Shown: positions 1-64,000, counted from the stretch's first letter. The stretch: 64,000 nt of DNA from Strigamia acuminata (GCA_949358305.1 OX442314.1:15872001-15936000), one strand, 5' to 3'. The notes: a model not told the origin generated them from the sequence alone. A program made the numbers and translations.

Positions 1-1443
1 TTCGCAGACAACACATGTTTTATCACTACGACATAAAAGTTTCCTACCAACGGTCCTATGTGGATGTGGTTCAGTAGGGCAAGGGTCTGATTGGGCATTC
101 AACTATTAATAAGAGATGAACTTGCTGATTTTGACTTTCCCAAACTGGGAGGATGGGGGAGAGAAAGTGATTTTTTTTTAATCGAATGAGGTTAAAGGGA
201 AAATTGGACGACAGATGCGTTAATAACTGAGAAAAAGCAGGGCTGTTCGCTAAATTTCGCTCACGCCCTTCACTTTGGAATCAAGTGAGGCTTCTGTGAC
301 GTTTTCGGTCCCGTGTGTGTGTGTGTGCACTCAGAACAAGTTGCAAGGCCGGTCTAATAGGATTGAAAATAGCTGCAATTGGCGTCTAATGTGGTAAGAT
401 TGATTTGGCTCACAATTCTAGGGTTTAATGGGAGGAAATTTGAATTTATTTTGACCATTTTGTACGAGAATTGTTGGTGTTAATGGGAATAATGTTTTAT
501 TTATAGCAAATTCTTGCCAATATATTAATCGAGTTCAAATTTTGTGGCTTGAAATAAGGCGTAACCTAAATTAAAAGTTTTATAAGTGAATATATATATG
601 ACCCATTTGGTTAATAAAGTTGGATTTCGGTGTGGATCCACTTCAGACACTGTCTAGTAGAAATCAAATGGGTTGGAATTAGTATTTCTTTCGTTTGTAA
701 TGAAAGTAATTCGTATTTTGATGATTTATTTCTGAAGCAAAAGAAAACGTGTGAATTTTCTAACGAAAGTATTTTGGGGAAATAAAATTCACAACTTGTA
801 GAATTCCAAATAAATCAAAATAATTCACTTATTTTTGCTCGGAGTTGCGTGCCCAAACTGGTTTGTTGCCCACAGACGTGTCTTTTGTGATGAACGATTC
901 GATTGTGAGGTTTGATAAGGGAAGATTCATACCTCATTATTATATATTAAAGGTGTGAATCCATTAAATGTCATGTAACCCTTTTTTTTATTGCATTGGC
1001 TATTGGGCAATTTGGATCGGGGAATATCAACAAAAGATATTTGCATCGTTTATTTGTTTGGACGGTCAATGTCTGAAACATAAAATAGAAATATATAATT
1101 AAGTAATTTTTATGCTATTGCAATTTTATCGTGTTATTCAAAGACATGTTTGTCTGTGGTTGAAAATGTAAACAGTTATTCATATTTCAATGGAATAATA
1201 AGGAAATTTTTGATTATTATTTTTCTCGGAATTCTCTTTTTTTTTTCTCGGTTTTTAAAAAAAAACAAAAATTATGAAAATTGATATTTTTGTAATAAAA
1301 AAAAAAAGGTTACATACTTGAACTTTTTATAGATTTTCAAGTTGAAAATTACTCGAATGCCATTTAAAAAACGATTTATATCAGATTATATCGGAGTTAA
1401 CTCAACCCTCGTACAGATGGCGAGTTTGCGTATGACGCACTTG

Positions 1444-3690
1444 TGACGTCAGTAGATAATAGGTTCACTTGCCCGGGCAACCGGGGCTCCAAATGGGTGC
1501 AAAAATAAAAACAAAATACAAAAACATACACATTTAGATGAAACATAAAAATTAAAATACAGATATCAACAATTATACGATCCGATAATTTACAAATTCA
1601 AACATCCATGGCTTTGAATGGTTTTACCGAAGATTTGTAGTCGGGATAAAAATTCAAAATCAGATAATTTTTTAATTTTTGAAATTCGTGTTTGGGAATT
1701 GTAAAACAAGCAAAAGGACAAATAATCAACAAACCAATGATAAAAATCATTAGTAACGATGTAAAAAGCTATTTTCATGCTAGTATTTGATGATAGGGGG
1801 AGTTAGACGTGGCCATCTGGAATGATTTTCATCCCGCCTTTCCTCTTGTATTGACGTCACGATCGAGTTGAGTCCCAGCAGAATTTGAAAGTTTGCACAA
1901 TCCGACACAGACAACGATAGTTTTCTTTCAAACATCTTGTTTACTTCGAGTTGTCGAGCAATTCCGACTTAGTGACATCTATGGAGTGTTAATGTAAGTG
2001 TTGCAAATTGGTTTCACCATGTGGCTTTGTATTGTTTTGTTTTTTAAAAAAAAAACAATATTTAAATTTAAATATTAATTACAATCGCACGTGCAGTTTC
2101 CACTATCACTCTAACTGGGGCAATAATTTATAGCTTATTTATTCGGTCTGATAGCGTGGTGATGTAATTTATTTAAGTCGTTTTGCCAGTTGTTTTAGTT
2201 GCTGTCATTGACAACGACGCGAGTGATGTGCCCAGATGGATTAAAGCGCTGATCTGTCGTTTCCATTGAAAAATTTGTGCGAATACACACGAGGAAAAAA
2301 ATGGTCCCTACAAGTGGAAACGGCGCGGGCACACAGCGTGCACTCGAGAGAACTGATTCGTCGGAATCGACTGGATCAGACGTTTGCGCGTGCGACGATT
2401 GCCTGTTGGGTATCACGGACATTTTGTACAACTACACTCCCCACGTGAGTGATGGGGAGAAAGTGAAGAGGAATAAGGTAAAGTATATTGAATCGTGATT
2501 GGGGAAACAAAAATAGAAATTTTGTTCTTTGTATCTTTTTTTTTCTTCTATATTTTTTTCCTCTTTATTGTGTAATGATCAGTCAAAAGGAAACGAGCTT
2601 GGATAGGAATGTTAATTTTTCTAAATTAGAACATCCTTTCTTTTTTATGATTATAATATATTGTGCGCTTCCTGTACTCTGCTGATAGAAGGATTGTTTG
2701 CTATTCAGTCTTACCTTTTGAATCTTTTGTTTTATTTTTTTTAATTGATTTCGTATGGTTTATGAGCAATTTAGAAAATTGCAACTTTTTTTTTTAAATT
2801 TTTTTAATTTATTTTTCATTTTTAAATTTGACATAATTTGACATTGGGAAATGCCAATGGATTATTTATTTATCAGAAATACTCAGCATTTTCTGGGAAA
2901 TTGTATATTTTGTATTTCTATTTACACAAGTGGTGGTTAATAGCACGAGTCGATGTTTGGTGCTCCCTGGCTATTGTGATGTCATAATTTTACTACTTAC
3001 AAAACATTGTGAAACCTTGTAAATAGAAGAGAGAGAAAATTCTTATTGTATGTCAACAGACGGTTGAGCGATTTAAGTATTAAACTAAACAATGGGGACT
3101 AATAATTGCGAGTTTCTAAGGAGATAATTAAATTCATAAATTAGAAAATGGAAGGAATTTAGTGACTTGTCGTATATAACACGTGTTTAATTTATGATTA
3201 CAGTCTGATAGTTTTTCTTTTATTTCACCCAAGCAATTATTTCCTCAAAAAATAAGTATGAACAGTGCTTTGTTTTTAGCCATTAGAGACACCTCTTGGC
3301 AAGAAATAGCAACCGTTGTTTTGTTTACTTTGACCGTGATGCCATATCATTTGTCATGCAACAGATTGTAATTGTTCGTGACAACGGAAAAGATGATTTA
3401 TTGACGCATAATCACGTTGTTTCGTGGAAATATTTGATTGTTTGATGAAAACATAAAATAATTTCAAGAGTATATTTAAAAACTCAGTGCGTCACATCGA
3501 GTGTTTTCAAATTCCTCATATGAAAGGAAATGTTGTTCCTTTCCCTTTCCACGATTGGTCTTGAAATAGTAGCGCCTCTTACTATCAAAAGATGGCAGAC
3601 TGAAATAGCATAGCATCTTTTTATTTCGAGACCGGTTGTTTATCTTTAAGTAAACAGTTCTAATTAAAACACGACGACAGGGTGACGTCA
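1444..3690. promoter_or_regulatory. Three perfect CRE palindromes TGACGTCA (1444-1451, 1852-1859, 3683-3690) upstream of the IP3K alternative first exons
   Basis: Exact 8-mers seen in the sequence; function is inferred. Confidence 0.4.
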
Positions 3691-6460
3691 CATTTCGCCC
3701 GAACGTATCTAGAATTTTTTTCCGTTTCGCTTATTTTTTAACCTTTTTTCTTCTCTATATCTGAAAGAAATTCCTACGTAAGTGATCATGCGTAGACACG
3801 TGTAAGGTAAATGTGGCCTTGTGTGTACGCTCGACAAGTTTTTAGTAGTGAAAAGGAATGTAATTGAAATCAGCTGAACAAAAATGTCATCAAATTGTTT
3901 AACCAAAACGTCTGGCGAGCCCACACAATCCAACTGTGTGCCGACGCCTACGTCTTCCACGTCCCGGGGAAGGGGCTACAGGTGTTTCCGATCCAACCAT
4001 TTGCGCAGACGGAGCCCGACTGGTGCTAAAGTGATGGCTGTGGGGTACGAGGAGTACAAAAACAGTCTTTTATTAACGGTACCGTTGTTGGATTATGGTG
4101 AAGCGAGTAGTGATGACCTGAGTAGTGATTGGGAAACTGAAGATATTCAACCGGTGACTCCCAAGGTAATAAAATAAGGTTTTAAAAATAAGTTTTTAAT
4201 ATCGCAATTTGGAGATTAATTATTTAAGATTTCTCAAATGGCTTACGTAAAATGAGGGAGAAAATAAAATGTTTTAAATTTTTTTTTGTTTAAACTGGTT
4301 TTATTTTTATTTTTGAGTAAACAAGACATGTATGCGCATATAATTGCATCTACTTGTTTGGAAAGAAAAGGTCAAAGGATTAGAGGATGAGAGAATGATG
4401 TTCAAGGATAAGAATTTTTTTTTTTTGGTTTTTTATAATTTTTTTGTGATGAATTAGTATTTTTAAAGTTTGAATCTAATTTTTTTTTAAATTGGAATTT
4501 GAGGAATTTGAATGAGTTTTATCGGTGTTTTACGGGTAATTATTTATCGCCACACATAATGAGGTAGGTGGTGATGCTTTGACATTTGATTTAGAATTTG
4601 GCAAATTGTCAATTTTCGATACCAGGTACGATTTTTGTTTAAAAATTATTATTGATAAAAACAAATTTTTTGATTAATTTATGTTATTATACGGTCATGT
4701 ATTATTGTTTATATCCTGCATCGTGCGATTATTTCAATCACCAACTTGTAAAATGTATTTTAATGGCTGCATCAAGTTTCAAATTCCACGCAAGGTTACA
4801 CAATGAAGGTCAGCCATACTGAATGCGCTGTAGTTTAATATGAAGTAAATGTTTAAATAAAAAGGGTTGAAATAATTACTTTATTTTTTTTAAAAAACAG
4901 ATTTCTGGGTGGAGAAAAGTTCGAAATATCGTTCACTGGTCACCGTTTGTACAAACATACAAAAACCAACAGTATCAATGGGTTCAACTTGCGGGTCATC
5001 AAGGTACGATTTTTAACTCTTTTGTGAAAATTTTGAAAATGTAATAAAAATGTTGTTTGCGAATTTTAGGAAGCTTTAAACCTGGCGACCAAGGGACCAT
5101 CTTGAAAAAATTTTGTCCCAAAGAAGAGAAATGTTTACAGGCACTTAGTAAGGACATGTTACGGCCGTACGTTCCCGACTATAAAGGACAAGTCGTAAAT
5201 GACGATGGCGAAAGTATCCTTTTGTGCAAATGCCAATTTATATATTAATGTGATATATATTGAAAACCTTAATTTAATTAATCAGAATTCATTCGGCTGC
5301 AAGATTTACTAGGGGATTTTGATAATCCTTGCGTGATGGATTGCAAATTAGGAGTAAGAACGTATTTGGAAGAGGAATTGGCCAAAGCTAAAGAAAAGCC
5401 AAAACTCAGGAAGGTAGATTTTTATTACCAGCCAAAATAATCCTTGAAAACTTAATTTTTTTATTTTATTTTGCAGGATATGTATGATAAAATGGTACAA
5501 GTAGACCCAGAAGCTCCAACCTCCGAAGAAAATCTTGTCAAAGGGGTAACGAAACCGAGATATATGGTCTGGAGGGAAACTATTTCATCAACTGCGACGT
5601 TAGGATTTCGAATAGAAGGAATGAAGGTGAACGAGTTACTGTTTTATATATGGTCATGTTGTTTTCTCCCTCTTTTGTTTTTCTTTTGCAATTTGGCTCT
5701 GTGTGATTGTTTAGAATTGAAGCTGATATTAGATTCGCTTAGTCAGTTGAATAGTAGCACAATAGCTGAATTTGTTGAGTGGGTGGTGTTGCAACATGTT
5801 TTTCTATTCTAGGGATCCTGCATTTTAGTTTTCCATACCTTTTTATTCTTTTATTGTAATTCTCTTATTGTAACACCTGTGAACTCGTGCGCGGTGTTGT
5901 TACTGCAGTTACTTAATTTGTTTGTTTTTCAAATATTTTACAGAAGGGAAACGGAAAATCTAGTAAAGATTTCAAAACTACTAAGACTAAAGATCATGTT
6001 CTGACTGCATTCCGAGATTTTTTAAATGGCTACACAGGGACTGCTGTAGGATTGTTTAAAAAAAATTAATTTAGGAAAAACAGTATTAATGTATTGTATT
6101 TTTAGGCAAAATATGTACAAAGGTTAAAAGCTATTAGAGCAACGCTGGAAGTTTCCGAATTTTTTCATAATTACGAAGTAGGTTGAGGTGTTTGGTTGAT
6201 GTAATTGTGTTTGATTTTTTCAATTTTTTCAATTTTTTAATTAGCTCATTGGCAGTTCGCTTCTCTTTGTACACAATTATCAAAAAGCCAACGTGTGGTT
6301 GATTGATTTTGCCAAGTCACATCGTTTACCGGAAGGGAAACATATCGATCACCGAACTCCCTGGGTCGTTGGAAGTCACGAAGACGGATATTTGATTGGT
6401 CTAGAAAATCTGGTTGATCTCTTTGAAATTTTAGCTGCTGAGGAAACACAACAACTCTAA
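2301..6460 (+). CDS. IP3K: Inositol 1,4,5-trisphosphate 3-kinase, multi-exon, with two alternative first coding exons (2301-2477 and 3884-4165)
   Basis: Spliced translation gives [18 protein letters not shown]...[36 protein letters not shown] and [10 protein letters not shown]. Common exons start at 4901; stop TAA 6458-6460. Confidence 0.93.
5214..5285 (+). other. U12-type (minor spliceosome) GT-AG intron in IP3K
   Basis: 5' site GTATCCTTT; branch-like ACCTTAAT about 12 nt before the AG; removal restores [12 protein letters not shown]. Confidence 0.85.
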
Positions 6461-7497
6461 TAGAAAAAAGGATACACATTTTTAGTAAAATTTAAAAGAC
6501 AGGACTCTCTATCAATAGATTTTATATATTTTTTTTGCCCTGTTGACCGGTGTATTTTAAAAAAATTGGACCAAAAAATGATAGGTTTTCATGTATAATG
6601 TTGACAAATTCTTGTTATGTATTATAAGGATTTAGATGAGTTTTTTTTTTAAACTATTATTATTATTATTATTATTATAAGACGTTGTTACAGTTGTTTC
6701 TAACAGTTGTTGCGAGAAATGAATGACTCTGGTCCAGTTTTTCAAAATTTTTTAAAAAATGTTTTAATCTAGAATTTACTGTAAATTGAATTTGTTAAAA
6801 ACGTTGTAAATTCTAGCAGAGAAAAAATATTCCAATTAACCATTTAGTGCCTTGTATTGGTAAAAATTATTTTTCATACTTAAGAGTTACCATATAAAAA
6901 TAAATTGGTTTTAAATTTTGAATATTTTGTGATCTGTGATTCAATCGATTTTATATTAGTTTTTGTATAGTGTACAGAGAATATTTATTTTATTGCAGTG
7001 CGTACCAACATAGTTTGAACAGTAAATTGTCTCATTCCACGTAAAATAATTTTTTTCTGAGAAGATTCAATATTTTCTGACATCACCTTTCTCTGCAGTG
7101 GAATGGGCACGGTTTTAAACAATTTTATTTCGTTTCTGTAAAAGCAAAAAAAAACAAAAAGAATTGTAACTCGTATTACTCATAAAATCGTTTTATTTTA
7201 CATTTAAAATAATAATTAGCATTTTAAACAAATTTTATCTCGGCATAAACAAGCCACACTTCATACATATCCAACAAAAATAAGTTTTATTATAAAAACA
7301 ATTAAAAATTAAAAATTCAAGCGTGTATGTGAGCAAATTCATTACACGGATTATTATATAATATATATATATATATACAGGCAAATTTATATTACGGGAG
7401 ATAATATAAAAGTGAGAAATCAATTAGTTTTAGGCGCTTAGGGGAAAACAAATGTTCAGGTACAGTAAATAAGGCAAACTTTTATTTGATTGGTTTT

Positions 7498-9418
7498 TCA
7501 CAGATAAGAAAATGCGATATCTGGTACTGGTTTATTTGATTTGCAGCCATTTTCATCCGACGATGGAATGTTTATAGTAGTTGAATTATTATTAATAGCA
7601 CCGGGCCGTTGTCGCTTCCAAATCTCTTCTACTTGTTGCAGATCACTCAAAAGTTCGTTAATTTCTTGTTTAGCCGACTTGTAGTGTTCGTTTTCCAACG
7701 ACGACGACCCTCGCAGTTCGTTAATACCGTCGAGTTGCGACACCGACGGTTCTCTCCACGATCGCATGTCGCGGTAACTTCCAAAATCGCTTTTTCGTCG
7801 CGGATGGTGCAGCTCGGATGGAATATCGAGAACGGCTGAAAATCTCGACGGAGTTGCTAGTAAATCGTAACTTCTGCGGCTCATAGCCAATCTATTCGGG
7901 AGGTAACCCGACGAGGTCAATTTAGTTTGCGAATCTGAATCCCAAAGACTGTTTCTTCTAGACATTTGCCGAATGGTTTCCGTCAATGCTTCCAATATGC
8001 TCGATCGACAACTTCTTGTGTCGCTGTTACTTTCTTGTTCATCCGATCCTAAGTCGCCAAACGCGAGCGCTTTTGCCAAATGGACTATAAAGCCCATTGT
8101 ATTGGTGTTGGCCTCGTATTGTATTGTGTATATATCTTCCTCTTTCTTCTTCGATTTGCATAACTGAGAGTCGCTAGCACTGCGGTTCACTTCAATCACA
8201 GATGACTTCCACAGAAGAGGCATGCTTTGAGTACGTTTCAATTTCTTACGGCGCTTCCCCTAAAATAGATTTTTTTTTTAAATGTGTGTTTTGTAACTGA
8301 GTTTTGATCAACTTACGTGCACGGATTTTATTGGATGACTGTTCATTGTGCGAACAAATTCTTCCATTTCTTTGGATATAAGTCTCTTTGTTTGACGGAA
8401 GCCTTTACCAACAGTTTTGTTTATTCGCTGTATCGGTTTCGACTTCAACGCTTTGCTGATGAAATTGAACATCATCGATAAATATCCTAATCCGAAAATG
8501 ATCCAAAATGTTAATCCAACTTGATACATCCAACGATGATCCAAATCAAGTTCGTCACTTACTAAAACACGCATATCATCATTTAGAGAAAAAATAACAA
8601 AAAATAATACAAATTTAAATTTTACTTCCTGCAACATAATCTCCAAATCCTATCGTAGTAAGCGTTATAAAAGCGAAATAAAAACTTTCTAAATACGTCC
8701 AATCCTCTTCCATAAAAGTGAAAGCAACAGCAGGTAAAAATAGGAAAATCACCATTCCCGGAACGAGATATAAAAACGTATTGAAAATTAGCGCTTGCGT
8801 GGCACTGAAATGTTTGCGCTTGCTTCTCTCGTGAACACGCAACAAAGGCACGCTGAAGAAATTTCCGAAATTGGCGATCAAAATTCCAGTCATTGGCACA
8901 CCGAACAAGGCATAAAAAATACAAAATATTTGCCCTCCTGGTGATATAGGTGCTAAATGGCCATAACCTATGCACAAAAAGAATAATAAAATCATTGTAT
9001 ACGGGAGATTATAGTGTTATACTTTAATACCTATTGTCGTAATGACTGTGAGAGAAAAGAAAAAGCCATCGTAAAAATGCCAATTTCTCGTGTAGACTAT
9101 CGTTTTATTGGTCGAACTACTGTCGGTGGCTATTTGATAAAGACCGTGGGCCAAATGCCAAGTTTCATCCCATGTCATATTAGCACTGACATGAGCTCCT
9201 GACCAAAACTCTGTATACGTAATTAAAATAATTAATGGGCGGTTAAATAGAATTGTTGTGCCGAAAAGTTAATTACCTTCCACCTCTCCTTTGATGTCTC
9301 GAAGGAGAGGTTCTGTCGATTCGGCCGATCCATTCTCAAAATGCAAAAAAACGACACTTCCAATAGCCAAATAGAAAATAAAAGCTAGCAGTAAAATAAA
9401 ACACTCTTTCTTGTTCAT
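7498..9418 (-). CDS. Two-pore-domain (K2P/TWIK family, Ork1-like) potassium channel
   Basis: Pore loops TVITTIGYGHLAP and ITLTTIGFGDYVAG, four TM segments, long C-terminal exon; ATG 9418 (MNKKECFILLLAFIFYLAIG). Confidence 0.9.
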
Positions 9419-10880
9419 CTTTGCGCTTCATGATCACTTTAACGTTCTCATCTGGTAAAAAATGAGAGTTCAATTCAATTGAATTGAATTAAAAGGCATC
9501 TTTAGTATTTATTATTAAGTCGCGCTATTTGCATTGAAGGTCGCCACTTCTGTGTAAGTTATTTTAATGTACATATCACATGCCACCTGTTGCATCAATC
9601 ATCAACAAATGAACTATTAATACTTATTCTACCCAACAAAATAGGAAGAGACTGTATACGTGTGTATGACCCAAATGAAACTAAAAGTTTTCTAACCTTT
9701 AACGTATAGAATCTAGCACTTTCTTTTGTTTTACAAAAATATGACGAAATAAATAAAGTTTGTTAAAATCCATATCGGGATTAAGGACTCGTTGATTGAT
9801 TCATGCAAAAAGTTTTAAATATTTTAAAGTTGAGTGTAAACAAGGAAGCATTGACAATAAATCATTGAAAATGAATTGGATTGTATAAACTGCATATCAA
9901 GATTTATTAGTGAGCACAGAAAGGATTAGTCTCATCCCGTGTGACCGTGTATCCTCATAAACGTCTATTTCCTCTTTTATGCCGTTTGAACTTTTCATTG
10001 CATTGTATAAAGATGAATAAAGTGCTAAATTTGAATAGAGCGACTCTAATACATATATGTAACGAAAAGAAAGCTTACCGGGTGCTTTGTAGTAGTACCA
10101 GCAAGAGTATGTGCGACACAAGTGATTTAAAATGCCGATTATCGCTAACTATACAACCTTGAAAATATGCTCATTAAGTCATTATATGCTCTTAGCAAAC
10201 AATCAAGTTCAATGAAAAATAGAGATAGAACACATCACATTTTGGCGGTTCAGATGTATAGTAATAAAATGCCATACACCTTTATATAGTTATGTTGCAT
10301 AAAGTTGTTATCTTTTGCTAAGATAAACATAAAATTGACATTTGAAAACATTTCAGCACCAATGTCAAAAGGTTTAAATAATAACTTTGAATTCTAATTG
10401 GTGATCAGCATTGACCTTTCACCTTCATTCAGCACATTTAGAAATTAGAAATATCTCAAAACCTGCCATTAAAATTTTTTTTAAATGATTTTTGGTTATG
10501 GGTGTGTTGCTGCTACAAATCATTTTGCAATATCAAGGCTAAAGCTATACCTTTTTTTTGGTTGCAAGTTTTATTAAGTTATTACAACTTAAGTGGCCCA
10601 GCCACATCATTTATGCATTTCCTGCTTTAAATCGTCGTTTGGAAATTAAAAGAATTGAGTAGGAAGCGTGAATGTGAAATTTATAAAAGAATGCACCATT
10701 ATAAGAATGATTTCCTGTGCAAATATTTCAATAATTGTAATTCAGATCGAGTGTGCTACATATTTCACAAATTAAGACAGGTTGTTTAGTTAGTATTCGC
10801 ATATCAATACTATCAAGCCTAAACATGGGATTCAACACCCACTAGCAAATACTATCTTGCATCAGAAAACCAAAGCCTCA

Positions 10881-10904
10881 AGGACAGGGACAGGGACAGG
10901 GACA
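10881..10904 (+). repeat. (GGGACA)n hexamer microsatellite, about 4 units
   Basis: aggacagggacagggacagggaca. Confidence 0.7.
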
Positions 10905-12268
10905 AGAAAATATAGGTGGAAAAGAGAGTACTTGTAATGTAATACACTTTTTTCGGTGTGAAATGCTTGTCCTTATTAAGACTCCTTTTTGGTATTAAAC
11001 TACACCATCTGGGTGTGATAAACATTAGGTATAAATATTACACCTTTATATGCGAGTACACTTTTTAATTGCAAGGTGTACACGGCAAAACCTTGAACTT
11101 AAACTTGCTCGTAATGGCTTTTCCAATACAGGTGTACAATAAATGTACTTTATGGATGGAGATAAACAGGTGTCACAAAAAAATAAAAATACTAGTGTTC
11201 TAATTCTAATTGTAATTAATAACATATTTTTATCTCATGGTTTTACTTCACTAGGGGTTTACACAGTGGCAATTTATTATTATTAAAGTGGGACTAAGGA
11301 CTATATAGGGGTGGATAAGTTTGCAGACACTTTTAAGTGGTGATGATTGAATAGGGGCAAAATATTTCGCATTTACAGATGTATAGGATGTAGACCCATG
11401 ACAAGTCCATCAAACTTGATCTAGCTTGATGGAGATATGCAAATAAGAAGTTTAAATTCTTTCTTTGTTCAGTAAATCAGATAAGTTAATACTTTCATGA
11501 TGCATGAGCGGCAAAGTGAGTCATGTCAATTTGACTTAATAGGTTTAAAGAAGCGCTGTTCTATGATTTATTACAGTTATGTTATGCTTGTGAGATTGTG
11601 ACATATTAAACTGATGGTTAATTGCGTAAATGCTTATTACGTGTTGATATTTATTGTTTGTTTAATTCGTTGATTACTGTGCACTACTGTAAGTTTATCT
11701 TAATTATCTTTTTATCGTTTTTAATTCGAACTCAGCTTGGAAATAAATGCTTATATAGTTAGATACAATGGATCGTTTCGTTCCGGATGACTGTTTCGCA
11801 GTCATGTATAATCATTCGGGAAATGGAAGCGTTTTTATTTAAAATATCATCATTCGTGCAGCTTCATGTTTAATCATTGGGGAAATGAAGACATTTTTAT
11901 TTGATGTAATTATATGTAATGAGACAATTGTGTTAAGAGCCATAAAAATGATTTTCGGAAATAAAGAGTTGAATTATAAATGAAGCATGCGCAATTGAAT
12001 CCAAAAATAGTTTCCAGTAACAGATAATTGACGTAGATTTAAGAATTTGTGCAAAAATGCGGGATGTAGAAGAAATAAAAGCAAACTCGTGAATGGCGAT
12101 AACAGCAATTAAGAAACGAGAAACCAGTAATAAAACTGGGATAAAGTGAAAATTATACAATATAATATTGATATTGGAACTCTATGTGGAATAATATGCA
12201 ACGCATGAGAAATAAAGTTAAATATTTTCCTTTTCTTGTAATTTTGCATCAACTTTAATTTTTATTGA

Positions 12269-12343
12269 TTTGTTTTTAAACTTATTTTTATATTTGTTTT
12301 TAAACTTATTTTTATATTTGTTTTTAAACTTATTTTTATATTT
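12269..12343 (+). repeat. 24-bp minisatellite, 3 copies
   Basis: Unit TTTGTTTTTAAACTTATTTTTATA. Confidence 0.85.
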
Positions 12344-13471
12344 ATTTTTTACTTTTTTTTAAAATAACTTTTTAAAAAAAAATTTAGAAAGTTGTTTTTA
12401 GTTTAATAGGTAGTTGTGCAATATTATCAATTAAAAAAAATAGTATATACTGTATTATATATATGTATATTTTGTTTCTTACCGATAAGGTTGGTCGTAT
12501 ATACTCACAGATGCAAATAAATCAACAAGCAAACTTAAAAAATTTAGAAAAGTATTAAAAATAATTCTCTAGCGCTGAATGCATGTGTCGCATGCTGAAC
12601 GACAAGCAATATGAAGTACTCAAAGTGTCACATTTGGAATTTATGATCGCTTTTTTAATTTGCATCGTCTGCTCGCCACGAAAGTGGTGGCATCTGACGT
12701 CTTCTACGTTTCATCCCTCACCATTTCCGGAGGAAGTTGAAGGCGGAGCAATGCAAAAGGCTTATGGAATCGGCGAAACGCGTAAATACTCCCGTTTTTG
12801 AAAAATTATTATTATTATTTTTAAACCGGCTTGTATTTTTTTCCCATAATAACTAACTTGCTCGAAGAATGAATTACACAACAGCGTTATTAAACGTCCC
12901 TTGAAAAGTGTGGTGAATTTGAAGTTTTCGTTTATTTGAATTCATACGCGGCGAAATTACAGAGCGGTCGCGGTCGGTACATCAGTAGCAGGTTATTTTT
13001 CCTGCCAGTGTTAACAATCACATCCTCAATCAAGTTAAAAAATGTGGCATTGATAAAGTCGGATGATTTGGAAATTTGTCAACTGCAATAAAGTAGTATA
13101 ACGCATCTTACAAAAGGCTAATCCCGAGTTAAGCTTGGATTTAAATTGACCCTAAAATGTCATGGGTTCTTAGTTACTTAGGCATTTGGTTTAGTAGTAT
13201 CATAACTGCGTGTAATCTATCAAAAACATAAACGTCTAATTTACATAACATTTGTTTTTTACTACAGGTGAAAATTACAAAAATTTAAAACCAATTTGAA
13301 TGATAAATAAATTTAAATTTTGGTTAAAATTGTCCACAGCAATTATGATACCGGTAGTACACGCGGGGTATGCGAATTTATTTGACTTAAACAAAAAACA
13401 AGTACTTTATTTATTTATTTTTATTTATTTTTTCCAGGCAAATAACTGTGGATCGAAGAAAGCACACTGTA

Positions 13472-14077
13472 ATGGCGGCTGAAAGGAACAAACAGCCAAT
13501 TCTTGATGTTTTGACGAAATATGTGGACAGAAGCAGGCCTCTTTATGCGTTGGAAATTGCTTCTGGTACAGGACAGCACGTTGCTTTTTTCGCAAAGACA
13601 CTGACCAACGTAACGTGGCAACCGACCGAAGTAGAACCGAGTTTAATGGATAGTATCGATGCGTATATCGACGAGAGTAAAACGAGTAATATTCTGAGGC
13701 CAAAGAAAGTGGACATTACTCAACCAGTTTCTAATTGGACCAACTGTAATCTTGAAACTGAGTCTTGCGATATCGTTTTTTGCATTAATATGATGCACAT
13801 TAGTCCCTTTGCATGTACTGTTGGACTGTTTAAAAACTCCGGTTATTTACTAAAACCAAACGGTATGTTAATTACATACGGTCCGTATTCCGTGCATGGA
13901 AATTTGGTACCTGAGAGCAATGTTCAGTTTGATAAGCATCTCAAGGCGATGAATAGTCAGTTTGGTATTAGAGACGTGGATGATCTCGTCAGATTAGCTG
14001 ACGATAATGAACTTGAGTTAGAAACAACTGAAGATATGCCAGCTAATAATAAACTATTAATCTTTAAGAAAAGGTAG
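13472..14077 (+). CDS. METTL26: Methyltransferase-like 26 (UPF0585/DUF938), CDS in one exon
   Basis: MAAERNKQPIL...LEIASGTGQH...YGPY...DMPANNK. Start may lie slightly upstream (acceptor at about 13437). Confidence 0.92.
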   Translation: MAAERNKQPILDVLTKYVDRSRPLYALEIASGTGQHVAFFAKTLTNVTWQPTEVEPSLMDSIDAYIDESKTSNILRPKKVDITQPVSNWTNCNLETESCDIVFCINMMHISPFACTVGLFKNSGYLLKPNGMLITYGPYSVHGNLVPESNVQFDKHLKAMNSQFGIRDVDDLVRLADDNELELETTEDMPANNKLLIFKKR

Positions 14078-14491
14078 TGTAATTTGCATTATTTCTTACA
14101 TTTGAATGTCAATGAATTCATTAACCCGATGTAATGATAAAATAAAATGAAATGAATGAAAAATAAAATAAAATGTTTTTTTTTTTATGCTTTTATTCGT
14201 GTTTATAAATAATTTACAGTAATTTACATCACTTTTTCGATTTGTAAGTGTGAAATGAATGTAAGCATTCTGCTTTTCTGCAAGTGCTCGGATAAGAAGA
14301 AGCTGATTGTTTAAAAATACTGCAAAGTGGACGAATCATTTGATTACACATTATCATTTAAGAAAAAAAATTGATTTCATTAAAAAGTTAAAAACAAATA
14401 GTAAAGATTACGCAGCAGTTTTCTCAGGTGTGTTTTATAATTTTTATTTTTCATCACTAGAGCGCACTCGTTCATGAACATCGTATACAAA

Positions 14492-17400
14492 ATGGCCACG
14501 TGCCATAAGAATTGGTGAGTGTAAAATGTTTTGCCGGCGAATAAACGTTCGGCACTCAAAATAATTGCAATTTTCATTTTGAAAACATAATTTAACAAAA
14601 AAATATCGAATAGCTATTATTCATTTAATCGTGGCTAAAATGCGCAAAGAATGCCGAGCATTTCTGATGAAAAGAGAATGTTTATATTTCTTTCTTTGTA
14701 GGAAAATGTTTTTCACACTATTTGTTATTGCTGCGCTTTTTTCATCGGCTGCTAGCCTCGACCGTGGAAATTTTAAAACATGTTCACAAAGCTCGTTTTG
14801 CAAGTAACTATAAAAGGTGTTTTTTGTTTTAGATTTTTCAGTTTTAACCCTCGTCGTGATAATCATTTCAGGCGAAACCGTGATATGCAGCCCGGCCAAT
14901 CACCTTACGAGTTACAGATGAATTCAATAAAAATAAATCCGACGAACCTCGAAGGCCATTTGGTGCACAAAAAGAACGGAGTTACGTTTAAAATGCAAAT
15001 TTTCGCCTTAGTTGACAGCACTGTGAGGCTGAAAATAAACGAATTAGAACCAATGTACCCTCGATTTGAAGCTAAAGATGCTCTAGTTGGAGAACCAGAA
15101 GAACAGGCGTAATGACTCGCTTTGTACCGAATAAAATCTCGCAATTTCACTTTTATTTATAGTCTTACAGTTGAGAAGAAAGACGGAAACAGTATAACCT
15201 TAAAATTCGCAAACAACAGAATTGTAGTCACCGCGAAACCTCTACGAATTGATTTATACACGAACGATGAATTAGTTATCAGCACCAATCCACGGGGTTT
15301 AATGAAATTTGAGCATTACAGACCGAAGCCTGAAAAGTATGTGTTTAACTCGATTACCATCAATTTTAGATTCTTACAAATTTCTATACTAGGAAACCCG
15401 AAGATAATGAGGCCGGTCAAAATAATGAAGATGACGATTACGAGGAAGGCATGTGGGAGGAAACATTTAAAAGTCACACTGATAGCAAACCAAGAGGTGA
15501 TATTGATTAAACAAATTAATAAGAAAACGTTTATCGACACATTTGTTTACTGATTATTTACTAAGGCCCTTCATCGGTTGGTATGGATTTTTCATTCGTT
15601 GGATTTGAAGCGATATACGGAATCCCGGAACATGCAGATTTTCTAGCATTAAGAAACACGAAGTAATTTTTTAAATTGCTATTTGACACGTGATTATTAA
15701 CACAAATTGTATTTCAGAGGCATAGATCCGTATCGATTGTTTAATGTCGACGTTTTTGAATATGAAGTTGACAATAATTTGGCTTTATACGTCTCAATTC
15801 CCTTTGCTATTGCTCACAGGTAAAAATTGTTTGTTTAATAAGAAATCTAAGGTAAAATATATTATTTTTTGTACAGTAAATCAAGCACCGTTGGATTATT
15901 TTGGTTAAATGCTGCAGAAACTTGGGTTGATGTTGATTATGTATCTGAACAGGTATTAAGCAATGCAATGAATCACTGCATGCTAGTGTTGGATGACTTA
16001 TACGCTTACTTTTTTTTATTTTTTCGAAAATTAATGATTAATCGGAAGAAAATTAACGTGAAACCTCAGATTAACTGTTATTATTTTTCGTTATGTTTAT
16101 TTGAATTAACATCCTCCATTTATGTTTGTGGTTCTTGTGTAGCAGTCTGTTTTGTTTTATTAACAGCAAAATGTTATGTTGAGCCTTGTTGACTTTGTGA
16201 AGGGTCAAACGAAGATTGCTCAGACGGACACGCATTGGTTCTCTGAAAGCGGCATTGTTGATGTGTTTTTCGTGCTCGGTCCACAACCAGCCGATGTTTT
16301 CAAGCAATATTCAAGATTAACAGGAGTCACTCAATTACCTCCAGTAAGATTACAAATAATATAATCGATGCAATTATAATCTCCCGATTCTTTTACATTA
16401 GTTGTTTTCTTTGGCTTATCACCACTCTCGATGGAACTTCAATGACGAAGAGGACGTCAGAAATGTTGATTCCAAGTTTGATGACAGTGATATTCCGTTC
16501 GATGTCTTGTGGCTGGATATTGAACACACCGATGGCAAAAGGTTAAACTATTTATTCGCAATCCCACGGATCATTAAATAGAATTATTTTTCAGATATTT
16601 TACGTGGGATAAAATGAAATTCGCTCACCCATCCGCGATGGTTGCAAATTTGACTGCTAAAGGACGGAAATTGGTCCTCATTATCGACCCTCACATCAAA
16701 AGAGCTCACGGGTACATTATTCACGAAGAGGCTACGTCGAAAGGCTATTACATCAAGAATAAAGATGGCCACGATTACGAAGGTGGATATTTTAGTGTTT
16801 AGCCAAATTTTATTTAGTTATTTGTTTATTTTGTTGTTAGGATGGTGCTGGCCCGGATCTTCTAGTTGGTTGGACTTTTTTAATCCCGAAGTACGGGAAT
16901 ATTGGATGTCGAAGCTTGCGCTAGATCAATATGAAGGCACATCACTATCCGTATTTGTTTGGAATGACATGAACGAGCCTGCAGTGTTTAGTGGCCCCGA
17001 AGTGACCATGCCAAAAGATAATAAATTTTATGGTGATTTTGAACACCGAGATGTTCATAATATGTATGGCATGATGCTTGTTAGTATACAATTTCTTAAA
17101 ATTTTAGTATAAAGGAAGTTTTTTCGTGATCTAATGATGCTTGAGCTTGAGAAATTATTTTATCGCAACATTTCGTGAGGAAAAAACGCCTTGTTTAACC
17201 TCTAGTTGTTAATTACGGATGGATATTAAATTAAAGTTATATACTTTCAGGCTATGTCCAGTTTTGGAGGTCTAGTAAAACGTTCAGGTGGAAAACATCG
17301 GCCGTTTGTACTTTCAAGAGCGGGGTTCGCTGGATCGCAACGTTATGGTATAATTTTAACGTTTATTTTTTTTGTTTGTTTATTTGTAATTATTATTTTT

Positions 17401-18820
17401 TTCAGGCGCTATTTGGACCGGTGATAATATGGCTGAATGGAGTCATTTGCGTCACACAACGCCTATGTTGCTTTCAATGAGCATCGCTGGTGTAAGCTTT
17501 ATTGGTTCGGACGTGGCTGGATTTTTTCGAAATCCCAGCCCCGAGTTGCTCGTTAGATATTACCAAGTATGTTTATTAAGATGTTGATGAATTACAGTGG
17601 CATTTATTGACTAATTTGTTATTTCAGGCTGGTGCGTTTCATCCATTTTTCCGTGCGCATTCTCACATTGACACAGCGCGTCGTGAGCCTTGGTTGTTTG
17701 ACGAAGAAACGCGTCTTTTGATACGAGATGCTGTTCGACGTCGTTATGGTTTCCTGCCATTTTGGTACACGTTATTTTATGAAAACGAGAAAACTGGAAT
17801 GCCAGTAATGAGACCAATGTGGGTTGAATTTCCAAACGATTCGAAGACTTTCAGAATGGACGACCAGTTTATGATCGGTAAAACAATTTCATATTTTAAA
17901 TAGTTATGTCATTTTGTTTTTGTTTGTTTTACAGGAAATGCACTTCTTGTTCGGCCGGTCGTAGAATCTGGAGTTACCAAAGTGGACGTTTATTTCCCCG
18001 AATCAGAAGTAAGAGTAGTTCGTTTGAATGTTTACGAAATTAATTGCTTGTATTTATTTAAATAGGTTTGGTACGATGCTGAAATGTACGATAAATACGA
18101 TAGCCCAGGTTATAATTCAATACCCGTTACCCTAAGCAAAGTTTGTAGTGAAGTTTTAAAAAAAAAGTGAAGAAAATCTTGAATTAAATTTCCGTTTCAG
18201 ATTCCTTTTTTCCAAAAAGGTGGCACAATTATACCAAGAAAAAATAGGATTCGCAGATCATCATCTTTGGCTCAGGAGGATCCATATTCGTTGACTGTTG
18301 CTTTGGACAAAACTGTTAGACAACTATTTTCTTTCCTTTTTGCTATGGCTAATGTTTATTCAAACAGGGTACACTCGCTAATGGAACATTGTACATAGAT
18401 GATGGATTTTCATACGACTATAAGGAGGGCGCTTTTATATTTTTGTCTATTACTTTTAATAACGGCGAATTAAAATCAAGGTTTGCTTTAGATTGTTCTT
18501 TTAAGTGGTAACTGGTAATTTGTAATTTAAATTTTATTTTTAGAAATTTAAATTTGAAGAAAATATTTAGGACGAGATCGTGGCTCGAACGTTTAGTAAT
18601 TTTGGGGTTGCAAACGAAACCAAATGCCGTAGTATTAGAAAGTAAAAGTAAGGAATAAAAAACTAAGAAATTGATGCAATAATTCGTAATAAAAATTCAT
18701 CCTTTTTTAGCTGTAGGTAGCAAGAAATTGGAATTTGTTTACGTGGATCAGAAACAAATTTTAGTAGTAAGAAAACCAACAGTAAACATGGGCGAAGACT
18801 GGATTCTGAAAATTAAATGA
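14492..18820 (+). CDS. GANAB: Neutral alpha-glucosidase AB (glucosidase II alpha, GH31), many short exons
   Basis: Signal peptide then [20 protein letters not shown], catalytic WNDMNEP, WTGDN, FFRAHSH; stop TGA 18818-18820. An in-frame upstream ATG at 14474 is also possible. Confidence 0.95.
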
Positions 18821-19227
18821 AATGTTAGTTTCTTTTTTAAAAATCACCTTTCCTGATTCAGAGCAAGTCAAAAAGAGATTGGGTGATGGCTGAAAGTCAC
18901 AATTGCCACTTAACAGTTAAAAAATTTAAGATGTAAAATTATTTTAGATACATTTCTTCATTGGTTGTATTATAATTTCAGCCACCTAACTTTTTTTTAA
19001 GAATACGTTTGCATTGAATCTTTTGATCAATGCTTTGGAATTGAGAATTGTTATCGAATTGAAAATTGTTCTATTAAAACTTAAATGCAAAATCACCTAA
19101 TTATTAACTTGATAATGCACTTGCGTGAGAAATGTAATTCGTTGTATTTTTGTTCAAACGTGATCACAAACAAATACACTTGATAATTAATTTTTAATCA
19201 AAATCACCAGAAAATCTTTTCCAATTA

Positions 19228-20309
19228 TCAGACATTACGAATCATTTCGGTTATTTTAGAGTTCTCGAATTGATAATATTCTGATAATCGTGATAACCAC
19301 GACGCCCATGCGTGATGACATGTTTTATGGTCCATTTCGTGAACGTGACAAGTTTTCCCATCAGGATATGAAATGACAATGATGCCGTTATCAATTTGAA
19401 GTGAATCAGGATTGAAATTCCACGCTCCTAAATACGCAGCCAATTGAACGGGGTTGTCGTATGTATGTTTCAACGTGGGTTTTGGTTTTTGAGACGTTTT
19501 CCATTCGATTAGCACAGTTTTGTCTCTGAAATTAAAGCGATAAAATTTCACGTATCTACACTTTGCGATGTTCTCTTACTGGAACTTTGCTATGCAATCT
19601 ACAACTCCTACATAATTTAAATACGGATGAGTTAGTTTCATTTCCAATGCCAACACGTCGGTTATTTTAGGGAGAAGTGGCGATATGGATTTCCAATGTC
19701 CTTCAACACTTTTCTCGATGTTTAATTGCGATTCGGGAATCCCGTTTAAGAAATCGTGGATGTTTTTGTGGAATTTGTGTCCAGTTGCAAACGTTTCTGA
19801 AAGTAATAAATTGAATTGTCAACTTTGAATAGCAACTTTTATTTTATTTAATCACCTTTAGTGTATTCTGCAAAACCAACTTTTCCCAGTTTTTTTATCA
19901 TTTCAATCCGCCATTTGTCGAGTATAGCCGCGTTTTCGTCTGACATTGTTTTCTGTAGTATTGTTGTTACACTAGGTACTTTAGTATTTCTATCGTAATT
20001 GGATAAGATTCCTTTTGCTAAACTGTTTAAATCTTGAAGGTTATCTCGGTCAACCGCTAATGGGAAGAATGGGGGTTTTGTAGATGGTATTGTTAGTGAA
20101 TTCCGATTGCTGTTAGTGTTGGATGTAATTGTTTTACTCGATCCATCATCGACGCTGTCAATTGCAGTCAGCAATGGTCCACAATTTTCTTTGTCCAAAG
20201 TGGATTTCTTCTGAGTTTTCGTTATTTTACTACTGGCAGTTTTCGAGCTAGCATTTCTGCTATACAATTTAACCACAACAAACCGCGGAATCCTATTAGC
20301 CATAGCCAT
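19228..20309 (-). CDS. MGME1: Mitochondrial genome maintenance exonuclease 1 (PD-(D/E)XK family), 3 exons
   Basis: VPSVTTILQKTM, GHKFH, GVVDCIA, IEWKTS, YDNPVQLAAYLGA, WLSRL. Confidence 0.92.
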
Positions 20310-20546
20310 GCTAAGTTAAATTTGGTTGTTTCGCTGGACCAGCAAGGTGCACCGAGGGTCCAGAGAAGCAGACACTTATTTGCTACGTCGTGCTCTCTAG
20401 TGTCAAATTTCTCAATTACAACTGCTACTAGAATTTGGGCAGCAAATCGTAATTCCAATTTCTGCCCTTCGCTGTTACATTTTAATGTACTTACGATACC
20501 AACAAAAATAGAGATTATAAAGACAATTAATTTTATAATATATATT

Positions 20547-21875
20547 TTATTTATAAGAGAAATTAATATAATTAGCTAATGGCAACTCGCACCGGATTTC
20601 CCAATAAAGTTTTAGCCTTTCTAGCCACAGGTTCCAGTAAGCTAACATTACATCATTTTCAATATTTAATACAAATGCGAGTGATTTATCCGAACTTGGA
20701 ATAATTAATAATATTTCTGTAATCTATAAAAAAATATATAAAAAAAAATTAAATTAGCATAATTGATGTTTATTCAACACTATTACTTCAAATGAATTTG
20801 CTGGATCTGCATTTAATGCTCCTGCGTAAGCTGCTGCTCTAAGTGGTGCATCTTTCAAGTTTCTCACAATTGATGAATCATTGTACGGCAGTAACAATTC
20901 AATCAGCACCAAATGATTCCTAAACAAAAACCAATTACAACTTTAATTCTCGATTCACATTCCATTACTTACTGCCAAATGGCGATACAATCCGCAAGAC
21001 CAGAATAACGTAAATGAGGATGAATTACTTGCTGATTTACATTTACATCAGAAAGAGAATATAAAAAGGGCAACATTGAATTCCAATATGGAGTTACGTT
21101 TTCAGGAAGCCGGATATCTTTTTTCAACGGACAGAAAAACAACTTCATGTATTTTCTTATGGCTACTTCAATCTGGTATAAATCTAAAAGAAAATCTTAA
21201 ACTATTATTCATCTGATCCCGACTGTGGAACTTAGTATTACCGTTCTTGTGTTTGTTAAAAGAATGCCAATTGCACTGGCTGATAGTAGACAAAACTGTT
21301 TCTCTTTCTTCCTTTACATCGTCAGCAGACATCGTTTTCCGTAGTATACTGCTAACTGTTGGCAAGTTTTCAATTTGTAAATCACACTCTGTGCCTTTTT
21401 GCAAAAGGTCAGTCGATCTGGTTTTCAGGTACTGCTCGTTGATAAAAGGATCGGTGGAATTAGCAGAAAACGGATATAGAATCGGTGTATTCGTTGCGAG
21501 ATTTTTGTTCAGTTCGTTAAATATTTGTGCGGGATCAACCGCCCAGTTGGATAAGTTTACTGTCGTTGCATTTCTCGCGTCGCCGAGTTTCACAACAGGA
21601 ATTGGCTGGTCCTTGTATCGGAAGGCAGCCACTTTGTTTTCACTCAACACATTCTTTCCGTCCCTGCGTAAAACTGGTCCAAATAAATACAAGTTTTCCC
21701 AGTTATATCGTTTGATGGCAGCTCCGACTTCAGGATTATTTTTCCGTCTTACCGCGGAAAGCACTTGAAACCGTGACTTTCTTTCCGTGTATGCAAATCT
21801 GCAGCAGTTGACTTGTGACAATCGTTTTACGAGGAGGCTGCTTTCAAATATTTTTTTCATTTTGGGCGCCGCCAT
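20547..21875 (-). CDS. MGME1-like paralogue with degenerate active site, 4 exons, open frame
   Basis: LPTVSSILRKTMS; HPHLRYSGLADCIA; IELLLP in place of IEWKTS; DAPLRAAAYAGALN; YWNLWLERL; stop 20547-20549. Confidence 0.85.
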
Positions 21876-22512
21876 TATGTCAAAAAAATAAAAAGGCAAA
21901 GTCCATCACTTACAAAACAAATGATCAGTGGCGCCATCGGTGGTTGCCATTCAAAATCATGAAAGATGTCAAATTTTAGAAACATTATTTTATTATTGTT
22001 TTGATTCGACTGATTTCTGCTTCCAACGGTGTATCCGTATAAATATAAAAAATTAATTAACTTTCGTCTGCTGAATTGAGTTGATAGTTCTCATCGCCAA
22101 CACTAGGAAATTTATTCCAGCTTCGGCTAGTACCTCTTCTGTTCCCTATTTTTTTTATATTTTTTCTTAAAAACCTTGTTCCCATCTTTAAAAATTAAAT
22201 TTAGCTTACTCCCAAAAAACTCCTGAACAAAGGATAAATATTGCGAAATATTTATTTATTTGTTTAGCAACAGAAATGAAGTCACCAATCATACGATTAA
22301 CATCGTCCAATAGGAGACCACTTTAAGTTTGTCACATGCTTGTTTTGTTGATGATGATAATCTAACAATCGAGAGTTATTACCTCCAAATAATCCGATTG
22401 TTGATACCAGTGCCTTTAATAGAGATACGTAAACATTGCTCGTTCGAAACTACCGATGAAAGCCAGTTGATGGACACAACTCTCTGCAAAAATCGCTTCA
22501 ATATTGCTCGCT

Positions 22513-24725
22513 ATGAATATTTTAAATTCACTTTTGATTTTGAGCATTGCTTTTGCTCACTCGGCCTTCTCTCTTGATATTATTCATTATCAACCCGAAC
22601 AAATACACATATCTTACGGTGGTAAGTAAACATTGATTGTGTAAATGTGTTGTACTCATGAGTTTTCTAATTTATTTTCATTTTTTATTTTATAATTTAT
22701 CAGACGATGCAACTCAAATGGTAATTACATGGTCGACAATTGATTCAACCAACGAGTCGATTGTCGAATATGGCGACGAATTAGAAAATTCGGCCACGGG
22801 ATTCAGCACGAAATTCACCGATACTGGGCTCGAGCATCGGTCGCAGTACATACACAGGGTGAAATTATTTAACTTGGATCCAGAAACGAAATACAGTTGA
22901 GTTCACATAAAAATTTGGTAGAAAAAATGTTTTTTGCATTAAAAAAATTGGAATTTTGTAGTACAAAAATATTGCATAACATAACATTAATTCTTATCAC
23001 AAATTATCCTATATTGATAGAGATCTCTTGCCTCGTGTCTATTGGTATTTTTTTTTTGCTTTCAGTGTACCACTGCGGGAGTAAATACGGATGGAGTTCA
23101 TTGTATTATTTCGTTACATCTCCGACTGGCTTCAATTGGAGTCCTCGTGTAGCCTTATTCGGTGATATGGGAAACGAAAATGCACAATCATTACCTCGAT
23201 TACAGCAAGAAGTAGAGAAAGGAATGTACGACGCTATTTTGCACGTTGGTGAGATTTATAGTCAAAACTTTCTTTACGATTTTTATATATATTTTAATTT
23301 TACTGTTTCAATTATGAAGGTGATTTTGCATACAACATGGAGGATGTAAGAACATTTTAAAACATAATTTTTTTAATTTATTAATCTTTAACGGTTTTAT
23401 TAGAACAATGCCAGAGTGGGAGATGAATTTATGAGGCAGATTGAACCAATTGCAACGTTAGTTCCTTATATGGCGTGCGTAGGCAATCATGAAAAGGATC
23501 AGTATGTGTTGACAAAAACGAGAAAATTCATTTTAAGTGTCTAATAATTTTTTTTAAAAATTTATACAGCAATTTTACGAATTATAAGAACAGATTTTCA
23601 ATGCCGGGATCCGAAAACAACTTAATATACAGTTTTAACATGGGGCCAGTTCATTTTATTGCCATTTCAACGGAGTTTTATTATTTTCTCCAGTATGGAT
23701 TCAAGCAAGTTGTCAAGCAATTTAATTGGTTGAAAAGTGATTTGGAGGTCGTATATAATTAGTAATACATCGACTAATCTATGCTATAATGTACGATTAT
23801 TTTTCTAATTATAATCAGAAAGCGAATCTCCCAGAAAACAGAAAAAATCAACCGTGGATTGTAACATTTGGCCATCGTCCAATGTATTGTTCCAACAATG
23901 ATCACGATGATTGCACTAATCACGAAACATGGGTAATCAATCTGAATTATCGTTATTTTTTTTTATTTATTTATTTACTTATTTTTTTATTTTATAAAAA
24001 TTTTGTTTTTAGGTACGCGTTGGTGTTCCTGTTTTCCATTGGTTTGGTTTAGAAAAATTATTTTATGATACTGGAGTTGACTTGGAATTTTGGGCGCATG
24101 AACATTCCTACGAGCGACTTTGGCCTATTTACAACAGAAAAGTAGATAATCCGAAGTTCAGCGATTAGATGCCGCGATGGGGTTTTATTGATGAGGCATT
24201 AACTCGAGGACAAAGACAAATTCAATATTACTATATAAGAAACTTACAACATTTTTTTCAAACTGCGGCATTTAATCGCGAAATTTTACTTAAGAATAAA
24301 TTAATAACTATAGTTTTGTTCGTAACTGTAACTAGGTTTACAATGGCAGCTTGACTCAACCATACACGAATCCGGGTGCACCAGTTCACATTATAACTGG
24401 ATCTGCGGTAAGATTTTGAGATTGAAATATTATGAGAGTCCGATTTCGAATATCTGTTAATTTATTTAGGGCTGTAGTGAAAAGCACGATCCATTTAAAG
24501 GAAATGTTCCTGATTGGTCTGCATTTCGCAGTACCGACTACGGGTATACGAGAATGCAAGTTTTTAATTCTTCTCATTTATATTTAGAACAAGTTTCTGA
24601 TGACAAGGTAAGTTGAACAGAATGAATTTTTAAAATAAAATTAATTTTTCTTCTTCTTTTTAAAGGCTGGACAAATTATTGATAAAATTTGGGTCATAAA
24701 AGATAAACATGGTCCTTATGTTTAA
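22513..24725 (+). CDS. ACP7: Purple acid phosphatase (acid phosphatase type 7)
   Basis: Signal peptide, [41 protein letters not shown]. Confidence 0.93.
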
Positions 24726-25859
24726 TATTAAAATTTATCACGTATACAATTTTTATTTTGTTACTCACAAGTCGGTGTGCTTTTAACTTTTAACATGTTA
24801 TTTTAAGAAAAGAAAGTATAATAAAAATAATAGTGTGAGCAACAGATTGTAGAATAAGACATGGTAGAAGCTAATACATTGGCTGCTTGTTTTAAAAGAA
24901 AATGCTTTTCTAAATTCTGTTGCACGCTATTCATTAAATCGTTCGTTTGTGAATACATTATTACCTACACAATTTATTTATATATGGCGCCTGGAGAGCA
25001 TCAAGTTACGGCGTAACTAAAGGGTGCAACTAATGACATCTGGTGTTAAGAAGTCGAAACTGGTGCTTATCCGCGTTGCTTTTTCAGACAGAGGTGAGGC
25101 AATTTACCTGTATACGATGTTACATTACATGGAGTTGTGAAGTGAAGCAAGTTATGCGAGGGCTGCTATTAGCATGAGTTAGCTTCAAACATTTTTAATA
25201 TTGTCAATACTCAACGACATGAGAATATTTTGAAAATTGCTGATGAAATTAGGTAAGAGTCATTGCCGAAACACCGTAGCTAAGTCGTATTAATGGCATG
25301 AGAAAATGGTCAATTGCACTCTGCCAAATTGGAATTCAATTCTTATTGTTTCACTTTATGAACTACAAACACCGGGGTTTTGCGTCCGATTCTAGTTTAC
25401 TCATCATCCGCATCCTCTTGGATATTAGTGTCAGTGAACCCACTTTATTAACCGACTTATTAGTAGACAGCATTTAAAAGGAAAATAGTATGTTGATCTA
25501 AAAACAATTCTTCTCTCAAAGAGATTTTTGCTGGTGGGGTGAAAAAGGCATTTACTGCACATTGCACACATCCCCTTTACTTGTGACTCATCATATCTCG
25601 AAGGGAATTTCCGATAAATCATGGCACTGGTTTTAAGAGATGGTTTATAGTTTTAAATATTAGTAGTGAATTTTAATTATTGTAACACGAAAGTGTGGTT
25701 GTATCGACGGATTTATACGCTGCGTGGTTTTATTTCTTTCATTTCAATTTATTATATTTTTAATTACCGGAAATTAAATTTTAACTCATTAATTGCAGAC
25801 ACTCTTGGATGAGTGGTTGTCTTTCAATTTCAACAGAAGATAACGGACTTTAATTTGCA

Positions 25860-28800
25860 ATGGCTCAAGGTAATTACAATTATTATTGCAAAATTATAAA
25901 TTTTATTATTTTTGTATTTTTGTATTTTTATGTACGTAGGGCGTATTAAAGGAATTCAAGAAGTAGTTTTTGATGAGCTTTGTGGTAAGCTAAAAATTGC
26001 ACGTTAAAATGAACATTTGTATTTCAAAAATATTTTTTCAGACAACAAGATGAAAGAATCTTTCCCGATTATAAGGTCAAGCTCGATTTGCTGCAGCTAC
26101 AGAACGAAACAACAAATTATTACGGGTAAGAACTTTGACATCAAATTTTCAATCTAAACTCTCGAATCTAATGAAATTAAATGATAGTAGGCATATTCAT
26201 TTAGTCATTTTAGCGATAGTGTTTAAGAAACTTAAAGTGCCTTTAAAATTTATGCGGACACTAAAATAATGAAACACGATTTTGATTATTTTGAGAAGAC
26301 TGTGTCTGTAATAATAGTCGTGTAATATAATATCAATCAATTTATAGATACTCTTTCAGTTGTGATTGTGATTAAAGCTTCAAAAATTATTTGAATTTGA
26401 ATTATTTTAGTGTTCGGATAAGATTTAAAGGTGCACAATCGCACACACAGTAGCTACATTTAAAAATTCGTGTTTTAATTGTTTTAGATTTTGTGTTTTT
26501 GTTTTTCAATTTTTTAACATCGCAAATCAAAAACACTAGGTGCATTCCAAAACGTAGTGTTAGGCGTTTTAGGCGTTTCCGTTCCGTGTCGTTTTATGGT
26601 CGTTTTAGGCCTGTTTAGGAACGTCAAAACGAAAAATTTTTTTGCTCTCGTTTTAGCAATTTCGTGTTATGAAATATTTATAAAATATTTAAAAATCTTT
26701 ATGAAATGTTCAAATTCTGACTAATTTTATTTATTTGTGGACCGCAAATGACAATGTTTATAACAGCCGACTAATTCACATCAACAATCGCGCCAAAATC
26801 TACGCACCATCGATGGCAACCCTAACACACAAATCGTGTCTGCTAAAACGTGTTTTCATACACGTTTTCGTTTCAGCCGTGTTAGCGCCACAGACACGGA
26901 ATTTTTCCGGATGTGACGTCATACCTTATAACACGACACGGCTGAAACGGCTGAAACGGGAGTTTTGGAATGCACCTACTAACACCTAAAACTCTTGAAA
27001 AACGACTTTTTGAATGCAGTTGGTAATTTCTGTTAGCTAGCGATAACTCTGGTAATTTCTTTGTAGAGTCGCAAAATTTGAAGCAAACATTAAAAACCAT
27101 CTACCAAAATGTGAAATTGCCGAGAGTTTATTGGCTGGATAAAGGCAGTCCACTGACTACAAAGCAACATTTCATACCACTCAAGCTAGTAGACATTGAA
27201 ACTGAGCAAACTGTTGACAGCAGTTTTCTAATAGGCAAACGTACACTACTCAATTCACAACCAAATTGTGGGAAAACAGTTCTAGCTTGGCGACTCATGC
27301 ATGACTGGGCAGTGGAGAGTGAATACATGAGATCCCTTCAATTGGCTTTCGTTCTGCCTTTGCATCTGCTTAAGTGTAAGCAGTTTACGGACTTAGCAAG
27401 TGCCATTTCAAACTACTACTGCTTTGAAAATCCCAAACAGTTGAAAGCAATTCTAAAACAGAATCCAAGATCGTTATTTGTGCTAGACGGGCTGGATAAA
27501 TTAGGAGAAGAAGAAATCAGCATCTTGTTCGAGTTTTTACTTAAGCCTAAATACGCAGACGCGACAGTCGTCGTTACGTGTAGGACGAATATGAGCCAAC
27601 TTTCCGAGCAAGCGATATCAAAACATTTCGACAATCAAATTCGAATATGTGGAATGGATGTTAAAGATAGAAAGCAATTTATTTCCAAGTTTATTTCCCA
27701 AACGGACAGTAAGAGAGTCGTTAATCACATAGAACTTCTAATAAGACCAATGTCGGATTTGTTCAGTTTGCCGATTTGTGTTTTGAGTTTAGTGAACCAA
27801 ATCAGTCGGAGCCAGCATCTAGCTGCGTTCTCAACTTGGACAAGAACAGACATTCTCAAATCCTTGATCAATTACTTGTGCAGAATGTATCTTCTCGAAG
27901 AAGGAATCACTTTAAGCGAAAGCTTTAACGTGTTCAACAGGAACGACACAATGGCAGCCAAGTTTCGCGACAATTGCGTGCAGTTGGGTAATGTTTGCGT
28001 TGAAAATATATTGAATAAGAAGGAACAATTTAAAGAAAATGCACTAACTAAACAGATTTATAAATACGGTTTAATGAGTTACATTAAAGAGATTGATAAC
28101 GGGTATTTTGTATTTCCACATTCGCCCATGTCGGAGTTAATGGCGGCGGTTTATTTCTGGAACGAGATTCACGCGAACGATTTCAGTTTTACCGAATTAA
28201 ATATTGGCCTGATGAATCAAATGGTAGTTAAGTTTGGAAGGACAACTTTTGTACTTCCATTTCTCGTTGGTTTGCTTAAAGAAAAAGCCGTAGTTTTGTT
28301 CGAACAAATGCATCCGTTCGCCCATTTGTTTTCTTCTCAGGAACTTCTGCTGTGGCGTATGCTAGCGGAGCATAAATCTAATTACGACTTGATCAAAGTC
28401 GTCGACTTTTTGCCGGTGAATGTGCACAGAGATGTGGACGAAGATTTATCAATGTTTTACGCCAGCTCGAGGCACGCCAAATTGGTTAGTGCGGGCATAG
28501 AGAACGGTCGAGTCAAGGGTTTGTTCGTTAAATCCGAATTAACGTTCAATTTACCCGAAGATACCGTTATTCCTGAACTGTATGTTGATAGCAATTTTGA
28601 CTCTAGTTCAGACCCGCTTTACCCTTTGGTTGAAATTCTATCAAAGTGTATGCTTAAGCTTTCCAAGTTAAAATTACTCGAAATTTCAGAGTCACGTGAA
28701 GTGCTTGAATCCAAAATGGAAGCTGTGTTGCCTAATCTGACGAGTTCCTTAACTGAAATTAAAAATCAGCTATTAAATACAAACAGGGATTTAGATACAG

Positions 28801-30131
28801 ATTCGAAACTGTTACAAATCGTGAAAAACACGTTGAAAAATATGAAAACAAAACTCTCTACTTTTTCTTTGAGTAACCAGTCCAAAGTTTTGATTCCATT
28901 GATCGAAGAGATTTTACCAACTCTCGAATCGACATCAGATTTAACGAGATTAAATTGCCAAAATGTTGTGTGGACTTGGGCCGAAAATGTTCACAACAAC
29001 GAGAACACGAGAGACCAAATATGGTCATTTTATACCTCGATCCTTTGTAAACAGAGAGGTTTTTATTTTAATGATATCAAATGTATAAACACGGCGCTAA
29101 ATAAAGAAACTGAAATGAGATCTTTACACTACGAAGTGACGAAGCACAACGCTTATCACTCGGAAATTCTATGCAATTTACTGCAAACTAGTCAATTAGA
29201 GGTGCTAAGTCTAACTTTATTAGACAAATCGTCGTTGCAAATTTTGCACGATATTAGTCCACACCTAGCTTCACTCAAATCGTTAAATTTGACAAATAAC
29301 GCGAAGAATATTGTCGATGTTGATTTATTCATGGACAAAATAACGTTTCCTTTACCCAGGAAGGCTGGATGGCACAGTCTGGTTTTGTTCGACATTAAAT
29401 TGAAACACCATCAAATCGGTGTTCGAGTTTATCATTTGTGCGTCCGAAATTCGGAGCCCGAGACTGTGAGCGCTGTGTCATCGATCGACGTGTCTTTGTT
29501 ACAATGCACGGCGGATCTGTTGTTTAAGTTGCACAATCTCGATTGCAATTGGGCGGGATTCGAATCGGTCGTTGAACTGGGTTTAATGTTAGACAAGCAC
29601 GAAGTTGCGCAGTCCTATGCATTTTGGACAATGGTCGGCTCGTTTAAGCAGCTGCAATTTTTAGAAATTGCTTTTCCAGCTCCACCCATGACTGGGGTTG
29701 GGGAAATTATTAAATGCATTTTTATATTGCCAATTAATCACGTTCTTTTTTCCTACGTCGAGTGGGATTTGGATCTGTTGAGCAAACTTATTTCTTCCTT
29801 GAACCAGAATTTGTCTTTCAATGTTAACGTTAAAACGATTTCTTTGTTGACGCATTTAGATGGGCAAGATACGAGCAAAGTTGGGGTTATTAGGGATCAT
29901 GTAGAGACATTATTGCAACTGTTAAAGCAAGGCCAGTTTGAAAGGTTGCAGATTATTTGTTCTAAATCAAGGTTTTGGCCGTCACTTATGGAGAGACAAA
30001 TGATTGACCCTGTTTTGTTCAGAATCGAGCATTGTTTGTGGGGTAATAACAAGGAAGATCCAGAGACTTACAAAATTTTGCATACTGATTTTCATGCGAT
30101 GTATAACAACTTTACTATTCAGCTAATCTAA
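25860..30131 (+). CDS. NACHT-domain (STAND/NLR-like) protein; probable exons 25860-25869, 25940-25984, 26042-26125, 27067-30131
   Basis: Walker A SQPNCGKT, Walker B FVLDGLDK, sensor-1 VVVTCR, winged-helix FVFPHSPMSELMAAVY, Leu-rich C-terminus. The three small 5' exons join in phase 1 but are less certain. Confidence 0.8.
26539..26976. mobile_element. Non-autonomous TIR element (MITE), 438 bp, in a NACHT gene intron
   Basis: Perfect 15-bp TIR GGTGCATTCCAAAAC...GTTTTGGAATGCACC, TA on both sides, subterminal inverted CCGTGTCGT/ACGACACGG. Confidence 0.85.
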
Positions 30132-31082
30132 ATTTGATGGTGATTGCTGCAATTGTGAATGTGCCTTTAATGACATTGCTATACATATTGTTATAAAAGT
30201 CAAATTTATTTTTTGTTTGCTTGTTTGCAATTGCCATGTTTATTTTTGTATTTAAAAAGCATAGAACTGCTGTAACTGCAGTGCATGTCATTTTGTCTTG
30301 GTTGTAAAGAATGATTGTACATTTTGCAAAAATTTGTGTAGCTTTATTTTGTGTGTTCTATTCTAACAATTTAACATTAAATGTTCGAATCATGTATTTT
30401 ATTAAATCGTTATTTAACCTGTTGTTATAAAAATCCCTTTTATTTTGATATTTGTTGATCCTTTGATCAGCCAATCAGGAATTTCCTAATGACGAATATT
30501 TAAAAGCAAAGAACACTTATATGTATGCACTTAAGATGTAACTTTTTTAATTGCATGTAATACAATTAATAAAACAGATTATATACTTTTGGCTTTCAAA
30601 CTTAGAAATTTAATTTATTTGAAATAAGAAAACAATTACTGATAAGCTTTTTGGTACTAAATAACACTTATCATGTTGTAATACTTATCGTACTGTACAA
30701 TATACAGTCCATACTGACCACCAACTTCAATTATGGTTCTCCCAGTTGACAGTGCGAATACAGGGTTGGGTCCTTAAGAAAGTCGTCCCACAAATTGCAA
30801 AAATGGAGGTTATTATTATCAATCCAATCAATATTATTGCTGAATAAATCTCAGATAATATTTACAACAGCAGGCAATACATTTAAGAATGTGTCACTGG
30901 GCGGCGTTTATAACAATGAAATTTCCAGGATTCCTTACATAAGCAAATCGTCGCCATATTCTCCATAATTTCAAAATTTTGAGTATTTATAACCCCCTCT
31001 TCACGATAAAGTAAATTAATACCATATGTTTTAACAAAAGGTATTTTTATTTAAAAAAAAAAAGTAATAAGAAAGAGTTGCT

Positions 31083-31454
31083 ATGTCCTCAAATTCCTCA
31101 TCTGTCATCAGACCTAACAAAACACGACTTGAAATTCTGGCTCAACCAAAGAAACAGAGGACTATAAAATATAAGCCTATGGTTTATAGGTCCGAACTTG
31201 CAAGTACAGCGTTCAGAAAAAATGAAGCCATGAATTCCTTCGTTAAGAAGACTCGTGGGGTTGCGATCGAGCATCCGCCAATCAGAGTTGCGAAAAGCAA
31301 GAAGCAAATGCACTGCGACAGATGTGGGTCGGAAGTATCTTACATGGCACCTCGAGATAACCGAGCATCAATTTTAAGACTACGGAACGTGAAAGTGAAA
31401 AAAGAGTTGCCCGATTGGCTTATTGTGCATCCTGGAGATTGGAACTGGTGTTAA
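31083..31454 (+). CDS. Small basic protein of unknown function, copy A (123 aa)
   Basis: ATG-initiated ORF conserved in copy B with an in-frame 9-nt indel; RLEILAQPK motif, CDRC and HPGDWxWC. Confidence 0.6.
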   Translation: MSSNSSSVIRPNKTRLEILAQPKKQRTIKYKPMVYRSELASTAFRKNEAMNSFVKKTRGVAIEHPPIRVAKSKKQMHCDRCGSEVSYMAPRDNRASILRLRNVKVKKELPDWLIVHPGDWNWC

Positions 31455-32224
31455 AGTTCCCCATTGAATCATACGGACATAAAATCGTAGAGTTGCAGAG
31501 GGGGATAAAGCAAGAAAATACAAGCAAATACAAGAAAATCTAAAAAAAATACACGAAATACAAGTAATACAAGAAATTCAAGAAAATATAAGAAATACGA
31601 GAAACTTTTCTTTACTGAAAACTTTAATTAACTGGTTGAAAAATAATTTTCTAAAAAATCTAACTTAAACATTCTAATAGTTTTATTAAAAGTTTTATTT
31701 TTTTTTTACTTTTGTTATGATAAGATAAATAAATTTTGCAAAATATCCTTTATAGGGTCAATATGGTTTGTTTCATTTCTGACGAACGAGGAAATGTCTT
31801 AAGGAAACTAACACTTCTTAATTATTCGAACTTGTAAGACATTTTTGATTTTACGTTTAATTATACATAACGTTTACTTAAATTTTAAAATTGCAAATAA
31901 TTTTGACTATCAAAACAAAATCTGTTTTTTTTTTGTTAAAAAGTTTGTTTGGATTAATTTCTTGACTTTGATTCGTGATTTGTTCCAACGGAAAATAAGG
32001 GATAGGGTGTATTAAGAATTGACAAAAGGATATTCCCTTAAGAATGTCAACAAAAAACAGGAAGCATCAACGACAGACATATATATATATAGATGAAACT
32101 TTAAGAGTGGAACCACTGTGATTTTTGGATTGTACAAACTAGGTATAATACATTTAAATTTATTAGATTTATTACAAATACTTCTTTCTTCTAGCTTTAC
32201 AGGTGAAATTCAATTCAATTTATT

Positions 32225-33273
32225 ATGCAGTGGGTGTTGACAGTTTTAACGATAGTAGTTTATGTCGTCCAAGTTACAACAAATGGTAATTATTGTCTTA
32301 TAACCATGTCCCGTGCTAGTAGTGTGTAACTTTTTTCTTAGAGGAAGAACCACAGGCTTTAGATTTGGATTATGCTAACCAGCTGTATCCTGATGATAAA
32401 GATGACGACGAAAGTCTCCCTGAAGACGCAGGCTTTTGTAAGAACTATAAATTGTATAGCTTGGGCGAAATGCTAATGAAGTATGAAAATCTGATTGTTA
32501 CTGTTAAATTAATCCTGGCTCGATAGATCTACTTGTATAGTGTTCTATTTTTAGCATTTAGCATTGTGTTTATTTGTAAATTGCGTTTTCCTTTGAATCC
32601 AGCATTTAGCATTTTAACACTTTAAAAGTAGAAGGGTTTTTATTCAATTCGATTCAAATCTTAGTTGATGTTCTATTCTATCTAACATTCACTAAACTAG
32701 GTCGTAGCCCAGTGGATTATTTCTAAAAGTAATACAATAATAAAACGTTCCTAATTGGCAAAAGATTTTGTACTTACGAAAATTGCGCGTTTTTCTTGAA
32801 TTTCAATCTCCAAACCACACTATCACATAAAAGAACTTATTCACACACACATTGCTATAGTTTTGAATGTTCAGCGTGCGGTGATGCTTTTTGGGGTTTG
32901 TGGAACTTGTGGTGCCTTGAGGGATAGTTTAGAGCATTAATTATTATTTTTTCTCATTACTATTATTTATTTATTTTTAGTAACAAAAGCATGGTGTAGA
33001 ATACGATGTTTCGGAAGCAAATGCTGTGGAAAAGGAGCTTGTCAATGCCAGAAATTGACTGACGAAAACAAGAATTTAGCGCCAAACTCAGGATCCTTCG
33101 GATCTCAGCCAGGATATATGGGACCGCAGCCGGGGCATAGGGGATCTCGGCCGGGACGTGTGGAACCTCGACCTAGGTATATGGGACCTCGCCCGGGGTT
33201 TATGGGACCTCCGCCACACCTTCGTGGGCGTATGGGCCCCCATTGGAAGCCCTGGGTGGTTGAAGGTCGCTAA
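32225..33273 (+). CDS. Secreted Cys-rich plus Pro/Gly-rich peptide precursor, copy A (171 aa; exons 32225-32285, 32342-32437, 32861-32926, 32981-33273)
   Basis: All junctions GT-AG phase 1. Translation: MQWVLTVLTIVVYVVQVTTN / EEEPQALDLDY...DAGFFLNVQR / AVMLFGVCGTCGALRDITKAWCRIRCFGSKCCGKGACQC / Pro-Gly tail ending EGR. Confidence 0.75.
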
Positions 33274-33485
33274 AATAAATGTGGCAAACAATTTTACAAA
33301 ACTTAATTCCTGTTTTTGTTTGAAAATAATAATAATAATCTTGGAAATATAATCGGGCAAATATATATACATATATTTATTTTCTTAAAAAAATAATAGT
33401 GTAGTAATGTATGAACATCAGAAAATGCAGCAGATGTTAATTGTATTTAGGCTGGATAAAATTAATAAATGAAATAGATTGAATG

Positions 33486-36400
33486 GTGGAGTCGCCTCTA
33501 ATTGTGGAATCGCATCTAATTGGTGTGGAATCGCCTCTAATTTTGGTGTGGTCAACGGTATCATTTCCACGGCAACATCTGTTTCAATGTAACGTCTAAC
33601 ATGGGTGATGTTCCGCTTCAAAATTCTCCCATCTGGTGTTTTCAAAACAATGCAGTTTTTCTTCTTATTTAAAACTGTCATTATTTCCTCATGAAATGCT
33701 GTGTCAAGTTTATGTTTTCGAATCTTTGACAACAAAACCTTGTCTCCAATCCGAATACTGCTCTGTTCCGATTTTCGAACTCGATCCGCATACAATTTCA
33801 ATTTTTCTTTTTCTGCGTCGTCTTTTGCTCGAACGGCGTTAAATAATCTCCCTCTTTCCGTCTTCGAGATCTGCGGCAATTTTGTTCGCATCATTCGTCC
33901 TGTCATCAGCTGGTATGGTGCCTTCCTTGTTGTTCGATGCTCGGTGCATCTGTCCGATTGTAGAAATTCACCGAGGGCAGATTTCCAGTTTTTTCCTTCT
34001 ATTTGCGCAGCACGAAATGCCTTGACAAATGATTTGTTCAGTCTTTCAACAGTGCCGTTGGCCTGGGGCCAATACGGCGTGACACGGCGATGACTAATGC
34101 CACATTCTTCAAGAAATAATCGAAATTGCTCCGACACGAACTGTGGTCCGTTGTCGGACACGATCGTTTCTGGAATTCCCCAGCAATCGAATACGTCGCG
34201 CAACCATGCAACTATTTGCTCCGCTTTTGTTGACTTCATGATTTTGGCCTCTGGCCATCTGGAGAAATAATCCACGACTACGACGACTGAATTCCCGTCG
34301 AGGAATGGCCCGCAAATATCGATTGCGATGTCCCTCCAGGGTCCCTTGGGCAACGGCGTATTTATCACTGGTTCTGACCATTCTGTCTTCCCTCCAAACT
34401 GACTTGCTCGACATCCACGAATGACTTTTTCGACATCTTCATCAATATTAGGCCACCAGACCTTTTCACGGAGTCGCTGCTTCGTACGGACAATTCTCTG
34501 ATGGCCTTGGTGGGCCAATAGATTAACTTTGGTCCGCAAGCTCTTCGGGACGACAATCCTCGTTCCGCTCAGCAACACTCCCTTTGAAAACGCCAATTCA
34601 TGTCGCATGGTCTCGAAACGGCTCAAAACCGCCGGAAATCGTTTTCCTTCATCGATACACCTCTTCAAATCTCGAATCTCCTCATCCGCCGCTGACATTC
34701 GCTCTATCTCCATCAATGTCATTGCCTTTGGTATCGCATTTGCGAGTACGAAATGCACATGGCGCTCACTTTTCCCGACAAATCCTTTTCCTTCGTCCAG
34801 GGGTAACATTCTGGAAAGTGCATCAGCTATATTCGATGCTCCCGGCTTATGACGAATTCTAAATTCAAAGGGTTGTAGGCGGAGCACCCATCGTTCAATT
34901 CGTGCGGATGGCTTCGAACGGGTCGAGTAGATGACCTCGAGTGCCTTGTGGTCTGTAATGAGCTGAAATTGATTTCCAATTAGAAAAATTCTAAATTTTT
35001 CACAGCCCCAAACGACTGCAAGGGCTTCTCGTTCTGTTTGCGAGCATTTTTGCTCGACACCCGACAACGTCCGGCTCGCGTAAGCGATAGGCTTTTTGTT
35101 TCCATCTGGTTGTCGCTGGACAAGCACGGCGCCAAGTCCGACTGGCGACGTGTCCACGAGCTGCGTCTCTGCGCCCTTTTTAAAGAACGCCAATGTCTCG
35201 GCGGCGCACATTGCTGTCTTCAAACGTTCGAAAGCTCTTTGCTGCTTTTCACCCCATCGAAAAACGTTCTCTTTCCTTGCGACTTCACGCAATGGCTCAG
35301 CAGTTGTCGCAAAATTTGGTATGTAACGCGCACAGAAGTTGACAAGACCAAGGAAACTTCTCACCTTGGTTTTATTCTTTGGTGGTACTGTCTGTTTAAC
35401 TGCCAAAACCTTTTGCTCGGCAATGGAAATCCCATTTCTAGAAATCACATGGCCGAGAAAATCCAATCGATCCAATCCGAACCGACACTTCTTCAAATTA
35501 AGCGTTAGTCCATTATCGCTCAAAACCTGCAAAATTTTCTTCAACCGTTGGTCATGTTCCTATACGGTCCTTCCATGGATAATAATGTCATCAAGACTAT
35601 TCTTGGCGCCATCGCAGCCTTCCAACAATGTCTGTATGATACGTTGGTATTCCTCGGGGGCTGACGCCACACCGAAGAACAACCGTTTGTACCTAAACAA
35701 TCCCCTGTGCGTCACAAAAACTGTGTATTTTCGAGATGATTCTCGCAACGGGATCTGAAGGTATCCCCAACGGCAATCCAATTTCGTTATTACTTCTGCA
35801 CCGTCAATTTCCTCCAGGATCTCTGCGATCGTCGGCAGTGGATGTCGGCACCGTTTCATGGCCTCGTTGACGGCCCGCATATCGAGGCAGATCCGCACTG
35901 ACCCGTCTGGTTTTGCAACCGGAACCATGGGCGAAACCCTCTCTGTTGGGCCGCTTATGGGTTCTATTATATCCTGTTTCAAAAAAATGTCAATCTCTTC
36001 ATCAACTTTCTTACGGATATTAAACGGAATTCGTCGCACCGCCTGTGCGACCGGCTTCACCGTCGGGTTCATATACAGATCCAGCTCGAAATTCTTAAGT
36101 TTGCCGATTTCATTAAACATCTCTTCGTGTGGAATAATCATTTGCGCCAATTCGTCTCTCAAAGCATCCATTGCTGCCCTAAATGTTGACTCGTCCTTCA
36201 CTGCACGCACGTCTTCCTTTTTAAACTTTACAAGTTCCAAATCTTCTGACGTGGTTTTTCCTAACAATGAAACATTTCCCGAAGGCACAACAATAAACTT
36301 GGCTTTTACTTTCCTATCTCGTGTCCGAATTACGGCGTCAAACTGTCCACTAGTTTCCAACGGTCTCGAGCATCCATACGAGAAAATCTTCATCGCGGTT

Positions 36401-38219
36401 GGTTACAACTCCAATCCTTGTTTTTTCAAAATTTTTCACGTGTTGGTGACCTTGGTGTCAATTAAATTGACTGACGAGCCCGAATCAACCAGTACACGCA
36501 CGTGTCGGTCCTCGATCCGTACCTGCACACAGTCTTTAGTCATAATTGAATTGATATTAAAACAATACTCATCCTCGCTGTGTTCATTCACGCCCAGTGT
36601 TGGGCACGGTACCCCCAACGAGTACCGCGGTACAAGTACGCGGTACTTGCGCCGGCGGTGAAAAGTATCGCGGTCCCGGTACGCGGTACCTAGTGCGGTA
36701 CCGCGGTACCGGTATGCGGTATAAGCAGCTTCCGCAAAAAGTACCGCGGTCCCGGTACAGTACCGGTACCGGGATTTTGCGGTACTCTTGCGGTACTTGG
36801 GAAAACGCGAGAAAACACGAGATTCTCGTGGATTCTCGTGTTTTCTCCCGTTTTCCACTTTTTTTTAAAAGTTGATGTTTACACTCATTTAAAATGAGTA
36901 TAAACATCAATAACCATTAAAATCGCATTAAAAGCTTATTAATAATAAACTTTTAATGTGATTTTGCCACTCGTCTGCCACCCGAACACCGAACAAATTA
37001 ACGGGCGGGCGGACGGGTCTTCGGGCAGGGCGGGCGTTTTACCTTGTGCCAGTTCGAATCGTAACGTCTCAACGACGTTACGATTTTAGACAACTTTAAC
37101 GTGGAAAACGGGATAAAACACGTGAATCTCGTGTTTTCTCGCGTTTTCCCGAATACCGCGAGAGTACCGCAGGACGCCGAAAGTACCGCGGTACAAGTAT
37201 CCGATACTACCGGAGACTGCAAGAAGTACCGCGGTACCGGTACTCAGCTTGAACAAAAGTACCGCGGTACAGGCTGCGGTACTGTACCGGTACCGGCGGT
37301 ACTGGTAACGCCGGTACCGGTACTGTACCGTGCCCAACACTGTTCACGCCAACGAATTGTACTCGATCCGTCCCTCGACCTCGTCCTCTTCCGTTTCTCA
37401 ATCGACACACCTTCACAAAGTGCCCCTTTTTATGGCAAAAAGAGCACTCTTTATCTTTTGCAATGGTGCAATCGTTTGCGAAATTTCCGGGTCGTCCACA
37501 GCGAAAACACTCGAGATTTCCTTTTGATCTGCCATCCTGTTTTTCCTCTGCTTGTGTCGGCTTTTCCCCACTTTTCCAGAATTTTCCACGTCCTTTTGGT
37601 TTTCCACGTCTTCGAAAATTCCCTTTTTCACCAACAATTCTATTTACCAATTCCTCCTTCGACGTTTTGCCACTGAAATCTTTCTCGATCACGTCGGCTT
37701 GACGTTCACTCGCCTCAGCCGCACGCGTGAGTGTTAACAATTTTACCAAAGTTAACGCCTCTTCTCGCAACAAACGACGACGAAGGACTTTGTCCCGTCC
37801 TTTATCTAGAACCTGGTCAACAATCATGTCCTCCTCCAACTGGGCAAATTCACAATTGCTTAACGCCGCTTTCAATCTTGTAACATAGGCGTCCATGGCT
37901 TCCGTAGATTCCTGCACTATTTGGCGAAACACATGTCTCTCGTAACAAAGGTTCTTTTTTGGCGAAAAATACGCACTCAACGCTGCAGTCGCTGTGGCAT
38001 AATCCGCACGTTCCTCCTTCGTAAACGTTGCAAAGATCTTTTGTACCTCTGGGCCAGTCAAATGAAGCAACATATGGCTTTCTTCTGAGCGTTGGCCTTC
38101 ACGTCTGCTGCAACCAGGTAGTAACCAAATGACTCAGTCCACATTTTCCAATGCTGATCCAGATTTCCTTCCGACATTTCAAATCGCCCGATCGTCGGCA
38201 AGTTGAAATTTGCGGCCAT
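33486..38219 (-). pseudogene. gag-pol polyprotein pseudogene
   Basis: ATG 38219; frameshift near 38075; MITE insertion; in-frame stops at 36436, about 36405 and 35560. Confidence 0.9.
36595..37342. mobile_element. hAT-type MITE, copy 1 (748 bp), nested in gag-protease
   Basis: 18-bp TIR CAGTGTTGGGCACGGTAC; 8-bp TSD TTCACGCC at 36587-36594 and 37343-37350. Confidence 0.95.
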
Positions 38220-38351
38220 TTTCAAAAACAGTTCCCTTCGTGATTTCGTACAAATTCACCTGCAAACAGGTAGCTAAGCTATCCAAAATGACTTGCACAC
38301 ACAAATGTTCTTGGATGGTTAATCTTCGCGCAAATACTGGTGGATTACGAA

Positions 38352-38365
38352 CATCCTCGTCGCCA
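38352..38365 (-). promoter_or_regulatory. Primer-binding site TGGCGACGAGGATG
   Basis: 2 nt inside the LTR; complementary to the 3' end (CATCCTCGTCGCCA) that I recall for animal tRNA-Ser(GCU). Confidence 0.8.
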
Positions 38366-38367
38366 TT

Positions 38368-38523
38368 TGTCATACTGCTGCATAAATAAATAGACTCGAA
38401 AGTAGGATGTATAAGAGTGACTGTTTATTCACTGTGCTCAGGCTTATAACACCTGGCGGCACATGACTTTGAACACAACGCCATCTAGTGGCCAATTACA
38501 TAAATGCACATGTAAACACGACA
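38368..38523 (-). repeat. 5' LTR, 156 bp
   Basis: TGTC...GACA termini, internal TATAA and AATAAA on the minus strand, followed by the PBS. Confidence 0.85.
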
Positions 38524-38679
38524 CCAGGATTCCTTACATAAGCAAATCGTCGCCATATTCTCCATAATTACAAAATTTTGAGTATTTATAACCCCCTCTT
38601 CACTTTAAAGGAAATAAATACCATATGTTTTAACAAAAGGTATTTTTATTTTAAAAAAAAGTAATGAGAAAGAGTTGCT

Positions 38680-39042
38680 ATGTCCTCATCTGTCATCAGA
38701 CCTAACAAAACACGACTTGAAATTCTGGCTCAACCAAAGAAACAGAGGACTATAAAGTATAAGTCTATAGTTTATAGGTCCGAACTTGCAAGTACAGCGT
38801 TCAGAAAAAATGAAGCCATGAATTCCTTCGTTAAGAAAACTCGTGGGGTTGCGATCGAGCATCCGCCAATCAGAGTTGTGAAAAGCAAGAAGCAAATGCA
38901 CTGCGACAGATGTGGGGAAGAAGTATCTTACATGGCACCTCGAGATAACCGAGCATCAATTTTAAGACTACGGAACGTGAAAGTGAAAAAAGAGTTGCCC
39001 GATTGGCTTATTGTGCATCCTGGAGATTGGAAATGGTGTTAA
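38680..39042 (+). CDS. Small basic protein of unknown function, copy B (120 aa)
   Basis: Paralogue of 31083-31454, frame intact. Confidence 0.6.
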   Translation: MSSSVIRPNKTRLEILAQPKKQRTIKYKSIVYRSELASTAFRKNEAMNSFVKKTRGVAIEHPPIRVVKSKKQMHCDRCGEEVSYMAPRDNRASILRLRNVKVKKELPDWLIVHPGDWKWC

Positions 39043-39093
39043 AGTTCCCCATTGGGACGTAAAATCGAAGAGAGTTGCAGAGGGGAATAATGG

Positions 39094-39332
39094 CAAGAAA
39101 ATACAAGAAAATACAAGAAAATACATGAAGTACAAGAAAATCTAAAAAAAATACAAGAAATACAAGAAAATACAAGAAAATCTAAAAAAAATACAAGAAA
39201 ATCTAAAAAAAATACAAGAAAATCTAAAAAAAATACAAGAAAATCTAAAAAAAATACAAGAAAATCTAAAAAAAATACAAGAAAATCTAAAAAAATACAA
39301 GAAATACAAGAAAATACAAGAAATACGAGAAA
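39094..39332 (+). repeat. A-rich tandem array of (A)AAATACAAG and 21-bp AAAATCTAAAAAAAATACAAG units
   Basis: Expanded relative to the shorter array in copy A (about 31511-31603). Confidence 0.9.
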
Positions 39333-39945
39333 CTTTTCTTTACTGAAAACTTTAATTAACTGGTTGAAAAATAATTTTCTAAATAATCTAACCTAAACAT
39401 TCTAATAGTTTTATTAAAAGTTTTATTTTTTTTTTACTTTTGTTATGATAAGATAAATAAATTTTGCAAAATATCCTTTATAAGGTCAATATTGTTTGTT
39501 TCGTTTCTGACGAACGAGGAAACTAACACTTCTTAATTATTCGAACTTGTAAGACATTTTTAATTTTATGTTTAATTATACATAACATTTACTTAAATTT
39601 TAAAATTGCAAATAATTTTGACTATCAAAACAAAATCTGTTTTTTTTTTGTTAAAAAGGTTGTCTTGATTAATTTCTTGATTTTGATTTGTGATGTGTTC
39701 CAACGGAAAATAACGGATAGGGTGTATTAAGAATTGACAAAAGGATATTCTCTTAAGAATGTCAACAAAAAACAGGAAGCATCAACGACAGACATATATA
39801 TATGGATGAAACTTTAAGACTGGAACCACTGTGATTTTTGGATGGTACAAACTAGGTATAATACATTAATACATTTAAATTTATTAGATTTATTGCAAAT
39901 ACTTCTTTCTTCTAGCTTTACAAGTGAAATTCAATTCAATTTATT

Positions 39946-41735
39946 ATGAAGTGGGTGTTGACAGTTTTAACGATAGTAGTTTATGTCGTCCAAGTTACAA
40001 CAAATGGTAATTATTGTCTTAAAACCATGTCTCATGCTAGTAGTGTGTAACTTTTTTCTTAGAGGAAGAACCACAGGCTTTAGATTTGGATTATGCTAAC
40101 CAGCTGTATCCTGATGATAAAGATGACGACGAAAGTCTCCCTGAAGACGCAGGCTTTGGTAAGAACTATAAATTGTATAGCATGGGCGAAATGCTAACGA
40201 AGTATCAAAATCTGATTATTACTGTTAAATTAATCCTGGCTCGATTGATCTACTTGTATAGTGTTCTATTTTTAGCATTTAGCATTGTGTTTATTTGTAA
40301 ATTGCATTTTCCTTTGATTCCAGCATTTAGCATTTTAACACTTTAAAAGTAGAAGGGTTTTTATTCAATTCGATTCAAATCTTAGTCGATGTTCTATTCT
40401 ATCTGTAACATTCACTAAACTAGGTCGTAGCCCAGTGGATTATTTCCAGTGTTGGGCACGGTACCCCCAACGAGTACCGCGGTACAAGTACGCGGTACTT
40501 GCGCCGGCGGTGAAAAGTATCGCGGTCCCGGTACGCGGTACCTAGTGCGGTACCGCGGTACCGGTATGCGGTATATGCAGCTTCCGCAAAAAGTACCGCG
40601 GTCCCGGTACAGTACCGGTACCGGGATTTTGCGGTACTCTCGCGGTACTTGGGAAAACGCGAGAAAACACGAGATTCTCGTGTTTTCTCCCGTTTTCCAC
40701 TTTTTTTTTAAAAGTTGATGTTTACACTCATTTAAAATGAGTATAAACATCAATAACCATTAAAATCGCATTAAAAGCTTATTAATAATAAACTTTTAAT
40801 GTGATTTTGCCACTCGTCTGCCACCCGAACACCGAACAAATTAACGGGCGGGCGGACGGGTCTTCGGGCAGGGCGGGCGTTTTACCTTGTGCCAGTTCGA
40901 ATCGTAACGTCTCAACGACGTTACGATTTTAGACAACTTTAACGTGGAAAACGGGATAAAACACGTGAATCTCGTGTTTTCTCGCGTTTTCCCGAATACC
41001 GCGAGAGTACCGCAGGGCGCCGAAAGTACCGCGGTACAAGTATCAGATACTTCCGGAGACTGCAAGAAGTACCGCGGTACCGGTACTCAGCTTGAACAAA
41101 AGTACCGCGGTACAGGCTGCGGTACTGTACCGTGCCCAACACTGATTATTTCTAAAAGTAATACAATAATAAAACGTTCCTAATTGGCAAAAGATTCTGT
41201 ACTTACGAAAATTGCGCGTTTTTCTTGAATTTCAATCTCCAAACCACACTATCGCATAAAAGAACTTATTCACACACATATTGCTATAGTTTTGAATGTT
41301 CAGCGTGCGGTGATGCTTTTTGGTGTTTGTGGAACTTGTGGTGCCTTGAGGGATAGTTTGGAGCATTAATTATTATTTTTTCTCATTACTATTATTTATT
41401 TCTTTTTAGTAACAAAAGCATGGTGTAGAATACGATGTTTAGGAAGCAAATGCTGTGGAAAAGGAGCTTGTCAATGCCAGACTGACGAAAACAATAATTT
41501 AGCGCCAAACTCAGGATCCTTCGGATCTCAGCCAGGATATATGGGACCGCAGCCGGGGTATAGGGGATCTCGGCCGGGACGTATGGAACCTCGACCTAGG
41601 TATATGGGACCTCCCCCGGGGTTTATGGGACCTCCCCCGGGGTTTATGGGACCTCCCCCGGGGTTTATGGGACCTCCCCCGGGGTTTATGGGACCTCCGC
41701 ACCTTCGTGGGCGTATGGGCCGTGGGCCCCCATAG
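39946..41735 (+). CDS. Secreted Cys-rich plus Pro/Gly-rich peptide precursor, copy B (182 aa; exons 39946-40006, 40063-40158, 41290-41355, 41410-41735)
   Basis: Same splice sites as copy A; all 8 Cys kept; (GPPPGFM)x4 expansion; MITE lies in intron 2. Confidence 0.75.
40447..41144. mobile_element. hAT-type MITE, copy 2 (698 bp)
   Basis: Same TIR; 8-bp TSD ATTATTTC at 40439-40446 and 41145-41152; the empty site with a single ATTATTTC is at 32716-32723 in copy A. Confidence 0.97.
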
Positions 41736-42358
41736 GAAGCCCTGGATGGTTGAGGGTCGCTAAAATAAATGTGGCATACAATTTTACAAAACTTAATTTC
41801 TGTTTTCGTTTGAAAATAATAATAATAATCTTGGAAATATAATCGGGCAAATATATATACATATATTTATTTTTCTTAAAAAAATAATAGTATAGTAATG
41901 TATGAACATCAGAAAATGCATCAGATGTTAATTGTATTTAGGCTGGATAAAATTAATAAATGAAATAAATTGAATGTTCTGAAGTAAAAAGCAGTGTCCT
42001 AGTGTCGTTATTAAAAAATGTGTCCAATGTCTTGGTTACGTGGAAGAAAAAATAAATTTGAACTTTGGTAATCTCCGAATCTAAAGGTCGATTCAAGATT
42101 CGTTTATAAGTGTGAAATCGATCTGTAATAGAGATAATAAGTCTTAACTTACACACTTTTTTTCCATTTGAATTACCCGCTAATTTTAATACAGTATTCT
42201 GTGTTTATAAAACGCCTTGTTTCGTGTAAACGAGAAACGAAATATCACACTCTATGACGTCACATTGAAAATCATTTAGCAGCTGAACATTTCAAGGACG
42301 CGAGTTAATAAAAAATTGTCGTGTTGATTTTCCAAGTTTTTCTGGTATTTATTTCATT

Positions 42359-43695
42359 ATGTTATACAAGTTAGTTTATAATTGCCATCTCAAGCCGTTA
42401 CAGGTAATGGAAATGGGCAAATCTCAGAAATAAAAACAAATTTAATATACATTTTTCGCTACAGATGATACGGACATTAAGTACGAGTTTAGTCGCTGTT
42501 AATGATGTCAATGGGATTAGACGAATTGTTTTAAACAATCCAGCAAAAAGGTGTGGTATTCATTTCAAATATTACATTAAGGTAATTTATCAATTCTGTC
42601 TCACAGAAATGCATTATCTCTGGCGATGTTAAAAGAACTAAAAGAAAGCTTAACTCAAAACACACATGAAACAAAATGTATCATTTTGAGCGGAAAAGGA
42701 CCAGCGTTTTCTGCAGGACACGATTTAAGTGAATTGGTAAGTTTTGATGATTGGGTAAATTTTTGTACAAAATAAAATAGAAAGCATATATCAAAGACAT
42801 CAGCCACAGGAAAAGAGCATCATGAATTAATATTTGCTACTTGTACCGACGTTATGGCAACAATCAGTAAATTACCGATACCTGTTATTGCTCAAGTAAA
42901 TGGTAAAAAGAATATGACATTATTATTACTTTATTATTATTATTATGATTATTTAAACTAGGAATAGCAGCAGCTGCGGGTTGTCAATTAGCAGTTTCTT
43001 GCGATATTGTAATCGCAACTGAGAAATCCACATTTTCGACACCAGGGTATTGTTATTAATATTAATCAACACTTTTTGCGTTATTTATTGAAACCATGTG
43101 TTCAGAGTGAGTGTTGGCTTGTATTGTTCAACCCCTGGAGTCGCCGTTTCTCGAGCTGCGACTAGAAAGGTTTCTAGTTACATGCTCATGACGGGTTTAC
43201 CAATTTCTGCTCAAGGTAAAAAAAAAAAACAATTATAAACACTGGTAGTACCATTTAGTCGAAGTATTGTAATACCATTTAGAAGCGTTGCATTGCGGAC
43301 TAGTCAGTAAAATTTGTCCGGAAGAAAAATTAGAGGAAGAGGTGATTTTGAAAGATTTAACGTTAATTTGTTTTGTGAAATAATAAATATTTAATTCTTT
43401 AATTTTAAGACTGCAAAGATAGCCAATGCAATTTGTTCAAAAAGCAGATCCGTTTCGTTATTGGGAAAACGATTTTATTATAACCAAATTGAGCAAGACA
43501 TTTCGTCAGCTTACAGGTCAGAAATATTTCATACTTAATGACAAGGTACCACTAAAAATAATATCTTAATTCATTAGTGATGCGGAGGCGGTAATGGTTG
43601 ACAATTTAAGATACGAAGATGCACAGAGGGGAATTAAAGCATTTTTAGGGAAGAAGGTGCCGGAGTGGACCGACACTGATGACAAAGTACATTAA
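42359..43695 (+). CDS. ECHDC3: Enoyl-CoA hydratase domain-containing protein 3 (not in ORF track; small exons)
   Basis: Spliced translation LNNPAKRNALSLAML, FSAGHDLSEL, PVIAQVNGIAAAAGCQL, FSTPGVSVGLYCSTPGVAV; stop 43693-43695. Confidence 0.9.
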
Positions 43696-43945
43696 AAACA
43701 TACAATGAAATAATGCACCAATAAAAAGAACATTTTTCTCAAATCACTGGCATTTAATACACTCATTATTTGGCTCGGGAGATTTTTGTGGAATTGTTAC
43801 ATGAATTTTAAGGTCAATGTAAAAATGGAATGATACAAAATAAGAAAACAATGCCTCGGTTAAAGGCATATTATTTGTAACAATTTTTAATAGCGCCTGT
43901 TTTAAGTATCAACGTATCAAAATTGTAAACTTTTTGATGGAAAAA

Positions 43946-46940
<2,995 letters not shown>

Positions 46941-47893
46941 GATTGCTGTTTAATCTGCAAAGTGACAAAAAGTTTTTTCGTAAAATTTGTTAATTCAAAA
47001 TAAAAACTTTTACTTTCACTACCTTTACCTTAACCCAAAGAGTTAGATTAGTCATAAAAATTAAGGATCGCATTGCTACTGATTTTTTAAGGAAAACATG
47101 TGGAATACCCGCTTATAACTTATGCCGCGTGGCATTGAAAGTACGCACACCATGTCAAAAACAATATCCCTTGTTTTAAATACTAAAACATAATAGAAAT
47201 AATTGTGCATTTAGTTACCGATTTGAATTTGCAAATTTTTTCTTCAATAGAGAAACTAAACTAAATATAATGTGCCTTTTTCAGCCAAACTACCGGCATC
47301 AGAGTCAGACATTAGTATCTACTCCACCAAGTTCGCTATCAGATCCAGCAGATCATGTTCTGTAGTTGTGTTTTCGCCACCACTGGTGATTTTGTTTAAC
47401 TAAAATGTTTTTTGTCAGAACGCTTTTACAATAAGATTTTATTACTGTATTTATTTTGTATCGTGGTTTTTTTTATTTTAGTTTTAATTTTTCAAAAAAA
47501 ATATTTTTCGTTGTGTTTGCAGAAGAGCAAGAATCTAAAGTTGATTGATTAGTCATTTGAAGAAATGTGCCGCCACTGGATTGGCTATTTGCTTTTAATT
47601 AGTGCACGTTTTATTCACTAGGGAATTTGATGGCGCTGTTTGCAGTTTGATTTTGCGCCTGCCGAAAGCATTGTTCGTCCGGTAACGGCAAGGCCTCGCA
47701 AGGTAAATGAGAAATTCGCCTTGTTGTTGAAAAGATTAAAGTAATTAAGCGATTAAAACTGAGAAAATAAGATGCATTTAAGCGAAATAAAAATAATGCA
47801 ACTAGTTTTAATAATATAAATCAATCGAGATGTGAATAATAGCACTTGATGTACGCATTTCAGATTGATTATCATCAGCAACTAGCATCGGCA

Positions 47894-50800
47894 ATGGGAG
47901 ACAGCGATGACGATTACGACAGGAGACGAAGAGACAAATTTAGAAAAGAACGAAGTGATTATCAAGATAGACGCGGCGATGACAGGGGAAGGCGAGGAGG
48001 CGATGAATGGATTGACAGGTTGCTTGGAAATTCATCAACAAAAAGTTGTTTTTGTTTACCGAATAATTTTGTTTTCGTACCCTAGTCGTCGTGACAGAAA
48101 TCGCAGAGAATATCGAGATTACGATCCACGGAAACGTGACCGATACAGTCCACCGAGACACGAAGTGAGCCCTCCAATGAAAAGAATGAGGAGAGACTGG
48201 TAAGATGAAAATTAGACGTGCAATTGCAAAATTTTTATGATTTTGTATTCTTTCAGGGACGATCGTAACAGTTATCCAACGTACGATATGGGATACGGTG
48301 GAGGTGCAAATGCGGGAGGAGGCGCAGGAGGAGGAGGAGGAGGTGGCGGTGGTGGCGGCGGCGGAGGAGGAGGCGGCGGCGGTGCTATGATGGCCACACA
48401 TCAAAACTGGGGTCCACCAATGGATGTTACGCCCGTTCAACATGGATATGGTGGAGGACCTGGAAATATTCCGCGGTTAAATTTTGTTAATTTTAATTTA
48501 AAATCTTTTTTTTTTTTATTAAAAACATTGAATTTACTCGTTGATATAATGTTAAATATTATTATCTTTACAGCGAACAAGATCATGGTCCCACGCAACC
48601 ACCCGTAATGACTTTTAAACAGTTTTTAGCATCACAAGACGACACTATAAGTGACGAGGAAGCGGTGAAAAAATATAACGAGTATAAATTGGAATTTCGT
48701 CGTCAGCAGCTGAATGAATTTTTTCTCAGTCATAAGGAAGAAGAATGGTACATAACTTTCTTGATGAATGAATTGTTTTATTTTATAAAAAAAAAAAAAA
48801 ATTGTTAGATATTTATTGAATCCTTTAAAGTTTTTACTGATTTTAATAAAACACTGCCTAATAATATCTAAATTTCTATTACCGGCAGTGTTTTATTGAA
48901 TTCTTGCTGTTAATATTTATTTTATTTTTGTTATTGTTATTGTTTTGTTTTTACCCCTTACAAACCAACAGTTTCAGGGTTTTATGCAGTGTGGTGTTTA
49001 TTCAGCCACATACTGTTCTCTCGTCCAAACCTTCAATCCTCCACGTTAGTCAGGGTTCACTGCGCACAATGCAGTGTAGCTTTTTTAGTTGTAAGGTCTA
49101 GTTTAGAAAAGATGGGAGGATTTATTTTCTGCGCAATATTTTGGGATCAGGAAGAAGGAGGTGAGACACATTGATTTCCTGAAACTGTGACATCTGCAGA
49201 CTGGTAATGGTTCAAACTTGACTTGATTATTTTTAAATATTACTTTGATTATTTTCGTAGATTTTTAAAAAAATGCAAGACATACTTGGGTGCTAAAACT
49301 AAATTATAAAAAAAACATAGTAGTAAAGATAAATAATATTAATATTTTTTTAGTTAATAATTTTTATATATTATTTTTAAGTTGGAGATTTGTTTGTAAT
49401 CAATGATCAAACATTGCTTCGTTATTAATAGGTTTAAATCAAAGTATCATCCGGAAGAATGTGGCAAAAGACTTACGGACCAAATGAGTGGTTTGAAAAA
49501 ACGTTTGCAAGTGTTTATGGAATTGATGGAAAAAAATATGATGGATGTTTCAATTGATGCTGATAAATCTGACGAAATTGTTAAAATTTTGGATGCAGGT
49601 GAGAATTTTTGCTTAAATAAAGTTTATGTTTACACACCGGTAATTTTTTCTCTCTCTTTTTTTTTTTTAGTTGTTATTAAATTGGAAGGTGGAAATGATT
49701 TGGATTTAACAATTCTGGATCAAAGTCCAGAAGAAATTGAAAAGCTTGAAAAAAAGCATCAAGAGCACCAACTTTTGGAAGCCGCTTTTGCTGCAGCAAA
49801 GAAGTAAAATTTCTAGATTTTTTTATTTTATACTTAAATTTTTTTATCGTTCTTTTTTAATAGAGAGGAATCATCTAAAAAGAAGGAAAAGTCGAAAGAT
49901 CCATCTAAAAGAAGTAAGAAGAAGAAGAGACACAAGTACGATGAAAATGAAGAAAGTGCGAGTGATTCGGAAAGCGAATCCGATGCAGTGCCCGGCCCCG
50001 GTACGTTGAATGATATTCATTCTTAAAATGTCAATTGGCGTCTAATATTGAAATTTATAGAAAACACTTCGAGGGATGCGTCGTTCAAGGAAGACAATAA
50101 CAGTTTAGATGCAACGAAGCAGAAATCCGAAGAAAATGTTAAAGAAGAAGGTGAAACGAGTGACGTCAAGCCGAAGAAACCATCGAGCCCAGTTGACGAA
50201 AACATGAAAGATGTGTCTGCAGATACGGCGAAATCAAATGATGCGCCGATTGAACCAGAAGACAACAATAATCTTGAACCCAGGCCACTTCACAGGACTT
50301 GTTCAATATTTTTAAGGAATCTAGCCCCGACTATAACGAAGCAAGAAGTCGAAGCAGTAAGACTCGGATGTTTGGTTGCCTGGAAAATGGTTAATTCTAT
50401 TAATTTCTATTAATTTCTACAGATGTGTAGAAGATATTCGGGTTTTCTGCGAGTTGCGATTGCAGATCCTCAGCCTGAACGGCGCTTTTTAAGACGCGGT
50501 TGGGTTACATTTGAACGTGGGGTAAACATAAAGGAAGTATGCTGGAATCTCAACAATATTCGAGTAAGTATTGAAAAAAAATATATCTGGTTCTGAGGTT
50601 GAATTTTAATATTGCCAACTGTTTTAGCTTCGAGATTGCGAACTCGGTGCGATCGTTAATCGCGATTTGACACGTCGCATTCGCTCAGTCAGTGGGATAG
50701 CGTCGCACAAACAAGTGGTCCGTGCGGACATTAAACTTGCTGCTAAAATTATTCAGAATTTTGATAGTCGTCATGAATTGTGGACGGAAGAAAAGGACGG

Positions 50801-52586
50801 GCAAGAAAATACTATCGCGGTTCGCTTTTATATTAATTTTTTTTTAAAAAGAAATTTTTATTTATTTTGGGTGTTAAATTGCAGAGTTTCGGGCTTATTT
50901 CGAAAAATCCGCTTCTGAAAAACATCACTGATTATTTGATTGAAGAAGCAAATGCGGAAGAGGAGGAACTTCTTGGTATGAGCGGCCAGGATGAAAAATC
51001 TAAAGATGAAGAAGGCGATACGACCGTTGAACGGGACGATGCTCTAATTAAAGTAAATTTTGCCATTAAAACTTTCTGAAACTTGCTAAAGCTTAATAAA
51101 ATGACGAAATTTTATTTAGGTTGCCGATCGTCTGCTACTGTATTTGCGCATAGTTCATTCTATCGATTACTACAATCACAGCGACTATCCCAATGAAGAT
51201 GAAATGCCAAACCGTTGTGGTATAATGCATGCTCGTGGGCCGCCACCCAACAGCAAAGTGACTCAACAAGAATGTAAATCCCTTTTATCATTTCACATAA
51301 AGGTTTATTTATTTAACTTTTAACTTTTTATTTATAGTGAATGAATATGTATCAACATTCGAACAGAAAATTAATCCATTTTTACAGCCGCTGACAAAAT
51401 TAAATGTTGACGATGCACTCAAATTGGGGAAGAAAGACCCCGAAGCGTATCCTTTGACATACTATTTGCATTAATGAGATAAGTTGTAATGTCATCTTTA
51501 ACAGCGGGTTTAGAGAAGTAGAAAAATTCATTCAAGCCAACACGCAGGAATTGGCCAAAGATAAATGGTTGTGCCCGTTAAGTGGGAAGAAATTTAAGGG
51601 CCCCGAATTTGTACGGAAACACATTTTTAATAAGCATGCAGAAAAGATCGAAGAAGTGAAAAAAGAGGTAATGTTTCGAATTGTAATGACGGTAATGATG
51701 ATTTATTTTAAAATATTTCTAAAATTGAATTTTTTAGGTTGAATTTTTCAATAACTACCTTTTGGACCCTAAACGACCGCAATTGCCGGAGCATCCAGGC
51801 AATAAAACTCAAGGAAACATGGGTTTTGCTGGAAATCGAGGCGATGCATATCCGGTCCAGCCACCGAATTTCATGCCGACACCTCAGTATGGCTATTCGG
51901 GATACGGTCAGCAAGGATCGCGCGGACACATGGCTCAAAGTCACATGGGTAGTGCGGGAAATCAAAGTATTTAAATAATATATTTGCGAGTTATTTGATC
52001 TAAATGTGTTGTGTCTGTATTTCTAGGTGGAATGTATTCCGCATCTGGTAATTACCGTAGTAATTACAACGAGTCTTTTCACCGTTCCAGTGGCTATTAT
52101 CAGAAACGCGGCCGGTAAGTCGATTGCTCGATTGTTATTCTAATTACGTGAGTTAGTTAATGAGCACAGATTAATGAATGGGAAATAACTTTTATTTTAT
52201 CTTTCTTGAATTTAGATGTGCATCTTAAATCATACCGAGTTAACTTTACGCTTTAATTTTTTCTCATGTTTAGCCGTCAAGATCCCCGAGAAATTATAGG
52301 TTACAGCGACCTGGATGCACCCGACGATGCTGATCAGTTTTAGAATGCTTGGTAATAATTTCTTACAAGAGGAAGGGAACGCACGAGTTTCTTAGTTAAT
52401 TGAAAAAAAATATTAAGTGTAAATGTTTTGTTTGAGGATTAGCAAACGAGTGTTTTGTTATGAATTCTTTTTTATTAGTTTTGATTCGATTTACAAGGCT
52501 CTTTTGTTTTTAGGGCTGGCCGTAACGATCGTCGACAGCTGGTGGATTATTGCGATTTGGATGCGCCTGATATTAACGGTTTTTAA
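47894..52586 (+). CDS. SRRT: Serrate/ARS2 RNA effector; alternative last exons 52274-52343 or 52514-52586
   Basis: [38 protein letters not shown] (RRM), [24 protein letters not shown] (zinc finger), DLDAPD C-terminus. Confidence 0.96.
48297..48385 (+). repeat. Coding GGN repeat (poly-Gly tract) in SRRT
   Basis: Mixed GGA/GGC/GGT codons, about 20 consecutive Gly. Confidence 0.9.
51447..51513 (+). other. U12-type GT-AG intron in SRRT
   Basis: 5' site GTATCCTTT; branch TCTTTAAC 11 nt before the intron end; removal restores KKDPE-A-EVEKF. Confidence 0.88.
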
Positions 52587-52792
52587 AAGTTCTTTTTGTG
52601 TTTCCTCAAATTTGTAAATTCATTTTTTCATTATATAATTGCAATAAGACATTACTTAACATTAAGTATACATTTATCAATATTCATGTAAACGAAGCAA
52701 GTATTTCTGTATAATCGTGTTATACACAATGTACAATTATTATTAAAAAAAAAAACGTATATGAAAGTTTTTATTTTCTTTAATTTTTTTTT

Positions 52793-53882
52793 TCAACTCT
52801 CAATCCACTTGACCACCATCTTGGCCACTTCTACACTCGATTGCAAAACAAACGCGTGATCTATATTTTTATCGCATAACTTAATATCTGCTAAGGGGAA
52901 AAGTTCTTTAACTTTTTCGTAATAAGAAACCGGACACCAACTGTCGGTGCATCCATAGTAAAAAATCAACTTTGATAAATTACTTTTGATTAATTGAACG
53001 TTTAACTCTTTAACCGATTCCATTTCGGTTTTTGCCATATACATCCATTTGTTTGTGCAGTGCACATCGAGCACGTTCAAACTTGCTGCGAATGCGCAAG
53101 GAGGTATTGACCAACGGTTACCTTGCGTTAGATTACTAACGTGCCGGAAATAAAATTCCAACAAATTGTATTGCATCGGAGTTGAAAGATAGGATAGAAA
53201 ATACACGAAAATTAATATAAATGGGCGAAAATAAGTGAGCGTTGGCCAAGCCCATTTGCCGTTTGGTGAATCAGCTAAACGTTCAATAGTTGGAAATAAT
53301 AATATTGACTTGAGAACTCGGCTTTTTGGAAGCGAATTCATTAAGTGTAAACTGATGTAGCTGCCAATGGAATGTCCAATAAGAATAAGTGAAATATTGT
53401 CGTGTAAATAATCTTCTATGAATAATAACTTGTGTTTAAGTTGTGCATTAAGGGAATACAAATGTTCATTTTCTGCAGGTGAAGAATAAAATATTATGTA
53501 GCAGCAATTGTTTATGCTTTTTAACTAGAAAGCGCTCACCACTTAATTTTGGAATCCTGTACTTATCGGGCACCTTGACATGCCCCGCGTGTGAAATGCC
53601 AATTACCATGTGCTTGCGGTCTAGTTGCTCGAAAATCGTTTCCATAAATAGTTGGTAATATTCAATCATGCCTGGATTTCCTGTAAAATTCATTTTTCGA
53701 GTAAAATTCATTATCAATTCAATTCATTTGATTTCTAACAAACCTGGAATAACTAAAATAACAATTTTCTTTTCTTTCACATCATGTAACGTGTCCAACC
53801 AACCTCCGTACGTAATAATGTGTGTTGGAACTTCATTGATGGTTATATAGCCGTCATGTCGATGATTTTTCTTCAAATTCAT
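52793..53882 (-). CDS. LDAH: Lipid droplet-associated hydrolase
   Basis: IPGNPG, SHAGH, GHSIG nucleophile elbow, LFPTIER, DSWCP, HAFV. Confidence 0.92.
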
Positions 53883-54623
53883 TCTATTATGTATTAAAAA
53901 ATATAGAACGATAAATTGTTAAAACGTCACGCCATGGTAAGTGAGTAACAAAATTATTTTGCCTTCTAGTTTTCTCCGTCGTTTCACTTGGAAGGAAGTG
54001 AAGGGTCCAAAAAGCAACGCATGAGCGCGGTTTGTCCTCATTTGTGGCGTAAAGAAACGTGAGTAGACTTTGTTGCGTGAAATGAGCAAAAAAAAATTGT
54101 CATTTATATTTTTTTTTGGGTGTTTTCATAATTTTATTTGAGAGATCACATACTGAAATTTGCGTCAAATTTCTAGCAAGTGATAATTAATTTTTACTTT
54201 TACGTGTTGCAGCTTATTTACAGCAGATGGCGACGCGACACTTTCACCAGGAAGTCCACTTACTTTAATTTCAAAGATTATTTATGATGTATTTATCTGT
54301 TCTCTATCTGTGATACGAGGATTATGTTTCGAGCAAAAACTATTTAGAAGTGAGGGCAGTGTGTGTTGCTGCAGTTCAGAAACAATTTAGTTGACGACAG
54401 TGGTTTCTTTTTTTGATATTATCAACTGTTTATTTTTTTAACGTTCCATTTTTAAATTTCAATCTTTTTTTTTTTTTTTATTAAATCCATGACAGCTTCA
54501 TTCAAGAAAGGAAATTTGCCATAGTACAAATTTCTACAAGCATTACATCTGAGGCGTTATTTAACCGCTGATACTGTTCCTCATCTTTATCTAAAAAATA
54601 AAAATATTTTCCAGTTTCACACT

Positions 54624-56782
54624 TCACGCTTCCAGATCGTGAACGAAAAGCGTTTCTGATGGTCCCAAGCCAATGCACGCAAAAGTGGGTGGTTCGGGGT
54701 TGTCCGTTGTAGGTTCGCACGGCAATACTCGGCGAGGAAAATTTGTTACCACTTGGAATTGATTTGGTGACTCAGGATGGCAGAACACGTAATAATATAA
54801 AACCTAAAAAAACAACGAAAATGTATCAACAAATTCAAAAAAGGTTATGCAGACAGTTTTAAACCTTTAAAGAATACGATTTTAAAAACCGTCTTTCCAA
54901 TCGAGTTCCGTTTGGCAGCTTAATCACAATTCGAATACAATCTGGGTGATTTAATGGTGGCTCCGGCGGAATCATAAAAGTTAACTCAACTTTTAAACGA
55001 CTAATTTCCTAAGAAAATCAACGTGTATTGCATTAACTTCACTTTGTATAAGTTTTTCAAATGAAACCTCTCGTCTCCTTTCAGCAGCCATTTGTTGATC
55101 GCGGACATCTTGTTCTATTTTTTCCTTTTTCTCCTGCTCTTCACGTTTTCTTTTTTCTTTTTCTTGATCCGCTTTCAGCGATACTAAATAAGCTTCATCT
55201 TGCTGTTGTCGAATTGTTTGATTCACATTACGCTCGTGTCTAAAATGAACGAATGCGTGAATTAATTGATGAACCAAAATTTGATGGATCAAAATTTACC
55301 TGTCGGCTCTAGCTGCAATCAGCGAACTTTCATTTTCAGATAAAACTTGTCTTAGCCTAGTTAGTAATTCAACTGGTTTCATAATCCCTTCGATTCTAGC
55401 TACGACGGTCATCCGATTTTCTCTTAAAACTATTACAGCTAGGAATGGATAACTATTTTCACGGAGCGCTTGGGATACGCGATATCCTTCGGGACTTCTT
55501 ACGGAACAAGCCCAGAATAACGTATTAATATTGACAAACTGAATAAGATCTGGATTTCTTAATGTCGACCTATTGATTGATTGTTTGACAAACATAACCA
55601 TTAATGCATATTTTATATTTGAAAATATTTGTTATTTCACTTTACCGACAAAATTCTGGCGTGTCTTGATGCTCATCACTGTGCAAATAAACAAGAAGAA
55701 ATTTCAACTCACGCTTTGCATCATTTAACACCTAAAAAATAAAAAAAAAATAAAAAAAATTGTAACAGATTTTCGTGGGTAGTTTTTAACCTGACTGTAT
55801 GTTCCCTGATAAAACACAGGGTGCAATGTGCCATATCTGTTTTCATAATCCGTTATAAAATTCATTACATCACCCACAGGATCCGTAACATCTAATAGAA
55901 AAATAAAATTAAAATTCCAAATTCGCACATGTTATAAATCTATTTTAAAAAAATGGCTTATCTTACATCTGATTGGGTCTGGACGGACTAGTCGTACTTA
56001 AAAAGAAAAATATCATTTGGAAAGATTTAATCCATTATAAGCTTACACTAAATCGCATAGTAATAACACTTACAAGCAAAAGACAACAAACTGAAAAAAG
56101 TGTTGTATAACAAACGAACTGGAAGTGTCAGAAAATAATACGTCCATCCAACCAGGCCAAGCTGTCGACTTGAAGCTGAAGCGATGTAAACCCTGCAACA
56201 GAATGATTTACTCGTGTTAAATGCAATTAGAACTCGTTAATCTGCATCACCTTTGGTCATCTGGATGTGTTACGACTTGAGGAGCATTATTTGACGGCGG
56301 ATGAAAAACTGATGGTGAACCTTCTTGCATATTTAATGTATCTTGAACAGCAACCTGATGAAACGTAAATTCAATTAAATTGATCAATTTCGTCAATTCT
56401 CTAAACTGCATTTTGTATACTTCAATGTCCCAGTTATGCATTTCTAGTAACCTTCTACATCTTTCGATTTCCTCTATTCCTGTGAGATCCTAAGAAGAAA
56501 AAAATTGCAATTAAACAATTTCAGTTCTCCTTTCCTTTCCATTTCTTTGAAAAACGCTGAAATTGTACGTTTGTATGATATCCCAACGTCATTACACCAA
56601 CAACAAAAGTAAGTATTATACAGAATTCAATAGTCTCAACATATTACGTCACAGAACTGTAAATTACTTACAATTACCAAAAAACATCCTGAAAGAAAAT
56701 ATTTCAATAAAAATCAAGTCTATACCTGGAATTGTAGTAGTTTTTCTGTTTGAACAGGCGACAATTCTTCTTCGTCCGCCAT
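54624..56782 (-). CDS. FAF2: FAS-associated factor 2 (UBA, UAS, coiled coil, UBX)
   Basis: EKLLQFQDLTG, HNWDIEVAVQ, TDPVGDV, PEGYRVSQALRE, QQQDEAYL, NFPRR, LFVHDLEA. Confidence 0.94.
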
Positions 56783-57041
56783 CTTCAAGCAATTCAGCTG
56801 CGGAAGCCTCGTTTACAAACAGGAAACTTTCCCACGATAAACTTCCACGGATTAAAAACTTCACATTATTATTAACTTAATATAACATAAAATTATTATT
56901 TCCTTTTACAACTCTTCACCCCAATTCGGCAGATTAGGGCACAGCTTTGCTAAAAATTGTCGATAAATGGCACCGGGATATTCATACCGCGGCAAGCCGC
57001 CATAATTCAATTTCCGAACTGAAATAAAAATCGACTGAAAG

Positions 57042-57632
57042 ATGCCGCAAGAATTTCAAGTTGTGCGCTGTGGCGCTTGTAGCATATTTCAAGTTCAAAC
57101 AAAGAAGAAATTGATGAAATGGCAATGTAAAATATGTAATGAAAAGCAAGCATTAAACAAGGTATTTAAAATAAGTGTTTTATTTTTAAAAACATTATAA
57201 TTTATTTATTTATTTATTTATGTATAATTTATTTTAATAAAATTTCATAATTTACAGGTTTATGTCGAAAGTGATAGTGCTGAATGCAGGCGACACGTTC
57301 AAAAATTAAATATGCAGCAAAGAGATATAGAAAAGGAGCCGAAATATATGGACCCATCATCCGAACTCGATACTGAAGATGATGAACATGCAGCTGGTCA
57401 AACTACGGAGCGCAGTAAATGGGACATTTTTATTGACTCTGAACCGTCGTCATCAGACAGTGAGGTTGAAATAGATAACAAAAAGCAACAGGACCTACCT
57501 CATAGCCGTATTGACTCAGCTTCGTGCAAAAATAATACCCCGAAAGCGAATCATACATCATCTGTCCCATCTTTTCTAAAAGATTGTAACAATGTCACTG
57601 TAGAAGAATTGGACTCAATCTTTGAATTATAA
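57042..57632 (+). CDS. MRNIP: MRN complex-interacting protein, 2 exons
   Basis: FQVVRCGACSIFQVQ...KWQCKICNEKQ...ECRRHVQKLN, SKW motif. Confidence 0.88.
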
Positions 57633-57780
57633 ATGAAAACATTGTTGGCATATTGTCATTAGTTACGCAGTAACAACTTTCCTTGTTTCCGACAGATAAA
57701 AATGTTTGCATTTCGCATTTTATAGGGTTGTAATTTACCATCATTTTTTTGAAATTTTAAATTTTTAAATTTTTTAATTC

Positions 57781-59156
57781 ATGGCTAATTTATCGGAGTT
57801 ATCATCAGTTGTCGCGATATACCCAACTTATTCCGAGACTGATTTAGTTTCGAAGCAGAGTTCTGGAAAACTTGCTGGATCAGTAACTTCATTTCACAAA
57901 GAATGGGGGCCTTTGAGTACTGAAAAACCAACTATTGATCCAAAGGCCAATTGTAACCACAACTTTTTCTTTTTACATTGTGACAAATTATTTTATTTTA
58001 TTTCCCCGTAGTGGAATTAACATATCCATTACTTCACAAATTTGTGAACAATCAACTCGATTGGGATGCTCCACTGCAGCTGTTAAAAGCTACCCTGCTA
58101 ATCATCAACGACAAAAGGGTCTTTCGGTGAGTTTTGGCAAATTAATTGAATTACAAATAACTGAATTATTGATCCATTCTAAGGAAAAAAACTGACGCTG
58201 CTCAATTCGAAGAGTTAAAACAACTCTACCGCGAATGGTGGACATTAATCAGGAATCACCAAACTCTTCAAGGCACCAACGTGCGCAAACTAGCGAAATT
58301 TATCAAAGATTTCATAGTCGCGGCTCTCGAAGATGCGAGTTACGCGGTCAAAATGGCTGTGTTGGGCACTGAAAAACTAGCCCGGCTGTCCGCTCGTGAG
58401 TCGTCCGTTGCCAGTTGGAAAACAGAACCGGACAAAAAACCAGCGCAAAGAATATCCAGTCAGTTTTCACAGATAGCTTCTGTGGCAGATCCCTCGGTCG
58501 TTGATCTTCCCAAAGCCGAAGCAGCGATATATCCCAGCAGCTCTGGGAAATTAAATGTTCTCGAGGCTAAACCGACTCTAGCTCAATCCAAGGTTGCCAT
58601 GACATCGTCGCAGTTACATTTGCCTATGGACGCATCCGTCGATATGTTCGCAACAGCGATGAAATCCATGGCCAACGAAGACGAAGTGTATATGCAAATC
58701 ATAGTTAAGGATATTCTCAGCGACATTTCGTCGAGAGAAGCTGAACGGCAGAAAAAACTCCTTCAAGCCAGCGATGAGGCAGCTCGCGGACATCGCAGTA
58801 GTGCAACTACGGTAGAGCATTCGCGGTTACCGTTCGGTTCGAAACGGTTGTCGGGGAAGACGATCAAGAGTCGAATTCCCTTGCACGCGATTAAAACGAG
58901 CAAAATGATCGGATCGTTAGTCGATACCAAGCACGGCAGCGGTCGGCTTCCGACAAGTTTTGGTTTCGGAAGTGTACTGGAAGCGTCCTTTTTGCGAAAT
59001 GAATTAAAAGAGAAAATAGAAAGCATCAAACTAAGAAACGACAGGCAAGAAACGACGGCAGAGGGAGTGAAATCAATGAAAGAAAAAGTACATCTGAAAC
59101 TCAGAGCCAACAACACCAAACTTCAAAATTACGTTCGCCCTCTCGGAAAGAAATAA
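57781..59156 (+). CDS. Uncharacterised protein, about 419 aa (exons 57781-57952, 58012-58126, 58184-59156)
   Basis: Canonical GT-AG introns give one continuous frame; no domain recognised. Confidence 0.7.
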
Positions 59157-59204
59157 CGTTCTGAATTTATTGATTGAATATAAATCCAACAATTTGCAAT
59201 AAAG

Positions 59205-61142
59205 TTAATCTTCTTCCACAATTCTTCCTGTTCGAAACGAAGTAAATGGAACGCTACCAGGTTTACTGTGTGCCCTACGATTGGCTTTCCTGAAATAAAT
59301 AAATAAATTGTTGAATTTATAAGCCACAATAAAGAATTCTCGTTGAACGTACTTTCTCATATCTTTCTCTCTGATAACGTGTAATTCTTTCTTGGCGTTG
59401 TAAACGTGTTTCGGCACATGGCGATGCCGAGCAATTCGGCTTATTTCCGGATGATGCGCATACTTTTCTTTCAGTTTTTCATTGTATTCCCAAGCGGTCT
59501 TTTCACGTGGGTGCAGCTGTAAAAAAAAAGAGAAATAAAATAAACAAAATAAAAAATAATCGCAAATGGGTTTTGTACCAGTCCCAATTTTTCAGATGCT
59601 CTGGCTTTCCACAGACGAATGCTCATCTCGTCAGAACCGGATAGAATGAAGGTGTTATCGAGTGTCCACGATACACATTGCAGTCTCTGCATTCGTTTTG
59701 TGTGATAAATGTCCCTAGTAAAAATCAAATAAAATAATTGGGTCGCAAAGAAAAAGGGAAGAAACTACCTGCTGTGGCTTTTATCGGCGGGATAAAGACG
59801 GATTGTTTTATCATAACTTCCAGTGACAAATTCTTTTCCAGTCGGTGAATAATCGACATCAGTAACTGAAATGAAATAATGTAATTTTTTGTTTTTCGAC
59901 TGTTTCATTTTTCGTTTTATTGATTTACCTGCTGAAACATGATCCATATGAACATTTATAGGTCTCCGTAAATTCCTCAAGTCAAACGAGTACAAACTAC
60001 AAATATTTTTAAAAAAAATTAGAATAAATCGTCCTTAAAAATTCCTCTATACTTTACTTGTAATCTTCATTTGCAACTGTAAACACAAATGCTTCCATTG
60101 GATTCCAACAAATCTTATTTGACTTTAAGCTCAGTACAACCTTTCTAACTGAGAGCGCGCTTCGTAAATCGTACAGAACAATGCTTCTGTCACTAACGCA
60201 ACTTGCCAGCAAATCGGTCTATAAAACGCAGTTTAATTATTTGTAATTACTGTTACGGTAATAAACAAATAAATTACTTACTTCAATCGGATTAAATCGA
60301 ACACTACAGTGAGTGTCAGATCCGCCAGTGATAGATCGTAATGGAACCGACCGCGATTCTTCCCACAAATCAATTTTTTCTCCGCACGTTACAAACATTG
60401 GCTTCTGCCAATGATGACTCATTCCTGTCAGCATCGTCTAAAATCATTACATTTTAATATTGTCTAAGTATTTAAATTTTAAAAAATTAAACCTTTGCTA
60501 TTATTGTGTTACTGGGCCCGTCTTCGCCATCTTCAGGCGCTTCCATCGGCCATTGTTTAATCGTTTTGTCATCTCCTGTCTGCGAGAGAATTATGCTTAA
60601 GTTTTGAATTAATTTCAACAAATTTAGATTCAATTACAGTTAAGAAATATTCCCCGTCGCTTGGAAAACAAATTTCTCGTACAAATCCTGTATGAGCTTG
60701 AATAACGCGTTTACAAACTTTCTGCGATATGTCCCACACACGAACCTGCGTAAAATAATATTAATTTAGAAACAAGTTGCGGAACAAGTTTTTGCTTTCT
60801 AAAATGACCTCTCCATCACAACATCCAGACAGTATACAAGTTAGTTGTTTAGGATGTTTCGATAAACATTCGATTCCATCTCTGTGTCCGTCAAGTGATC
60901 CAACAAACGGTTTAGAAAACAGTTTTTGAAGTTTGACAGCATTTCTTGCTCTGACATATTCTCTTCCAGCTTCAAAGGGGTGTAAAACTGGGTCGTAGTT
61001 TCTGTGTACTGTTGGAATACAACATTAATATTAGTGTTTTTCACCATGTTCTACCTCGTTAAAAAAACATACCTCTGTGAATATCTGATTTGGTTTCCCG
61101 TAAATAATCATCAGGATTTCGACACAGCACTTTAATCTTCAT
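59205..61142 (-). CDS. DCAF13: DDB1- and CUL4-associated factor 13 (Sof1)
   Basis: MKIKVLCRNPDDYLRET, DVDYSPTGKEF, YHTKRMQ, RLWKARASEKLG, ANRRAHSKPG. Confidence 0.95.
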
Positions 61143-61500
61143 TATATTTGGAATATATAACCAGTGCAAAACACACCAGCAAGAATTAACATGTGCCAAA
61201 AACTACAATCTTTACTGCTGCCCTCTATACTTGAAAATGACAACAGCGCTTTTGAAACGGCGCTGGAAACATGTGGTTCATAAAACATTGTGCGGTGTGT
61301 TTGAATGTGACTATTGGTGATTATTGACTGCAGCCCTGAAACACAGAATATTCCTAACACACAACAGGTAAATATATTGTTTAAAAGAAATAATAAGCAC
61401 AAATAACACTAAGGTTTTCAACAATCAATGAAGAATTTATTATTAAATTTGCTGCTACCAATATTATAAATTCTTGTTAATACCAAAAATTAATGTTCAG

Positions 61501-61935
61501 ATGGAGAACAGGAATGAATGATGTGAAATTCTTTTCATTTCCAGACCCAGTAAAATTCCGTGCAAAAATAAAAATTTGGTTAAATGCTTGCAAGAGAGAT
61601 GATTTTAATGACTTGGTTCAACACAAGTAAATCCTAATCCCCATACCTGCAACTGTTAGTGAAAATAGAGTAAGCAATCATAGTTTTTGCATTGTAGCCT
61701 GTTATGTAATAACAAATTATTTTATTATTAGCTTAAAGAATTGAAACGAAAAAGACTCCTTCATGCTATGGATAAACGTTGCTCGACCAAGGAAATACTA
61801 AGAGACAATATGTTGACTCATCCGCAACTCAAGAAACTGAATACTACTTCAACTGACTCGGTGGATGCCATTTCTCACATATCATCATGTCCGTCCAAGG
61901 TAGAAATAACCTTGGCTCAGAACACACGGAGTTAA
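61501..61935 (+). pseudogene. Possible THAP-domain fragment
   Basis: Exon-like 61501-61626 reads DVKFFSFPDP...IWLNACKRDD; the CxxH end of THAP was not found. Confidence 0.35.
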
Positions 61936-62397
61936 AATGTATATCAGTAATCTTGAACTACTTTATTTTACTATTCAAAAATTCAATAAATATTGAGCAA
62001 ATAAATAGTTTCAAATTACCACGAGATTGTTGAGTCCAAAAACGAGCGCATCATATCCCACAAATCTCCAGGACATACGCTAATTGAGATTAAAGTAGGC
62101 AAAACCATATAAGCTTATATCATCCACCTCTATTTTTGGAAGGAAAAGTTTTGTGATAACCAACCTGTCAATGTATCAACATTCGAGGAACCATGCACCT
62201 CATTTGGCCGAGATGATCACTTGATCATTTCCTTTCTATCTAAACACTAGTAAAGCTGCCAGCCAATGGGAAAAAAGGAATTTTCCGGGCGAATAGTTTA
62301 AATAGCTGTTTTTATCCATGTTTTAAAAGTGTTTACTGCTGATTACAAAATTACGTATTCGTATAAAAATATTATTAGTCACAAAATAAGGTATGTA

Positions 62398-64000
<1,603 letters not shown>

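What the first reader, a model, noticed from the sequence alone, without database searches (positions are those of the whole stretch)
32225..41735. Hidden duplicated gene for a secreted 8-Cys defensin/toxin-like precursor with a Pro/Gly-rich tail
Seen: four small phase-1 exons in each duplicate splice into one frame. It reads hydrophobic signal peptide, acidic propeptide ending NVQR, cationic domain with spacing C-x2-C-x10-C-x3-C-x4-CC-x4-C-x-C, then a Pro/Gly/Arg tail. Copy A ends in GR, a possible amidation signal. Known: signal + acidic pro + Cys-rich mature peptide is typical of arthropod defensins and venom peptides; CxxxC...CxC is the cysteine-stabilised alpha-beta signature; penaeidins combine Pro-rich and Cys-rich domains in the opposite order. 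Inference: a host-defence or toxin peptide family I do not recognise. Exon 3 has a weak donor (GTTTAG/GTTTGG), but its one A/B difference is synonymous in this frame and including it supplies the processing site.
Basis: partly seen in the sequence, partly recalled or inferred. Interest (0 to 1): 0.85.

Follow-up and report, generated by a model that had tools for sequence, protein, structure and literature searches.

The report
Duplicated defensin-like gene with proline tail
An unidentified invertebrate genome carries two neighbouring copies of a predicted four-exon gene for a likely secreted defence peptide, whose cysteine spacing matches short scorpion toxins at seven of eight positions and which ends in a long proline/glycine-rich tail not found on any animal defensin in our searches.

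Summary
Both copies give one open frame over four phase-1 exons (171 and 182 aa): signal-like start, acidic spacer (net -11), 8-Cys domain (+6), Pro/Gly/Arg heptad tail. The signal-exon and cysteine patterns each occur only at these two copies in 64 kb (simulated means 0.025 and 0.04). Two DNA runs support a real duplication. No RNA run was listed, so splicing is untested, and exon 3 has weak splice sites.

An amphipathic helix crosses that junction. This supports both the gene model and a CS-alpha-beta fold, with the fourth disulfide partner moved. The exact pattern is absent from Tarr's superfamily table.

No homologue or fold match was found, but the host lineage is poorly sampled and only exon-4 fragments were folded. 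It is not a chlorotoxin-family member. Best reading: a lineage-specific defensin-like host-defence peptide with a Pro-rich tail (about 0.5). New variant of a known kind.

The parts
30925..33485 (+). Duplicated unit, copy A
   Evidence: self-blastn blocks; assembly graphs of two DNA runs break at 30925/30954 and near 33447/33476
32080..32090 (+). TATA-like run upstream of copy A (B: 39795); promoter role inferred
32143..32194 (+). Likely 52-nt 5'UTR intron (GT...AG); B has an 8-bp insertion here
32225..32285 (+). Copy A exon 1: signal-peptide-like hydrophobic segment
32342..32437 (+). Copy A exon 2: acidic propeptide
32861..32926 (+). Copy A exon 3: putative Arg cut site, CxxC and start of the helix; weak splice sites, GC island 31/66
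32981..33273 (+). Copy A exon 4: six Cys, linker, 21-bp-period Pro/Gly/Arg tail, ends GR-stop
33274..33279 (+). AATAAA directly after the stop (a second at 33464)
33486..38527 (-). Ty3/Gypsy-type LTR retrotransposon between the copies: one LTR (about 38369-38527) with primer-binding-site-like sequence, gag, pol; cut off at its 3' end, with an in-frame stop and an inserted element
36595..37342 (.). Non-autonomous element with terminal inverted repeats and an 8-bp target duplication (hAT-like; label recalled), inside the retrotransposon
38524..41976 (+). Duplicated unit, copy B
39946..40006 (+). Copy B exon 1
40063..40158 (+). Copy B exon 2
40447..41144 (.). Second copy of the inverted-repeat element, in intron 2 of copy B, with an 8-bp target duplication
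41290..41355 (+). Copy B exon 3
41410..41735 (+). Copy B exon 4: 6-bp deletion after the Cys domain, 60 bp of extra tail repeat, 7-bp insertion giving a different, earlier end

Best explanation
Two adjacent gene copies encode a predicted secreted precursor of a likely defensin-type (CS-alpha-beta) host-defence peptide carrying a Pro/Gly/Arg-rich tail. Shown: the frame, the charge layout, the Cys spacing and the duplication. Inferred: the signal peptide is removed; the acidic spacer (-11) masks the cationic mature part (+13 in A, +10 in B) until it is cut at Arg58; the domain folds as an amphipathic helix (about residues 72-84) tied to a short hairpin by C69-C90, C80-C95 and C84-C97, as in scorpion short insectotoxins; the fourth bond joins C66 to C89 instead of to a helix cysteine. 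The cationic domain would bind microbial surfaces. The unfolded tail would add a Pro/Arg-rich binding arm, as in penaeidins and arasins but in reverse order, or be trimmed. The copy likely arose by rearrangement next to an LTR insertion; which copy is older is not known.
For: Only two such signal-exon and Cys patterns in 64 kb. TATA-like run, likely UTR intron and AATAAA. Introns of 54-56 nt fit the genome's mode: 25 of 41 predicted introns are 53-70 nt. Exon 3 is a GC island, 31/66 against 129/423 for intron 2, binomial p 0.004. The 32926 donor gives 7 of 8 Cys in register with Bs-Tx7 and 1SIS; the four other donors and exon skipping give 5 of 8; null probability 1.6e-4 to 2.4e-4 for a single reference. 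Helix 72-82 spans the junction with hydrophobic moment 0.88, reached by 0.3% of shuffles (best of 8 windows). A C4-C6 gap of 5 is known in solved CS-alpha-beta peptides (BmP07, 1SIS). Signal peptide, split charge, Cys pattern, tandem paralogues and lineage restriction are described for Hydra antimicrobial peptides.
Against: No RNA evidence either way. Exon-3 splice sites are the weakest scored, and an alternative donor after 32911 scores better and gives a 5-residue loop. The ab initio parse missed exon 3 in both copies, exon 2 in A and the Cys part of exon 4. There is almost no similarity outside the cysteines (2 of 25 other positions against Bs-Tx7, counted by eye). No purifying-selection signal: 7 non-synonymous to 1 synonymous; exon against intron divergence p 0.16. 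No kappaB-like site upstream in a crude scan.
Confidence: 0.5

Rival explanations
1. Same gene and fold, but a structural, adhesive or reproductive secretion (glue, eggshell, spermatophore or seminal peptide): the repetitive tail does the work and the Cys head cross-links or anchors it.
For: The tail is longer than the Cys domain and is a 21-bp-period repeat that has expanded in B. Its only Pfam hints are below cut-off repeat families (pericardin-like E 1.6). Plant defensin-polyproline proteins use a Pro-rich tail as a possible wall anchor.
Against: An acidic spacer that nearly balances a cationic mature part, and a defensin-like Cys register, fit defence peptides better.
Confidence: 0.18
2. 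A venom or salivary toxin acting on ion channels of prey or predators, like scorpion short insectotoxins.
For: The best Cys match is to scorpion Cl-channel toxins. Centipede toxin transcripts can carry linear peptides after the Cys-rich one (SLPTX9). Tarr notes that spacing cannot separate toxin from antimicrobial for six-Cys sequences.
Against: Host not shown to be venomous. [quoted passage not shown] None of the centipede patterns listed matches. Tardigrade defensins fall in the same Cys class. Only two copies were seen in the window.
Confidence: 0.12
3. The gene is real but spliced otherwise (exon 3 skipped or shortened), giving a 6-Cys peptide or an 8-Cys peptide with a 5-residue loop, possibly with another fold.
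For: All five exon-3 donors and skipping keep the frame; the donor after 32911 scores 0.28 against -4.19. GTTT donors were 1 of 41 in the training set.
Against: GC stays high up to 32926 (8 of 15 nt) and then falls to 8 of 54. The Cys register and the amphipathic helix appear only with the 32926 donor. The scorer also ranked a canonical GTAAGA donor below all training sites, so it is noisy.
Confidence: 0.13
4. One or both copies are unexpressed or decaying (B has a late frameshift and an element in intron 2).
For: 7:1 non-synonymous to synonymous differences; B's 7-bp insertion; transposon-rich setting.
Against: All 8 Cys, all splice dinucleotides and the frame through the Cys domain are intact in both copies; the indels just after the domain and in the tail repeat are in frame.
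Confidence: 0.07

Closest known systems
Scorpion short insectotoxins / chlorotoxin-like peptides (M. eupeus insectotoxin PDB 1SIS, Bs-Tx7, chlorotoxin 1CHL)
   Same: 8 Cys; gaps 2, 10, CxxxC, 5, 4, 1 agree with 1SIS and Bs-Tx7 at 7 of 8 positions without indels. The three core bonds of chlorotoxin (5-28, 16-33, 20-35) map onto C69-C90, C80-C95 and C84-C97.
   Different: The helix Cys (chlorotoxin C19) is missing and an extra Cys sits beside C6. No CCGG motif. Almost no similarity outside Cys. Long acidic propeptide, 70-80-residue tail and three coding introns, against one small intron in the signal peptide of chlorotoxin-like genes.
Invertebrate CS-alpha-beta defensins (insect, tick, tardigrade; Tarr 2016 array)
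   Same: CxxxC ... CxC helix-clamp motif, n-loop of 10 (insect range 4-16), C6-C8 gap of 4. Tardigrade defensins 3, 7 and 8 also start with CxxC.
   Different: C4-C6 gap of 5 against the usual 9-10. No row of the table has this pattern. Pro/Gly/Arg tail.
Penaeidins, arasins, hyastatins, stylicins (crustacean chimeric antimicrobial peptides)
   Same: A Pro(/Arg)-rich region joined to a Cys-rich domain in one peptide.
   Different: Opposite order; 4, 6 or 13 Cys where the review gives a number, not this 8-Cys pattern.
Plant defensin-polyproline-linked proteins (Art v 1, Amb a 4, Par h 1)
   Same: Same order: defensin head, flexible Pro-rich tail.
   Different: Asteraceae pollen proteins; plant defensin Cys arrays differ; no Pfam or PDB match here. 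An analogy only.
Hydra periculins
   Same: Signal peptide, anionic then cationic region with 8 Cys, tandem paralogues, lineage-restricted.
   Different: Hydra-specific; their Cys spacing was not seen in the passages read, so it was not compared.

Membership tests
CS-alpha-beta superfamily | CSH motif: CxxxC and CxC (array C3, C4, C8, C9) | tested here: met
   C80/C84 and C95/C97 (definition)
CS-alpha-beta superfamily | C2 and C6 at spacings seen in members | tested here: met
   10,3,5,4,1 core; a gap of 5 occurs in BmP07 and 1SIS; depends on exon 3
CS-alpha-beta superfamily | Helix plus two antiparallel strands with those disulfides | tested here: inconclusive
   Amphipathic helix signal; exon-4 models without helix, low pTM, no fold match; spliced domain not folded
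CS-alpha-beta superfamily | Profile or sequence match to a known member | tested here: not met
   No Pfam hit for any single exon, no relevant PDB sequence hit; only single exons were scanned, which lowers power
Chlorotoxin-like / short insectotoxin family | Adjacent helix cysteines (C19-C20) and the I-IV bond | tested here: not met
   Arg at that position; the CC pair lies at C89-C90
Chlorotoxin-like / short insectotoxin family | CCGG motif and 49-88% identity among members | tested here: not met
   Motif absent; 9 of 32 identical to Bs-Tx7, 7 of them Cys (counted by eye)
Chlorotoxin-like / short insectotoxin family | Gene with a single intron in the signal peptide | tested here: not met
   Three coding introns
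Potassium-channel toxins (KCXN signature) | KCXN at C6 with a short n-loop | tested here: not met
   Signature; absent, n-loop of 10
Penaeidin / arasin type | Pro-rich region N-terminal to the Cys domain | tested here: not met
   Order reversed
Antimicrobial peptide (function) | Killing or growth inhibition of microbes; immune-tissue expression | not testable with these tools
   No RNA holder listed; needs an assay
Secreted precursor | Signal peptide call by a predictor and mapped cleavage sites | not testable with these tools
   Only hydropathy was computed (9-residue mean up to 2.4); no SignalP on hand

The most novel reading that the evidence does not exclude
A new animal defensin architecture: a compact chlorotoxin-register CS-alpha-beta domain with a fourth disulfide (C1 to the Cys beside C6) not listed in the superfamily array, fused to a cationic Pro/Arg tail that stays on the mature peptide. 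It would be an animal counterpart of plant defensin-polyproline proteins, and a non-scorpion route to the short-insectotoxin scaffold.
Probability: 0.3. Interest if true: 0.68.

Novelty: new variant of a known kind. Interest (0 to 1): 0.45.

Why it matters
Defence peptides of little-studied invertebrate lineages are missed by annotation because they are short, split over tiny exons and have no homologues; this gene is invisible to every search tried. If the model holds, it adds a new cysteine pattern and domain order to the CS-alpha-beta superfamily. It offers a small synthesisable scaffold for antimicrobial testing, and it bears on whether the chlorotoxin spacing arose once or several times. 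The two copies differ mainly in tail length and C-terminus, a natural pair for testing what the tail does. It is one more lineage-specific peptide in a large known superfamily, not a new mechanism.

Tried and rejected
Expression: no RNA holder listed. Both runs laid show no splice joints and cover the introns, so they behave as DNA.

Homologue searches, all blank: word search with the exon-4 Cys region; HMMER over 1.84 billion representatives with 51 residues of exon 4, 0 hits at E 0.001; ESM Atlas with the Cys part and with all of exon 4; Pfam; PDB sequences, one irrelevant hit at E 0.95. Metagenome scan: 2 of 369 candidate stretches passed; both match only a short tail motif inside unrelated, Cys-poor 590-aa ORFs and were rejected.

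Structure: AlphaFold2 on exon-4 pieces was uninformative.

Host: the METTL26 tree (75 rows: the query, 34 named and 40 unnamed of 120 hits) did not place the host. No whole genome is held, so further paralogues could not be sought; none besides A and B in the window.

Haplotypes assembled in tandem: considered and judged unlikely.

Other frameworks: ICK/tatritin, centipede SLPTX patterns and mytimycin arrays do not fit. WAP, hevein, snakin, EGF-tenascin, trissin and conotoxin framework XII were set aside on recalled spacings and the blank Pfam scans. Paralithocin and periculin spacings were not visible in the passages read.

Earlier findings: three look-ups returned nothing.

Full report
Setting. 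The window is a gene-dense, AT-rich animal sequence. Pfam identifies STT3, METTL26, a two-pore potassium channel, a lipid-droplet hydrolase and a NACHT protein. Short introns dominate: 25 of 41 introns predicted by my crude parser in nine other gene regions are 53-70 nt. The host is not identified. METTL26 is at most 54% identical to any of the 120 hits listed. The best named hit of an MCM3 piece is a tick protein at 54%, and a tree did not place the query. A non-insect arthropod is my guess. What is shown is that no close relative appeared among the hits, so blank searches for a fast-evolving peptide say little about novelty. No whole genome is held.

The observation. Both copies splice into one frame over four exons with GT-AG, phase-1 introns (coordinates under parts). 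Copy A gives 171 aa and copy B 182 aa, each with Cys gaps 2,10,3,4,0,4,1. In A, residues 1-20 are hydrophobic, 21-58 carry net -11, 59-99 carry +6 and the tail from 116 carries +8 with 13 Pro, 11 Gly and 9 Arg in 56 residues. Two independent patterns occur only at these copies. A relaxed six-Cys motif occurs 2 times (simulated mean 0.04; 8 of 200 simulations had any). A signal-like first exon followed by a 50-71-nt intron and an open second exon occurs 2 times (mean 0.025; 1 of 40). A TATA-like run, a likely 52-nt UTR intron and AATAAA right after A's stop complete the picture. I put the gene's reality at about 0.9.

The duplication. The unit is 30925-33485 against 38524-41976. Between the copies lies a Ty3/Gypsy element with one LTR that abuts copy B and a 3' end cut off at copy A. 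Two DNA runs of one study hold both A-type and B-type contigs. Their graphs break at the unit's ends, and one X1 contig (33447-34400) bridges the junction of A with the element. Depth is 99.8 on the flank in X1 against 120+75 for the two types, and 331-338 against 235+288 in X2. The tool warns that depth is no copy number, and one run may be close to the source, but the pattern fits two loci better than two alleles. The copies differ by 4 of 297 bases in exons 1 to 4-Cys and 16 of 533 in introns (p 0.16). Among codons 1-98 and 101-150, 7 differences are non-synonymous and 1 is synonymous. So the pair gives no evidence of purifying selection. B has a 6-bp deletion after the Cys domain, 60 bp of extra tail repeat and a 7-bp insertion that gives it a different end without GR.

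Exon 3, the weak point. Its donors and A's acceptor scored below all 41 training sites, GTTT donors were 1 of 41, and the parser missed it. The scorer is noisy: it also ranked A's canonical GTAAGA donor below all. Seventeen open phase-1 middle exons are possible in this span, five of them from the 32861 acceptor. First, the exon is a GC island (31/66 against 129/423; no 66-nt window of intron 2 exceeds 25), and GC stays high to 32926. Second, residues 72-82, which cross the junction, form an amphipathic helix with moment 0.88, reached by 0.3% of 20,000 shuffles (best of 8 windows, so about 2%). Third, the cysteine register described next (all).

What it resembles. I recalled that chlorotoxin-like peptides begin C-x2-C-x10-C and then checked it. 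Table 1 of PMC4773789 (passages) gives Bs-Tx7 cysteines at offsets 0,3,14,17,18,24,29,31; this peptide has 0,3,14,18,23,24,29,31. Seven of eight coincide without gaps, while the four other donors and exon skipping give five. The chance for one reference is 2.4e-4 with the span fixed, or 1.6e-4 with the CxxxC/CxC motif forced. Tarr's reference array (PMC5116183: passages; all five parts of supplement 1, 533 rows including headers) lists M. eupeus insectotoxin 1SIS as 2,10,2C,5,4,1 and chlorotoxin as 2,10,2C,7,4,1. In that notation this peptide is 2,10,3,4C,4,1, and no row has it. Five tardigrade defensins are filed in the same class, so the class is not scorpion-only. Chlorotoxin's bonds are 2-19, 5-28, 16-33 and 20-35, and simulations found that loss of 2-19 is well tolerated (PMC6470725, passages). 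The three core bonds map onto C69-C90, C80-C95 and C84-C97, leaving C66 and C89 to pair (inference; the geometry is untested, and C89 and C90 could swap roles).

Membership. It likely works like a CS-alpha-beta peptide and meets the cysteine criteria, but the fold is unconfirmed. Only exon-4 pieces were modelled; they showed no helix, with pTM 0.31 and 0.12, and the first had no structural match. It is not a chlorotoxin-family member. The helix CC pair and the CCGG motif are absent, identity outside Cys is 2 of 25 by eye, and chlorotoxin-like genes have one intron in the signal peptide (PMC4234519, passages). The KCXN channel-toxin signature is absent. None of the centipede patterns in Table 1 of PMC4379518 (passages) matches. 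Penaeidins, arasins, hyastatins and stylicins place the Pro-rich part first (PMC11767717, passages). The same order as here is found in plant defensin-polyproline proteins (PMC10281898, passages). PMC10254560 (passages) reports that five chlorotoxin cysteines align with scorpion disulfide-bridged antimicrobial peptides. PMC10945409, PMC8984021, PMC7391757 and PMC8004829 were seen as passages. Nine literature searches (listings only, except the papers named) showed no animal defensin with a C-terminal Pro/Gly tail or this pattern. The library lacks most subscription journals, alignments in figures were not visible, and supplements other than Tarr's file 1 were not read.

How it most likely works. 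Shown: frame, charges, spacing, duplication. Inferred: secretion; masking of the cationic mature part (+13 in A, +10 in B) by the acidic spacer; a cut at the lone Arg58 (A has no dibasic site); a compact helix-hairpin that binds microbial surfaces; an unfolded Pro/Arg tail that adds binding or is trimmed; amidation of A only. I give host defence 0.5, a structural or reproductive secretion 0.18, another splice form or fold 0.13, a venom role 0.12 and decay 0.07. The NACHT gene 800 bp upstream of the unit weakly resembles NLRP6 and NLRP3 (E 0.001 and 0.006), but in so compact a genome adjacency means little, and I do not count it.

Searches for relatives were blank, all with single-exon queries, which lowers their power.

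Verdict. A real, recently duplicated, hidden gene; probably a lineage-specific defensin-like peptide with an unlisted cysteine variant and an unusual tail. New variant of a known kind.

Noticed in passing
window 27027-30131 (+): A 1034-codon uninterrupted ORF with a NACHT domain (Pfam E 1e-16), a degenerate P-loop, four LxxLxL-type motifs in its second half and weak similarity to NLRP6/NLRP3: a possible NLR-like receptor, which I recall as uncommon in arthropods.
   Followed up: partly
window 31083-31454 and 38680-39042 (+): A second ORF inside the duplicated unit (123 and 120 codons), open in both copies with an in-frame 9-bp indel, no Pfam hit, a CxxC and a short motif recalling THEG repeats (recalled). 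5 of 7 codon differences are non-synonymous. Gene or element remnant unknown.
   Followed up: partly
window 36595-37342 and 40447-41144: Two 98% identical copies of a 700-750-bp element with terminal inverted repeats, GTAC-rich subrepeats and 8-bp target duplications (hAT-like; label recalled); one sits in the retrotransposon, one in intron 2 of copy B.
   Followed up: yes
window 33486-38527 (-): Ty3/Gypsy element with only one LTR; its 3' end joins copy A at a short shared sequence, and its LTR abuts the start of copy B, which suggests a link to the duplication.
   Followed up: partly
window 31511-31604 and 39094-39332: A-rich 9-21-bp satellite inside the duplicated unit, expanded from about 94 to 239 bp in copy B.
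   Followed up: no
window 19848-20315 and 21168-21905 (-): Two neighbouring ORF pieces with similar segments (PSVTTILQKTMS and PTVSSILRKTMS), possibly tandem paralogues of a mitochondrial exonuclease-like gene (label recalled).
   Followed up: no
window about 30560-31060: Many contigs of both runs pile up here with loose ends near 30765 and 31042-31063, which suggests a short multicopy element close to the left end of the duplication.
   Followed up: no
window 32555-32575 (+): A 21-nt open phase-1 segment in intron 2 with a strong acceptor and a GTAAAT donor but low GC; a possible micro-exon that would lengthen the propeptide.
   Followed up: no
whole window: Two conserved proteins (METTL26, MCM3 C-terminal piece) were only 51-54% identical to their best hits, so the host lineage seems poorly sampled in the protein collection.
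   Followed up: partly
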